Source: Deltaproteobacteria bacterium (GTDB lineage: Bacteria; Bdellovibrionota_C; UBA2361; SZUA-149; JADZAE01). From it: a stretch of DNA of 64,000 nucleotides. Below, in pieces: positions 1-64,000 of the stretch. A program made the translations under genes and the position numbers. The stretch spans positions 39,622 through 103,621 of the forward strand of contig JADZAE010000077.1 in assembly GCA_020852715.1 (NCBI GenBank). The letters are read 5' to 3'. The notes below the pieces were generated by a model. The model had not been told where the DNA came from. It was given only the letters and a program-made list of their open reading frames with translations, and searched no databases. The stretch's first letter is position 1. The number at the start of each line of letters is the position of its first letter.

Positions 1-2
1 GG

Positions 3-215
3 AAATTATATGGAGCAAAAACGACACCGCATATCTTCATTATCGACACTAATGGAAACATCGCCTATATAGGCGCAGCTGATGCCGATAGCTCTCCAAC
101 GGCGAACCCAAAGGAAACAAAGAATTATATCGCCGCCGCGCTTGATGAGCAGCTAGCAGGGCAGTCTGTTTCTACCCCGGTAACAACTGCTTATGGATGC
201 TCAATAAAATATTAA
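3..215 (+). CDS. Thioredoxin-fold thiol-disulfide oxidoreductase (TlpA/ResA-like), C-terminal fragment. The N-terminus lies outside the window.
   Basis: Frame-3 translation ...KLYGAKTTPHIFIIDTNGNIAYIGAADADSSPTANPKE...IKY* resembles the C-terminal beta-strand region of TlpA/redoxin-family proteins. Stop TAA at 213-215. Confidence 0.45.
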   Translation, partial: KLYGAKTTPHIFIIDTNGNIAYIGAADADSSPTANPKETKNYIAAALDEQLAGQSVSTPVTTAYGCSIKY

Positions 216-301
216 TTCCGATAGGCGTTTTGACAATTACCTATAGATGTTATAGTTTTAGACCCCTCTTTTTAATTTTGATATGAGTAAAGGTTGTTAG
301 G

Positions 302-357
302 CTCACAGCGCCGCGCTGCATGTGCGACGCTGTGAGATAAGTAGGAAAGGTTTAAAG
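302..357 (+). promoter_or_regulatory. Conserved leader element, copy 1: hairpin (ctcacagcg / cgctgtgag), then GCTGTGAGATAAG, then AAAGGTTTAAAG, immediately upstream of the 400..822 gene.
   Basis: The same motif occurs at 5643-5692 and 17592-17613. The stems have different sequences but keep their pairing, which suggests an RNA-level element. Confidence 0.45.
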
Positions 358-385
358 CTGACTTGGTCAGCTTCAATGTTTTTTT
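355..385 (+). terminator. Intrinsic-terminator-like hairpin (aagctgac-ttg-gtcagctt + caatgTTTTTTT) between the leader motif and the RBS of the 400..822 gene. Possible attenuator.
   Basis: Perfect 8-bp stem with a 3-nt loop, followed by a T7 run. It lies upstream of the GGGGAGG RBS and the ATG at 400. Confidence 0.5.
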
Positions 386-399
386 GGGGAGGATTCACT

Positions 400-822
400 A
401 TGTCAATCGGGTATCAGTACTGTAAATGGATTGAGTTTTTATTCGGGGATTACGATCCGGCTTTAAAACTCGGTGGAGACATTAAAGTTTCCGACGAGAT
501 CGAGCTAAGCATACTCCAGGCTATCATGAAAGCAACTAGTATAGTCGGAGAGCAAGATCCAAATGTCTTAACCAATGCACTTATGACGCTGGGAGGGCAG
601 TTCAAAGTAGCTGCCGTTTGCTGGGTAATACAAAGCAGCACAGCAAGAAAAGCAAATAAAGCTGCTAATAATGCTGCAAAATGTTACGATATGGCCGTTG
701 ATTGTGCGGAGCTTGCTGAGCTTGATTGGACCATTCCTGAGCTGCAAGAGATGGAGTCCGAGGCGCATACTTTGGCACTAAAGACACTTCCAAAGCCGGC
801 ACGGGATTTTCCAATTCCTTAA
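400..822 (+). CDS. Hypothetical 140-aa protein, family A, paralog 1. Weakly similar to the 5708..6130 product.
   Basis: ORF with GGGGAGG RBS 8 nt upstream of the ATG at 400. Shared segment LTNALMTLGGQFKVAAVCWV versus IANMLSALGAKIAKLAVQLV in 5708..6130. No domain I recognise. Confidence 0.55.
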   Translation: MSIGYQYCKWIEFLFGDYDPALKLGGDIKVSDEIELSILQAIMKATSIVGEQDPNVLTNALMTLGGQFKVAAVCWVIQSSTARKANKAANNAAKCYDMAVDCAELAELDWTIPELQEMESEAHTLALKTLPKPARDFPIP

Positions 823-847
823 AAAATATTTTTTAGGAGGTTTTAAG

Positions 848-1247
848 ATGAATAATGATGAGACTAGTCCTCTCAGACTACTTGAAGTAATTCGCGAGGA
901 ACTGGCCTCGCAGAAATGTCGGAGAGGGATTCAGACAGAATTATCCTTGAAATAAAGGCTGCACTTAATGTGGCTTTTAGTCAAGTTGATTCAGATGCCC
1001 GCGAGTTGGCATTTGCCATGAGCGAGTTGGGAAAGCAGCTCAAGATCGCAGCGGAAACCTGAGCCTCTCAATATGAGACCCGGAAGAAAGCCGTTGAAAG
1101 CGCAATCTGCGCAGCACTGTGCTATGGAAAAGCCACCGTCCATCCCAAGTTAATCAGCCAAAATTGGCTTGATCAGGAAGACGAATGGCAAGGTAAAGAG
1201 TATGAAGCGATCTCTTTCGCTAATACTCTACTCCGGAGAAGATAGTC
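848..1247 (+). pseudogene. Small hypothetical gene disrupted by a frameshift near 916-930 and an in-frame TGA at 1060-1062.
   Basis: AGGAGG RBS before the ATG at 848. The reading continues in the +2 frame (MSERDSDRIILEIKAALNVAF...AAET*ASQYETRKKAVESAICAAL...RRR*) through a TGA. Confidence 0.3.
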
Positions 1248-1257
1248 TTATTTAAGC

Positions 1258-1312
1258 ATGCCCGCAAGATGTTATGGTTAAGCATAGTTACTGACCACAA
1301 CATCTTGCGGCT
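1258..1312. repeat. Long hairpin (13/14-bp stem gcccgcaagatgtt / aacatcttgcgggc, 25-nt loop) downstream of the disrupted small gene.
   Basis: Inverted repeat read directly from the sequence. No T-run follows. Confidence 0.4.
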
Positions 1313-1688
1313 GAAGGCCGGGGCATAGACGGAGTCTTATGCACGAATCCATCGGTTGCGTTACTTCAGAGTACCCGCGCTAGCACCAATGACGCCCATA
1401 ATATTGCGGCGCCTATGGAACTCGACCCATCTTTGGAAACGAAGCGGACAAAGTGGGTCGCCACCGATGCGCATTCACGCGGTGCTTGTCGGCTTCGCCA
1501 CACACCGCCGCCGATATAAACCCATCGCTGATGAATTTTGAACAAATCAAGGTTGATAGAAACTACTTGTCTCACTATTCTTATTACTGACATTACCGGG
1601 AATGCAAGAATCATCTTGCCTTGCCCTCCTGAAAACGGAAACGGATATCTATACCGAAGCTGTTAGCCGAACCGCATGCAGAAAATGT

Positions 1689-4600
1689 ATGTTCGAAAAA
1701 GTAAAACCCTGGGTTGATTTTATTGAGCTGGAGCACAAAGTGCTTCAATTCTGGGATAAAGAGCAAATCTTCCAGCAACTAATTTCAAAAAACCAAAACG
1801 GCCCACGCTGGTCTTTTCTCGATGGCCCAATCACGGCCAACAATTCAATGGGAGTGCATCACGCTTGGGGGCGCACCTTAAAAGACACTTTTCAGCGCTA
1901 CCATGCCATGGAAGGCCAATGCCTTCGCTACCAAAACGGCTTTGACTGCCAAGGACTGTGGGTGGAAGTGGAGGTAGAAAAGCAGTTAGAGTTTAAGTGC
2001 AAAAAAGACATTGAAGCATTTGGCATAGAGAAGTTTGTGAATCTTTGTAAAGAGCGAGTTCACAAATATAGCAAACAAATCACCGCGCTGTCTCGGCGGC
2101 TTGGTTACTGGATAGACTGGGATAATAGTTATTTCACCATGTCCGATGAAAATAACTATACGATCTGGAGCTTCTTAAAAAAGTGCCATGAGCGCGGCTT
2201 GATTTATCACGACTATGACGTTATGCCCTGGTGCCCACGCTGCGGTACCGGTCTATCACAACACGAAATGGGCGAAGGCTATAAAGAAATTGCTCATACC
2301 TCAGTGATCGTCAGATTCCCGCTCACCGAGTGTGGAAACGAATATCTGCTTGTCTGGACAACAACTCCGTGGACTTTATCTTCTAACGTTGCCGTTGCCG
2401 TAAATCCGGATACAATTTATCTTAAAGCCCGACAAGGCGGCGACATTTTAATACTCGCCAAGGCGCTAGCCGATAAAGTGCTAAAAGCTAAAGGTGCCTA
2501 CGAAATCCTATCTGAGCTTCCCGGTAGCGAACTACTTAATTTGAAATACGCTGGTCCCTACGACGAATTACCGGCACAGGTTAAGAACAAACTACGGCAT
2601 AAAGTAATTGCCTGGAAAGAAGTAAGCGACGCTGATGGCACAGGCTTAGTGCATATCGCTCCGGGCTGCGGCAAGAAAGACTTCGCGCTAGGAAAGAAAA
2701 ATGGTCTGCTCGCGCTTTGCTCGATCAGCGAGGAAGGCATTTACGGCGAGGGCTTCGGCTTTCTCACCGGCAAACACGCAAGTTCAGTCGCCGAAGAAGT
2801 GGTAGCGAATCTTAAGAAAAAACAAATTCTCTACTCACAAGAAAAGTTCAAACACAGCTATCCTCATTGTTGGCGCTGCGGCACTGAGCTCTTATTCCGC
2901 TTAGTTAAGGAATGGTTTATTTCCATGGATAGCTGACGCTCTGAAATCATGGAAGTAACTAAGCAAATCACCTGGATTCCAAGTTACGGCAAAGAGCTGG
3001 AGCTAGATTGGCTTAAAAACATGCATGATTGGATGATCTCCAAAAAACGCTATTGGGGATTGGCGCTACCGATCTGGATTTGTCAGGACAAAAACTGTGC
3101 TCACTTTGAAGTTATCGGCAGCAAAGAAGAGTTTAAGGAAAAGGCAATCAGCGGCTGGCAAGACTTTGATGGTCATTCACCGCATCGACCATGGATAGAT
3201 AATGTCCTCATAAAATGTCCAAAATGTGGTGGCCAGGCCAAACGTATTCCCGATGTCGGCAACCCGTGGCTTGATGCCGGTATAGTTCCTTATTCAACAA
3301 TCAAATACAACTCCGACCAAGAGTATTTTAAGCAATGGTTTCCGGCTGACTTAGTGCTTGAATGCTTTCCCTGACAATTTAAGAATTGGTTTTATAGTCT
3401 GCTCGCGATGAGTACGATGATGGAGAATAAGCCACCTTTTAAAACTTTGCTTGGACATGCCTTAGCCAGAGATGAAAAGGGTGCCGAGATGCATAAAAGC
3501 GCCGGCAATGCCATCTGGTTTGACGATGCCACAGAGAAGATGGGCGTCGACGTTATGCGCTGGTTGTATTGCGGCCAGGACGCCACAATCAATCTCAACT
3601 TGGCTTTAATATCACCAAAGAAATTAGGGGAGGGGTAGTTAATACCTATTGGAATACTTACTCGTTCTTTTGTAACGTTGCCGCCGCTGCCAATTTTATT
3701 CCTCAGCGCTCAGCAAGCGAGCCCAAGGACAGGCCGGAAATAGACAGATAGATTATCGCCAAGCTCAATGCCTACTATAAGGTTGCCGCACGTTGTTATG
3801 AGCAGTGCGACACCCACGCTGTTGACAAAGGCGCTGAAGATTTTCTGGAAAATCTTAGTAACTGGTATATTCGGCTCTGCCGCCGACGTTTTTGGGGAGA
3901 GTTATCGGTAAATTCCGACGCGCTTAGCGCTTTTCAAACACTTTATGAGTGCCTGGAGGGATTAACGCGCATTGTAGCTCCGATGCTTCCGTTTATAACT
4001 GAGAATATTTATCAAAATCTTGTTCTCGGTCATGATAAAAATGCGCCGGCCAGTATTCATCTAAGCGACTTTCCAATAGCTAAAGAGGAATTGATTAACA
4101 CCAAGTTAATCGACGAGATGGACGCTATCAGAAAACTTACCACACTGGCTTTATCAGCGCGGGAAAATGCCAAAATAAAGATCAGACAACCTTTAGCTGA
4201 GATTGTTGTCGAGACCGGGGATGTTTTAGTAAAAAAAGCAGCCGATAAATTTAAAGATTTATCACTGGAAACGCTGAACATCAAACTGATGCAGATAAAA
4301 GAGGTCGGGGCTCTCGGCTACCAATTCAAAGTCCAACCCAATTACAAAACCTTAGGACCTAAGCTTGGAGCAGGGTTAAATAAAGTAATTGCGGCGATTG
4401 CCGCTCAGCCCCCCGCAGCGCTTAAAGAACAAATAGATAAACATAAAAGTGCGGCCCTGACTGTAGAAGGACAGTCTGTTACTATAAGTGCTGAAGATAT
4501 CACCTTTAGTATATTACCCATTGCTTCATACAGCATGGCTTCTGACGCCAAATCTGTTGTCGCGGTGAACACCACAATAGATGAAGTGCTGGCTCAGGAA

Positions 4601-4861
4601 GGGTTAATGCTTGATCTGTTGCGCAAGCTCCAAGAGCTGCGCAAAGAAACTGGCCTCGATATCTCTGATCGGATAAATCTTAGCTACAGCACAGAGTCTC
4701 AAGCACTAAAGGCGATGTTTAGCGTTTGGGGGCCATACATCAAAGACGAACTGCTTTGCGAAAAGCTTGAAGTTAGTAGTGACTTAGCTAAAGAACTTGA
4801 GGTGCTTGGAGAACGATTGGCCGTGCAGATCACGAAAATCAATAATCCGCAACACCCATAA
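1689..4861 (+). pseudogene. ileS: Isoleucyl-tRNA synthetase, type 2 (eukaryote/Thermus-like), pseudogene. Three in-frame stops (TGA 2934-2936, TGA 3372-3374, TAG 3749-3751) and a frameshift near 3585-3605. Catalytic motifs are degenerate.
   Basis: N-terminus MFEKVKPW...GPITANNSMGVHHAWGRTLKD, with the HIGH motif replaced by [38 protein letters not shown] region reads EMHKSAGN. The TAG replaces the W of the conserved DRWI motif (EIDR*IIAKLN). WNTYSFF appears in a shifted frame. The C-terminal domain is in ORF 3983..4861. Confidence 0.85.
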
Positions 4862-5046
4862 TTTCACTCGCATTTACACACCGTCATGGTATCATCCGCG
4901 CGTTACTGGAAATATAAAAGCTCATAATTCCGTCAGACGTAATCATATACACAAATGCATTCGTAGGGAGGGCCTTTGGCCATCCGCCGCCTCCGCATAA
5001 TCATGGTGGCATTCGGCAAAGCCGCACGGCATGGCGATCACTCAAC

Positions 5047-5432
5047 CTGAGGGCACGCACAGCGTCTGAGTCTTATACATAAGTTGTGAAAGTGGGCTTT
5101 TAAAAGGCTCTAGCGTTAGCTTCACAAATTTTCAAATTACAATGAGGCTTTGTGGAACGCGGACCCAGTCGCTCCGCAACATGGGTCGCGTTCCACAGTA
5201 GCTACGACTTTTGTCGCGTCATGCTATTTTGTAACAACATTAGAACCTGACATTCTTGGTGGGCAGCTTGTGTATAAGACTCAGCACAGCGTGCCGCTAC
5301 GTCATCTCATTAAATAATATTATTATGAGGGGAATTAAATTCATATGTTGCAGCGTTCATATTGTTTGCCGTGACAACATACGTTGTAGCGGCACGCTGC
5401 GCGTGCCCTCAGAAAACAAAATCACAATTATG
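5047..5432. repeat. Palindromic element (arms CTGAGGGCACGC(A/G)CAGCGTGCCGCTAC at 5047-5065 + 5285-5300, and 5406-5432) whose left arm is split by the MITE insertion.
   Basis: If the MITE and one TSD copy are removed, the left arm becomes a near-perfect inverse of the right arm. A related motif GGGCACGCTGCGCGTGGCCC occurs at 52769-52790. Confidence 0.5.
5066..5284. mobile_element. Non-autonomous miniature element (~219 bp, MITE) with IS50/Tn5-like 19-bp terminal inverted repeats and an 8-bp target-site duplication CACAGCGT.
   Basis: Left end ctgagtcttatacataagt; right end (reverse complement) ctgagtcttatacacaagc. Tn5 outside end is CTGACTCTTATACACAAGT. Flanking direct repeat cacagcgt at 5058-5065 and 5285-5292. 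No ORF inside. Confidence 0.6.
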
Positions 5433-5642
5433 CAAACCCGCATGCGCCGATTCCCCTACGCCCACCACCTTCTCCCCATCATGGTGGCTCATCAACTATG
5501 TAATACAGGTAAAATACTACAAAATTATCCTCCCTAACCCCCCCAATGTTTATTCATAACAATTCTTTGACAATCCGCTATACATTTAATAGAAACTAGC
5601 TCAGTTCTTTTTCATATAGGTAAATACGATTCTAACTCTCAT

Positions 5643-5692
5643 AGCCTCGCACTTATTAGCGGGAGGCTGTGAGATAAGCCAAGGTTTTAAAG
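5643..5692 (+). promoter_or_regulatory. Conserved leader element, copy 2: hairpin agcctcgc / gcgggaggct, then GCTGTGAGATAAG, then AAGGTTTTAAAG, directly before the RBS of the 5708..6130 gene.
   Basis: A 30-nt block shared with 329-357 and 17592-17613. Followed by AAAGGAG and the ATG at 5708. Confidence 0.45.
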
Positions 5693-5707
5693 AAAGGAGA
5701 AAAAACA

Positions 5708-6130
5708 ATGGAAGCCATTGACCGGCACTTAGCACTTTCCTGGGAGAGTTTCTTTCGGGTATTTACACAGGTGAAGGGAAACTGCACACAGGTCACCTCT
5801 GATCAATTTGTAGAATTGCTGCAATCTTTTCAAAGCGTAGTAACCACATTTGAACATGGGCCCACGCAGACCCAGATAGCAAATATGCTCAGCGCACTGG
5901 GGGCAAAAATAGCAAAGCTGGCCGTACAACTTGTACACAACGAACCCCATTCATTACTTTGTTGTCGCGCAGGCATGGATTTATTTATTTGTGCCCAACA
6001 CTGCCAGCTGCAAGCTGCTCGCATTTATGGCGACCAAGGCCATCATAAGGAGCAAGACGAGGCATATTTTGCTTTGCTTGGAAGTATTGGCAGCGCGCAG
6101 GTAGCAGCTTTGAAATTGGCCCGAACTTGA
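5708..6130 (+). CDS. Hypothetical 140-aa protein, family A, paralog 2.
   Basis: ORF with AAAGGAG RBS. Weak similarity to the 400..822 product. The terminator follows. Confidence 0.55.
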   Translation: MEAIDRHLALSWESFFRVFTQVKGNCTQVTSDQFVELLQSFQSVVTTFEHGPTQTQIANMLSALGAKIAKLAVQLVHNEPHSLLCCRAGMDLFICAQHCQLQAARIYGDQGHHKEQDEAYFALLGSIGSAQVAALKLART

Positions 6131-6135
6131 CCGAG

Positions 6136-6169
6136 AAAAGGTGGAGATTGTCGCTAATCTCCACCTTTT
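6136..6169 (+). terminator. Rho-independent terminator (aaaaggtggaga / tctccacctttt, 12-bp stem).
   Basis: Perfect inverted repeat plus a T-run, 6 nt after the stop at 6128-6130. Confidence 0.7.
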
Positions 6170-6236
6170 AGGATTTAGCTTATCTCACTAACTTTAATAA
6201 TTTTCTGCTTCCTACTAATCTACATGTTTTCCGTAA

Positions 6237-6676
6237 ATTCAAATTCGCAAATCCGTCACTATCTGCTCTTTCGTTCATGTAAACCTTGACGAACAAAAGG
6301 CGGCTTTTGGTTGTGCCAACACCTCCAACGATGATGTTCCCGATGATGAATGGACAAGGATATTCGAATCTCACAACGATTTAATTAGAACAGCGTTAAA
6401 CAAAGGAGAGACAGTTGTTCAAGAAACTGCCAGCACAACTCGAGAGTGGCGCGCTCGTGCTAGGAAAACAGCGCAGGATCTGGGTTTTGCTCCTTATGTA
6501 ATATTTGTTGATATTTCTGAGTCTGTTATCTGGAAAAGGTGGCAGCAAAACGCAATTAATCACTCCCGCTATCACACACCAAAAAATGTCCTCAGTGCTT
6601 ACATTCAGGAATTTGAAAGGCCTAGCGCTGACGAGAACGTGCTTCGTTACGACGAATCGATACCACTAATCAAGTA
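6237..6676 (+). pseudogene. C-terminal fragment of a P-loop kinase-like (AAA_33/zeta-toxin-like) protein. It has no start codon and no N-terminal P-loop.
   Basis: Open frame ...VHVNLDEQKAAFGCANTS...APYVIFVDISESVIWKRWQQNAINHSRYHTPKNVLSAYIQEFERP... with no ATG. The family assignment is tentative. Confidence 0.3.
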
Positions 6677-6828
6677 GCTAAATACTTTAAAGCTTACTGC
6701 TAGTTAATTTGATCAACGCACAAACTTCTTCTTCCTTAACCTAATAAATAGCTAATGCCTAACTAAACAATTTGTTATAAACTCTCGGTGTCGCATTTTT
6801 CTAATCCGAACATAAGAAAATTTGAAAT

Positions 6829-7327
6829 ATGAAACTCTTCAACAAAACCGTTCTGATGGCCACAGCTTTAGGGACGGTATGCCTGGGTGCTTTCGCATCT
6901 AATACGTCTGCCGAAAAAGTATGCGTCAATAGCAGCGGAGTTCTATATTATCGCTCTACTACTGCATGTCCGTCCGGGCAAAGAGATGTTACGGCATCAA
7001 TTATTGGACAAACTGGATCAACAGGCGCAACTGGGTTAATTGATCCGTCAGGTTGAGTCGTTTATACGAAATCTGATTTAGGCACTCTTTTCGATTCTCC
7101 TCCCTACACAGCAAGCGTTTCTAATGATTGCGTCGTTGATGTCTCTCCGGATTATTATATGTTGACATGGGGATTCACTTCCTCTGCTTCCGGAAGCGCC
7201 ACGCCAAGCAAAGCTAACTTAATTTATAATTCTTACTATGCTACAGGAATTGATGTGATGGTGACAAACAGCACCGATCAAACTGTGAACGTCAGAGTGG
7301 TTTGTTGCCCAGGGCCAGTAACTAATT
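6829..7327 (+). pseudogene. Secreted protein with a signal peptide and G-x-T triplets (GQTGSTGATG), interrupted by an in-frame TGA at 7054-7056.
   Basis: MKLFNKTVLMATALGTVCLGAFA... then TGA, then the same frame continues VVYTKSDLGTLFDSPPYTASV...VVCCPGPVTN*. A collagen/BclA-like short triplet stretch. Confidence 0.4.
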
Positions 7328-7731
7328 AGCCCCCCGATGACCGTCTGCCTGGTACCGGGTGCCAAAATAGACGCAGATGTCCGCTTGGTAGCGGGTGCTA
7401 GTATAGAGGCCAAGTGAGCGAACCAGCAAATATGGAACACAAAGCACCACACTCACCTTAGATCGACTTCATCACCTAAAATCAGGCTAACTACATCACA
7501 ATAAATTTGCTAATTGCCGCTCTTCAACTAAATTTAAATAGAGAACTCCACTAGAACTGCAAATTCCAACTCCAATGAGGCTTATCGGTAACCTGGATCT
7601 TCTTAGATGCGAAAATCAAGCGCCATAAAATTAAAAATATTATATTCTTAGGGGTTTGCGACTATCGGCGCCGAAGATACCGGGTGCTAGTTTGCGGCTG
7701 GGGTTTGAGGGGAGCGGGGGTTAATGTTTAG

Positions 7732-9618
7732 CTAGTTTCCGCCGAAATGAGCTGATGGGCCAGCCGAAGCCTGCGCTTTCCTTAACTGAAATGCTATGTT
7801 CTTAGCCTTAAATTCAGTCAATGGGTCTAGCATTTTGGTCGCCATTTGCGCCAGTTCTTCATAGGCTACTGCATCGTCAGTAATATCAAAAATAGCAATC
7901 GAGTTTCCGGCCCAGGCAATAGGCTTTCGCTCTCTTAGCCAAGCATGAAGCTCATGATCCGAAATATACATATCGACCAAGCTTGTCGCCGAGATAGCCA
8001 GCAAGTCTCGCCCACTAGGATCAGGGCCATCTTTATCGGTTTCCAGCAGGACCGAACCAATATCGAAACGCTTATCCCGAATGCGATGATATGCATTAAC
8101 CCCATGCGCGCTTGGTAATGCCGTCCCAAAATATTCCAGCCATAAACGGCGATAAGGGATAGAGCGAAGCTGCTCGGCTAATTGCGGCAGGCCTTGACCC
8201 CAATCAACATTAGCATCAGACAATAACTGCCAAGTTTTTTTGGGCCCCCCGGCAATTTCATTAGAGTAAGTGATGGCATTGGGATGATTAGCCAATGTTC
8301 CTATTCCCAACCAATGCAAAGCTACTATGACAATAACGCGCCCAATAGAAAACTGCAGTAGATGTGCCATTACTGCGCCACCAGCCACAGCAAGAAAGGG
8401 GACAATAGGGAAGATTTGCCGAACCCCATTACATACACCGGAAACTGTAGCGCCGGCAAATATCAACACCGGAACAGCCAGTATAGCAATCACCATGTCG
8501 GGAGCGCGGCGAAGATGCAAAATCACAAAACATATTCCACAAAGCGCAGCGACGATGATGGGAATCGGGGTTTTTATTAACCAGCCCAAGGGAAAATACA
8601 AAGGCCAGCAATGATCAGAATATTGTCCTAGGAAATAAGACAAATGTCCTTTTTCAGCGTGGTTATGTTGAAACTTCAGCGCCTCCCACCAAATAGCTGG
8701 CCCCTCAGGAAGACACACTATAGTAAAAATATTTCCGGCAATCATTGCAATAATAGCTGCCGACAAGGCACGCCCACGAAGCTCAGCAAAACTTGTTCCG
8801 CCGCGCCGAACTAAAGAAGCAACCACAAGCAAACAAAGCACGGGGAGAATAATCACGGCGGTCACTTTTGAAGCCAAAGCAAGGCCAACAGCTAATCCTG
8901 CCCCAAATAAAAACCAAGGCCGTTTATTATTAAGCGCCGCTACGCTCAGCGCAAGTGCAATAAAAATCAGAGCAGTGGACGGCATATCTAAAGTTGCCAG
9001 CCCGGCAAGGGCAACCACTTGTGGATCAAAACAATAAATGGCTAAAGCCAATATTCCTGCAGCTTTACCAAAAAAATGCTGTGCCAATAACCATACTCCA
9101 CAAGCCAATAGTACAGAAAGCAGCAGGACTACCGAACGTGCGCGGAGTAATAATGTTGGAGTAAGCGTTGGGTCGCCATACAATAGCGCTGGAGCAAAAG
9201 TCCATATCAAATCTCGCTTATAGCCAGGCACTGTTTCTAGTGGCGGCAGGCCCGCGCCTAGCCATGAAGCGCCAAGCAATATTTTAATTGCTGGCGGATG
9301 ATCAATTAAAAACTGCTTATGGGAATCCACAATGAAAGCGTAACCAGAACTGGCATAAACCGGCTCGTCGTAAGTGGCCGATTGGCGCCGCGCTTGATCA
9401 AAAACCAACCCAACATGAAAAGCAATAAATGATAACCCCAACAAAACACCAATCCATGGTTTTTTAGTTAGCCCGCGCAGTGTTTCAACAATAACCATCT
9501 CCCCTTGATCCCAGTAAAACAATTCTTTCAATATGCTTGCACCTGGAATAGCAACTACCATCAGCTCAGTCAACCGCATACTCAATCGTCTATTTTCTGG
9601 TGTTTTTTTTGATAACAA
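7732..9618 (-). CDS. GT-C-fold glycosyltransferase of the PMT/ArnT family (GT39/GT83-like, protein or lipid mannosyl/arabinosyl-transferase-like). 628 aa, multi-TM, with a C-terminal soluble domain.
   Basis: N-terminal loop motif RRQSATYDEPVYASSGY (the DE motif of the PMT/ArnT family). More than 10 predicted TM segments. Intact ORF. Confidence 0.75.
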   Translation of the reverse strand: MLSKKTPENRRLSMRLTELMVVAIPGASILKELFYWDQGEMVIVETLRGLTKKPWIGVLLGLSFIAFHVGLVFDQARRQSATYDEPVYASSGYAFIVDSHKQFLIDHPPAIKILLGASWLGAGLPPLETVPGYKRDLIWTFAPALLYGDPTLTPTLLLRARSVVLLLSVLLACGVWLLAQHFFGKAAGILALAIYCFDPQVVALAGLATLDMPSTALIFIALALSVAALNNKRPWFLFGAGLAVGLALASKVTAVIILPVLCLLVVASLVRRGGTSFAELRGRALSAAIIAMIAGNIFTIVCLPEGPAIWWEALKFQHNHAEKGHLSYFLGQYSDHCWPLYFPLGWLIKTPIPIIVAALCGICFVILHLRRAPDMVIAILAVPVLIFAGATVSGVCNGVRQIFPIVPFLAVAGGAVMAHLLQFSIGRVIVIVALHWLGIGTLANHPNAITYSNEIAGGPKKTWQLLSDANVDWGQGLPQLAEQLRSIPYRRLWLEYFGTALPSAHGVNAYHRIRDKRFDIGSVLLETDKDGPDPSGRDLLAISATSLVDMYISDHELHAWLRERKPIAWAGNSIAIFDITDDAVAYEELAQMATKMLDPLTEFKAKNIAFQLRKAQASAGPSAHFGGN

Positions 9619-9648
9619 CTCTCCCTTAAAAAGGGATAAGTTTTCTTC

Positions 9649-11555
9649 ATGTTAAGAAACTTGATTGACATCACAATTATTGTTCTGGTCTCGCTCGCCT
9701 GCTTTTCTAATACATTAGAAAATAGCTTTCATTTAGATGATTTCTACAGAGTGCAAGATAATCCAGGCATACAAAGCATAGCTCCTCTTTGGCGCCATTT
9801 CGTAGAGCCACGCCCCATGTCCACGCTCGATAGGATTAAGCAGTTTCGCCCATTATTGCCGCTAACGCTATCATTTAATTATTATTTTCGCGGTGAACAC
9901 ATAGCCGGTTATCATCTAGTAACCTTGGCTTTACAAACCATCACAACAATCTTTGTATTTTTATTTCACCTTGAGCTCTTAACACGCTGGGTCGGTAACG
10001 CCGACGAGCAAAAGGGACGGAGCAATGAACTCATCGCTTTTTTGGCGGCGCTTACTTTTGCCATTCATCCTGTTTCCGGAATACTGGTTAATTATATTTG
10101 TGCCCCCGACTTAATTCTCATGCAGTTTTTTATGATACCAACGCTTTTGATATATGCACGCATGCGCCGCAGGGTAGAAAACTCCCTGCTAAGCTGGATT
10201 AGTATCTTCAAACCAAACCTCCTTTCCATCTTGTCCAAAACAGACACGGCCATGCTCCCGGCAATTATCTTTTTATTTGAAATATTTTTAAACAAAAAAA
10301 CTTAAAAGAGATCAGCCCATATCTACAAACTCTGCCTATCGCTATCGCCATTTTTTGCTATTTTGCATATACCAAATATTATTTGAAATTTTCCGATTTC
10401 GAAAACGTCGTCAACACCCATGGAGCAGCATTTGATTATTTCAAACCTCAACTAGCTCTGCATCTTTTTTATTATCTACGCAATTTCTTCTGGCCCTTCT
10501 ATTTGCGGCAGTTACCAATGATCGACACCGAAACAGCGCTATTTCACGCACAAACCGTAATTGGTGCTATTTTTATACTCCTAACATTATTGATTGCGCT
10601 GCGCGCTTGGAACAAACAGCCAATTATTTCCTTTTGTATATTATCATACTGGGCACCACTTTTCCCGGCAACTTCATTTCTGCCGTTTCATCACTTGATA
10701 GTTGACTATCGGCCATATCCAAGCAGCGTGTTTTTATTTCTGCTACTTGCATATTTAGCCCAGCGATATTTGCCCAACAAAGCATTTATTTCAATAATGC
10801 TAAACTTTATTGTTTTCATAGCTGCCGCCAGCTATTTTCATAACTACAATTGGCGCACTGAGGCAACCCTTTGGACACAGAGTGTGAAACACGGAGCCGA
10901 CGCCACAGCACACATGAATTTAGCAATGTCAATTAAAGATAGAGACGATCCGCGTGTGGAGTATTATTTCCGCGAGGCTTTAAGAATGGCACCGAGGTTC
11001 GCTCTAAGGAATATCAATTTGGGGCTATTATTGCTCGATAAGAATAAGTAAGAAGAGGGGCTCTGGTATTGCCGAAACGCTGTTACGCTAGCCCCGGGCT
11101 GGGGGCAAGTCCACTATTGGCTTTCACAATGCTATAGCAAAGTAGGGGATAGTAAAAATGCATGCTACTCGGCGCTAAGAGCAACCCGACTTGATTCGAA
11201 AAATATCAGTTATCTTCATCGCGCCGCTTTTTTAGTCCAGCAATTTAATGACTACAAGCAAAGCTTAAATCTCCTCCAAAGCGTACCAAATGGCTACCAG
11301 GACGCCCTTTTTCTCAAAGCTTTTGCTGCACAAATGAGTAATCAAAATCAATTAGCGATTAACGCCTATACAGAACTTCTGAACCGACAACCCGAACATA
11401 TGCAGGCCAACTTTAATCTCGGCTATACTCTGATGATAGAAGGGAACTACGCAAAAGCAATTCCATACTTTCAAAAAGCCCTAGAACTCAAACCCGACTA
11501 TGATAAAATTCATAGTTATCTTAGCCGCTGCGCAGATGAGCTAAAGACTCGCTGA
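9649..11555 (+). pseudogene. TMTC-like DUF1736 + TPR-repeat GT-C glycosyltransferase, disrupted by a frameshift near 10306-10382 and an in-frame TAA at 11049-11051.
   Basis: FHLDDFYRVQDNPGI...YRPLLPLT...GYHLVTL (DUF1736 signatures). TPR repeats continue through the TAA (LLLLDKNK*EEGLWYCRNAVTLAPGWGQVHYWL...) into ORF 11334..11555. Confidence 0.75.
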
Positions 11556-11757
11556 CTGATAGACCAATCCCCAAAGGATATACGACTTCATCGTAAGTAG
11601 GTGATTGCTTCCACGCCTGATCCCAAACCAAAGCAATGTGCAACCCAATCAAACAACAACCGATTAAAACAATCGCGAAACAGTTTTTACCCAAGAGTTC
11701 TAATTTCAGTAGAATTAACTTCCACACATTAAAATAGATTTTACTTAAATGTTTCAA
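11521..11757 (-). pseudogene. Truncated N-terminal fragment of a second PMT/ArnT-like glycosyltransferase (paralog of 7732..9618).
   Basis: LIGLHIALVWDQAWKQSPTYDEVVYPLGIG aligns with SFIAFHVGLVFDQARRQSATYDEPVYASSGY of the intact neighbour. It covers only about 78 codons. Confidence 0.4.
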
Positions 11758-13113
11758 CGCCTAACCTCGCAACTGACGAAAATGGTATTACTAGGAAGTT
11801 ACAAAAAATATATTCTCAAATTATCCGTGGGGTATATTCATAACAAAAGCCACAATAGTGTTAGTGGGCAAAGCAATAACGCCACACTGATAACAACATT
11901 TAACCATGCCGAAAACCCTTAAACTTGCTCCAAACATTTCAAAAACAACACTTGTGCCCAGATACTAATAATAATCTAGATCACCGCAAATGCTGCTAGA
12001 GCAAATCCTGACGCTGGACCTGATCTAGTAAATAAATCTTGCCTAAACCAAGCAATTTCTAAAACAATAAGCGGTAATATCTAAATTACTGGAACGCTAC
12101 TCCATGCCATGACCGCTCTAATATTGTCTTTTGATCCTGTTCCGCCTATCCAAGTTCCGGTTCAACGAATTAAGATGCTAGCAATATATAGCTAAATTAT
12201 TCCACCTAAAGGGCCACTAACGGCATAACCAAAAACTATCATCGGCCATTCCAGAGTGTCTCCTAAATCCCTGACGCTGGCGCGATCAATGGCCTTGCTA
12301 AATCCATCTAAAGCTGCCAATAATAAAACAAACCGAGTAGGGTTTGTATCTATTATCAGCTAAATAGTAGCTCGTGGCTTAAGTCAGATAGATATCCAAG
12401 GATTTAATGTTTGCTCAACTGTGTTTTCCATTTTAATCTCTCAATCAGTTAAACAACCAATTAATTAGACTTAAATGCCACAACTGGGAACAACGTTTAA
12501 CACTGACATAGCATCTGCTCCACAAAGCTATAAAATGCTCTGAACGCTAACATCCAACCATGGAGAAGATAAGTTATAATGGGCACGCCACGCCTTGCGC
12601 TTATTTATTTGTCCTCTATATAGCATTATGCCCGATAAGGTTTCTTATCAGGCATAGCCCTCGGCTGCCCGGCTATAGATAGACATATATAATAGTAGTC
12701 CGGTTTTCGTCCAAGGGGTAAAGTTAAGACTTTTTTGCCCCAAATCAAAAGGGCAAAAGTCACAGAGGACCTCCAAGCAAAAAAACAATCGGCATGTTGT
12801 GCGCTCCATTATGTGCGCGAGTAACTACTAAGCACTCTGACACGACTAGCGCACGACATGCCAAACATGAATTAATCATTTGCTTAAGACGCCAAAATCG
12901 TAGCCATAAAAATTAACGGGCACCCTAAGCAAATATATATCATTCCCAGGAAATAAATTATTTTTTTACTAAAAAGCACAAATGCTTTCTATCTTTGTCC
13001 TAAGGGAATGGTTATCTCCATTGATCGCTACTTAATTCGAATAAGAGCCCTTACATCAATGGCATCTTGCCTACGCCATGAAATATTCATCTCAATATCG
13101 GGCCGACATTCAT

Positions 13114-13758
13114 TCAGCGAATTTTTGCAGATTTACCACATATACTCCCCACCTTTGTCGCTGCCAAATACTGCTCTATCGCCACGGGAAGCCCGCAATT
13201 AATCGCGCTCTCTGAAAGATATTCATCTATTATCAGGGCGAAGCTTTCATCTTTGAGCATCTGATATTTATATGCCGGCAGCAATGAACCAAAAGCCTTC
13301 TTACATATATTATCAACCACGCATCCTTTCTGCCAATGAGTTAAGTTATACTTTCTGACTATCTTTTCTTCGATACCAATATGCACCATCTCATGTATGG
13401 CGCGAGTAGCAAAATTTGCCGGCGAGAATTCTTCAGAACGACGACAACCCATCAGCACCAACCCAACACACTCATTTTCAAAGTATCCAGCGTAATACTC
13501 ATAACGATAAAGCCTTACCACATAATTCTCGCAAAAATTAAATCCCCAATTCCTCGCTAAGAACCCAAATGTTTCAAAAGCGCTAGTTACCGCTACCCTA
13601 CCCCGCTCAGCACTAATCTTAGCATTATCAAAATATCCATCATCAAATTCAGCCTCAACTATGCCCAGCCGTTTTTTTTGCAAATCAATTTTTCCCCAAT
13701 TTGGAGCAGCGGCCACCAGTTCTCTAAACTCTATATGCTCGGGAAAATCACTACCCAC
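13114..13758 (-). CDS. Hypothetical zincin-like protein with a HExxH motif (HEMVH).
   Basis: 214-aa ORF. AIHEMVHIGIEEKIV... I cannot assign a family from the sequence alone. Confidence 0.45.
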   Translation of the reverse strand: MGSDFPEHIEFRELVAAAPNWGKIDLQKKRLGIVEAEFDDGYFDNAKISAERGRVAVTSAFETFGFLARNWGFNFCENYVVRLYRYEYYAGYFENECVGLVLMGCRRSEEFSPANFATRAIHEMVHIGIEEKIVRKYNLTHWQKGCVVDNICKKAFGSLLPAYKYQMLKDESFALIIDEYLSESAINCGLPVAIEQYLAATKVGSICGKSAKIR

Positions 13759-14128
13759 AGCTCCCGGTAGAGGAAGGATAATTTACCCGAAAAAAATCCA
13801 AACGCTTGAGAGCTTTTCCTCCCCGAACTGCCTCCTGCTTCGCTGTTGCCGTAGAAATTTGCAAAGTTGCCATCTGTGGTTCTTTTCCATACTAACAATA
13901 TCGCGAACCCATGGCCCCTCCCTCTGAAAAGAATAGCCTCACTATAAGTGATAATTCAATAACGATAACGCTGGAGAATTCAGTCGTATTTTCAGAATTT
14001 CTACCCCTAGCATATATATTATTCACAATACCCCTACTCTATTACACAGTTTGTCATCTGAAGGCTTAATATTCTCACAAAACCTATAGAAAACAGCAGT
14101 AATTTCGACCTAATACAAAAGCCTCTAG

Positions 14129-14929
14129 GTGCCGATAATTCAACCGAGGAAGTATTTATACGGGAAACCCGCTGCTCTAGGTTATATGCATATAAACTTC
14201 GACATATTTGACGTGCTGATCATTGATGCTGATCTTGAAAGCCGTACTAAGCTTAAACAAGCGGCCCGTGAGATTAACTGCTACGGAAAGATATCTTCAG
14301 TAAGTTATTTTAGTGAAGCCATGGAGTTTCTTCATACCAAACGAGAATGTGATTTAATATTCATCTCAAACGCCATCGCGCAAAGTGAAATCGTTACCTT
14401 CATGCAGCAAGCCCGCGAGACCGACAAAGGCTCGAGCAGTTCATATATCCTAGTCATGAAGGCCGGAAAGCGCGAAAGCACAGATATAGCCAAAAGCATG
14501 GTCGCCGGATTTAACTCTATGCTCCTCGAACCCTACTCCGTTGATTCCATGGTCGAGATCAGCAAACTCGCTCGCAAAATAAAAGTCGAAGCCTATGAAC
14601 GCCGTGCCCGCGCCGCCTCCGAACTTGTGATTCCCACGCTGATCAAGGAGGTAGATCGTCTCGCTGCGTTACACTCCATCGGGCACCCTACTAATGTCTC
14701 GGCCGGTGCTAAAAAAGCTCTGGCTCTCATTACTTCCATGGGTAACGAAGCCCTAAGCGGCTACTACGAGGCGATGATCAACAAATTCGGGCAAGTCTCT
14801 CCACCGGCCGTCACCCACTATGAAGGTCCGAGCAAGCGCTTAAAAGATCGCATGGAAAGAAAAGCTAAAGAAGAGGCTGCTGCTGCACTGGAAAACGAAA
14901 TTCAAAATGATGCAAAGAAATTTGACTAA
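14129..14929 (+). CDS. Protein with a degenerate receiver-like (pseudo-REC) N-terminal domain and a coiled-coil C-terminus. Probable partner of the downstream PP2C gene.
   Basis: DVLIIDAD...CDLIFISNAI...YILVMKAG...LLEPYS shows a REC-like layout but lacks the canonical phospho-acceptor Asp, Thr and Lys residues. Start may be at the internal M (MHINFDIF). Confidence 0.5.
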   Translation: MPIIQPRKYLYGKPAALGYMHINFDIFDVLIIDADLESRTKLKQAAREINCYGKISSVSYFSEAMEFLHTKRECDLIFISNAIAQSEIVTFMQQARETDKGSSSSYILVMKAGKRESTDIAKSMVAGFNSMLLEPYSVDSMVEISKLARKIKVEAYERRARAASELVIPTLIKEVDRLAALHSIGHPTNVSAGAKKALALITSMGNEALSGYYEAMINKFGQVSPPAVTHYEGPSKRLKDRMERKAKEEAAAALENEIQNDAKKFD

Positions 14930-14935
14930 TAAGCT

Positions 14936-16144
14936 ATGGGCATAGAAGACGTCAGTTTAGATCTCAAAGAATTAGCCGATCGCATACTAGTGATCAGCGA
15001 TAACGAAGATGCCTCACACTCTCTCACCCGTCTTCTCGACACGCGCTCATATAACTGGGCTGTAGCTAATAATATAGAAGAAGCAAGCGCTAAAGCCTCT
15101 TCTGATCTTTATGACTTGGTTATCGCCTGCGGGACAAATCAAGCCGAAGACGCTGTCTCGCTAATCCGGGATATTAAAGCTAACCGTCTGCTCGCGAGAA
15201 TCCCGCTCATCGTCATTCATCCCAACCTCGAAGAAATGACAAAAAAAGGTTTCACCGCCAAAGACGAAAAACAGCTATTGCTCAAATACCCGGTTGATCC
15301 CGCATACTTCCTCGTCAAAGTAACAACTATGCTACGCCTAAGAAAATTCAAAAGTGATCAAACCCGCTATGATGCTAAAATCGTCGACCAGAATGCTCAG
15401 CTGCGAGACCTTACCAATCGCTTCAAAGCAGAACTAAAAGAAGCGCAGGAAATTCAAAAGTCCATTCTCCCCAAAGAATTACCGGAAGACAAACGTTGCT
15501 TACTAACAGCTCGCTATCTTCCCCTGGAGGCCGTAGGTGGTGACTTATATGACATTTGGCGACTCAACGAAAACACCCTTGGCCTCTTTATCGGTGACGT
15601 AACCGGGCATGGACTATCCGCCGCATTTGTCGGCGCCATGACTAAAATGGCCTTAGCCTATGCCGCCAAAGTGAGCCCCAATGAAATGCTTGCCGAGATG
15701 AATGAAGGCATGGCTGACCTCGTGCCGGAAGGACGCTTTGTCGCCGTTGCCGCTGCTATTTACAACCTTGATACAGGACAACTCTTAGTCGCCCGCGGCG
15801 GTCAACCAAACCCCTATATCTGGCGCGCTGACAAACAGGATATTGAAATCGTAAAAGTGCGCGGCATGGCCGTAGGCATGATAGCCGGTTCTCGTTATGA
15901 GCTATTTGAGACTACACTTAACCCCGGCGATAAATTTCTTATGCTCACTGACGGCTTTACCGAAAGTTCCGACATGGACGGCAACATGATTGGCGAGCAA
16001 GGCACAGGGAAATTTTTCAAACAAGCCGCTGCCTCTCTCTCCATCGACAAGGCCGTTGACTACCTCCTCTACCTGCAAGAACAATTCTGCCGCGGCCGAC
16101 TGGCCAAAGATGACGTCACCATAGTCGGAATTGAGCGCAAATAG
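14936..16144 (+). CDS. Response-regulator-like PP2C phosphatase (pseudo-REC + SpoIIE/RsbU-type PP2C domain).
   Basis: GDVTGHGLSAAF... and LTDGFTESSD are PP2C/SpoIIE motifs. N-terminal ILVISDNED...DLVIACG...KYP receiver-like domain. Confidence 0.8.
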   Translation: MGIEDVSLDLKELADRILVISDNEDASHSLTRLLDTRSYNWAVANNIEEASAKASSDLYDLVIACGTNQAEDAVSLIRDIKANRLLARIPLIVIHPNLEEMTKKGFTAKDEKQLLLKYPVDPAYFLVKVTTMLRLRKFKSDQTRYDAKIVDQNAQLRDLTNRFKAELKEAQEIQKSILPKELPEDKRCLLTARYLPLEAVGGDLYDIWRLNENTLGLFIGDVTGHGLSAAFVGAMTKMALAYAAKVSPNEMLAEMNEGMADLVPEGRFVAVAAAIYNLDTGQLLVARGGQPNPYIWRADKQDIEIVKVRGMAVGMIAGSRYELFETTLNPGDKFLMLTDGFTESSDMDGNMIGEQGTGKFFKQAAASLSIDKAVDYLLYLQEQFCRGRLAKDDVTIVGIERK

Positions 16145-16149
16145 TTCCA

Positions 16150-16878
16150 TTAATTGACAAAGATTGCTAGCTGTACACGGAACCGAATGCTGAGAACTCC
16201 GTAGATAGAAATGACAAACGAGAAGTGAAACAATTCGCAAGAGTCGCGACAACAATTTACGGTTTGTCTTAAAAATCTGGTTACTCACCGGAATAAGTGG
16301 GTAAGAATGTAAAAACTTCCTGGAAATCGTAGAGCGTGAGTTGAGAAAACAAACGCAAGCGCCAACGGCAATTCACGGGCGACCGGCGGGTGACCGCAAA
16401 ATGCCATCGGCAATGGCACCGCATATTCTGTCGAAATGTTTAGCTGATAAAGTAGGACATGGCTTTACCCGAGACACCAAAAAATACGCCGTCATTGTAG
16501 ATTTAGCCATATTCCTATGGGCTTATCAGTCGCATGTACGAGTTTCTTCATTATGTGCGGAACTCAGGCGAAGGCAAACATCGGCAAACAACGATGCTCA
16601 GAATGTTTCTAAACACTTGGATAACCAAAATTATACGCTCCAAAATAGAGCCAATGAAGCACATGGCTCGCCAGATTAGACACCTCCAGCCACTTATTTT
16701 TAATTGGCTTACGGCCAAAAAACTATTCTCTTCCGGAATCGTTGAAGGTTTTAACAACAAAGCTAAAGTCACGCTAAAAAAAGCCTACGGATTTCACACC
16801 TTAAATGCCGTGCAAATCGCGTTATTTCAGCAACTTGGAGCTTTACCTGAACATCTGCTCACCCATACTTTCTGGTGA
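16150..16878 (+). mobile_element. ISL3-family transposase remnant (C-terminal ~240 codons, in several frames). Pseudogene.
   Basis: C-terminal ...SSGIVEGFNNKAKVTLKKAYGFHTLNAVQIALFQQLG is typical of the ISL3 transposase C-terminus. Upstream pieces are in other frames. The N-terminal half is absent. Confidence 0.6.
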
Positions 16879-16943
16879 CGAACCGAAATTTGAATAAACC
16901 CAGCTGAGCAAAAAGAAAGCCCCAATTATGAGGCCTCAGCCCA

Positions 16944-17445
16944 CTACTCCAATCCGAAGAGCAAAGGCGCCTTTTCCGCCTCCAGTCCACGATTCTCTTG
17001 CGGATAACCAAGATTATGTTGCGAAAAATAAAACGGAGTTCGCACAGACCATTCCTCAGAACGAGTGGCCCGAGGTGTGCCCCAAATAAGACCGGGGGAT
17101 TTTATCCCCGGCCGTATAAAATTATCCCAGCTGTGAATTGGTGAGCCACTTAAATGCAACGCTGATCCCAAGACCAATAGCAACAGGGAGAAACCCCAGG
17201 GCCAAAAAGAGCCGCGTATAAACCGAAAGCCATTCTCTAAACGCTGATTATTCATATTGTAGCTGGTAATAAAGCACCGTGGTAGCCAGATAATTGATTA
17301 AGCGTGAGGCAATTACGAGTAGCAGAAGTAATATCATTAGAGGAGCAAAAATAAAACTGCGCTTGCCCCAGGGGGCCAATAATATGCCCACTAAGTCTTC
17401 TTTTACAGGCACTATTAGCACATCATGTAATAACGAGCTATGCAT
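16944..17445 (-). pseudogene. Hypothetical membrane protein interrupted by a frameshift near 17248-17255.
   Basis: Two overlapping ORFs in different frames with hydrophobic segments (LMILLLLLVIASRLI..., WPWGFSLLLLVLG...). Confidence 0.3.
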
Positions 17446-17591
17446 ACTATCGGACTGAAATTCCTTTTCCTTATAGACGATATGCCATGCTAAATCTCTT
17501 ACCCCCCCTGAATCAAGAACTATTTATTTCCTTACGCGATATCTTTGTGAAGATTTGAGTATTTCACAGGAGACAGCAAAAAGATAATACA

Positions 17592-17613
17592 ATGAGATAA
17601 GAAAGGTTTAAAT
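17592..17613 (+). promoter_or_regulatory. Conserved leader motif, copy 3 (ATGAGATAAG AAAGGTTTAAAT). An orphan copy with no downstream family-A gene.
   Basis: Matches the core of the elements at 329-357 and 5666-5692. Confidence 0.35.
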
Positions 17614-17635
17614 CTAGGCTTAATTACTGATGTTG

Positions 17636-18721
17636 CTAAGTGACTATCATCCGTAGAATATTCTCCGGGCAAACATGACTACAAAGAGAGCAGCCGTCGC
17701 ATAAATTATTATCGATAAGTATCGGCTTTAGAGAAACTTTTCGCGAAAGTGATTCGTGTGTAGATATTGAGCCCACAGCTTTGCCGCACATTTCCTCAAT
17801 TGAGCTAAATCCCTTGTCGGTCATGTAATTTGTAAGGCCGGCGATCATGGGCCGAATTATCTCAAAACCATTAAGCATCACGGCTGTGCAAACTTGAACC
17901 ACGTAGGAGCTGGCAGAAATATTCGATGGCGTCTTTATAGTCAGAGATACCACCGAGGCCGTGAATAGGAAGTTTAACCTTTGCCGCAATCTGCGAACCA
18001 CATCTTAGGCCAATTGGCTTAACACTTTGTCCGGAATATCCACCGTAGGTAGAATAGCCCGAGACGTTGGGTAGCGGTTGAAACGTATCGATATCTACCC
18101 CCATTAAACACTATACTGTATTAATAGCGGCAAGCGCATCGGCGTTTCCCTCTAAGGCAGCTTGAGTAATGGAGACAATATCCATAACATTTGGCGTAAA
18201 CTTTACGATTAACGGGAACTTTACTTCCGACTTAATCGCCCGGGTCATTTCTCTCTCCAAAGCAGCGTCTTGGCCGATGGCTGCACCAATATGCTTTTCC
18301 GGCATGCCGTTTAACTCAAGCGCATCGGCACCGGCATCAGCAACTGCCTTTGCTACCCCGATCCAGCTTTCTATATTGCTGTGCCCCATAATGCTGGCAC
18401 TGAGCATCTTTCCGGGAAAATCTTTTTTTATTGCTGTTATTTCGGCTAACCAATAGCCGAGACTTTTCTGCTGAGTAGCTCAATATTTTCAAATCCAATT
18501 AATTCGTTTTTTGCGCTTTTGATCGTAGCAAAACGCGGAGATATGTTTTCAATAGTTAAATCATCGGGTGTAATGGTTTTAATAACAGCCCCTCCCCAAC
18601 CGTTAGCAAGATCGCGTCTAATCATTTCACCTGTGGCAGTGGGCGGTCCTGAAGCTAACAAAAAAGGATTTTCATATTCTAGTCCATTGTGAGTAGTTCT
18701 AAGTAAACTTGAAGATGGCAT
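17636..18721 (-). pseudogene. Dihydropyrimidine/dihydroorotate dehydrogenase-family protein with a C-terminal 4Fe-4S ferredoxin domain (PreA-like). Split into four ORFs by two frameshifts and one in-frame stop.
   Basis: NPFLLASGPP... (18721 frame), ...ELNGMPEKHIGAAIGQD...KFPLIVKFTPNV (18407 frame), ...LPIHGLGGISDYKDAIEYF, ...CDGCSLCSHVCPENI. Reading frames run 1, 2, 2, 1. Confidence 0.7.
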
Positions 18722-19483
18722 AACCTAGCTCCAGGATAAAAGGTCTGGGTGTTAGATAAACCCTTTTTTGCCAGGAAGCCATAGTAAAAATAAAAAGGTC
18801 ATATCAGAAGGCTTAAGATACCATGATCGTCTAGATGCTTGGTACAGTGTTGCCTAAATAGCATTAAAACCTTTAACGCTGCCTCCCTTTGAGGGAATAG
18901 CTTCACTTTTCTCTGTGCTAAATACAAAAACTAAATTACTTAGGGCATTGAATCAATAGTTGCAGCATCACATAGGAACCTGCGATATGTTGCGGGCTTA
19001 AAAAATTCGAAACAGCCCCTTAATGATAAAAATGGATGGAAGATTATGGGATTCTTAAAAAGAGATAGGTCTTATTTTATTGACTCGCTTGCTCAGACCG
19101 AAGATGGAAATTTTTTATATTATCGGAGGAGCAAATGCTGGGTACTGACTCCTGAGAAAGTCTAGGAGTTTGATCAAGGTTATTTTAAAAAGGATTTATT
19201 AGGTGGAAATCTCTTATCGTTACTAAGCATTGTATTGGCTTTACTAACTTTATCGTAAGGTCCGTTAAAAGAATTTTGGGGTCAGGTGTTGACAATCATA
19301 ATCGCGATAGTTATTTGTAGCATGGTTACTTATTCGTATTTTATTTGTCATCTTGGGCACAAACATCTACTCAAACGCTTGAGTGATAAGTCAGCTGGCG
19401 ACAGCATTAAAGGTTAAAACCTGGAAAGAATGGCATAAGATTTCACGGCTCTCATGGGTAGAATTTTTGTTTAATAATGGTAT

Positions 19484-20353
19484 ATGGCAATGAAATTAAA
19501 CGGAACTTTTTTTGATTTTTTTAGCACAGATAAACTTATATTGCATGGGTTACTGGCTAAAACAGCGTCGCGCAACAAGAAGCTGCTGATATTTATTCAT
19601 GGTATGGGCGGATCATTTTATTCTTCGAAGTTGGTGGCCGTATTGGTGGCGGGACTAAAAAATAGTGGTTATGATTTGATGAGCATCAATACGCGCGGGC
19701 ATGGAACAGTTAGCCGCCTTAAGACAAGTAAAGGCGCACGCGTGCTGGGGGGCACTGCGCATGAGGTTTTTAAAGATTGTATTTTTGATATTAAGGGGGC
19801 GATTAAGCAGGCCAAGGAGTTTGGGTATAAGGAGTTCGTCTTGGCCGGGCACAGCACGGGCTGTCAAAAGATTACTTATTTCCAACATCAGGTGCGTGCG
19901 GCAAATGTGAAGGCGGTGATTTTGTTGGCACCGGCCGATGATTACAACATAGACCTTGCGGAGAAAGGTAGGCTGAGGATGGAAAAAGCGGTGCGTATTG
20001 CTAAGGCTATGGTGAAGGCTGGTTACGGCAATATGCCCGTGCCTAGTTGGATTTCGAATTTTAGCGCGCGGCGGTATTTAAGTATTGCGGATAAGAAGAG
20101 TCTGGAAGCGAGCGTGTTTAATTACACTTCTTCACTGAAGATATTTTCTACGCTGAAGCTTCCTGTGTTGGCGGTTTTCGGCACTGATGAGGTTCCGTGC
20201 GGAATGAGTTCTGAGCACATGCTAGATCTACTCCATGTAAAAACAAACGCGCGGCTTTTCATGTCTGCTTTGATCAATAAGGCGGATCACAGCTTTTCGG
20301 GAAAAGAAAAAGAGATGGTTTTGGCCGTTAAAAGTTTTCTAAAAAAACTTTAG
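19484..20353 (+). CDS. Alpha/beta-hydrolase-fold protein.
   Basis: LIFIHGMGGS and the nucleophile elbow GHSTGC (GxSxG). 289 aa, intact. Confidence 0.65.
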   Translation: MAMKLNGTFFDFFSTDKLILHGLLAKTASRNKKLLIFIHGMGGSFYSSKLVAVLVAGLKNSGYDLMSINTRGHGTVSRLKTSKGARVLGGTAHEVFKDCIFDIKGAIKQAKEFGYKEFVLAGHSTGCQKITYFQHQVRAANVKAVILLAPADDYNIDLAEKGRLRMEKAVRIAKAMVKAGYGNMPVPSWISNFSARRYLSIADKKSLEASVFNYTSSLKIFSTLKLPVLAVFGTDEVPCGMSSEHMLDLLHVKTNARLFMSALINKADHSFSGKEKEMVLAVKSFLKKL

Positions 20354-20751
20354 TAGCCAAACAAATCCCTTCTACCTTTTGCTTCCATACATTTATCGAA
20401 GCAATTAGGATAAGTGGTTTGATCAAAGGGGCCTGTTCGTGGTTTTTTAAGGCAATCGCTAACGCAGAATTTACATCTTTCAAATTCCGGCTGGGCAACG
20501 AGCTTACATCGCGCCGCGCTATTGTTTGTATTTTCGCAACTTACAAAATGGCGACAACGGTCCTCGGGGGTGTAATGTTTCGTGCACATCGGGGGTTCTG
20601 TGTAAAGTTTGCAAGTGACATCATAACCGTGACAGGGGTCAAGTTCACAGCGCGGCTGGGCTTGGGTAACGGTGGCGACTAAGTTGATAAATAGGCTTAT
20701 AAATACTCTCAGGGCCAATTTATTGTTTTGCATAATTAGTTGTTTAGACAC
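20350..20751 (-). CDS. Secreted Cys-rich small protein (10 Cys) with a signal peptide. Tandem paralog of 20736..21083.
   Basis: Shared pattern C-x-(L/I)-x-PCHG-x-D-x-x-C...MCT...Y...D-x-CR-x-F-x-x-C...C-x-L...C-K-x-CV...C. N-terminal hydrophobic leader. Confidence 0.55.
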   Translation of the reverse strand: MSKQLIMQNNKLALRVFISLFINLVATVTQAQPRCELDPCHGYDVTCKLYTEPPMCTKHYTPEDRCRHFVSCENTNNSAARCKLVAQPEFERCKFCVSDCLKKPRTGPFDQTTYPNCFDKCMEAKGRRDLFGY

Positions 20752-21083
20752 CCGGCTTCGCAGGTAAAGGCAGCCATGGGATCATCAGTATTATTTCTTT
20801 CGCAGTTTTCCACACAGACTTTACAAGTAGTAAATTGGCTCGACATACTAAGCGCGCAAATGCCATTTTGTTTTTGGCAAGTGGCGAATTGGCGGCAATT
20901 ATCGCCGAGCTGATACTCTTCCGTGCACATTTGTGGTTCATCGAGCTCGGTGCATTGAATATCAAGTCCGTGGCAGGGAGTAATTGCGCACTGTTTGGTG
21001 CTATCATCGCCGGAGGTGCCGCCACAGCTTAAAAGAAAGATAAAAGAAGCTAAGACGGCGATGGATAAATTTCTATGTCGCAT
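20736..21083 (-). CDS. Cys-rich small lipoprotein (lipobox LLSCGG). Tandem paralog of 20350..20751.
   Basis: MRHRNLSIAVLASFIFLLSCGG... The mature domain has the same Cys spacing as its neighbour. It overlaps the neighbour by 16 nt. Confidence 0.55.
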   Translation of the reverse strand: MRHRNLSIAVLASFIFLLSCGGTSGDDSTKQCAITPCHGLDIQCTELDEPQMCTEEYQLGDNCRQFATCQKQNGICALSMSSQFTTCKVCVENCERNNTDDPMAAFTCEAGCLNN

Positions 21084-21281
21084 GATCGCCTTTCGTTTAG
21101 TTTATGAAGTTATTATGATTTGCTTGCTATGCAAGTCGCACGTTGATCATATTAGTCCGTTAGCGGGAATATAAGCAATTTGTTTATTTATTTTGCAAAG
21201 GCTTAATATAACTAGCTTGCTTATGCCTCTAAAAGCGGCCTAAACTCTAAAAATTATTAGAATTTAGCCGATAATGACTTT

Positions 21282-22739
21282 ATGTGGGGTTCTTTCAAAA
21301 TATCTTGTGCGGTTCTGTTAGGAGTCTTCAGCCTGGGTGTAATTTTTATCTTATCCCCTGCTCTAGCTCAAGCCGATGCGCTGGTTAGTGAGGTCAATAG
21401 TAACGGCCGGATTATCACACTAACTGTTAACTATAAGCCGAGCAAAGAAGCATGGGCTAATCATATTACTACTCAGGCAAAGATATTTTTGCAGGCGTTT
21501 GAACCGTATTTGGGAATTAATTTGCCGGCGTGGGCAAATAACCAGGTGGTTATTAATGGCTGCGACAGTTGTCAGGCGCGGCTTGATGGTGGACAGATTT
21601 ATGTGCAGTAAGTTGATACGCTTAAGTCTAAGCCAGCGTTGGTGATGCATGAGTTGGGACATTACTGGTATTATTATTGTCAGAACTCTGCGTGTCAGGA
21701 GTGATTGGTTGAGGGTATTACTAGCTTTATTTCGGTGATGCTCAGACGTGCGCATTTGTTGCCTAATGACTTTAGTTGTCGGGATGAAGTTAATCGTTGG
21801 TGGGGTTATGATTGGAATCTAACACCAGGCACTTCGTTAAAAGATGTTCCGCTTTGTCCGTTTGATGAGAGCAAGCGCAGTTTGATTTATTATAAATCGT
21901 TTCGCCTTCAGCATTTGATTTATTTTACTTTGGGAAAAACTCGTTACATCACCTTTTTAAGGAACCTAATCAACAAGCAGTTAAAAACTAATGCTGGAAT
22001 CATTGCTGAGCTTAATATATTGAGGCCAGTGGACTTAAATACTTTACTTACGGGTTGGGTATTTGGCAGGCAGTATTTGGGTTACAAGATGAGCGATTTT
22101 GCCAAGGATTACGATTCGGATGGTTTATCAAAGGTAGAAGAAATGGCGCTCGGGCTTTCGGATAATGTTTATGATGCTGATCGGGATGGAATTCCGGACG
22201 GTGCGGAGATACGAGCACTTAGAAATCCTAGAAAAACTGATGCTGATGGAGTTTCGCAGCTCTTGCGCTATGGTCCGTTTATTGACGGTGGGCAGCGGGA
22301 TTGGACGTATTTTAGTTATTCTACGGCGGATGATTCGGTCGATGATCAAGTCGGCCGGAGCTGGGCTGACATGACGAGGATGCAATATTATATTCAGGGG
22401 GGATATTTATTTATCTTAGTGAAGACAAGAGGCTACCCACCGCGTTCGTCCAATGTATTTTTTGATTTATTGATCGATACAGATAGGGACTATTATACAG
22501 ATGTAGAGTTTGCCTTCTTGCTAAATAATAAAGCTTACCCGTGGCAATATGTGGTGGATATAGAGAAATCATCCAATCCCACTGCTCTTCGCGCCGGGAT
22601 AGCCCGCTACATAGAGATGAAGATTCCTCTCTCCAAAATCCCAGTTTCCGACTTCCAAGTCTTACCGATTATACGTAACAGCCAAACCGCCACCAACCTA
22701 GATCAGTGGAGCACCTGGATCCCTACCAGCCTCCCATAA
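21282..22739 (+). pseudogene. Secreted HExxH zinc-metalloprotease-like protein (signal peptide, HELGH). Interrupted by an in-frame TAA (21609-21611) and TGA (21702-21704).
   Basis: 21282 and 21705 are in the same frame: ...GGQIYVQ*VDTLKSKPALVMHELGHYWYYYCQNSACQE*LVEGITS... C-terminal region has Asp-rich Ca-binding-like repeats (DSDGLS, DADRDGIPDGAE). Confidence 0.55.
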
Positions 22740-22757
22740 CGCCCCCGCCAACCCCCG

Positions 22758-22853
22758 CTGGTGTAGGGCACCAATGATAGCAATCCACATCTAATTCTTA
22801 TAAGGGGTTACCTAACTTACTCACCTTGGCTTCAGGTGCAGGGCCCCAGCGGG
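22758..22853. repeat. REP-like palindromic repeat cluster A: two inverted units (gctggtgtagggcaccaa 22758-22775; caggtgcagggccccagcggg 22834-22853).
   Basis: Family consensus near CTGGTGCAGGGCACCA (GGTGC-N3-GCACC palindrome). It recurs in clusters B, C and D and at about 42008-42030. Confidence 0.55.
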
Positions 22854-23036
22854 AAGCGAGAACTCGCCTAGTTTAAGTGAAATAATTTTAGCTATGTGGT
22901 ATCTCGAGTTGCCTTTTTATTAGATTTAGAATATTAATGAAAGGTATTGATATTTTCAATGCCCAGCTGGGGGCATGGTATTCAAAGAGGTTTTGGTTTT
23001 CCGAGTTTTGGAGATCCAGAAAGAGGTAAGTAAGAA

Positions 23037-23465
23037 ATGGGAAGAACAGAGGTGTTGTTCGTTGAGGAATGGGGATGTCGGTTCAATTGTTTTCGGACGG
23101 CATTGAAAGCATTGGAGTTACCGGGGGTAACCTTCGATGCGGTGCAATTGCTGCCCAATGGTATGTATCAGATTAATTTTCGAGATCGTTTGCTTGGCGC
23201 TAGAGAAATCAGCGACATCCAGAATGATCTGCATCGACGGTTTCCTGACATCGTGATTCTTTCTCTGAGAAATTATGATCGGCTGAAAGAGGTATTCCGT
23301 TCTCTTAATTTTCCCGAGGATCGTTTGATATTGACCACTGATACTGCGATGAAAATCGGCGTTTCTTGGGTTGATATTCAAAAAACTGAGATCGGAAAGA
23401 GCCCTGCCGTTACTGAGACTTTTCTGGCTTTGCTAGATGAAGTTACGGTTGGCGCGGCAGTATAA
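23037..23465 (+). CDS. Hypothetical protein (142 aa).
   Basis: Intact ORF followed by a strong terminator. No domain I recognise. Confidence 0.45.
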   Translation: MGRTEVLFVEEWGCRFNCFRTALKALELPGVTFDAVQLLPNGMYQINFRDRLLGAREISDIQNDLHRRFPDIVILSLRNYDRLKEVFRSLNFPEDRLILTTDTAMKIGVSWVDIQKTEIGKSPAVTETFLALLDEVTVGAAV

Positions 23466-23480
23466 GCGAAGGTTCATACC

Positions 23481-23506
23481 GAGCCACCACTAGTGGCTCT
23501 TTTTTT
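23481..23506 (+). terminator. Rho-independent terminator (gagccac-cacta-gtggctc + T7).
   Basis: Perfect 7-bp stem plus a T-run, directly after the 23037..23465 ORF. Confidence 0.75.
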
Positions 23507-23532
23507 GTACGAAAATACAAATTTCGTTATCA

Positions 23533-24536
<1,004 letters not shown>

Positions 24537-24553
24537 ATTGCCCGCCGATTGGA

Positions 24554-25918
<1,365 letters not shown>

Positions 25919-26071
25919 TTACAAACCAAAAGCTTTGCACCCGGGCGGGGTTATATAGGTGGCTATAGTATATGATATGTTGACTTAAACAAGATCCTGC
26001 TATGTTTAGATTATAAATTTCTTAATAATGGGAAGCTCTAAATGTATTTGGATTGGAAATATACGACAGAA

Positions 26072-26111
26072 GGAGGTTTTGAACCTATACGGCCCCATAG
26101 CCAAAACCTCC
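26072..26111. repeat. Hairpin H1 (GGAGGTTTT-N22-AAAACCTCC), 15 nt downstream of the stop of minus-strand gene 26126..26540.
   Basis: The same arm sequence occurs at 26792-26833 after the paralogous cassette. Confidence 0.5.
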
Positions 26112-26125
26112 TCCCCCATTTCGTT

Positions 26126-26540
26126 TTACTTTGCGGCAGTTACAGCGAGTGGCTGTCGCTTTTGCTCGAGTAATTTGGACCTCAATACACTGAGTTCCTG
26201 ACTGAGCTGGAGCTTCTCCTCCGTAAGCAAATCAACTTCTTCATTAGCAGCTTTGATTTGCTTTTCTACCTCCTCCCCTTTCAGCGAGTGAGCGATGGCC
26301 AGCCTCTGCCATTTGGGAAAGTCATACCACTGCGTACCTTCGTCCATCTTCCGCACATACTCGCCGGACGTGGCATAGTGGTTCATCATTTCCTTATGCA
26401 GTTGGGTTACCCGGCTATAGCCTGCAGAAATCTGCTGCTCCTTCTACTGCACAGCCAACTGAGCCTTCTGCAGCTCAGTTTGCTTTTTTGTGCCATTTGA
26501 TTTGGCTCCATTGCCTTTGATACTGCCATTGCTTGTAATC
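26126..26540 (-). pseudogene. Small coiled-coil protein (cassette 1). Start at 26540 with a GGAGG RBS. In-frame TAG at about 26445-26447.
   Basis: MITSNGSIKGNGAKSNGTKKQTELQKAQLAVQ*KEQQISAGYSRVTQLHKEMMNHYATSGEYVRKMDEG...LLEQKRQPLAVTAAK. The ORF track shows only the part after the TAG (26126..26389). Confidence 0.4.
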
Positions 26541-26565
26541 ATTTATAACCTCCAAATAATAATAA

Positions 26566-26620
26566 TCCTAGCACGCTAGGCTTAGTAGATGAGCTGCACC
26601 TACTAAACCCAGCACGCTGA
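26566..26620. repeat. 55-bp palindromic element P, copy 1 (CCTAGCACGCTAGGCTTAGTAG-N11-CTACTAAACCCAGCACGCTGAT), 26 nt upstream of the cassette-1 start codon.
   Basis: An imperfect copy of the perfect palindrome at 27291-27345. It sits in the 5' UTR or promoter. Confidence 0.5.
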
Positions 26621-26791
26621 TAATATTAGAGTGGCGGTTAAATTAAATTTACCTATTGTTCCAACCTTAACTCCTTCTGCTTACGTAAGCAGAAAATCTG
26701 AACTTCTTAGTTCAAATCTTTCTTCTACCAATCTTATAATCTTCGTTTTTACTAGCTATCTGATAAAACAAACTAACAAATAATACTGCAG

Positions 26792-26833
26792 GGGGAGGTT
26801 TAAAACCAATTGCCGAGTGGCGAAAACCTCCCC
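26792..26833. repeat. Hairpin H2 (GGGGAGGTTT-N21-AAAACCTCCCC), 14 nt downstream of the stop of minus-strand gene 26847..27263.
   Basis: Paralogous to H1 at 26072-26111. Confidence 0.5.
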
Positions 26834-26846
26834 TTGCAGCATCTGC

Positions 26847-27263
26847 CTAAGCGCTCGTTGTTTCGCCTAGTATCCTCTTTGGCTGCCTTCTGGCCGCTGA
26901 GCGGGCAAGCCTTCGAATGGCAGCCCGTTGTTCGGGCGAATTAACCTTCGGGGCCGGATTGGCTGCCGTAGCCTTTTCGAGCATGGAAATCTCCATCTCC
27001 ACTCGGGCCAATGCCCTCTCAGAATCAGCGACGTTCCGAGAAAGCGCCTCCTGGCGCTCTTTGCGCGTCTTGAAGCCGGGTGGCATCTTAATAACGCACT
27101 TCAACTGGTCAAGGCGAATCAAAACTCTCCCCGGCGAAGAAATCGGAGCTCTCCGCAAATCCGCCAACTCCTTTTTCCAAGCAGCTATCTGCTCCTTCAG
27201 CAGATTTTTGGCCCTACGTAATGCTGGCATAGCCTTCGGTTCCCCATTTGCTACTGCTTCCAT
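26847..27263 (-). CDS. Small coiled-coil protein (cassette 2, 138 aa).
   Basis: GGAG RBS 7 nt upstream. MEAVANGEPKAMPALRRAKNLLKEQIAAWKKELADLRR... Antisense plus-strand ORFs here are probably spurious. Confidence 0.5.
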   Translation of the reverse strand: MEAVANGEPKAMPALRRAKNLLKEQIAAWKKELADLRRAPISSPGRVLIRLDQLKCVIKMPPGFKTRKERQEALSRNVADSERALARVEMEISMLEKATAANPAPKVNSPEQRAAIRRLARSAARRQPKRILGETTSA

Positions 27264-27290
27264 TGGTTTTCTCCAACTACAGGATTTTAT

Positions 27291-27345
27291 CCTAGCACTC
27301 TAGGTTTAATGGCTGACAATCAACCATTAAACCTAGAGTGCTAGG
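27291..27345. repeat. 55-bp palindromic element P, copy 2: perfect 22-bp arms CCTAGCACTCTAGGTTTAATGG / CCATTAAACCTAGAGTGCTAGG with an 11-bp spacer, 27 nt upstream of the cassette-2 start codon.
   Basis: Perfect inverted repeat read directly. The upstream regions of the two cassettes are also homologous (ctgcttacgtaagcagaaa...cttctacc). Confidence 0.6.
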
Positions 27346-27538
27346 CCATCAATCGGAGAAGCAATTTAGTAGCTTAGTCTAAAAAAACCTTACTTATCCT
27401 CCTGCTTAGTAAGCTGTAAGTATTAAGTTTACTAAGATGTAAGCAGAAATACTTCTACCCAAATTACCCGAGCCTCAAAGACTCAAACATTTGAAGGCGG
27501 CACCATAAACAGATACAGGACTTTTGTCAAGAATCGCC

Positions 27539-27657
27539 CTAGTGCCCTACACCCACCTCATAGGACTCTCGTAGCTGGTGCAGGGCACCAATCTCTCAAT
27601 ATCCCTCAATCCTAACTCCCTAATATCTTGAATTAATTCTGGTGCAGGGCGCCAAAA
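27539..27657. repeat. REP-like palindromic repeat cluster B (units at 27539-27557, 27574-27591 and 27638-27657).
   Basis: ctagtgccctacacccacc; gctggtgcagggcaccaa; tctggtgcagggcgccaaaa. Confidence 0.55.
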
Positions 27658-27730
27658 CTAGAATAACTAAGCGCGAAAGGCTATGACTTATAGTCGCAAA
27701 GAATAAATTGATCGGAGGATAATTAAATTT

Positions 27731-28309
27731 ATGAATTATTGCCTTAAACGAATATTTATATCCCTATTAATTGTTGGATTAATTAGCTTAGCTAGCCTCG
27801 CCAAGGCTGAAGGCAACTCACCCACTAAAGAACAGATGCTGGCTATAGTTAAAGAGGCGGTTGCTCATGTCAAAAAGGTTGAAAAAGAACAAGCTTTAAA
27901 GGATTTTTCTGATAAGAAAGGAAATTTTGTTCGTTTTAATGGGGAGTTATATCTTTATGCATATGATTTTAAGTGCGTTAACTTAGCGCATGGCGCAAAG
28001 CCTGAACTAATTGGTAAAGACTTAACCTCATACAAAGACAGCTCTGGAATGTTTGTGATTCAGCAGCTGCGTGACACAGCGAAATTTAATAGCTTAAAAT
28101 GCTGCAAGGCTCTTATTCCTGAGTGCCTTCAATGTGCAAAAGACCTTGGCGAGAATAAAGAAATTGTCGCGCGCAATGGGTTTTTAAATTTTCACTGGGA
28201 CAATCCGGCAACCGGAAAAGATAGTATGAAGCTTGGGTATGTTGAGAAAGTAGATGATACTTTTTGGGTAGGATCAGGTATTTATTTATCGGATAAAACT
28301 GATAAATAG
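27731..28309 (+). CDS. Secreted stand-alone single-Cache (sCache_2-like) sensor-domain protein.
   Basis: Signal peptide. YLYAYDFKCVNLAHGAKPELIGKDLTSYKDSSG...GFLNFHWDNPATGKDSMKLGYVEKVDDTFWVGSGIY matches the sCache_2 pattern. Confidence 0.55.
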   Translation: MNYCLKRIFISLLIVGLISLASLAKAEGNSPTKEQMLAIVKEAVAHVKKVEKEQALKDFSDKKGNFVRFNGELYLYAYDFKCVNLAHGAKPELIGKDLTSYKDSSGMFVIQQLRDTAKFNSLKCCKALIPECLQCAKDLGENKEIVARNGFLNFHWDNPATGKDSMKLGYVEKVDDTFWVGSGIYLSDKTDK

Positions 28310-28419
28310 GCCATCCTACAATTTAATCTGGGGTTTAATAAAAAAGAAAGTTCTTATGCTCCCGTCTAGCACCTATAACCCTGGTAGGTTAGTAGTTCGT
28401 CTCCATATGAAAGCAGGGC

Positions 28420-29466
28420 ATGAAAATTATGGTTCCGAATAATAGCGTTGTTTTGCCGGCAGAATGGTACAAGCAAAGTGCCGTACAACTAACATGGCCG
28501 CACGCAAAGACCGATTGGGCACCATATTTAGAAGAGGCCAATGAGTGTTTTGTCAATATTGCAGAGGAAATAATAAAACGCGAAAAGCTGCTTATTGTCA
28601 CTCCCGAACCAGATAAAGTTAGGAGTTTATTAGCCCACTGCCCCCAAGACAACATTATTTACGCCAAGCTTCCAACTAATGATACCTGGGCAAGAGATCA
28701 TGCGGGGATCACGGTGCTTGAGCACGGCAATCCAGTCGTTTTAGACTTTAGGTTTAATGGATGGGGAAATAAATTTGCCGCTGAGTTAGATAATCAAATC
28801 AATAAGGGAATAAGCAATCTGCATTTGTTTTCTGCAGATATCTCCCTAAGAAGCAAGAAAGACTTTGTTCTTGAGGGTGGTTCCGTTGAGTCAGATGGCT
28901 GTGGAACTTTACTCACTACAAACCACTGCTTAATGGCGCCCAATCGTAACGATCGCATGAGTAAGGCAGATATTGAAAATTATTTGTTGAAAACTTTCGG
29001 TCTTAACCGCGTTTTATGGCTAAATTATGGACATCTTGAAGGCGATGATACTGATGGTCATATTGATACTTTGGTAAGATTTTGTAACGCGAAGACTCTT
29101 GCTTATGTGAAGTGTTCTGATACGAGTGATTCGCATTATCCAGAACTCCAAAAAATGGAGGCAGCATTAACAGAATTTAGAACTGCTGCCGGCAAGCCAT
29201 ACCAATTAGTCCCTTTGCCTCATGCTGAAGCTATTTGGGAAAATGGCGAAAGACTTCCAGCAACATATGCGAACTTCCTGATTATTAACGGCGCCGTCTT
29301 AATGCCGATATACGGAATAAAAGAGGATAAAATAGCTGTGGCTGCAATAAAAACTGCATTCCCAAACCGGGAAGTGGTTGAAATAAACTGCCGAGTTCTG
29401 ATAAAACAACACGGATCTTTACACTGCGTAACTATGCAATATCCTGAGGGAGTTTTTAATGGCTAA
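28420..29466 (+). CDS. aguA: Agmatine deiminase.
   Basis: PAD_porph-family signatures (LPAEWYKQSAVQLTWPH...). 348 aa, intact. Confidence 0.88.
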   Translation: MKIMVPNNSVVLPAEWYKQSAVQLTWPHAKTDWAPYLEEANECFVNIAEEIIKREKLLIVTPEPDKVRSLLAHCPQDNIIYAKLPTNDTWARDHAGITVLEHGNPVVLDFRFNGWGNKFAAELDNQINKGISNLHLFSADISLRSKKDFVLEGGSVESDGCGTLLTTNHCLMAPNRNDRMSKADIENYLLKTFGLNRVLWLNYGHLEGDDTDGHIDTLVRFCNAKTLAYVKCSDTSDSHYPELQKMEAALTEFRTAAGKPYQLVPLPHAEAIWENGERLPATYANFLIINGAVLMPIYGIKEDKIAVAAIKTAFPNREVVEINCRVLIKQHGSLHCVTMQYPEGVFNG

Positions 29467-30346
29467 AACTATTTCTGTAGGAATAATTCAGCAACAAAAT
29501 GGACCCGCCGTCAAAGCGAACTTGGATAAGTTAAGCCAAAACATCGCTTTTTGTGCCGACTCCGGCGCTCAGCTGATAATCTTAATGGAATTGCATAATA
29601 CTTTATATTTTTGTCAAACAGAGGATCCAGCATGTTTTGACCTAGCAGAAACGATCCCCGGACCCTCGACGGAAAAGCTTGGCGAGTTGGCTAAATCTCA
29701 TGGCGTGGTAATAGTAGCTTCGTTATTTGAAAAACGTGCCCAAGGCCTCTATCATAATTCCGCTGTTGCCTTCGAAAAAGACGGGTCAATTGCTGGAGTA
29801 TATCGAAAAATGCATATTCCCGATGATCCCGGTTTTTATGAAAAGTTTTATTTCACACCCGGAGACTTAGGGTTTTCTCCAATTGAAACATCCTTAGGTA
29901 AAATAGGAGTGTTAGTTTGCTGGGACCAGTGGTACCCCGAAGCTAGCCGACTAATGGCTATGGCTGGAGCTGATTTACTGGTTTATCCTACTGCGATTGG
30001 TTGGGATAAAAGCGAACCGATTGACGAACAGAAAAGACAACTTGATGCTTGGATTACTATACAAAGATCCCATGCTGTAGCCAACGGAATACCCGTGATT
30101 GCGGTTAATCGCGTTGGATTTGAACCCAATCCGTTAAATCCCCAACAAGGCATAGATTTTTGGGGAAACAGTTTTGCGATTGGACCGCAAGGAGAATTCC
30201 TCATACAAGCATCGTCGGATAAAGAGGAGAACTTAGTAGTTACCCTCGACAGTACTCGCACGGAAGAAGTTCGCAGAATGTGGCCATTTCTTCGCGACCG
30301 GCGAATCGATTCTTACCAGGAAATCTTGAAACGATTTATTGATTAG
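29459..30346 (+). CDS. aguB: N-carbamoylputrescine amidase (nitrilase superfamily).
   Basis: CN-hydrolase fold (VGIIQQQ..., CWDQWYPE). Overlaps aguA by 8 nt. Completes the agmatine-to-putrescine route. Confidence 0.88.
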   Translation: MAKTISVGIIQQQNGPAVKANLDKLSQNIAFCADSGAQLIILMELHNTLYFCQTEDPACFDLAETIPGPSTEKLGELAKSHGVVIVASLFEKRAQGLYHNSAVAFEKDGSIAGVYRKMHIPDDPGFYEKFYFTPGDLGFSPIETSLGKIGVLVCWDQWYPEASRLMAMAGADLLVYPTAIGWDKSEPIDEQKRQLDAWITIQRSHAVANGIPVIAVNRVGFEPNPLNPQQGIDFWGNSFAIGPQGEFLIQASSDKEENLVVTLDSTRTEEVRRMWPFLRDRRIDSYQEILKRFID

Positions 30347-30353
30347 CTTGACT

Positions 30354-30417
30354 CTGGTGCCTAGCACCCAATTCTTTATGCTTAAATCCCTTATACTTTT
30401 AGTGCCCTGCACCAAAG
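30354..30417. repeat. REP-like palindromic repeat cluster C (ctggtgcctagcaccca 30354-30370; tagtgccctgcaccaaag 30400-30417).
   Basis: Same family as clusters A, B and D. It lies upstream of the HD pseudogene and the Y1 transposase. Confidence 0.55.
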
Positions 30418-30502
30418 ATGGCCAAAGATACAATAGGCAGCCTTTTAAGAATTTTGATATGACCTACATGGCATTAATAAAGTCTTTTGAGGAATTTTCG
30501 TA

Positions 30503-31124
30503 ATGGACAATAGCACGATTATAGAAAAAATAAGGGATCATATAAGAGAAAAGTTCTCTGGAGAGGGATCTGGACATGACTGGTGGCATATTTATCGAGT
30601 GTGGAAAACTGCTGTTGCTATTGCTCAAAGAGAAGGCGCCGATTTATTTGTCGTGGAATTGGCCGCTCTTTTACATGATATTGCTGATTGGAAATTCAAT
30701 GGCGGAGACGATGAAGCAGGCCCTAAAATGGCAAGAGAATGGTTAGAAGGATTATGCGTAGAAGAATCAATTATCGTTTAAAGGCGCTGGGGTGAGCGCC
30801 TGTATGGCGACATTAGAAGGAATAGTTGTACAAGATGCCGATCGCTTAGATACCATCGGGGCTATCGGAATTGCTCGGGTATTTGCATACGGGGGGCATG
30901 CTAATCGCGAGCTCTATAATCCAGAGGAAAAGCCAAGCCTTCATCAGTCATTTGAGCAATATAAGAACAATAAAAGTTCTTCTATTAATCATTTTTATGA
31001 AAAGCTCTTACTTTTAAAGGACCTTATGAATACAAACACTGCAAAGGTATTAGCCGCAGAAAGACATCAATATATGAATGCCTATCTGGATAGATTCTTC
31101 CAGAAATGGGACGGAGTAGCGTAA
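30503..31124 (+). pseudogene. HD-domain phosphohydrolase (YedJ/YpgQ-like) with a single frameshift near 30762-30781.
   Basis: HDWWHIYRVWKTAVAIAQ...LLHDIAD (frame 2). Then IVVQDADRLDTIGAIGIARVFAYGG continues in frame 0. Confidence 0.65.
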
Positions 31125-31386
31125 TCAACATCGCAATCCATTACTAGATTAATAATCAGCAATATTTAAGTCTTTGTAAATATTATATGATTCTTTATTA
31201 TTGGCAATTTACAGCTAATAACTAACCGCATTTATAGGAAATGATGCTGCTGCAAAAAAACATTACTTCACCCACAAAAAGCTTTTACTATTAAATCAGG
31301 AAGTTGAACTCTTACATAAATTATTTCTTAAAAACATGAACTATTTTGCAATAATTTTCTAATTCTACACGACAATTAATAGGAAC

Positions 31387-31575
31387 GAGGAACGTTTAGT
31401 TCAGGTAGAGAGAAGAACCTTATTTAGGTTAGGATTAGGTTATTTGATGTTTGCTATTTCTTCTCGCTATTTGGATGATCCGCTAAGGGTTAATTGCTAT
31501 TTAGTATAAATTTAAAAACCCCAACGGGAGAACCTCGAAAAAATAAACTTGTTAAATAGCATCTAAACGTTCCTC
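31387..31575. repeat. 13-bp perfect inverted repeat (gaggaacgtttag / ctaaacgttcctc) bracketing 163 bp immediately upstream of the Y1 transposase gene.
   Basis: Read directly from the sequence. It may be a subterminal hairpin or the end of the element. Confidence 0.4.
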
Positions 31576-31604
31576 TCTTTTACGAAGTATTAATCAAAAT
31601 TTGC

Positions 31605-32441
31605 TTGCATAAACAGATGCCTAGAGTAAGAAAAATATATCCCAAAGATAGTATTGTCTTTGTGACGACAAGTACCAAAGACAATCTACCTTTTATCCCC
31701 AATATTCTTATTAATGCTATACTAGCAAGCATTATTGCACGTGCTCAATTTTTGTACGGTCAGCAAATTATTGGTTTTTGCTTTATGGCTAATCACCTCC
31801 ATATGATGATCAAGATCAATATACCAGATACCGCAAGCCGCTTTATTGGCTATATCAAATTTGAATCAGCAAAAGCTGTTAACCAACTACTCGGTAGAGA
31901 ATCGCACAATGTCTGGTGTTCAGGTTTCGATTCTCCTAAAGTTGTTACATACGATACAGTTATCGAAAAACTTAATTACATATACTTGAACCCCGTAAAG
32001 GCGCGCTTAGTAAATTCCATTGAAGAATATCCTGGACTGAGTTCCTGGGAGGCATTTTCACAGGGGCAAATCTGCAAAGAAGTAACTTGGATAAAAGTAT
32101 CAAGTATCACAAAATTAAGAACCACTAAAATGTCGATTGTCGAACAAAAAATGGAATTAAATAAGTTAATGAGCTGCAATGACAAAAAGTATAATTTTAA
32201 AATTTCTCCTAATGCTTGGCTGGAATGTTATCCCGAGATAAAACATCAAAAGCCTCACAATGTAATTAAGAAAATGATTAACCAAATTAAAAAAGCTGAA
32301 GAAGAATATAAAAAAGATAAGCCAAAAATATTTGGAGTTCTCAGGCTACAAACTCAAGAAATAAACGCCGAATATAAGAGCAAAAACAAGGAAGAAGAAC
32401 CTCATTTATTAGCTCTAATATCGCTCTCCGCGTGCATTTAA
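31605..32441 (+). mobile_element. Y1 HUH tyrosine transposase (IS200/IS605 TnpA-like / REP-associated RayT-like), 278 aa with a Lys/Glu-rich C-terminal extension.
   Basis: HUH motif ANHLHMMIKI and catalytic Tyr motif YIYLNPVKARLV. Flanked at a distance by REP-like clusters C and D. Confidence 0.7.
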
Positions 32442-32782
32442 TTAAGCGGCACAAGAACAATACTAACATTGCAAAGGAGGCATGGAAGTCAATAAAATTT
32501 GGAGTAAAAGCCGATCTTCTACCGGGCTACTACGCTCCCGGAGGGATTCTGCATAGCAACATTATTAATTTTAATGTCTCTACCCCACTAGATTTAATTT
32601 AAAACGAAAACATCATAAAGTATCAACTGCTACTAAACTATGCCTTTTAAAAGTTCGCAAGGACAGCCATTTAGCGGTCCAAATAAGGCGAATTTTAAAC
32701 TATTTCGTCAACCGCTCTAATCTTCTAGTCTTATTCTATACAACAAATTCACCATACTGCCTCTGATTCTTCACCCCTTTCC

Positions 32783-32845
32783 CCAGTGCCCCAGCAGACT
32801 GATAGATTTTCTCGCTGGTTTTCTCGCTGGTGCCCTGCACCAGCG
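32783..32845. repeat. REP-like palindromic repeat cluster D (ccagtgccccagcagactg 32783-32801; gctggtgccctgcaccagcg 32826-32845), plus short tandem repeats (ttttctcgctgg x2; gctctaggggt x2). Directly downstream of gcvP.
   Basis: Read directly. It probably also acts as the 3' hairpin of the gcv operon. Confidence 0.55.
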
Positions 32846-32865
32846 AAGCTCTAGGGGTCGAGGCT

Positions 32866-35715
32866 CTAGGGGTTGGTGACCTGCACCAACGTGCAGCAAA
32901 AGTGGCGGTCGCTGGAGACGGGGTCGATGCGGGAAACGGGGGGGAAGTAAGTTTTGTGTTTTAGGTATGGAAGCGGATAGGCTGCTTGTTCACGGCTGTA
33001 TGGGAACGGAAATTCGTTGACAATAAGGAGGTGCGCCGGGTGCGGAGCATTTTTTAGCGGACTATCGGCCGCCTTCACTCGACCACTTTCGATATCTGCA
33101 ATTTCCCCACGAATCGCTATCATCGCTGCTACGAAGCGATCAAGCTCTTCCCTGCTTTCACTCTCCGTAGGTTCAACCATCAGTGTCTCCACTACAGGGA
33201 ATGACACCGTAGGTGCATGAAATCCATAGTCCATCAGCCTTTTTGCTACATCAGTAACGTCAACACTAACGGTTTTTTTGAAATTTCGTAAATCTAATAT
33301 ACACTCATGGGCCACTAACCCCTTTTCCCCCTTGTAAAGAACAGGAAAATATTTTTCTAAACACGCCGCTACGTAGTTCGCATTCAATATAGCTACTGCC
33401 GTAGCCTGACTCAGACCCTCTCTTCCCATCATGCGAATATAAATCCACGGGATTGTCATTATGCTTGCCGAACCCCATGGGGCAGCCGACACGGTTCCCA
33501 TCGATTTCTCTCCCCCCACCTTCACCAACGGGTGACACGGCAAATATTTTGCTAAAATTTTCTTTGCTGCTATCGGCCCTACTCCCGGGCCTCCTCCACC
33601 ATGTGGAATAGCAAATGTCTTATGTAAATTAAGATGACAAACATCCGCGCCAAAATCCCCCGGACGACAATACCCAACTTGGGCATTCATATTTGCCCCA
33701 TCTAAATACACTAAACCCCCCGCATCATGTACCATTCGGCAAACTTTTTTTATTTCTCTCTCAAACACTCCATGTGTCGACGGATAAGTGATCATTATCG
33801 CCGCCACTTCCTCTTTGTATTGCCGCAACTTTTCCCCTAAATCACTAACATCTATATTACCGTCAATATCGCATTTTACATGCACAGTTTCTAATCCAGC
33901 CAAGCTTGCACTTGCCGGATTCGTTCCATGAGCCGACGCAGGAATCAAACATAGCGTTCTTTCTCGCTCTCCTCTATCTATAAAATAACTACGAATAAGC
34001 ATCAGCCCGGCATACTCCCCTTGCGACCCGGCATTTGGCTGTAGCGACACACAGTCCATCCCCGTAATTTCGGCTAAATAATTTTCTAATTGGCTAAATA
34101 ACTCCCCGTAACCCCTTGCCTGCTTCTCTGGCACAAATGGGTGAAGCGCAGCAAATTGCGGCCAGGATAAGGCAAGCATGGAAGCACTAGAATTTAACTT
34201 CATTGTGCACGAACCTAAGGCAATCATTGAATTAGCCAGCGAAATATCCTTATCTTGGAGCTGTCTCAAATATCTAAACACCTTTGTTTCGGAGTGGTAA
34301 CTATTAAACACTTCATTTGTTAAATAAGAACTCTGCCGCTTAAATTGCACCGGCATCTCAATCGGAGTCGCCAGACCGTCCAGCACATCCTTAACTTGAA
34401 TTTTATCGTCACCAAAGCATTGAATAATTGCAACTATATCTTCAGCTGTCATTGTTTCATCAGCAGATATATAAATAGCTGCCGAGCTATAACGAAAATT
34501 AATTTTCTTGCTCTCTGCCTGTGCTTTTATTTTCGCTAGCTGTTCTCCGCTCGCAGTAATCTGTAGAGTATCAAAAACAAACGAGTTGTTTTCTTTAAAA
34601 CCCAATCCGACTAACCGTTCTTTAATAAACTGTGCGATATTATATAATCGCTCTGCTATTTTCTTTATCCCCTCCGGGCCATGATAAACAGCATACATCG
34701 CTGCCAAAATGGCCAACAAAACTTGTGCTGTGCAAATATTGCTCGTCGCCCGTTCACGACGTATATGTTGCTCTCGCGTTTGTAGCGCCAAACGAAATGC
34801 TCTCGCCCCTTGCGCATCTTGCGCCAATCCCACCATACGGCCCGGCATCTCGCGCGCCAATTCTCCGCGCACAGCCATAAATCCCGCATGCGGACCACCA
34901 AATCCCATGGGCACACCAAAACGCTGCGCGCTTCCCACAGCCATATCTGCGCCCCACTCAGCCGGCGCCTTCAACATGCTAAGCGCCAGTATGTCGCAAG
35001 CACATGTGACCAGTATATTTTTCGCAGCAGCCTTTTTGCATAGCTCGGCATAGTCATTTACCTTCCCATCGCCGTCAGGATAAGAAACAAGAAGACCAAA
35101 CACCTCCTCATCAAAATAGGTATCTGTTAAGCTTGTTTCAATAACTTCAATTCCTAACCCGAAAGCCCTTGTTTTAACTACTGCTACTGTCTGGGGAAAA
35201 TGCTGTCCAACCAGCAAAAACCGTTTTCTATTTCCCGTGGCCACCCGATAGCATAAGGCCATCGCCTCTGCCGCTGCCGTTGCTTCATCCAACAAAGAAG
35301 CATTACTAATCGGAAAACCTGTCAGATCAGAAATCATCGTTTGAAAAACAAACAACGCTTCCAATCGTCCTTGCGAAATCTCCGCCTGGTAAGGCGTATA
35401 ATGCGTATACCAAGCAGGGTTTTCCAAAATATTTCGTTGTATTACTGCCGGCAGTATAGTTCCATAATAGCCTTGCCCAATGTAACTTCTCCAAAGTTCA
35501 TTTTTATCAGCTAATTTTCTTAATTCAGTCAAGGCTTCCTGTTCGCTAAGTCTTGCCGGCAATGATATTTCTTTGGTTAGGCGAATTTCCGCGGGAACAG
35601 TCCTATCGATCAACTCCTCTAAGCTAGCTAGGCCGAGAGTTTTCAACATCTGATCAATTTCTTTTTTATCGGGTCCCAAGTGCCGAGAAGAAAAGTCCGG
35701 TAAAAAATTACCCAT
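32866..35715 (-). CDS. gcvP: Glycine dehydrogenase (decarboxylating), single-chain P-protein of the glycine cleavage system.
   Basis: 949 aa. N-terminus FSSRHLGPDKKEIDQML. PLP-dependent core. Intact. Confidence 0.95.
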   Translation of the reverse strand: MGNFLPDFSSRHLGPDKKEIDQMLKTLGLASLEELIDRTVPAEIRLTKEISLPARLSEQEALTELRKLADKNELWRSYIGQGYYGTILPAVIQRNILENPAWYTHYTPYQAEISQGRLEALFVFQTMISDLTGFPISNASLLDEATAAAEAMALCYRVATGNRKRFLLVGQHFPQTVAVVKTRAFGLGIEVIETSLTDTYFDEEVFGLLVSYPDGDGKVNDYAELCKKAAAKNILVTCACDILALSMLKAPAEWGADMAVGSAQRFGVPMGFGGPHAGFMAVRGELAREMPGRMVGLAQDAQGARAFRLALQTREQHIRRERATSNICTAQVLLAILAAMYAVYHGPEGIKKIAERLYNIAQFIKERLVGLGFKENNSFVFDTLQITASGEQLAKIKAQAESKKINFRYSSAAIYISADETMTAEDIVAIIQCFGDDKIQVKDVLDGLATPIEMPVQFKRQSSYLTNEVFNSYHSETKVFRYLRQLQDKDISLANSMIALGSCTMKLNSSASMLALSWPQFAALHPFVPEKQARGYGELFSQLENYLAEITGMDCVSLQPNAGSQGEYAGLMLIRSYFIDRGERERTLCLIPASAHGTNPASASLAGLETVHVKCDIDGNIDVSDLGEKLRQYKEEVAAIMITYPSTHGVFEREIKKVCRMVHDAGGLVYLDGANMNAQVGYCRPGDFGADVCHLNLHKTFAIPHGGGGPGVGPIAAKKILAKYLPCHPLVKVGGEKSMGTVSAAPWGSASIMTIPWIYIRMMGREGLSQATAVAILNANYVAACLEKYFPVLYKGEKGLVAHECILDLRNFKKTVSVDVTDVAKRLMDYGFHAPTVSFPVVETLMVEPTESESREELDRFVAAMIAIRGEIADIESGRVKAADSPLKNAPHPAHLLIVNEFPFPYSREQAAYPLPYLKHKTYFPPVSRIDPVSSDRHFCCTLVQVTNP

Positions 35716-35776
35716 GGCTACACCTTTATGATATTAACAAAGGCATAAATAAAAACGCAATTCTCAAACTACAAAA

Positions 35777-36160
35777 TCACAATCCAGCGATATAATCTTC
35801 ATAAGCTGATGCCTCCATCATTTCCGACACCTGCCCGATATCAGCTGCCTTGATTATCACCACCCAGCCCCCTTCATATGGATCCTTGTTCACCAACTCC
35901 GGCTGTGCTGACAAAGCGGTATTGACAGCAACCACTACCCCATCAACCGGAGCAAAAATATCACTCACAGCTTTCACTGACTCCACAGTCATAAAAGACT
36001 CGCCACGTTTAATCTGTTTACCAACCTGCGGCAAATCAACATAGACCACATCTCCTAACTCTTTTTGCGCATAATCGGAGATCCCCAAACGATAATCCTC
36101 GCCGGCCGTCACTAACCATTCATGTTCTTTTGCAAACTTATATCCCGCTAAATTAGCCAT
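35777..36160 (-). CDS. gcvH: Glycine cleavage system H protein (lipoyl carrier).
   Basis: 127 aa. ...MTVESVKAVSDIFAPVDG... around the lipoyl-Lys region. Confidence 0.93.
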   Translation of the reverse strand: MANLAGYKFAKEHEWLVTAGEDYRLGISDYAQKELGDVVYVDLPQVGKQIKRGESFMTVESVKAVSDIFAPVDGVVVAVNTALSAQPELVNKDPYEGGWVVIIKAADIGQVSEMMEASAYEDYIAGL

Positions 36161-36162
36161 AC

Positions 36163-37275
36163 CTACTTCCCTCTTTTATAAAATGGTTTTTTAATTACCT
36201 CGGCAAGCAACTGCTTATCACGCACCTGTGCATAAACTTTTGTCCCGAAATTGGCAAACTCACTTTCCAGAAAAGCTAAAGCAAGGGCCTTTCCTATGGT
36301 TGGGCACATAGTCCCGCTAGCCACCCAACCGATCTCCCTACCGTCCCGGTATATTCTAGTTTCAGCTCTAACAATTCCAGGATCCTTAACTTCTATTCCT
36401 ACTAAACAATATTTAGTCCCATTTTCTTTGGCTTGAATAATCGCTCGCTTACCAATGAAATTCTCTTTGCTTTGTGCTATTGCCCATCCCTGCCCGGAAC
36501 TGATGGCATTAATATCAGTACGTAACTCATGCCCATGAAGCGGGTAACATGCTTCAAGACGCAGAGTATCACGCGCTCCTAACCCAATCGGTAAAAGCCC
36601 ATAACTTTTCCCGACCGCCAGAATCCCTCGCCACAGCTCGACTACTGTTTCTATAGGGCAATATATTTCGAATCCATCTTCCCCGGTATAGCCAGTAGTA
36701 GCGATTATTAGGTCATTATTTTTTTGTCTAAGAATCTTGACTCTAAATGGTGGCCACGCATCAGCAGCTAGCTGCTCCGGCGAAAATGATAAATAATCAG
36801 CTAGTATCCTGCGTGCACATGGCCCTTGAATGGCTATTTGACCATAGCGTGCAGAGTGATTTTCTACCGCCACAGAAAAACGAATGGCCTGCGCATTCAA
36901 CCATTGATCATCGATCCGAACATTGGAGGCATTAACGCATAAAAAATAGTCATCTCCGCTTAGCTGATAGACAATGACATCATCGATCACTCCCCCTTCT
37001 TCATTTAAAAACATCCCGTAAATAGCTTGCCCTGAAACAATCTTACCTATGTCGTTAGAAAATACCTCCTGCAAAAAGACTAAAGCATCTTTGCCATGCA
37101 CTCGTATTTGGCCCATATGGCTAACATCAAACAACCCTGCAGCTGATCGCACAGCTTTATGCTCTTCCAAGATCCCACTGTATTGCATCGGCATCTCCCA
37201 TTGTCCAAAGGGCACGAAGCGCGCGCCTAGAGCTTTATGTTCCTCATATAATGGGGTTCTCATTAACTCTGACAT
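36163..37275 (-). CDS. gcvT: Aminomethyltransferase (glycine cleavage T protein).
   Basis: 370 aa. TPLYEEHKALGARFVPFGQWEMPMQY... Confidence 0.93.
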   Translation of the reverse strand: MSELMRTPLYEEHKALGARFVPFGQWEMPMQYSGILEEHKAVRSAAGLFDVSHMGQIRVHGKDALVFLQEVFSNDIGKIVSGQAIYGMFLNEEGGVIDDVIVYQLSGDDYFLCVNASNVRIDDQWLNAQAIRFSVAVENHSARYGQIAIQGPCARRILADYLSFSPEQLAADAWPPFRVKILRQKNNDLIIATTGYTGEDGFEIYCPIETVVELWRGILAVGKSYGLLPIGLGARDTLRLEACYPLHGHELRTDINAISSGQGWAIAQSKENFIGKRAIIQAKENGTKYCLVGIEVKDPGIVRAETRIYRDGREIGWVASGTMCPTIGKALALAFLESEFANFGTKVYAQVRDKQLLAEVIKKPFYKRGK

Positions 37276-37281
37276 CTTACT

Positions 37282-38148
37282 CTATTGGTTCCCTGCTGCA
37301 ATCAAAGTGTTCTTAATTAACATGGCAATAGTCATTGGGCCAACTCCTCCCGGCACCGGCGTAATTGCCGCCGCTTTCTCTTTAACTTCATCGAAATCCA
37401 CATCGCCAATCAGCTTTCCATCAGCTGAGCGATTTATGCCGACATCAATAACCACGGCATTTGTCTTGATAAAATCTTTTTTTATCAGCTTTGGCATGCC
37501 AACCGCAGCCACAACAATATCACTATGAACACACGCAGCTTTTAAATTTTCAGTTTTAGAATGGCAAAGTGTAACCGTACAATTTTCTTGGGTCAGTAGC
37601 ATAGCCACCGGCTTACCTACTAAACTTGATCTACCAATCACCGTCGCGCTTAAACCGCTAAGATTATCATCACGATATAACTCCCTTCTCGCATCTTTAA
37701 TAAGTTCGATGATTCCCAACGGCGTGCAGGGGACAAGACGCGCCTGACCTCTAAACAACAACCCTTGATTATATGGGTTAAGACCATCAACATCTTTCGC
37801 CGGGGCAATAGACAAAATAGCCGACAACTCATCGAGATGTTTAGGCAAAGGTAACTGCAACAAAATACCGTCAACGTGCTTATCAATACTCAAGGCTTTT
37901 AATGAAATTTCCAAATCGGGCTGTGTTACATCTTCGGGTAGACGCAGATCTTCGACAGCTAAACCACAGGCACGCGCACGTTTGGTCTTACTGGCCACAT
38001 ATACTTCGCTTGCCGGATTATTACCAACAAGCACAACACGCAGCGAAGGCATTCGTCCAATGCGAGAGTGAATTTCTGCAGCTTGCTCGCTTAACTCCAG
38101 CTCAATATTTGCAGATAGCTCTTTTCCGTTAATTATTAGAGCAGACAT
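37282..38148 (-). CDS. folD: Bifunctional methylenetetrahydrofolate dehydrogenase/cyclohydrolase.
   Basis: 288 aa. ...VGNNPASEVYVASK..., PVPGGVGPMTIAML. Confidence 0.93.
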   Translation of the reverse strand: MSALIINGKELSANIELELSEQAAEIHSRIGRMPSLRVVLVGNNPASEVYVASKTKRARACGLAVEDLRLPEDVTQPDLEISLKALSIDKHVDGILLQLPLPKHLDELSAILSIAPAKDVDGLNPYNQGLLFRGQARLVPCTPLGIIELIKDARRELYRDDNLSGLSATVIGRSSLVGKPVAMLLTQENCTVTLCHSKTENLKAACVHSDIVVAAVGMPKLIKKDFIKTNAVVIDVGINRSADGKLIGDVDFDEVKEKAAAITPVPGGVGPMTIAMLIKNTLIAAGNQ

Positions 38149-38184
38149 AGAATTCTCCTATCTCCGCCAATAACCGTTAGTGCG

Positions 38185-38475
38185 TTACTTTTGATTGGCT
38201 GCAACTGCTTGGATTTGTTTTCGCCTAACCATTACCGGAGTGTTAATAATCAATGCTGTACTACCGTCTTTTCTTTCCCACTGAATATCCAAATTAGCCT
38301 GATTAGTCTCAAAGTAGATTGCTATCACTTTCATCAAATCATTGCGAAATTTGTCCATCTCTTGCGAAGAAAGGCCGCTTCTATCTTGAATCAAAACCAT
38401 CTGCAGACGGTTCTTCGCTAATTGATTAGTAAATGCATGGTCACCGAAAAGTTTATTTACAAAATTCTTAAACAC
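38185..38475 (-). CDS. minE: Cell division topological specificity factor MinE.
   Basis: 96 aa. N-terminal MFKNFVNKLFG amphipathic helix. Follows minD. Confidence 0.88.
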   Translation of the reverse strand: MFKNFVNKLFGDHAFTNQLAKNRLQMVLIQDRSGLSSQEMDKFRNDLMKVIAIYFETNQANLDIQWERKDGSTALIINTPVMVRRKQIQAVAANQK

Positions 38476-38536
38476 TGTCTTCTCTCTTCAATTTTGGGTT
38501 TTTGTTTTCTGCTCTTTGCTCATTGTCCAAGCGCAA

Positions 38537-39358
38537 CTAGGCAGCACGCAGTTTCTTACCTAACTTAGCCCAAAGGCTGGTGCCAATATCCAAATCTTCA
38601 ATGGGCACATCCATTCCGCAAATGCGATCAGCAATTTGCAAAAACGCCTTGCCCGCTTTGGACTTGGTATTATAAACAACGAGATCACCAGCATTAGCCG
38701 AAATGACCACATCGTTATCACGAAAAATCATGCCAATTTGTTCAATTCCTAATATTTCGATCACATCCTGAGGAGAAAGCATATCTCCACGACGCACCAT
38801 ATCCCGATCAACACGATTAATCATCATACGTGTTTCTAAAGATGAAGCTGCTAAAAGCCCAATCACACGATCAGCATCGCGAACCGCCGATACTTCTGGA
38901 GTAGTCACCACTATCGCCTCATCCGCTGCCGCACAGGCATTTCTAAAGCCCTGCTCAATTCCAGCCGGACAATCAATTAAAATAAAATTATATTCGGCCT
39001 TATATTTATTGACCAATTCTTTCATCTCTTCTGGTGTTACCACATTCTTATCATCAGTCTGCGATGCCGGTAACAAAAAAAGATTATTTGATTTCTTGCT
39101 TTTAATAACAGCTTGCTGCGGTTTACAAACACCCTTGATCGCATCCACCAGGTTAAAGACGATGCGGTTTTCTAAGCCCATAATCACGTCTAGATTTCTC
39201 AAACCGATATCAGCGTCAATCACTAGAACTTTTTTATTACGCACGGCTAAGGCTGCACCTAAATTGGCAGCCGTCGTAGTTTTCCCCACGCCACCCTTAC
39301 CTGAAGTTATTACAAACACTTTCGCTGTCATGAATTTACTTACCTCGCTATTACACAC
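38537..39358 (-). CDS. minD: Septum site-determining ATPase MinD.
   Basis: VITSGKGGVGKTTTAANLG deviant Walker A. 273 aa. Confidence 0.95.
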   Translation of the reverse strand: MCNSEVSKFMTAKVFVITSGKGGVGKTTTAANLGAALAVRNKKVLVIDADIGLRNLDVIMGLENRIVFNLVDAIKGVCKPQQAVIKSKKSNNLFLLPASQTDDKNVVTPEEMKELVNKYKAEYNFILIDCPAGIEQGFRNACAAADEAIVVTTPEVSAVRDADRVIGLLAASSLETRMMINRVDRDMVRRGDMLSPQDVIEILGIEQIGMIFRDNDVVISANAGDLVVYNTKSKAGKAFLQIADRICGMDVPIEDLDIGTSLWAKLGKKLRAA

Positions 39359-39364
39359 ACCACA

Positions 39365-40309
39365 TTAACGGGATCTTTTAACTAAACTTAAAACTGATGT
39401 TCGCGGATTGAAGGACTCAACAATTATGCGTCGATCATCGATACGTGCTATCTCCGGCCCATGCACCGGCTCGCCACTGCCACGCGAAATCACCGAACCA
39501 ATTCTCAACTGCATCGGCTGCATACGGTGAGCAATAATCACACGATTCACACCCTCGTCATCATAAGCCGAGGCGTGAGCAGTGCCGCGTAATGCCCCTA
39601 ATACTATGATATCACCGCCGGCAATCAAATCAGCACCCGGGTTAACATCACCGACGACTACCAAACTAAAAGGACTCTCCAACTTCTGTCCTGAGCGTAA
39701 AGTCCCATAATAAATACGGGCATTGGCATCTTCTTCGAACAATAAATCTTCGCCCAGAGACTGGGAAATCTGGTCAAAATAAGATTTTGTATTTACTTTG
39801 TTATTTATGTCTGCTTGAGCAGCGAAGCTTTTTGTAGACACTTCTGATTTCTTTGGTCGGAGGCTAAATGGCTTCAGATTTGACTCTGATCCTGAAACCA
39901 ACTGTTCGATTTGATCGGCTAAAGAATTTGCTGAAACTCTTGTCTGCACGCCTGGAGGAGGCTTGATCGCCTTTAGACGTGACTCGCGCTTTCTGCGCGG
40001 CGTGATCTCGATATCATAGCTATTTTTTAAAAGCTCTTCGAGTTCCTTACCTTGCTCCGTAGTTGGTAAACGATCAAGCCACTCAATTGAAACCTTAGCT
40101 CCACTTAAAAATGTTTTTCTCTCCGCTAGAAAAGGTTTTAACTCCGCTAAAATATTTTCCCACTCGGCACGTCCATCAATGCGCAAGACCACACCATCTT
40201 CTGTGCCGGTAGCATTAATTAAGCGCCCGTGATGTAAATCCCCACGCGCAGCTAAAGCAGAAACATCAGCGATATTTTCCGAACCATCATTATGTTGATC
40301 TTCACGCAT
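39365..40309 (-). CDS. minC: Septum site-determining protein MinC.
   Basis: 314 aa. C-terminal beta-helix region ...LVVVGDVNPGADLIAGGDIIVLGALRG... Confidence 0.88.
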   Translation of the reverse strand: MREDQHNDGSENIADVSALAARGDLHHGRLINATGTEDGVVLRIDGRAEWENILAELKPFLAERKTFLSGAKVSIEWLDRLPTTEQGKELEELLKNSYDIEITPRRKRESRLKAIKPPPGVQTRVSANSLADQIEQLVSGSESNLKPFSLRPKKSEVSTKSFAAQADINNKVNTKSYFDQISQSLGEDLLFEEDANARIYYGTLRSGQKLESPFSLVVVGDVNPGADLIAGGDIIVLGALRGTAHASAYDDEGVNRVIIAHRMQPMQLRIGSVISRGSGEPVHGPEIARIDDRRIIVESFNPRTSVLSLVKRSR

Positions 40310-40519
40310 AGCACTTCCAATTTTTATTTATTATCGTTAAGCTGTACTGAACGAAAATTACACACAAAGAACTAGCCAAAGGAGAGATGATTGGCTCTAA
40401 GTTTAAATTGTTTGTAGCAAGATGAACTATTGGCCGTCAATTAAAGATTAGTCTACCTTTTATATTAGGACTTTCCGACGAGCATTACCACATGAGATTA
40501 GTGATAAATTATTATTGGG

Positions 40520-40547
40520 ATAAAAAAGCCGAGCGTTAACTCGGCTG
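40520..40547 (-). terminator. Rho-independent terminator for the 40536..41621 gene (agccgag-ttaacg-ctcggct + T-run on the minus strand).
   Basis: 7-bp stem overlapping the stop codon, followed by a TTTTTT run (minus strand). Confidence 0.65.
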
Positions 40548-41621
40548 AAAGATACAAACGTTTTGTGTAACTTCGATAAGCTTTTTGAGCCTATCAAGAG
40601 TCATTAGGCGTTTAGGAAGACAAGTTATTTCTTCTTCCGTCAAACTTCCTAAAACAATCCTCTGGTCAAACAGCTCCCCCATGCGCTCAAGGGCAATATC
40701 CACCAACGGATCTTCCCTGTCCAAAGCCCTTATAGCCTCAGCCACTGACACACAATCGGTTGCTGACGAAATCTGCTTAGATACCTTCTCGCGTATCTTT
40801 TTCTTAAGCAGCTTTGCCGCCTCCAAATCACTAGCTAGCTCTTGTTGCCAACTACGCAGCGTGCTCAATGCCCCATCCCCAAGACAGACTTCTTGGATAA
40901 TCTGACTTACTTTGTTTTGCCAGGTTTCCATGCTGGAAAGCTCTGGCCGTAAGTAAGGCCGAACGCTCAAGATCTCTTTGATTCCCACCGCCGCCTTGAT
41001 CCTTTCGTCTAAGATACGATCAAGTAAACAAAGAGCGTCTGCCTTTATTTTTGATCCAGTGCTAGCCAAAGCATAAGCCTTGCTAACTTGATCCAGGTTT
41101 TCCCCTTCCAGCATCTTCCTAGCAAAGTAATCGCAACGACGAGCTTTTGCAAATTCGATGACACTTGTAGAGCACTTTAACCCTTCCAGGCGACCTTTCA
41201 TTTCCAGATAGCTCTTGGCTGACTGGATGATCGTCAATATCTCATGTACCAGTTCACGTTGCATTAAACACAAACTTCCCGAATAAAATTGCGGGGGCTG
41301 ACTATAAAGCAAAGCATATAACCTGTCTAAATAACCCAGGTCATATCTTTGCTCAATAAGCTCCGAAACAAGATCCTCTACTCGCTTTGCCGTAAGCTTT
41401 CTCAAGGCATCGTTTTCCAGATGCTCGGCGCAATCAATCACCGCCTCCACTGTTTCTGCCTGTTCCACACAGAACTGAAACAATACTTGCTGCACTTCAA
41501 TGGGAAGATCCTCTTTGCTAACATCAGAAGGATCAATTCTCACAGAGCGCGCACCAGTGAAAGCAATCAAGACATTAACCGGCAAGCGCAACAAACCGGC
41601 CAACTTATCTAAGTCACACAT
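40536..41621 (-). CDS. Hypothetical alpha-helical protein (361 aa).
   Basis: Intact ORF with its own terminator. No domain I recognise. Confidence 0.55.
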   Translation of the reverse strand: MCDLDKLAGLLRLPVNVLIAFTGARSVRIDPSDVSKEDLPIEVQQVLFQFCVEQAETVEAVIDCAEHLENDALRKLTAKRVEDLVSELIEQRYDLGYLDRLYALLYSQPPQFYSGSLCLMQRELVHEILTIIQSAKSYLEMKGRLEGLKCSTSVIEFAKARRCDYFARKMLEGENLDQVSKAYALASTGSKIKADALCLLDRILDERIKAAVGIKEILSVRPYLRPELSSMETWQNKVSQIIQEVCLGDGALSTLRSWQQELASDLEAAKLLKKKIREKVSKQISSATDCVSVAEAIRALDREDPLVDIALERMGELFDQRIVLGSLTEEEITCLPKRLMTLDRLKKLIEVTQNVCIFQPS

Positions 41622-42183
41622 ACAACCTCCAACGTTTTAGACCCGCCGGTCATCATTGCTACCAGCAATGCTGGTAAAAACCTCAAGGCATAAAAATATC
41701 ATAGGCGCCATTGATATGCAAACAGTTGCCCAAAATAACCGGCTATTATTGCACCTAGCTGTGCACTATTAGGAATGTTCCGGCACAATAAATCAACTTA
41801 AAGAGCTACGTATTGGAAATTTTTAGGTCAGTGGAGTTGCTAAGCCTTACGCCCGAGTAGTGGAGTTTACTAGCTGTAAATGAGCAGTTTCTCTGTGGTC
41901 ATGAGGTTTAGCTAGTCTGGCTACGATTTTGAGGGGAAGACGAGGAAAGCGAGCGGCGAGCACCAATCGGAAGCGCAAAGGGGCTTTCGGCAGTATTGGT
42001 TTTCATGTCCAGTGCCCCTTGTCTAGCAGAACAATATTTTGGTTAAGTGTAGTGAACTACATGCGGAGCGGAGCCGCGATGGTTGACGAAGTATTTACCC
42101 AAAAGCGTTCTCAGATAGAAGTAAATAAGCAGCGCAGGGCCGAAAGTTGACAAAGTATCTGCCCAAAATCGCTCGCTTCCGTC

Positions 42184-42705
42184 CTAGATGTGGCAGATTT
42201 TAGAAAGCTCAGCCTTAATCGAATCTTCCGGACAAGCCTTGGCAATAGACATTTCTTTCACCAAAAGGCCTTGAGCCGTATCCAGCATCTTGCGCTCGCC
42301 AAAAGAAAGCTCTTTGTCGGATTTCAGAACAGAAAGATCACGAATTACTTTAGCTATCTCAAAAACAGAACCTGTTTTAATTTTCTGAGTATATTCGCGA
42401 TAACGACGATTCCAGGTCTGATTATCGATGATAATGTCGCGATCACGCAGAATATCATAAACTTTTTCTGCGGTTTTAGCGTCAACGATCTTTCTTAAAC
42501 CGACGTTTTCAACTTGATGAACAGGAACCATGATCTTCATTCCTGTCTCGATAACTGTAAGCATATAAAAACTCTGCTCTGAGCCAGAGACTTTACGCGA
42601 TTGAACGGCATCAACTATGCAAACTCCTTGGGCAGGATAAACGACCTTATCTCCGACCCTAAAATTAGCGTTATTTGCGTCAAGTTTCTTTGCTGCTATA
42701 GCCAT
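42184..42705 (-). CDS. carD: CarD/CdnL-family RNA-polymerase-binding transcription factor.
   Basis: FRVGDKVVYPAQGVCIVDAV... (RNAP-interacting Tudor-like N-domain). 173 aa. Confidence 0.85.
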   Translation of the reverse strand: MAIAAKKLDANNANFRVGDKVVYPAQGVCIVDAVQSRKVSGSEQSFYMLTVIETGMKIMVPVHQVENVGLRKIVDAKTAEKVYDILRDRDIIIDNQTWNRRYREYTQKIKTGSVFEIAKVIRDLSVLKSDKELSFGERKMLDTAQGLLVKEMSIAKACPEDSIKAELSKICHI

Positions 42706-42829
42706 TTTAGTTTTTAACCTGGTTAATTCGTTTATAATAAAGCACTTTTATGGACGAGGCGCGGGAAGATAACACAAATACTGTAAAATGGCAAATAACC
42801 GATTACTTTACTGACATTATTGCCAATTT

Positions 42830-52703: not shown

Positions 52704-52931
52704 CAACCTCCTCCGCGCTACCGCGCCCAGTGGTGAAAATTCCAAACGCATAATGCGTCGCGGTATGGGGTAGGGGCACGCTGCGCGTGGCCCTAAAATA
52801 TATGCGGACGTTACAATTTCAAGGTATGCCCCTACATCGCAATATCCTTAAAGAAGGAAACACACCGGCCTATCAATTTGTCAACAACCTCCTCGGCGCT
52901 GCCGCCACGGTGGTGAAAATTTCACAAACGC
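52704..52931. repeat. Two copies (~47 bp, ~180 bp apart) of a direct repeat CAACCTCCTC(C/G)GCGCT(A/G)CCGC...GTGGTGAAAAT(T)(T/C)CA(C/A)AAACGC, within a GC-rich non-coding stretch.
   Basis: 52704-52750 versus 52885-52931. The palindromic GGGCACGCTGCGCGTGGCCC between them is related to the element at 5406-5432. Confidence 0.45.
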
Positions 52932-53166
52932 TTGTGGAGCGCGGACACATGTTGTGAGCGCCAGCGAACAACTGGGTCGCCGGCGCTACACATGCTCGCG
53001 GCATTTGGCGGCTTCACCGCTCACCATCGCCGGCACTCCCAACGTCGGCAAGTCAGATCTTCCGGCCTTCAGCCTTCAGATCATGCCCCGCGCTCCAAAG
53101 CACCCGCGACATTTTCTTACGTCGATGGCGCTGACGCGTGCTGACCCAAAGTAACGCATTTAAAGG

Positions 53167-53185
53167 ACTTGTGTATAAGACTCAG
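53167..53185. mobile_element. Solo IS50/Tn5-like terminal inverted repeat (19 bp; 18/19 identity to the Tn5 outside end).
   Basis: Reverse complement ctgagtcttatacacaagt versus Tn5 OE CTGACTCTTATACACAAGT. The inside faces left, toward the 52600-53160 repeat region. No transposase ORF is present. Confidence 0.55.
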
Positions 53186-53212
53186 GACCGGCAGTCCCTA
53201 GCAAGCCAGTAG

Positions 53213-54806
53213 CTAATACTTAAACTGTTGCAGTAATTCCTGCAAAGCCGCAGCTCTTTGCGCTAGGTCTGTAGCAACTTGCTGGGTAAGAGTTGCTACG
53301 CTGGCCGCTTGCTGCGAGGTCACAGATACTTCTTTGATACCTGTAGCAATCTCGCTACTGCTGATCGCTACTTCGGCAGCGTTACCGGAAATCTCTCGAG
53401 TGGTGACACTTTGCTCCTCGACAGCACTGGCAATCGTCGTTGAGACATCATTGATCTGCTCAACAATGGCAGTTACTTCGTTTAACGAGTCAATAGCCTC
53501 ATTGGTCCCAGCCTGTATGTCCCGCACACGTCTAGTAATTTCCTCAGTTGAATGCGATGTCTGTTTAGCCAATTCTTTTACTTCGTTAGCAACAACAGCA
53601 AAGCCTTTCCCCGCCTCTCCAGCACGGGCGGCCTCAATGGTAGCATTTAAAGCTAACAAGTTGGTCTGCTCAGCAATGGCGCTAATAAGGTTCACGACAT
53701 TCCCAATTTCCTTGCTACTAGCATCCAGCCTAGCAATCTTATCATTAGTTAATTTTACTGCGTGTAAAGATCTTTGTGCAATTTCTCGCGCACCAGCAGT
53801 ATTATTAGAGATCTCCCTAACCGCCTCTGCCATCTGCTCAGAAGCAGAAGCTACAGTATTAATGTTGGTATTTACTTGCCCGGCAGCAGAAGCAATTATT
53901 TGGGTTTGTGAGAAAGCGTTAAGAGCACTGCTATATACATACTTTGCCCTTCTGATTTCAATTGAGTCGCAGCATCTGCCAAGGCCACAACATTTTGCCC
54001 AATCTGTGATACGGCAGACTGAATCCGAGCAACAAAAGCATTAAACCAATCAGCAACTTGTCTTAATTCATTTTTACTCTGCACATTTAGTCGCCTAGTT
54101 AAATCTCCTTCTCCCTGGGCAATATCACGCAAAGCGGTAATAACAGTAGCCAGCGGTCGGGTAATGCTGTTACTTAAAAATATACCAAGTATAAAAACAA
54201 TACATATGCCCACTAGAATTAATCCCCAGCTTAATTTCCGCATGAGGTTAGCATCTACTTCCGCAGCTTCCACCCGTTCTCGAGCCTTGGTATTATGAAA
54301 CTGGACAATTTGTTCAAAAGCAGCAAAAAGTTTATTGGAAGCGTTTTTAAACTCATTACTTAATTGGGCATTAAAGTGCGTAGTGCTGTCGATATCTTTT
54401 TTACGGGAGATAATCATCTCCTCACCAGTTTTATCCCAGGCAGCAAATGCTTCTTTCACTTCATTATATAAAGCTTCCTCTCCTTCCAAAAAAGGTGTGG
54501 CCAAAAATTCATCACGGTAACGGTTATAATCTGCACGTAAGGACAAATATTTATCGTGAATTTTTCAACCAACTCCTCAGTATTTGACTCTAAGCTGGCG
54601 CGAATAACAAAAGCTCGCATATCCTTAGCCTGCCCATCCATTTTACTAAGCTCAACAGTGGCCGGAAAATTTTTTCACGCCATCTTGTGAAAGTTATCCT
54701 ACAGCTGGTTTAGCGCGTAAGAACTGGCAAACCCTAAGATGATCAATAAGATCGTGGACACTACCGGGCCCAGCAAAACACGCGATCGAAACGAAGTCAG
54801 CGCCAT
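53213..54806 (-). pseudogene. Methyl-accepting chemotaxis protein (4HB sensor, TM, HAMP, MCP signalling domain). Disrupted by two in-frame stops near the N-terminus and at least two frameshifts.
   Basis: C-terminal ...[27 protein letters not shown]... (53213..53833). HAMP/sensor portion in ORF 53896..54546. N-terminus MALTSFRSRVLLG...NQL*DNFHKMA*KNF... Confidence 0.8.
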
Positions 54807-54874
54807 ATAATTCTTTTTAAAAATGTTAGTAAAAGTTGGCGATTAATTTCACCGACTTTTGATTTATAATTTTA

Positions 54875-55294
54875 TTATAGGTCAGAGCCAGCAAGCTCAT
54901 CGCACAATTTAAACACCTTTTGGATTCTTTCTTTTTGAATCCCGGTTCCCAACTTCTCAGCTTCTTCCTGTTTGCCGGCTACGATAGCTGGAACTAGTTC
55001 TTCTTTTCTGGTTTTATGAAAAGCCGCCCATGCCTCTTTCAGCTCGCTAAACTTTGTCTCTTGTTCCGGAGCTGCTTTCATTGTCGCCAGCATTTGATCT
55101 ACTTTATTGGCGGTATCGGCAAGTAACTTCTGCTGATCAGCGCCGCGCTTACTTGGATCTTTCAGCAAAGTGATTAAACTCTACCGCGCCTCTCCCATCG
55201 CTTGTTTAAGTTCAGGAAATGTTTGCGCTACGGCCATGTTAATAGAACCGGCAACTAGAAACAAAAACATCGTTAGTATTAGAATCTTTTTCAT
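54875..55294 (-). pseudogene. Secreted four-helix-bundle (MCP-N-terminal-like) sensor fragment with an in-frame TAG at 55178-55180.
   Basis: MKKILILTMFLFLVAGSINMAVAQTFPELKQAMGEAR*SLITLLKDPSKRGADQQKLL...WAAFHKTRKEELVPAI... No TM2, HAMP or signalling domain follows. Confidence 0.45.
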
Positions 55295-55428
55295 ATAACT
55301 CTCCATGAAAGTCAGTTTGTAATTAAAAAAGTGTGGCCAGATTAACAAACACAGCTCACCTAAGACCAGCACTATCTGGCTCTTCTCGTTTCGCTCTTTA
55401 ACTAAGTATTACTTACTTTATGCTTAAA

Positions 55429-57240
55429 TTAGCTCAAAGTGGGAAGGATTTCGTCGGAGAAATTATCCATTGTGCGTTCTTTAATCATGGCTTCTAGCAG
55501 CTGTACATAATTAGTTAATTCCTTCGTTTGCTGCTCTTTCACGCAATAGCGACGCCAAGTCACGCTGCGATTGTCCTGTTCTTTATTGCCGATAATCAAC
55601 ATATTAGGAATTTTGTGCGTCACAGCGTTTCGAATGCGCTTATTAAAGGTATCATCCGAGGCATCAATGTCTGCTCTGATCATTTTATCTTTAAGCAAGT
55701 TAGCAATTTCTTCAGCATAGCCAAGGACCGAAGGGTTAACAGGAATTATTCTGGTCTGCAGTGGCGACATCCAAGTAGGGAAAGCCCCGCCATAAAGCTC
55801 AATTAAGAACGAAATCATTCTTTCGTGAGTGCTTAATGGCGCACGGTGAACAACAAACAGCGGATGTTCCTGTCCATCTTCACCGACAAAAGTAAGATTA
55901 AATCTGCCACTGGCAGCAAAATCGAGCTGAATAGTGGAAGCTGTTTCCTCGCGCCCCAACAAATTATACAACTGATAATCTATCTTCGGCCCATAGAATG
56001 CTGCCTCACCGATTGCTTCCTCAAACTGGCAGCCTTTGCGCTGCAAAATTGAGCGGATAATATCTTCAGTCTGCGCCCAGGCTTCAGGATTATCGATATA
56101 CTTTTCCTTATTGGCTGGGTCATGCAGGGATAAGCGCATTTTGTATTTTTGAATGCGAAACTTTTTATAATAAAAACTATACATATCGATCAACGCATCA
56201 AATTCTTGCTCGACCTGATCCGGCTTGCAGTAGATGTGCGCATCGTTCATGCTTAACCGACGCACGCGCAATAGACCGGAAAGCGCGCCGGAATCCTCAT
56301 GGCGGTAACAATCTCCATATTCAGCCAGACGCAGGGGTAATTCGCGATAACTGTGCGGCCGATTACCATAAATCGTGTGGTGATGCGGACAATTCATGGC
56401 CTTCAAATAATAGGTAGCCTCACCTTCTGATTGCATCGGCGGGTACATCACATCTTTATAATATGGTAGATGCCCAGATTTATAATACAAACCTTCTTTA
56501 GCTAAATGCGGTGTCGTCACACGCTGATATCCCGCTTGGAATTCTATTTCTTTAGCGAATGTCTCCAAGGCATCCTTAATCACTGTGCCATTAGGTAACC
56601 AAATCGGTAAGCCTTGGCCGACCTCATCCGAAATCATGAAGATTTCCAATTCTGATCCAAGTTTTCTATGGTCACGCTCTTTGGCTAAGCGACGCATTTC
56701 TAAAAAGGCATCAAGTTCTTTCTTGGTGGCGAAAGCCCAACAATATAAACGCGTCAACTGCTGCCGCTTTTCATCGCCGCGCCAATAGGCGCCGGCTATT
56801 GAATCTAAAGCAAAACAATCAGGCCTAATATCAGATGTTTTCTCGACATGAGGACCACGGCACATATCTTCAAAGGATCCGTTTTTATAAAAACCGATAC
56901 CGGTCTCACCTTTGTCAGTTAGTTCTTGGCAGTACTCTACTTTATAAATTTCGTTTTGCTGTTTTAACAGCTCGATAGCCTCGGAAGAAGGTCGAGAAAA
57001 GGCGGTAAATGTCTGCCCCTCTGAAATAATGCGGCGCATTATTTTTTCGATTTGGGGAAAATCTTCGGGAGTAAGCGGCGTCGTTAGATCAAAGTCATAA
57101 TAAAAACCATTCTCAATCGGTGGACCAAAAGCCAATCGCGATTGAGGCCTTATTTCTAAAATCGCCTGCGCCATAATATGCGCTAGCGAATGACGAATCT
57201 TATATATTTTGTCTGCATCTGCGGAACAACAATCACTCAT
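55429..57240 (-). CDS. thrS: Threonyl-tRNA synthetase lacking the N-terminal TGS domain (603 aa).
   Basis: Begins at the editing (N2) domain, HSLAHIMAQAI. Class II motifs and the anticodon-binding domain are present. The upstream in-frame sequence is not TGS-like. Confidence 0.93.
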   Translation of the reverse strand: MSDCCSADADKIYKIRHSLAHIMAQAILEIRPQSRLAFGPPIENGFYYDFDLTTPLTPEDFPQIEKIMRRIISEGQTFTAFSRPSSEAIELLKQQNEIYKVEYCQELTDKGETGIGFYKNGSFEDMCRGPHVEKTSDIRPDCFALDSIAGAYWRGDEKRQQLTRLYCWAFATKKELDAFLEMRRLAKERDHRKLGSELEIFMISDEVGQGLPIWLPNGTVIKDALETFAKEIEFQAGYQRVTTPHLAKEGLYYKSGHLPYYKDVMYPPMQSEGEATYYLKAMNCPHHHTIYGNRPHSYRELPLRLAEYGDCYRHEDSGALSGLLRVRRLSMNDAHIYCKPDQVEQEFDALIDMYSFYYKKFRIQKYKMRLSLHDPANKEKYIDNPEAWAQTEDIIRSILQRKGCQFEEAIGEAAFYGPKIDYQLYNLLGREETASTIQLDFAASGRFNLTFVGEDGQEHPLFVVHRAPLSTHERMISFLIELYGGAFPTWMSPLQTRIIPVNPSVLGYAEEIANLLKDKMIRADIDASDDTFNKRIRNAVTHKIPNMLIIGNKEQDNRSVTWRRYCVKEQQTKELTNYVQLLEAMIKERTMDNFSDEILPTLS

Positions 57241-57386
57241 AAACCGCCCTTTGCCTATAGAATTAAGAAAATGTCGTTAAATAATAAGCACGGTGATTGA
57301 CTGTAACAAATAGTCAAAAGCTAAGCAATGAAACATTTTTGCTGTTTTTGGTGAGTATTCGCAAAAAATCGGGGATTAAAGCTGCT

Positions 57387-57851
57387 CTAGTATCCGACCT
57401 TTTTATCGGTATGATGACTCGCCGGCATACCTTTTTGGCGAGCAATACGTTCTAGTGTCTCTCTAGTAATATTGTATCCACGTAACTCAGCTGAGCTTGT
57501 CGAACCCGGGCTGTTAATTCCGGGAACAACATTAGCCAGTTCATTTAATAAATCCTGATGTGTCAGCCCTGCTCCTGCCAAGTCATTAGGAATCTGAACA
57601 GACTGCACTCTGACTTTGGCATCTTCTATCTGACGTCGATTTTCTTCCGCTTCTCTTTGCGCTTGCTCTACTGCCGCCTTTATTCCTGCTTCAACGGCAT
57701 TACTGGGAAGTACCTCCGCAAAGTTTCTCTGCGGCAATTGCAGTTTCATAAAAGCACTAACAAGTTGCTGCTGGGGATCAATCGGCTGAGCAGTTGCTTG
57801 GGCGTTAAGATGTGGATTAGCGGTTTGCTGCATCGACATTTGCATTGACAT
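57387..57851 (-). CDS. Hypothetical protein with a Gln-rich N-terminus (MSMQMSMQQ...).
   Basis: 154-aa intact ORF. No domain I recognise. Confidence 0.45.
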   Translation of the reverse strand: MSMQMSMQQTANPHLNAQATAQPIDPQQQLVSAFMKLQLPQRNFAEVLPSNAVEAGIKAAVEQAQREAEENRRQIEDAKVRVQSVQIPNDLAGAGLTHQDLLNELANVVPGINSPGSTSSAELRGYNITRETLERIARQKGMPASHHTDKKVGY

Positions 57852-58015
57852 ATAAACCCTTATTTTAATCTATCAAAAATCAAACTTACCTCATCCCTAT
57901 TATTGCTAATCTCAATAAAAAGGAAGCATTAGCCGCCATCCTTTTACTAATCTCCTTATCAGCGGGAATCCAACCTTATAATTATAACAACTTAGACCCG
58001 CCACCGCAGAAGTGG

Positions 58016-59080
58016 TCAATGGCCACCTCTATCTTTAAGCTTGAATAAACCAAAGCGGGTTTGATTGCCAAAGGTGCCACCGGAAGTAAAATCTATTTCG
58101 CCGGCTAAACCTTTATAATGTACTGACTTCATCCCCAACTCAGGATTAGTCCTGTTATTCTTAAAAGCCTCGCTCAGCACTCTTATTGCCTCATAGCCGA
58201 CATAAGCTTCCAAAATCGGGGGCTCTTTAAAACGATCGCGATACTTTTGGGAAAACTCTGCGGAAATTTCCGGATCAGCTATATAGACTCCATCGAACAA
58301 TGAGCCTAAATCTTCCTTGGCTGCAAATACTTCCAAAAAGTTATTGGCCGCTAAGATCGGGCCTTTATAGCCGGCCGCCGCAACCATTTTAGAAAACGTG
58401 ATCGGCTCATGAGCCAAAAGCATCAAGTCAACTTTTTTACCCATAGCTTTAGCAATAGCCGACCGAAAATCCGGAGTCCCTTCGTTGGATTCAAAAACCG
58501 AAACTATTTCCACATTGTATTTTGCTGCCAGCGATTGCCAGATCGTTTTGTAAACGAACCCCCATTGAGTATCATCAAACACGAACATGGCCGCTTTCTT
58601 AATTTCCGGATGGGCTTTAAAATATTCTTCATAAGCGTCAGCCGCATATTTTGTTTGCGTGGCAACAGAATAGGCATAGCCTTTAGCGCTTGGCCAACTG
58701 CTTTTGCTAGGCAAAGAAGTTAAAAGCAATAATTTTTTCTGCTGTCCGGCCATCGGCAGCAGCGGCTCAGCCACGAATCCAAAGTCATCAATGACTACAG
58801 CATCTACTTTGTCTAAATTAGTTAACTTATTAAAGGCGAGCACAGCTTGGCTACCAATAGATTTAGAATCCTCAAAGACTAAATTTATTCTCACCCCCTG
58901 CTTTGCTAAATCCTCAACCGCCAGCTCCACCCCTTTGTTTTGATAATAATTCCATTTACTGGCCATACCGGTAAGGCCGCTGATAACACCAACTTTTAGG
59001 TTTAGCTCTTCACTCTGAACAGTGGGAATGACAAAAATAGAAATAAGAAGGAGAAGAAACCAGCGCAGATGATTAAGCAT
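58016..59080 (-). CDS. ABC-transporter periplasmic solute-binding protein (LivK/Peripla_BP_6-like) with a signal peptide.
   Basis: Signal peptide, then ...KVGVISGLTGMAS... Type-I periplasmic-binding fold pattern. No permease or ATPase genes are adjacent. Confidence 0.75.
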   Translation of the reverse strand: MLNHLRWFLLLLISIFVIPTVQSEELNLKVGVISGLTGMASKWNYYQNKGVELAVEDLAKQGVRINLVFEDSKSIGSQAVLAFNKLTNLDKVDAVVIDDFGFVAEPLLPMAGQQKKLLLLTSLPSKSSWPSAKGYAYSVATQTKYAADAYEEYFKAHPEIKKAAMFVFDDTQWGFVYKTIWQSLAAKYNVEIVSVFESNEGTPDFRSAIAKAMGKKVDLMLLAHEPITFSKMVAAAGYKGPILAANNFLEVFAAKEDLGSLFDGVYIADPEISAEFSQKYRDRFKEPPILEAYVGYEAIRVLSEAFKNNRTNPELGMKSVHYKGLAGEIDFTSGGTFGNQTRFGLFKLKDRGGH

Positions 59081-59088
59081 ACGATCCC

Positions 59089-59415
59089 CTATTGTAAAGG
59101 TAATACTGGCAGCACCGAATGTTTCAGCACTTCTCCATATTCTAGCAATGATTGACAGATCACCATTTGGGCAAAATATAACAGCAAAATTACGACCAAC
59201 ACTGAAAGGTCAAACATTCCCAGCGGCGGCATTTTCTGGCGCACACGGTAGAGGATAGGATCTGTGCAGTTATTGATAAAACGCACAATCGGGTTATACG
59301 GATCAGGGCTTACCCACGATAAAATAGCACGGGCAATAAACAAAATAATAAAAATTGTAATTAGCGATGATAACAGCTGGGCAATTCCAATCAATAAATT
59401 TGCAATCAATATCAT
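59089..59415 (-). CDS. yggT: YggT-family integral membrane protein.
   Basis: ...ILSWVSPDPYNPIVRFINNCTDPILYRVRQ... 108 aa. Confidence 0.78.
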   Translation of the reverse strand: MILIANLLIGIAQLLSSLITIFIILFIARAILSWVSPDPYNPIVRFINNCTDPILYRVRQKMPPLGMFDLSVLVVILLLYFAQMVICQSLLEYGEVLKHSVLPVLPLQ

Positions 59416-59426
59416 AACTCCCTCCC

Positions 59427-60242
59427 CTAACTCTGGCTTATTTCTCGCGCACGCTTCGTCGCTGCTTCTAGCGCATTGATTAATGCTTCCCGCACTCCGG
59501 CTTGCTCTATTACTTGCAACCCGGCAACTGTTGTTCCCCCGGGGGTCGCTACTCTATCTCTTAATATCGAAGGCTGCTCGCCTGATTGAATTAGCATTTG
59601 CGCAGCACCATATACCATTTTAGCTGTCAGCTCCAGAGATAAAGTCGCACTTAATCCCAACTGCACGCCTCCCTGAGCAAAAGCTTCGATCAGGGCAAAC
59701 ATGAATCCCGGTCCGCTTGCCGAAAGCGCCGTAGCAATATCTAAATCACTTTCTTGCTCCATGCGCACAGTTGAACCAACGGTAATCAGAATACTTTCGG
59801 CAATTAACAAACTATTAAGGTCCTCGCTATATAAGGCGGTTATTCCTGAAGCATATACGCAAGCGATATTGGGCATCACTCTGACATAGCGAAAATTAGG
59901 CGCATCTTGTGCAAAACTTCTGATCGTCGCTAGCTTGACCCCGGCAGCCACGGAAATAATCAAAACTTCTTTGCCTTTTTTGTAATTCACGCTTAACTGC
60001 TCGATTACAGCGCGCACGATTTGCGGCTTTACCGCCACAATTACGATCTCGCATTCGTCAGACAAAGCAGAGATTTGTCTGACGCTACGCACGCTAAGCT
60101 GACGCTGTAATATTTCCAATTTGCTTTGGTCGCTATCACAACAAACTATGCTCTCCGCCGAAGAATAGCGGCTTTGAACCAAGCCCTTAGCAATTGCTCC
60201 GCCCATGTTACCGCAGCCGACAACAGCTATTTTCTTATCCAT
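59427..60242 (-). CDS. proC: Pyrroline-5-carboxylate reductase.
   Basis: MDKKIAVVGCGNMGGAIAKGL Rossmann motif. 271 aa. Confidence 0.9.
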   Translation of the reverse strand: MDKKIAVVGCGNMGGAIAKGLVQSRYSSAESIVCCDSDQSKLEILQRQLSVRSVRQISALSDECEIVIVAVKPQIVRAVIEQLSVNYKKGKEVLIISVAAGVKLATIRSFAQDAPNFRYVRVMPNIACVYASGITALYSEDLNSLLIAESILITVGSTVRMEQESDLDIATALSASGPGFMFALIEAFAQGGVQLGLSATLSLELTAKMVYGAAQMLIQSGEQPSILRDRVATPGGTTVAGLQVIEQAGVREALINALEAATKRAREISQS

Positions 60243-60244
60243 AA

Positions 60245-60871
60245 CTAATCCTCATTTACTCGGGTAAAACTTCCCGTTGACCATAGTCCCAAAGCCTTAA
60301 GATCCTCCAGGACTTCACATAGGGGAAGACCGACAACATTACTATAAGAACCTTTGACCTGAGAAATAAAAGCAGCTCCTTTCCCTTGAACGCCGTAAGC
60401 CCCTGCTTTATCCATGGGCTCCTTTGTTAGAATATAGGCATCAATCTCATCACTGGTCATCACACGAAAATGAACATCTGCACTGACTGCCTTAACTAAG
60501 GCTACCTGTTTTTCCAAGCAACATAGGGCATAAGCGCTGATCACACAATGTTTGCGCCCATGCAATAAATTAAGCATACGCCGGGCGTCGTTTTCATCCA
60601 CCGGCTTACCTAAAATTTGCTCAGGTTGATCTTTTTCTTCTGGCAAAACCACTACCGTGTCTGCTGCCAAGACAAATTTACTCGGATGCCTGTGCGCACA
60701 TACTTGAGCCTTAGTCATCGCTAGGCGTTTTACCATCCTTTCGGCATTTTCATTAGCAACAGCACTCTCATCTATGTCTGCCGGATCGACAATGAATTTA
60801 ACATCGACTAGCTCTAGTAATTCTTTTCGCCGGGGAGAAGCAGAAGCGAGAATAATCATTGTTTCCTCCAA
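60245..60871 (-). CDS. maf: Maf-family nucleoside-triphosphate pyrophosphatase (septum formation protein Maf).
   Basis: IILASASPRRKELLE... 208 aa. Confidence 0.88.
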   Translation of the reverse strand: MEETMIILASASPRRKELLELVDVKFIVDPADIDESAVANENAERMVKRLAMTKAQVCAHRHPSKFVLAADTVVVLPEEKDQPEQILGKPVDENDARRMLNLLHGRKHCVISAYALCCLEKQVALVKAVSADVHFRVMTSDEIDAYILTKEPMDKAGAYGVQGKGAAFISQVKGSYSNVVGLPLCEVLEDLKALGLWSTGSFTRVNED

Positions 60872-61912
60872 CTACCGGGCAGTATGTTTCACAGACATCT
60901 CTTTTTTCATAGCCTCGGCCAAAGGTTTAAGCTCTGTCATCAGTTGCGCAAATGCGGCGCTATCCAGCGATTGGTTACCATCACTCAAGGCATTAGCCGG
61001 ATCGGGATGAACTTCGATAATTGCTCCATCAGCACCGCAAGCCAGAGCCGCCTTGGTCATCGGCGACACGTAGCGCGCTACTCCCGTGCCGTGGCTAGGA
61101 TCAACAATCACCGGCAAATGTGTTCTTTCCAGCAATACAGGAATCGCATTTAAATCTAAGGTATTGCGCGTCGCTGTTTCATAGGTCCTAATTCCTCGTT
61201 CACACAATATGACATTGGGATTCCCCTCAGCCAAAATATACTCTGCCGACATTAGTAACTCCTCGACCGTGGCACTTAATCCGCGCTTAAGTAAAACGGG
61301 ATTACGGATTTTTCCCAATTCTCGCAGCAGCGAAAAGTTCTGCATATTACGCGCTCCCACTTGAATTACATCAGCGTAGCGCAGGACAACTTCTAATTGC
61401 TGCACATCCATTAGCTCAGTGACAATAGGTAACCCTGTCTCCTGCTTAGCTAGGGCAAGCAACTTCAAACCCTCCTCGCCCATGCCTTGAAAAGCATATG
61501 TTGATGATCGCGGCTTATAAGCTCCACCACGTAAAGCATTGGCTCCGGCCGCACGAACAATCTTTGCTGCCTGCATAATTTGTTCTTCGCTTTCAACCGA
61601 GCAAGGACCAGCGATTATACAAAAATTATTCTCACCAAATACGCAGTTGACACTAACAGGCACAGGCTGACGAGACACCCCTTTAACCCGAGCGGCAAGC
61701 TTATAAGGCGCGAGCACCGGCATCACTTTGTCCACGCCATCTAAAACCTCCAACCCCAAGAGCTGAGGCTTGCCCCGCTCATCGCCAATGCAAGCAATAA
61801 CGTTACGCTCAACGCCGCGCAAAATATGGGCTCGATAACCCAAATCCTCAATATGCCCGACAGTTATTTTAAGATGCTCTTCTGTAGCATTGGCCGACAT
61901 TACAACTATCAT
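60872..61912 (-). CDS. 3-deoxy-7-phosphoheptulonate (DAHP) synthase, class I-beta, with an N-terminal regulatory ferredoxin-like domain.
   Basis: ...[14 protein letters not shown]...[13 protein letters not shown]... and ...DPSHGTG... KDO8PS/DAHPS I-beta signatures. 346 aa. Confidence 0.85.
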
Positions 61913-62073
61913 AGTTATGTTTCCCCCAGACTATTTATATGAGTCCTTTATCAATCGCTTCTTTTTCCCTAAGTAAAGTAGTATCCGTTCACGACTTTTA
62001 GTGAGTTTCTATATAAAAGCCCCCTGAGGGGGCAAGTTTTGCGAAGCAAAACTGTTGGGGGGCAGACACTAAG

Positions 62074-62570
62074 CCTTCACAAGATTAGTCGTCTCCGATG
62101 AGGAAACGTCAATAAATTTAAAAATATTCACGTTTCTAATACCCCTGAAATTTTAATGAAAATTATCCCGTGAAGACTTATGTAAAGTAAGCCCGGCAAT
62201 AATTTTGCTATTGGTATCAGAAAGTTACAGGCGCGCTAACAAAAATCTACGATCTGTTTGCCAGCCATACAACCCTATCAGTTCCAACCAAGCCTTCTAG
62301 CACAGAGTCGGCAATTTGATACAACCAACCCGCTGCGGCTATTTATATCGCCACACGAAGTAAGTTGAAACAAAGACTTTGAACAGTATATTACTAAGTA
62401 ATTAAGTTTTGCGTGCGGTATAAAGAAAAGCAAGGATGCCTTTCGCGGAAGCGAAACCCCGATTCGCTTCCGTAAACGCCCATAAATAAGCCACGGATGG
62501 CCTATTTATGGGCAAAATGAAACTAAACCTTCACATATTTAATCGTTTCCGATGAGGAAACGTCAGATTA
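62074..62570. repeat. Two copies of a ~42-bp direct repeat (CCTTCACA(A/T)...TCGT(C/T)TCCGATGAGGAAACGTCA) about 455 bp apart, in a 0.95-kb ORF-free region rich in perfect hairpins.
   Basis: 62074-62115 and 62528-62570. Nearby hairpins: gcccataaata / tatttatgggc (11-bp stem), ttttgc-gaa-gcaaaa, gcccccTGAgggggc. Confidence 0.45.
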
Positions 62571-62860
62571 ATCATTAGTATTTTTATAATAGCGTTATTT
62601 AATTGCAATTTTTAACCATGTGAAGGCTTATCCATTTGCTTAGGGCAAAGATAGAAAGCCGAAGGCCTTTCAGCTCAATAGTTAATTTACTTTTTGCAAA
62701 TGGTATAACTCAATCCCAAATCTAACAACAGAGAATTACCAATAGAATTTCTATCAATTCAGGCAAATCATAGTTGCTATGACCACAAACTATGGATATT
62801 ATGAAGTTGGTTCCCGTTAAAGTTATCAAATTTTAAAATAGTCAGTAAATAACTGCGTCA

Positions 62861-63463
62861 ATGAAAGTTTTAGATTACGAAAAAGATTATTCTCCTGTCG
62901 CCTATCGTAAGCAGATTGAGCTATTGGCTCAGCAAACCAACAATCCGACTGATAACGCCGAAGCCCTTTTTGAATATGCCTACAGTTTAGAACGCGCCGG
63001 GTTTGTGGAATTAGCCAAGGCTCATTACTCAGAAATTATTAAGGTGACAGAAGAACGTCATAAAAATAATCCCAAGACTTGTTCTTCCGTTACCTTGGCA
63101 CATATTTATCTAAATCATGGCAAGCAGTTATTTAGTTTCGGTCGCTTTGAGTGCGCACGAGAAGCTTTCCATCGCGCCAGTAATCTTCTTTATGATCATT
63201 TGAATTACGGAGTCGGATTTTCGGTCATGGAGCTGCTAGCGGAGAGTTTGCATTGGTTAGCCAGATCACAAAGAAAGCTGGGCGATTATGATGACGCTCT
63301 CCACACTTATTCCAAATCCGTTCCGTTATTGAGAAATCTACTCCTTTTTGTCTTGCCTCATGAATTGTCAGAAAAGGTGCAAATCATGTTCCATACCGCT
63401 GTTTATGGGTATTCCAAAATTATGCGCGAGCAAAAAATCCGCGACAACTGGTCTGTGCAATAA
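62861..63463 (+). CDS. Hypothetical TPR-like helical protein (200 aa).
   Basis: Intact ORF with helical-repeat character (...AEALFEYAYSLERAGFVELAKAHYSEII...). Confidence 0.45.
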   Translation: MKVLDYEKDYSPVAYRKQIELLAQQTNNPTDNAEALFEYAYSLERAGFVELAKAHYSEIIKVTEERHKNNPKTCSSVTLAHIYLNHGKQLFSFGRFECAREAFHRASNLLYDHLNYGVGFSVMELLAESLHWLARSQRKLGDYDDALHTYSKSVPLLRNLLLFVLPHELSEKVQIMFHTAVYGYSKIMREQKIRDNWSVQ

Positions 63464-63517
63464 GCACCTATCTTAAACCTAAAAAAACTCAGTCTCTCTT
63501 TGGGTAGCCCTCAAAAA

Positions 63518-64000
63518 TTAGCTAAAAATTCCTCGGCGCACCCCGGCACCGGCAGCAAATCCTAGCACTGCTAAGATAGAAACCACTGAAGTTCCCCCGT
63601 AGCTAACTAAAGGCAGCGTTATACCAACGACCGGCAATATTCCGATAACCATTCCCATATTAATGAAGGCATGCCAAAAAACATAACAGGCAGTGCCCAC
63701 GCAAATAAACATTCCATAACCATCCGAAGCTCTGTTAGCCAGCATACAAAGCCGTAAAATCAGTAAGACATACATAGCAATCAACGCAGCCGCTCCAACA
63801 AAACCCCATTCCTCGGCCAACACAGAAAAGATAAAATCAGTTGTCTGCTCAGGCAGAAAGCGAAGCTGAGTCTGCGTGCCCTTCAAATAGCCTTTGCCCA
63901 AAAGCTGTCCGGATCCAACAGCGATTTTGGATTGGATGGCATGATACCCAGTACCCATCGGATCAAGCTCCGGCGATAAGAAATTTCGCACTCGATTTTT
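63518..64000 (-). CDS. SEDS-family peptidoglycan glycosyltransferase (FtsW/RodA), C-terminal part. The N-terminus is beyond the window end.
   Basis: ...GYHAIQSKIAVGSGQLLGKGYLKGTQTQLRFLPEQTTDFIFSVLAEEWGFVGA... conserved SEDS C-terminus. Confidence 0.85.
   Translation of the reverse strand, partial: KNRVRNFLSPELDPMGTGYHAIQSKIAVGSGQLLGKGYLKGTQTQLRFLPEQTTDFIFSVLAEEWGFVGAAALIAMYVLLILRLCMLANRASDGYGMFICVGTACYVFWHAFINMGMVIGILPVVGITLPLVSYGGTSVVSILAVLGFAAGAGVRRGIFS

Follow-up and report, generated by a model that had tools for sequence, protein, structure and literature searches.

Two small-gene units in tandem on the minus strand, each made of a long leader hairpin (here termed P55), a Shine-Dalgarno (SD) sequence with an ATG, a 138-codon ORF and a second hairpin (H) just past the stop codon, were found in the 64-kb stretch of DNA analysed here (the window). 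With a probability of roughly 0.5, we read them as old, diverged tandem paralogues carrying leader stems that would control translation or processing, and 3' hairpins, unit 1 being in decay; preservation of the P55 and H pairing by selection in the ORF-sense transcript forms part of this explanation and shares its probability. All comparisons between the units rest on two copies from one metagenome-assembled genome of an uncultured bacterium, for which no sister genome was found.

Organisation of the locus

The two units (≈680–690 bp each) are offset by about 721–724 bp and show the same order of elements, namely P55, SD and ATG, ORF and H. The initial annotation had described a duplicated minus-strand cassette, and all four of its elements were recovered in place or nearly so. 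Both units lie inside a 1.8-kb divergent intergenic space, with argG on one side and a Cache-domain gene on the other; argG has the same orientation as the units and starts 160 nt past the H hairpin of unit 1 (H1). The nearest relative of the argG gene showed 78% identity and came from an unrelated phylum, and that of the Cache-domain neighbour showed 52% identity. Two pseudogenes, trpS and an HD-domain gene, adjoin the units, and it is the minus strand that is rich in G.

The P55 leader hairpin

The previously annotated 55-bp palindrome, said to be degraded in one copy, is present in unit 2 at nt 27291–27345 (minus strand), with 26-nt arms forming 25 pairs around a 3-nt loop (fold z −9.9), and is the longest hairpin of the window. 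Its diverged counterpart in unit 1 (nt 26560–26628, minus strand) contains a 22-bp helix (nt 26570–26618) with 17 Watson-Crick and five G.U minus-strand pairs, one arm being shorter by 2 nt. Rather than lying at the start codon, as first described, P55 ends 27 nt upstream of the ATG in unit 2 and about 24 nt upstream of it in unit 1. A 20-nt pattern of the P55 core matched only two sites in the window, versus 0.05 expected, and no third copy was found in the 64 kb by a covariance model. P55 and H are the sole clearly conserved segments between the units (z 10.5 and 10.3, respectively).

Eight pairs of the 22-bp helix differ between the two copies (four double changes and four changes to G.U), all of them still pairing on the ORF-sense strand, so that the helix is intact across 12 substitutions with zero broken pairs on that strand. 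Indeed, on the minus strand standard pairs fill 44 of the 44 cells obtained from 22 pairs in two copies, and the non-Watson-Crick pairs (6/6) are all G.U there. Pairing dropped to only 32–43% when the partners were shifted by 1–3 columns, and simulated sets of 12 random substitutions left all 22 pairs standard with a probability ≤4e-4; a covariation shuffle control, weak with two sequences, reached the observed values in 38 of 500 cases. The fold of unit 1 P55 is stronger on the sense (−32.6 kcal/mol) than on the antisense strand (−18.5 kcal/mol), and strand-specific G.T tolerance persists under DNA energy parameters (−14.0 vs −8.3 kcal/mol). The minus strand being G-rich, the G.U enrichment might partly come from strand-biased transitions.

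Since the ORF-sense strand retains pairing, with G.U as its only kind of non-Watson-Crick pair, the sequence comparison points to P55 as a single-stranded hairpin of the sense strand, most likely RNA, rather than a double-stranded DNA operator. Of the two roles put forward by the initial annotation, that of a 5' UTR stem for RNase III-type processing is favoured over that of an operator for an autoregulator by the maintained helix, the confinement of G.U pairs to one strand and the stronger sense fold, while cleavage itself we infer.

Upstream leaders, promoter candidate and the operator hypothesis

The highest-scoring minus-strand promoter-like site within nt 25700–27900 is a sigma-70-like candidate upstream of unit 2 (TTGACA-17-TATGGT, nt 27502–27530, minus strand, 10/12 matches), which might direct transcription from nt 27530. 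It sits about 160 nt upstream of P55, without overlap. The scan found no promoter-like minus-strand site between the two units, from H2 to ORF1, which leaves independent expression of unit 1 unsupported. Two plus-strand promoter-like sites (10/12 and 9/12), neither of them conserved, are the sole hints of antisense RNA.

Further upstream in unit 1, the palindrome P16 (CTGCTTACGTAAGCAG, nt 26677–26692) can be extended to nt 26675–26694 (minus strand), where the sequence TTCTGCTTACGTAAGCAGAA is a perfect 20-bp palindrome. Its occurrence is within the range of chance, at least one match with up to three mismatches being obtained in 22 of 100 shuffles. The corresponding leader of unit 2 (nt 27402–27466, minus strand) holds a split motif, CTGCTTAC...TAAGCAG, in which P16 is broken by 31 nt; its conservation with respect to unit 1 is marginal (z 1.9), and the split version (nt 27446–27402) gave no fold signal (z 0.09). 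Thus, the conserved upstream palindrome proposed originally stands as a perfect palindrome in unit 1, with a chance-level match and a split version devoid of fold signal in unit 2, and is the weakest portion of the original observation.

A double-stranded DNA operator at P55 or P16, bound by a dimeric repressor that might be the ORF product itself, appears highly improbable. Such an operator would account for the perfect dyad symmetry of P55 in unit 2 and for the perfect 20-bp symmetry of P16, with its CTG-N10-CAG spacing, and we see some likeness to an extended −10 element (TGnTAGGAT) in GTGCTAGGAT, conserved at the right-hand edge of P55. However, no −35 element is found at the right distance from this putative −10, the lone good promoter-like site being the one far upstream of P55; P16 is interrupted in unit 2; and no helix-turn-helix or other DNA-binding domain was matched in either ORF by Pfam, PHROGs and NCBIfam profile searches. 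Moreover, the unit 1 arms differ as DNA at five of 22 positions (17/22 Watson-Crick pairs), and all five mismatches are G.T on one strand, which fits a single-stranded fold and not a symmetric protein site, while the four both-sided changes retain pairing yet alter the sequence that a protein would read.

Predicted pairing of the Shine-Dalgarno sequences

ORF2 is preceded by the SD sequence GGAGAA (nt 27269–27274, minus strand), 5 nt upstream of its ATG at nt 27263, and ORF1 by GGAGG (nt 26549–26553, minus strand), 6 nt upstream of its ATG at nt 26542. In the predicted fold of unit 2 the SD is sequestered by an anti-SD segment, CTTCTCCGATT (nt 27351–27361, minus strand), pairing with the SD region at the base of the P55 stem; this pairing was obtained in MFE, centroid and ensemble predictions, with an SD unpaired probability of about 0. 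A candidate anti-SD was also found in unit 1 (AACCGCCA, nt 26632–26639, minus strand), pairing with UGGAGGUU in the fold; SD sequestration there is not robust, as the MFE alters once the fold takes in the initial 15 nt of ORF1. SD and anti-SD vary complementarily between the units (GGAGAA/UUCUCC vs GGAGGUU/AACC-GCC). These models show the SD clearly closed by the bottom of the P55 stem in unit 2; for unit 1 they are ambiguous.

In the paralogue reading, the 5' leader would form a P55 stem of 22–28 bp whose base runs into the anti-SD:SD helix, and the ribosome-binding site would consequently be closed in the full-length transcript. Translation may then be repressed until the stem is opened or cut, for instance by RNase III. 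Perfect double-stranded RNA longer than 20 bp is a typical RNase III substrate, and processing stems are known from phage T7 early mRNAs, the lambda N leader and E. coli adhE, where cleavage can separate cistrons or alter translation or stability. P55 would share with such stems at least 20 bp of perfect double-stranded RNA between cistrons or just 5' of a ribosome-binding site; it differs in that the base of the stem directly closes the SD. P55 and these stems have no sequence family in common.

The H hairpin downstream of the stop codon

The conserved 3' hairpin reported at 14–15 nt past the stop codon was confirmed in both units as GGAGGTTT...AAACCTCC. In unit 2 it spans nt 26783–26842 (minus strand; core nt 26794–26831, 15 nt past the stop; fold z −5.0), and in unit 1 nt 26063–26119 (minus strand; core nt 26072–26111, 14 nt past the stop), with six G.U pairs and a fold again stronger on the sense (−26.0 kcal/mol) than on the antisense strand (−17.4 kcal/mol). 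The H pattern has only these two matches in the window, versus 0 expected. An intrinsic-terminator scan made no call at H because the loops are 18–22 nt long. A U-rich tail follows H2; that of H1 is weak and contains no clear U-run. Standing straight after the stop, H might terminate transcription partially or protect the 3' end, and read-through from the promoter-like site at nt 27530–27502 could reach unit 1 and possibly argG.

Coding potential of ORF1 and ORF2

ORF2 (nt 26847–27263, minus strand; GenBank MCC6933717.1) is intact and predicted to be helical, with a codon score of +0.13 and a G+C content of 0.55. ORF1 (nt 26126–26542, minus strand) is interrupted by an in-frame TAG at nt 26444–26446, corresponding to codon 33 and aligned to an AAA Lys codon of ORF2, with codon scores of +0.22 to +0.25 on both sides of the TAG. 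The description of ≈130-aa ORFs with unlike products, one of them bearing an in-frame TAG, was therefore accurate: both have 138 codons, and no similarity between the two products was detected by BLASTP. A gene-like codon bias was found in both ORFs: for ORF2, as for each half of ORF1, the score was positive in the predicted frame only, with known genes of the window scoring 0.11–0.31. Recoding of the TAG was ruled out, as TAG is the commonest true stop, ending 17 of 39 long ORFs. ORF1 is probably a pseudogene, an alternative being expression via an internal start. The G+C content of the ORFs (0.50–0.55) exceeds that of the neighbouring genes (0.42–0.49), which hints at a foreign origin.

Both products are hydrophilic, and AlphaFold2 returned all-helical models, with three helices for ORF2 (pLDDT 66) and long helices for ORF1 (pLDDT up to 96). 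Word-indexed searches of 5.8 billion proteins with ORF1 and ORF2 retrieved only self matches, and the outcome for ORF2 was the same when 1.84 billion representative proteins were searched exhaustively by HMMER. Comparison with Pfam, NCBIfam, PHROGs and PADLOC gave only coiled-coil noise (best E values of 0.018 for PHROGs and 0.056 for PADLOC), PDB sequence searches gave no significant match, and Foldseek, run on the ORF2 model, found no PDB hit better than an E value of 1.4. On these searches both small proteins are strict orphans. No matches were obtained by tblastn of the ORFs against phages and plasmids or in viral contigs, nor by blastn of the 1.5-kb region against phages and plasmids. The suggestion of a phage remnant or a toxin-antitoxin-like module thus found no positive evidence, all the PHROGs, PADLOC, phage, plasmid and viral searches being empty. 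Type I toxin-antitoxin loci comprise a small hydrophobic toxin under about 60 aa and an overlapping antisense RNA; the tandem repeats of this type (Ldr/Rdl, Ibs/Sib) were discarded as a model, the ORFs being 138 codons long and hydrophilic.

It could be argued that the ORFs are non-functional and that only the hairpins matter, the 1.4 kb being decaying or else non-coding, whether as a structured RNA or as a portion of a lengthy argG leader, which we regard as unlikely. Several observations are in line with it: the orphan status of both ORFs, for ORF2 even across the 1.84 billion representatives; the nonsense codon in ORF1; the adjoining trpS and HD-domain pseudogenes; the divergence of the ORF bodies to saturation, which the hairpins do not share; and the co-oriented argG starting 160 nt past H1, with no promoter-like site found in between by a simple scan. 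Moreover, the ORF bodies fold more stably than their shuffled versions, with z values of −2.5 and −3.6; 22 control gene segments averaged −0.47 (sd 1.28). On the contrary, codon scores within the range of real genes and confined to the predicted frame, well-placed SD and ATG, 138 codons free of stops except for the single TAG of ORF1, and the long helices modelled by AlphaFold2, of moderate to high confidence (ORF1 reaching pLDDT 96), all speak for coding sequences. As to a structured RNA, no Rfam family was matched: the sole passing match with Rfam 15 was a tRNA elsewhere in the window, and at E values up to 10 only generic miRNA-precursor hairpins were retrieved, far under the cut-offs.

Relationship between the two units

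The distance between the copies is almost the same whichever element is measured (ATGs 721 bp, P55 724 bp, H 722 bp), and co-linear similarity between the units extends ≈110 nt into the ORFs. The N-terminal segments (first ≈35 codons) align in frame (p about 0.012; global alignment z 2.5), with no excess of third-position change in the aligned codons. Outside P55 and H similarity is marginal (z 1.9), and the bodies of the ORFs are not alignable. The tandem duplication claimed at the outset is therefore plausible on sequence grounds, given the equal ORF length, the equal spacing of the elements and the marginal in-frame similarity of the N-termini, but it is not proven. If the ORFs share a common ancestor, the units would be tandem paralogues derived from a small lineage-specific gene that encodes a hydrophilic, helical product of coiled-coil type, and unit 1 would be decaying, as suggested by its nonsense codon, its G.U-weakened stems and the 2-nt loss in one arm.

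Comparison with known systems

A relationship of P55 with REP elements had been suggested on the basis of the shared 8-mer CCTAGCAC. This 8-mer is enriched in the window (six sites found vs 1.1 expected), where three of the six sites are P55 arms, a fourth belongs to a REP variant, and the other two fall in unrelated stretches showing neither REP-like nor P55-like features. The window does contain a genuine REP family (GCTGGTGCCCTGCACCAGC, about 10 units) flanking a RAYT-like gene, and its intergenic palindromes recall P55 and H. The REP consensus, GGTGCCCTGCACCAG, has 10 matches in the window, whereas P55 and H occur twice each, are longer (55–60 nt), hold a fixed position relative to an ORF and are unlike REP in sequence. 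The REP link was consequently rejected, as the local REP is a different sequence and the 8-mer occurs in just one REP loop variant. The contrary possibility raised at the outset, that the palindromes and hairpins are REP-type filler throughout the genome, found no support in the 64-kb window, where P55 and H are present only twice each, at the ORFs.

The closest layout is that of IS200, a 707-bp element with a left-end palindrome, a ≈70-nt SD-sequestering stem-loop, one ≈150-aa ORF and structure at the right end (PMC4513863). In the leader of its tnpA, translation is repressed by a stem-loop in which the SD is sequestered, and a terminator palindrome is adjacent (PMC4513863). The units described here resemble it in length (≈700 bp), left-end palindrome, SD-closing leader stem, single ORF of about 140–150 codons and structured 3' end, a likeness of layout only. 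They differ in that the ORFs lack a Y1/HUH transposase (Y1_Tnp/IS200 unmatched in Pfam and NCBIfam at E values up to 1) and in the near-perfect 22–26 bp helix of the P55 upper stem, that of IS200 being imperfect. Moreover, unlike the ends of IS200/IS605 elements, the 5' and 3' hairpins are mutually unrelated (neither P16 nor P55 is similar to H, and the P55 covariance model gave just 14 bits, E 0.5, on the H2 region). Those elements also occur as several copies dispersed in a genome; the 64-kb window contains no extra P55 or H copy.

Integron cassettes offer a second parallel, with small orphan ORFs in one orientation, an imperfect palindrome of 55–60 nt ≈15 nt past each of them, units of ≈700 bp and conserved structures around unalignable ORF bodies. 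They differ from the present locus, where the units number just two and each ORF is preceded by another conserved hairpin, larger than the 3' one. A regex scan of both strands of nt 25800–27800 found no pair of attC boxes R'' (RYYYAAC) and R' (GTTRRRY), and the integron reading was rejected on this account. In the PeSL composite terminator-promoter cassettes of T4-type phages, conserved stem-loops bracket unrelated small orphan ORFs (PMC4122927). The conserved non-coding stem-loops around small orphan ORFs are common to both; the locus described here differs in having no promoter-like site between H2 and ORF1 and no phage context or homology, and the PeSL-like reading was dropped for want of an internal promoter-like site.

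These parallels bear on the view that the hairpins act as single-stranded DNA and that the units are tandem non-autonomous mobile or cassette-like elements (IS200/IS605, PATE or integron-cassette-like) with different passenger ORFs, which seems to us unlikely. The close match with the IS200 layout (707 bp vs ≈680–690 bp units) speaks for it, as do the G.T tolerance of one strand, which holds under DNA parameters, the coincidence of the folding strand with the G-rich strand, a RAYT-like (Y1) transposase gene 4 kb from the units, the cassette pattern of conserved flanking structures and unalignable ORF bodies, and the raised G+C of the ORFs relative to their neighbours. Conversely, neither ORF is a Y1 or other recognisable transposase, the two hairpins of each unit are unrelated to one another, canonical attC boxes are absent, no tyrosine recombinase or integron integrase was found among the ten neighbouring ORFs scanned (13.1 to 35.7 kb), and the RAYT close by is partnered by REPs of its own, of a different kind. 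Further copies were found neither in the window nor in genome, metagenome, viral, phage and plasmid collections, pattern searches for P55 and for H giving zero matches in the first three of these. Finally, the identical length of 138 codons, together with the weak N-terminal similarity, favours duplication over unrelated cargo. The arrangement of two hairpins around an ORF probably reflects ordinary gene regulation.

Significance

There is a slim chance that P55 and H are the ends of an undescribed family of self-contained units of ≈700 nt, IS200-like and devoid of a transposase, or else that the units are a structured 1.6-kb leader of argG. Were the unit-family reading true, duplication or movement would proceed via single-stranded intermediates, with fast-turning-over orphan ORFs as cargo, and a new small-gene cassette system would be present in an unsampled bacterial lineage; more copies with other ORFs elsewhere in the genome, if found, would indicate such a cassette or mobile system. 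If the reading as diverged tandem paralogues is right, the main value of the locus is methodological, since the compensatory and G.U changes of just two copies distinguish a sense-strand hairpin from a protein-binding DNA palindrome, and biologically it would represent a familiar design, a leader stem closing the ribosome-binding site combined with a 3' hairpin, placed on lineage-specific orphan genes.

Organization of the two units

All the elements listed for the two minus-strand modules in the initial annotation were found in the sequence. Both lie in a 1.8-kb divergent gap between argG (24554–25894, minus strand) and a Cache-domain gene (27731–28309, plus strand), downstream of which are agmatine deiminase and N-carbamoylputrescine amidase-type genes. 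The window (G+C ≈0.44, the minus strand being the G-rich one) is part of a 124-kb contig from the metagenome-assembled genome of an uncultured "Deltaproteobacteria bacterium". No close sequenced relative was found among 185,579 species genomes, where the best argG match was 78% identical and belonged to another phylum; for the Cache-domain protein, the top match in a set of 5.8 billion proteins reached 52% identity.

Unit 2, the upstream one, begins with a promoter-like TTGACA-17-TATGGT (27530–27502), followed by a leader with the split CTGCTTAC...TAAGCAG motif, by the long leader palindrome P55 (27345–27291, 25/26 arm positions paired, 3-nt loop), by a Shine-Dalgarno (SD) sequence GGAGAA and by ORF2 (ATG at 27263, stop at 26847, 138 codons), and ends with H, the hairpin 3' of the stop (core 26831–26794, extended stem 26842–26783). 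The same order recurs 721–724 bp downstream in unit 1, with the palindrome P16 (26692–26677), a diverged P55 (26628–26560), the SD GGAGG, ORF1 (ATG at 26542, stop at 26126, 138 codons, codon 33 being TAG) and H (core 26111–26072), all on the minus strand. No minus-strand promoter-like site was found between the units by promoter scan. The long palindrome had been described as lying at the start codon, which is imprecise as to position, P55 ending 24–27 nt upstream of the ATG.

A 15-nt inverted repeat (26164–26178 and 27459–27473, GCTCGAGTAATTTGG / CCAAATTACCCGAGC, 14/15 complementary) encloses unit 2 and most of unit 1: its arms lie at the 5' border of unit 2 and within the 3' end of ORF1, and roughly 0.1 such pairs are expected by chance in the 1.9-kb region. 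Two plus-strand promoter-like sites, TTCAAA-18-TATAAT (26711–26740, 10/12) and TTGTAA-16-AATAAT (26533–26560, 9/12), show no conservation between units and would direct antisense transcripts of H2/ORF2 and of the unit 1 leader, respectively, recalling the art200 antisense RNA of IS200.

Coding potential of the ORFs

In both ORFs a codon-usage log-odds score, for which 22 long genes from the window served as training set, was positive in the predicted frame only (+0.13 for ORF2; about +0.25 both before and after the TAG in ORF1; training genes 0.11 to 0.31), and SD and ATG were well spaced. In AlphaFold2 models both products are helical, the C-terminal helix being long (mean pLDDT 66 for ORF2 and 70 for ORF1, whose helix reached 96). 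Protein searches, exhaustive for ORF2, found no homologue of either product, and profile and structure searches gave no meaningful match. Their G+C (0.55 in ORF2, 0.50 in ORF1) exceeds that of every training gene (maximum 0.49), which hints at a foreign origin. The ORF bodies also folded better than dinucleotide shuffles (z −3.6 for ORF1 and −2.5 for ORF2; 22 equal-length segments of real genes gave a mean of −0.47, sd 1.28), and ORF1 has a 12-bp hairpin in its early part (26453–26484).

Recoding of the TAG in ORF1 was ruled out: no other true stop is as common in the window, where 17 of 39 long ORFs end with TAG. A genuine nonsense mutation is plausible, since real pseudogenes occur nearby. 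The trpS gene directly downstream of argG (about 23535–24536, minus strand) is frameshifted after codon 98 and interrupted by two in-frame TAA codons, one at 24129 and one, within the KMSKS motif, at 23937, so that a second copy must exist elsewhere or the assembly must be faulty at this place. An HD-domain phosphohydrolase-like gene (30505–31123, plus strand), broken near 30780, where it has a stop and changes frame, is another apparent pseudogene less than 4 kb from the units.

Conservation between the units

When conservation between the units was scored segment by segment against shuffles, clear conservation was limited to P55 (z 10.5) and H (z 10.3); values were marginal for the leader upstream and for codons 1–45 (z 1.9 each), and the last two-thirds of the ORFs showed no conservation. 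No hairpin within the 64 kb is longer than P55 of unit 2, and the window has just two matches each to the P55 core and to the H pattern (expected 0.05 and 0, respectively), all in the units; a covariance model built from both P55 copies retrieved no third copy there, even with filters off. H starts 4–15 nt after each stop, its core GGAGGUUU/AAACCUCC being identical in both units; among the pairs flanking it, one change is compensatory and two are one-sided. A U-rich tail follows H2 but not H1. The finding is real and beyond chance. Its weakest item is P16 (CTGCTTACGTAAGCAG), one match of which is within chance. The perfect palindrome described at first is present in unit 1 only, and the split form in unit 2 gave no fold signal. 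The spacing of P16 in unit 1, CTG-N10-CAG, is that of gammaproteobacterial LexA boxes, but it reads CTGC where they have CTGT.

BLASTP detected no similarity between the two products. The units share equal ORF size and constant element spacing, and their co-linear DNA similarity extends ~110 nt into the ORFs, where the N-termini align in frame (KKQTELQKAQLAVQ*KE vs RRAKNLLKEQIAAWKKE) and the TAG of ORF1 is opposite an AAA Lys codon of ORF2 (local score p about 0.012; global z 2.5). Taken together, these features are moderate evidence that the units arose by an old tandem duplication, after which the hairpins rather than the protein sequences would have been held constant.

Pairing on the sense strand

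In the two aligned P55 copies, the 22 pairs of the common helix were counted on the ORF-sense strand, and all 44 cells held standard pairs, falling to 32–43% when the 3' partners were shifted by 1–3 columns. Eight pairs differ between copies, four altered on both sides (UA/GC, AU/GC, GC/AU, UG/GU) and four on one side, each time to G.U; with two sequences, the shuffle control of this covariation is weak (38/500). In simulations applying 12 random substitutions to the unit 2 P55, the probability that every pair was still standard was ≤4e-4, even at 80% transitions, and the pairing is therefore maintained.

On the minus strand the six non-Watson-Crick pairs are without exception G.U, which makes them A.C on the plus, although strand-biased transitions could contribute to this excess, the minus strand being G-rich. 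In keeping with this, the diverged copies fold far better as sense RNA than as antisense RNA (−32.6 vs −18.5 kcal/mol for P55; −26.0 vs −17.4 kcal/mol for H). Neither this asymmetry nor compensatory pairs that alter the sequence would be expected of a symmetric double-stranded DNA operator, which is disfavoured. The asymmetry persists under DNA energy parameters, and the observations thus point to palindromes acting as a single-stranded minus-strand nucleic acid. RNA is the simplest reading, and hairpins of single-stranded DNA are a minority alternative. We hold the single-stranded sense-strand hairpin with more confidence than the overall model proposed below.

Comparison with known systems

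The closest known layout is that of IS200 tnpA, where a leader stem closing the ribosome-binding site and a terminator-like palindrome upstream have been experimentally shown (PMC4513863). Unlike in IS200, the ORFs do not code for Y1 transposases, the end structures of the units are mutually unrelated and the window has no other copies, and membership of that family was rejected on these grounds, as was an integron cassette, there being no attC boxes and no integrase among the neighbouring ORFs scanned. Readings as type I toxin-antitoxin module or phage remnant found no support, nor did PeSL and defence readings, and no Rfam family matched the units.

The supposed relationship of P55 with REP, the short palindromes of the window, was not borne out: P55 and H differ from them in sequence and have two copies each, and the CCTAGCAC common to P55 and REP occurs in a single REP unit, as a loop variant. 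The real REP family (GCTGGTGCCCTGCACCAGC, about 10 units) flanks on both sides a REP-associated Y1 transposase (RAYT)-like ORF (31605–32441, plus strand; Pfam Y1_Tnp, E 1.6e-7; 67 bits against the NCBIfam REP-associated tyrosine transposase model, below its 80-bit cut-off), and together they look like a REP/RAYT system. REP units lie at 30354–30415, 32827–32889, 22758–22847 and 27575–27653, some of them in other intergenic regions, and a doublet immediately precedes unit 2. An isolated 49-nt hairpin (1262–1310, CCGCAAGATGTTATGG...CCACAACATCTTGCGG, 17/19 paired, 11-nt loop), ~290 nt upstream of an ORF starting at 1602, is unrelated to P55 and H.

Proposed regulation

In unit 2 the base of the P55 stem is lengthened by CUUCUCCGAUU (27361–27351), which pairs with the SD region; in the ensemble the probability that the SD is unpaired is about 0 (fold z −9.9). 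The analogous anti-SD AACCGCCA of unit 1 can pair with UGGAGGUU, a pairing that is not robust when the first codons are included; SD and anti-SD vary between units in a complementary way. P55 would thus be a long leader stem closing the ribosome-binding site, with a putative terminator-like palindrome further upstream.

A perfect helix of 22–28 bp is the kind of substrate that RNase III cuts. P55 of unit 1 is a candidate intercistronic processing stem, a role that fits because no minus-strand promoter-like site separates the units, and the choice of RNase III as the processor is more tentative than the model as a whole. Both H hairpins are putative leaky terminators or 3'-end protectors, and read-through from the units towards argG is possible. 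These functions we infer from the sequence of a single genome.

Overall, the best explanation, to which we give a probability of about one half, is that the units are a diverged, lineage-specific small-gene pair, one member of which is decaying, whose conserved sense-strand hairpins would control translation, processing and 3' ends. The class of mechanism is already well known, while the sequences fit no described family.

Follow-up and report, generated by a model that had tools for sequence, protein, structure and literature searches.

The locus analyzed here raises the question of whether a gene for a Y1 HUH transposase, together with a short palindrome that recurs around it in a 64-kb stretch of DNA (the window), represents a REP/RayT system. 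Work on such systems has so far dealt almost entirely with Gammaproteobacteria, and debate continues on the route from selfish Y1 transposase to domesticated RayT.

The first-pass annotation had ascribed an HUH (HLH) motif and a catalytic Tyr motif to the product of the 278-aa ORF at 31605–32441, which is present in the ORF list, and both could be located: the former as H60-L61-H62 (codons 31794–31802) and the latter as YIYLNPVKA, with Y121 (codon 31977–31979) as the predicted catalytic Tyr. The start codon ATG 31617 agrees with the N-termini of the relatives and with the 274-aa NCBI protein P0001. The Pfam model Y1_Tnp (PF01797) is matched by 10 of the 11 family members tested and, at 31.9 bits (cut-off 23), by the window protein; with an HUH motif, a single catalytic Tyr and a score that reaches the gathering threshold, the latter belongs, as judged from sequence, to the Y1 HUH transposase superfamily. 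The proposed comparison of RayT with IS200 models came out on the side of RayT: the NCBIfam model REP_Tyr_transpos scored 67 bits on the window ORF versus 20.9 bits for the IS200 model, and it was the top NCBIfam model in all 11 aligned family members, the IS200 comparison included. The best PDB match by sequence and by fold is 4ER8, nearer than IS200-type TnpA (profile match E 4.7e-6, profile positions 1–139, covering YIYINPVK). The cut-off of the RayT equivalog NF047646 (80 bits) is missed both by the ORF (67.1 bits) and by the reconstructed protein described below (67.5 bits). Columns Y121, Y123, N125 and P126 of the YIYLNP motif are invariant (alignment A2), and this Y---NP signature at the predicted catalytic Tyr places the family in the RayT-like TnpA-Y1 class 2. 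Also in keeping with class 2 (Y---NP), as described by Quentin et al., 2018 (PMC6006769), are the NHLH, W[CQ] and YIYLNP motifs and a 'PGLSSW' tail; the JGI annotation for family members is 'RayT'. The guide contacts to GTAG in E. coli are W94, Q95, E100, H101 and R104 (PMC6006769); in the 4ER8 profile alignment, the E. coli segment WQPRFWEH aligns to WCEGYDSP in the window protein, with only the Trp kept among W94, Q95, E100 and H101. No tnpB was found at the locus, and the gene has a GC content of 35% versus 44% for the window. Among Y1 HUH enzymes, the predicted protein is nearer to RayT/E. coli TnpA-REP than to IS200 TnpA.

The family to which it belongs comprises ~363 clusters at 50% identity, nearly all of 315–335 aa and so far from metagenomes and metagenome-assembled genomes (MAGs) only, with each 90% protein cluster found on just 1–2 contigs. 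The N-terminal ~150 residues correspond to the TnpA-REP fold and are followed by a conserved C-terminal region of ~180 aa that has no Pfam or structural match; even at E ≤ 1, the C-terminal half of 11 family members gave zero Pfam matches. This long RayT-like clade of ~325 aa has apparently not been described before. The window holds one copy, and three further members with neighboring accession numbers, 46–51% identical, probably come from the same genome. Low copy number without near-identical duplicates in a genome is reportedly a trait of RAYTs (Bertels, 2017); in a related lineage, described below, units >98% identical occur in three contexts.

Alignment with these relatives accounts for the form of the window gene. 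The 278-aa product had been taken as a protein with a long K/E-rich tail that exceeds IS200 TnpA in length; it is indeed longer, through the conserved ~180-aa C-terminal region, but the particular length and tail are the product of a 1-nt frameshift. At the frameshift site the relatives carry SKRxGRRT in a single frame (alignments A1 and A2), and a reconstruction that reads base 32390 twice yields a 328-aa protein aligning with them without gaps. Further, the 56-aa ORF at 32432–32602 can be aligned with the C-terminus of every full-length relative, and the displaced segment retains the invariant columns A286, G304 and P308. On these alignments, the 278-aa ORF is a frameshift-truncated ~328-aa protein and the following 56-aa ORF its conserved C-terminus, such that the deposited 274-aa 'transposase' would be a truncated product. 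A programmed −1 frameshift was considered and rejected, as the site has no X XXY YYZ slippery heptamer and the relatives are all single ORFs. Because the frameshift cuts the conserved C-terminal region, removing the last 70 conserved residues, the copy in the window is probably inactive.

The recurrent palindrome reported at first pass is real and non-random. We found nine REP-like units with the core TGGTGCAGGGCACCA in four intergenic clusters of 2–3 units between 22.7 and 32.9 kb (Table 1), and zero units in the other 54 kb of the 64-kb window; GGTGCNNNGCACC has three exact matches in the window versus 0.03 expected, and the 15-mer with ≤2 mismatches has nine versus 1.9 expected. The core can be written YTGGTGCAGGGCACCAR, with a stem of 6–10 bp and a loop of 3 nt, and seven of the nine units fold as hairpins; D1, for instance, folds as DNA with −12.3 kcal/mol (z −6.9). 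The window core, YTGGTGC-AGG-GCACCAR, lacks the 5′ GT[AG]G foot of REPs; the GTAG present in A1, in B1 and in the flank of B2 is incidental. The units had been held to be always intergenic, and eight of the nine do lie between ORFs; the exception is D2, whose core (32874–32888) falls on the final codons of gcvP. The homology of gcvP stops short of D2, and the final codons of the gene come from a repeat unit.

Table 1. Coordinates of the palindromic units and of the RayT-like gene in the window.
Feature	Sequence	Positions	Strand	Start of 15-mer core	Remarks
Unit A1	TGGTGTAGGGCACCA	22759..22773		22759	Mismatch-tolerant 15-mer match
Unit A2	AGGTGCAGGGCCCCA	22834..22848		22834	Degenerate; folding lost
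Unit B1	TAGTGCCCTACACCC	27540..27554		27540	Inverted versus B2
Unit B2	TGGTGCAGGGCACCA	27576..27590		27576	Exact consensus; fold −5.3 kcal/mol
Unit B3	TGGTGCAGGGCGCCA	27640..27654		27640	Mismatch-tolerant 15-mer match
Unit C1	TGGTGCCTAGCACCC	30355..30369		30355	9 bp past aguB stop; fold −4.2 kcal/mol
Unit C2	TAGTGCCCTGCACCA	30400..30414		30400	Loop orientation as C1, D1, D2; fold −4.0 kcal/mol
Possible decayed left-arm remnant	TTCTCGCT	31461..31488			Weak; 156 bp upstream of start
RayT-like Y1 HUH gene, reading frame 1		31617..32390	+		Codons 1–258 of reconstructed 328-aa protein
Frameshift site		32385..32392	+		Equals 1-nt deletion, AAC AAG/GAA, near 32388–32390
Displaced C-terminal 70 codons of RayT-like gene		32390..32602	+, −1 frame		GRRTSFISS...LPGYYAPGG...
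Degenerate half-unit	CCAGTGCCCC	32783..32792			Weak: 10-nt match; second copy 42009–42018
Unit D1	TCGCTGGTGCCCTGCACCAGCGA	32824..32846		32828	10-bp stem, 3-nt loop; best-preserved copy
Unit D2	GTTGGTGACCTGCACCAAC	32872..32890		32874	Overlaps final 7 codons of gcvP; fold −6.8 kcal/mol

The arrangement of the units departs from the inverted pairs that had been described. By the orientation of the loop (AGG/CCT), units stand in tandem within clusters A (22.7 kb), C (30.35 kb) and D (32.8 kb), and only the pair 27540/27576 is inverted; these calls are soft, since just the 3-nt loop is asymmetric and the flanks of the units show symmetry (Y at −1, R at +1). The inverted pair, B1 and B2, forms a REPIN-like doublet, and the 63-nt stretch spanning it folds with −10.2 kcal/mol (z −2.4). 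What had been listed as a further unit at 42008–42030 is a half-match of 10 nt, common to the degenerate half-unit near D1. Among the matches listed by an exact scan of genome contigs with CTGGTGCAGGGCACCA, each was a single chance match in an unrelated GC-rich genome, and no genome occurred more than once. The window units are absent from 227 kb of related loci and are therefore lineage-specific. The palindromes thus behave as REP-type units, in that they are extragenic, clustered, hairpin-forming and lineage-specific.

The claim that unit clusters flank the transposase gene stood on one side only. Downstream, D1 begins 222 bp past the stop codon (right-side units at +222 and +270); upstream, the nearest cluster (C) lies 1.2 kb from the gene, with a broken gene for an HD-domain protein and an AT-rich spacer of 492 bp in between, and shares its loop orientation with cluster D. 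No left arm was found within ~380 bp upstream of the window gene (restricted shuffle test, p ~0.76), where a stretch listed in Table 1 as a possible remnant repeats the 8-mer preceding D1 (32809 and 32821). The 13-bp perfect inverted repeat noted before the gene does exist (31387–31399/31563–31575, 163 bp between arms); it is unlike the units and has no other copy in the window, and we rejected it as a part of the REP family or a repeated miniature element. The identities of aguA, aguB and gcvP were confirmed. The HD gene was rejected as a conserved partner or passenger, as a DUF3108 gene takes the upstream position in the closest relative, with metK or unrelated genes in others. Rfam searches matched no known RNA family in the region.

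Comparison with related loci supports a link between the gene and the repeats. In eight of nine independent related loci an inverted pair of lineage-specific units brackets the gene (each p ≤ 0.055), with the right arm +195 to +262 bp past the stop codon and the left arm in most cases at −91 to −212 (the best-scoring copy of L121 is at −359); D1, at +222, falls within this range of right-arm positions. The units of the relatives mostly start with CTGG and some finish with CTAC, and CTGGTG is common to the window units and those of the closest relatives (L181, CTGGTGTCGGACGCCAAA; L123, CTGGTGCCAGGCGC). L181 additionally has a third copy of its unit, which is intergenic and lies at a distance of 8.5 kb from the gene. 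No conserved non-coding element is present in the ~220 bp from stop codon to right arm; we rejected this candidate, as an alignment of eight loci had 35% column identity and nothing conserved. In one related lineage, loci L137/L143, L138/L144 and L139 carry a 1.36-kb unit, made up of a left unit, the gene and a right unit with 28 additional nt, that is 98.7–99.6% identical in at least three flanking contexts, with identity breaking at the units; these contexts come from different metagenome samples and may be strains rather than copies within one genome.

Among known systems, the E. coli TnpA-REP/REPtron, which is subclass 2.2 of Quentin 2018 (Nunvar, 2010, PMC2817692; Messing, 2012, PMC3479197; PMC6006769), offers the closest set of likenesses discussed here. 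The family shares with the E. coli TnpA-REP/RayT (YafM; PDB 4ER8) the HUH motif, Y---NP(VK) and a proximal 'P..SS(W/F)' tail; the genes of its relatives, like the REPtron, are bracketed by inverted cognate palindromes, and the window has extragenic clustered hairpin units with one REPIN-like inverted doublet (B1/B2). It differs in having only 19–20% identity to the E. coli protein, with the window protein under the NCBI equivalog cut-off, in the extra conserved C-terminal region, in the replaced guide-contact segment, in units that are shorter (15–23 nt, with a 3-nt loop) and have a CTGG/YTGG rather than a GT[AG]G foot, and in the frameshifted gene and missing left arm of the window.

Other classes resemble the family in part; for subclass 2.6 and class 3 the comparison is with published descriptions. 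Subclass 2.6 (Bertels group 5; PMC6006769) is comparable in the motifs NH[LIV]H and WQ and in an 'SS' tail, and the secondary structures that flank its genes are weak, atypical and devoid of GT[AG]G, with copies elsewhere in the genome; however, its members are mostly from Bacteroidetes, with a median of 179 aa, YIH[QN]NP and a 21-aa insertion between alphaC and beta4, versus ~325 aa and YIYLNP here. Class 3 (PMC6006769) has a non-GTAG foot (CnGA) and mixed insertion-sequence/REPtron traits, as in the L137-type elements, but a Y----Q motif in place of YIYLNP. The TIRYTs and their TIRtrons (Di Nocera, 2013, PMC3733652; approximately Quentin subclass 2.1), common in 'delta' proteobacteria, are likewise longer RayT-like proteins with C-terminal extensions, whose genes are bracketed at fixed distances by terminal inverted repeats, some of them self-complementary and arranged as dimers or clusters, with moderate copy numbers. 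In contrast to the family, the median TIRYT has 238 aa; the TIR consensus GGGGWSAS is absent from the window unit, and neither the HTH nor the DnaA_C-like domain found C-terminally in subclass 2.1.2 was detected in any of 11 family members. With IS200/IS605 TnpA (IS608, ISDra2) the family has in common hairpin ends, which in those elements are recognized as single-stranded DNA, and one related lineage with multiple contexts like those of an insertion sequence. It differs from them in Y---NP rather than Y---Q, in an NCBIfam IS200 score of 21 bits versus a cut-off of 55, in the lack of tnpB and in ends that are mutual inverted repeats.

We favor, with a probability of about 0.7, the reading that the locus is a decaying REPtron-like unit of the long RayT-like clade; it is a recognizable variant of the known REP/RayT arrangement and not a new kind of system. 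The gene would encode a member of a ~325-aa clade of RayT-like Y1 HUH single-strand DNA endonucleases, which, by analogy with E. coli TnpA-REP and IS608 TnpA, would read its cognate short palindrome as a single-stranded DNA hairpin, cleave next to it via a 5′-phosphotyrosine intermediate and rejoin the strands; by the same analogy, cleavage and rejoining would disperse the palindromes. The putative cognate units are the best copy, at +222, and eight more, mostly degraded, in three neighboring intergenic regions and beside D1, while the frameshift, the left arm missing near the gene and the loss of pairing in most dispersed units would be signs of decay. Certain observations speak against this reading. 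The bracketing inverted geometry that defines a REPtron is absent from the window, because there is no left arm within ~380 bp and both sides have the same loop orientation, and is present in eight of nine related loci. The nine units, all of them within 10 kb of the gene, are few and short and have no GT[AG]G foot; the hallmark of REPs is a high copy number across the genome. The RayT cut-off is missed (67 vs 80 bits) and most GTAG-contact residues are replaced.

Against domestication in particular stand the near-identical 1.36-kb units in at least three contexts, which are more like an insertion sequence. They lend support to the idea that the locus is a defective copy of an autonomous Y1 insertion sequence with terminal inverted hairpins (5′-CTGG...CCAG-3′), and not a domesticated RayT, the dispersed palindromes being solo ends or miniature derivatives from past transposition. 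The good preservation of the gene-adjoining D1 relative to the degraded dispersed copies, the confinement of every unit to within 10 kb of the gene and the low GC content of the gene point the same way. We nevertheless hold this to be quite unlikely: sequence and fold are nearer RayT than IS200 TnpA, the motif is Y---NP and not Y---Q, tnpB is absent, each 90% protein cluster occurs on 1–2 contigs only, and the L137-type contexts may represent different strains. The four copies apparently present in the source MAG, at 46–51% identity, show the class 2 pattern, unlike insertion sequences, which are typically ~99% identical between copies (PMC6006769, Table 1).

Somewhat unlikely, too, is an intact gene in an active system, with the frameshift at 32388–32390 an assembly or consensus error of the MAG. 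The defect does equal one missing base within the purine-rich GCAAAAACAAGGAAGAAG, both halves keep the family-conserved residues without further stops, and the unusually many ORF-free stretches of the window (~73% coding by crude ORF tiling) could mean indel errors; but decay is indicated independently by the absent left arm and the degraded dispersed units, the neighboring HD gene is broken beyond a single-base slip, and the three other members that apparently belong to this MAG are of full length. It is very improbable that the palindromes have nothing to do with the Y1 gene and are protein-binding sites, transcript-end stabilizers or terminators lying nearby by chance. Secondary roles of this kind are known for classical REPs, the units do trail gene ends (aguB, the gcvP end and the 21705–22739 ORF) and C1 is flagged as weakly terminator-like. 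Yet eight of nine units have no T-tract, Rfam matches none, D1 sits at the right-arm position of the relatives and has, like the units of the closest ones, a CTGGTG foot, and the four clusters occupy 9 consecutive of 38 intergenic gaps (rough estimate p ~0.01).

Taken by itself, the window yields a modest result, probably a dead copy of a system whose type is known. Beyond it, we tentatively raise the possibility, which we consider less probable than the reading of the locus itself, that the ~325-aa proteins may constitute an undescribed RayT-like Y1 subclass, with a conserved ~180-aa C-terminus, units with a CTGG rather than a GTAG foot and members spanning the path from autonomous element through domestication to decay. 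If true, the series would run from the multi-context 1.36-kb unit of the L137 type, through the bracketed single copy of L181 with its gene-less copies, to the decaying copy of the window. The family does seem to extend from elements in several contexts to copies in decay, and would offer a natural series for the co-evolution of enzyme and hairpin and for the residues that read the foot. Being sizeable, with a RayT-like core, an unexplained conserved C-terminus and non-GTAG units, the family could inform the question of how RayTs were domesticated.

The window gene encodes a RayT-like Y1 HUH protein. As the first-pass annotation had proposed, ORF 31605-32441 carries the HLH motif (codons 31794-31802) and the catalytic tyrosine motif YIYLNPVKA (Tyr codon 31977-31979), and it passes the Pfam Y1_Tnp cut-off (31.9 bits against 23). 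When the suggested comparison with RayT and IS200 models was made with NCBIfam, the RayT equivalog REP_Tyr_transpos was the top model with 67 bits over residues 8-143, below its curated cut-off of 80, as against 21 bits for IS200. A single-sequence search retrieved only 12 close relatives, including a 274-aa product identical to the window protein on a 124-kb contig in a MAG labelled 'Deltaproteobacteria bacterium'; the remaining relatives have 320-333 aa as opposed to 274. Alignment with them identifies the small ORF 32432-32602 as the family C-terminus, and re-reading one base joins 31617-32390 to 32390-32602 in a 328-aa protein that is gap-free across the junction against all relatives (SKNK/GRRTSFISS versus SKRxGRRTxFISS). 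By this reconstruction, the gene carries the equivalent of a 1-nt deletion near 32388-32390; the '278 aa with a K/E-rich tail' described earlier is a truncated product in which the frameshift displaces the family C-terminus.

At E <= 1e-30, a profile built from 11 sequences gathered 363 representative clusters (50% identity), almost all of 315-335 aa and matching over their full length, and a second database search returned 64 family members, without exception from metagenomes or MAGs and with only 1-2 contigs per cluster. Several family members carry the JGI name 'REP element-mobilizing transposase RayT'. Among PDB sequences, the profile best matches E. coli TnpA-REP (4ER8; E 4.7e-6, positions 1-139) in an alignment spanning HMH/HLH and YIYINPVK, while IS200-type transposases reach an E no better than ~0.014. 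Residues ~150-300 give a confident model that matches no known structure specifically, and Pfam yielded no hit there in any of the 11 members. The E. coli segment WQPRFWEH, which holds four of the five residues reading the GTAG guide (W94, Q95, E100 and H101; PMC6006769), aligns with WCEGYDSP of the family in the profile alignment. By motif comparison with the published table, the family falls in class 2 of Quentin et al. (2018; PMC6006769) because of its Y---NP motif and 'PGLSSW' proximal tail; none of the subclasses in that table has NHLH, W[CQ] and YIYLNP together with a length of ~325 aa and no subclass 2.3 insertions.

Within the window, GGTGCNNNGCACC occurs in three exact copies against 0.03 expected, and the 15-mer with up to two mismatches nine times against 1.9 expected; curation of the matches gave nine units in four clusters (see table), whereas the unit previously placed near 42008 is merely a 10-nt half-match, CCAGTGCCCC, common to 32783-32792. 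Unit orientation was read from the loop only (+, AGG; -, CCT) and hence rests on 3 nt, the flanks being symmetric (pyrimidine at -1, purine at +1) and giving no orientation. By this criterion the inverted pairs of the first-pass annotation are retained solely for B1/B2, a REPIN-like doublet folding at -10.2 kcal/mol, and a tandem arrangement is seen in clusters A, C and D. No other unit comes close to the hairpin of D1, with its 10-bp stem (-12.3 kcal/mol, z -6.9); the remaining units fold at -6.8 to -1.2 kcal/mol, and A2 has lost folding. The description of the units as always intergenic holds for eight of them, all in gaps of a crude ORF tiling, and fails for D2, which covers the gcvP end: D2 (32866-32890 region) forms the last seven gcvP codons (LVQVTNP), the stop codon (32866-32868) lies inside the GCTCTAGGGGT repeat adjoining it, and homology of GcvP to solved structures ends at ...DRHFCCT, just before D2. 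All four clusters fall within 9 consecutive gaps of 38 (p about 0.01, a rough estimate), leaving 54 kb of the window free of units. No Rfam family matches the region of the palindromes, and a T-tract is absent from eight of the nine units, C1 alone being weakly terminator-like. Cluster D also contains short tandem duplications of TTCTCGCTGGT (32809 and 32821, period 12) and GCTCTAGGGGT (32848 and 32863, period 15); similar duplications of part of a unit (CGCTGGT) lie upstream of the L126 homologue. A second, unrelated palindromic repeat family occupies 26565-26620 and 27289-27345: a near-perfect hairpin with 26-nt arms (CCTAGCACTCTAGGTTTAATGGCTGA and its inverse, 27291-27345) has a degenerate copy 724 bp upstream, and the ORFs bracketed by this family have no Pfam match. 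The single Rfam match in the window is a tRNA gene (47601-47672).

In a shuffle test confined to -380..-50 upstream and +190..+300 downstream of the gene, the window gives no significant inverted match (p about 0.76) because the left arm, the upstream unit, is missing near the gene; its sole hint is TTCTCGCT at 31461-31468, an 8-mer that also precedes D1. Upstream of the gene, cluster C is 1.2 kb away, beyond a 492-bp spacer of 30% GC and a broken HD-domain gene (30503-31124) that lies between aguB and the Y1 gene. The N-terminal part of this HD gene (Pfam HD, 92 aa) stops at 30779-30781; what follows (SFKGAGVSACMATLEG...) is in the +1 frame and seemingly a few residues short, which makes this more than a single-base slip. 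The 13-bp inverted repeat reported before the Y1 start is indeed perfect (31387-31399/31563-31575, enclosing 163 bp) but unlike the REP units, and has no further copy within the window; its 246-nt region has a moderate RNA fold (z -2.8).

Since the link between gene and palindrome is not demonstrable from the window alone, we compared related loci with homologues of the gene. Seen on the coding strand, their upstream units mostly read CTGG..., with the reverse complement as the downstream unit. The restricted test gave an inverted match at p <= 0.055 in eight of nine independent loci; at the ninth, L123, the units are palindromic and orientation is therefore ambiguous. L181 also has a third, degenerate copy, 8.5 kb away from the gene in a separate intergenic region. 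D1 starts at +222, within the right-arm (downstream unit) range of the relatives, and its foot, CGCTGGTGCC, is similar to units of the closest ones, L181 (48% identity), L123 (50%), L126 and L134. On the strength of these inverted matches, the position and foot of D1 and the third L181 copy, we take gene and palindromes to be linked in the family and in the case of D1/D2. Every RayT has its own repeat, a rule fitted by the lack of any copy of the exact window core in 227 kb of related loci. Upstream of the L121 homologue (L121:2260-2450), a longer composite repeat, AAAACTAGTAGGGGGATACTAATAAGCCGGGGTATATTT..., is present four times in an irregular array, and one inverted GTAGGGGGAT lies downstream.

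Palindromic units of the window (start positions, with orientation by loop), units flanking family genes at related loci, and the 1.36-kb unit
Feature	Unit starts or extent	Upstream unit	Downstream unit
Cluster A	22759 (+), 22834 (+)		
Cluster B	27540 (-), 27576 (+), 27640 (+)		
Cluster C	30355 (-), 30400 (-)		
Cluster D	32828 (-), 32874 (-)		
L137		CTGGAACGACCTTCC (-91)	inverted copy (+262 after stop)
L135		CTGGAGGGGGCCTAC, two copies	inverted copy (+216)
L181		CCTGGTGTCGGACGCCAAA (-180)	inverted copy (+243)
L127		TCTGGTACGGCCTTACT	inverted copy (+238)
L183		CAGGTG[AC]CACCCAC, two copies	inverted copy (+195)
L121		GTAGGGGGAT, four copies	ATCCCCCTACCAG (+233)
L134		CCCGGGCTAC	GTAGCCCGGCACCAG (+247)
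L136		CTGGAAGGA...	CTGGAACCTCCTTCCAG (+215/+223)
1.36-kb unit (left unit, gene, right unit)	L137:600-1959; L138:212-1570; L139:427-1780; also L143, L144		

One related lineage has a 1.36-kb unit that begins 5 nt ahead of the left unit, ends 28 nt beyond the right unit and resembles an insertion sequence, being 98.7-99.6% identical in at least three different flanking contexts (L137/L143, L138/L144, L139); the contigs, however, come from different metagenome samples and may represent different strains. L141, L142 and L147 carry a second type of element, which shares 76% identity with the 1.36-kb unit. The window protein, MCC6933721.1, shares one block of accessions with MCC6932020.1, MCC6932107.1 and MCC6932270.1, which are intact and 46-51% identical to the window copy; from the accession numbers, all four are probably of one genome. 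Unlike the 1.36-kb unit, such identities would correspond to the class 2 pattern of divergent paralogues.

As to the frameshift, programmed frameshifting is unlikely because no slippery heptamer occurs at the site and the relatives all have single ORFs, and an assembly error is possible but less likely than not. Bearing on the reality of the frameshift are unusually long stretches without ORFs of at least 90 aa (6131-7731, 11052-13113, 25895-26846 and others; window coding share ~73% by crude tiling), which indicate either a pseudogene-rich genome or an indel-rich assembly. We read the window copy as a relic, since the frameshift takes away 70 conserved residues, no left arm stands near the gene, most units are degraded, and the gene has 35% GC versus 44% for the window.

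REP/RayT systems, TIRtrons (PMC3733652) and atypical non-GTAG structures (subclass 2.6 and class 3; PMC6006769) have all been described, abundant flanking repeats being a feature of some RAYT groups only (Bertels, 2017; PMC5581495). By analogy, the window locus may work like these systems. It differs from REP/RayT in the sub-cut-off NCBIfam score and in lacking the GTAG foot and most GTAG-reading residues, and from REPtron-type flanks in lacking two-sided inverted units, and it has in addition a C-terminal region for which no match was found. To the fold, the catalytic motifs, the hairpin potential of the units and the geometry conserved in relatives, all established here, E. coli TnpA-REP and IS608 TnpA add a plausible mechanism: the enzyme would recognise the hairpin that the unit forms in single-stranded DNA, Y121 would cut beside it with H60/H62 holding the metal, and strand transfer would spread the units.
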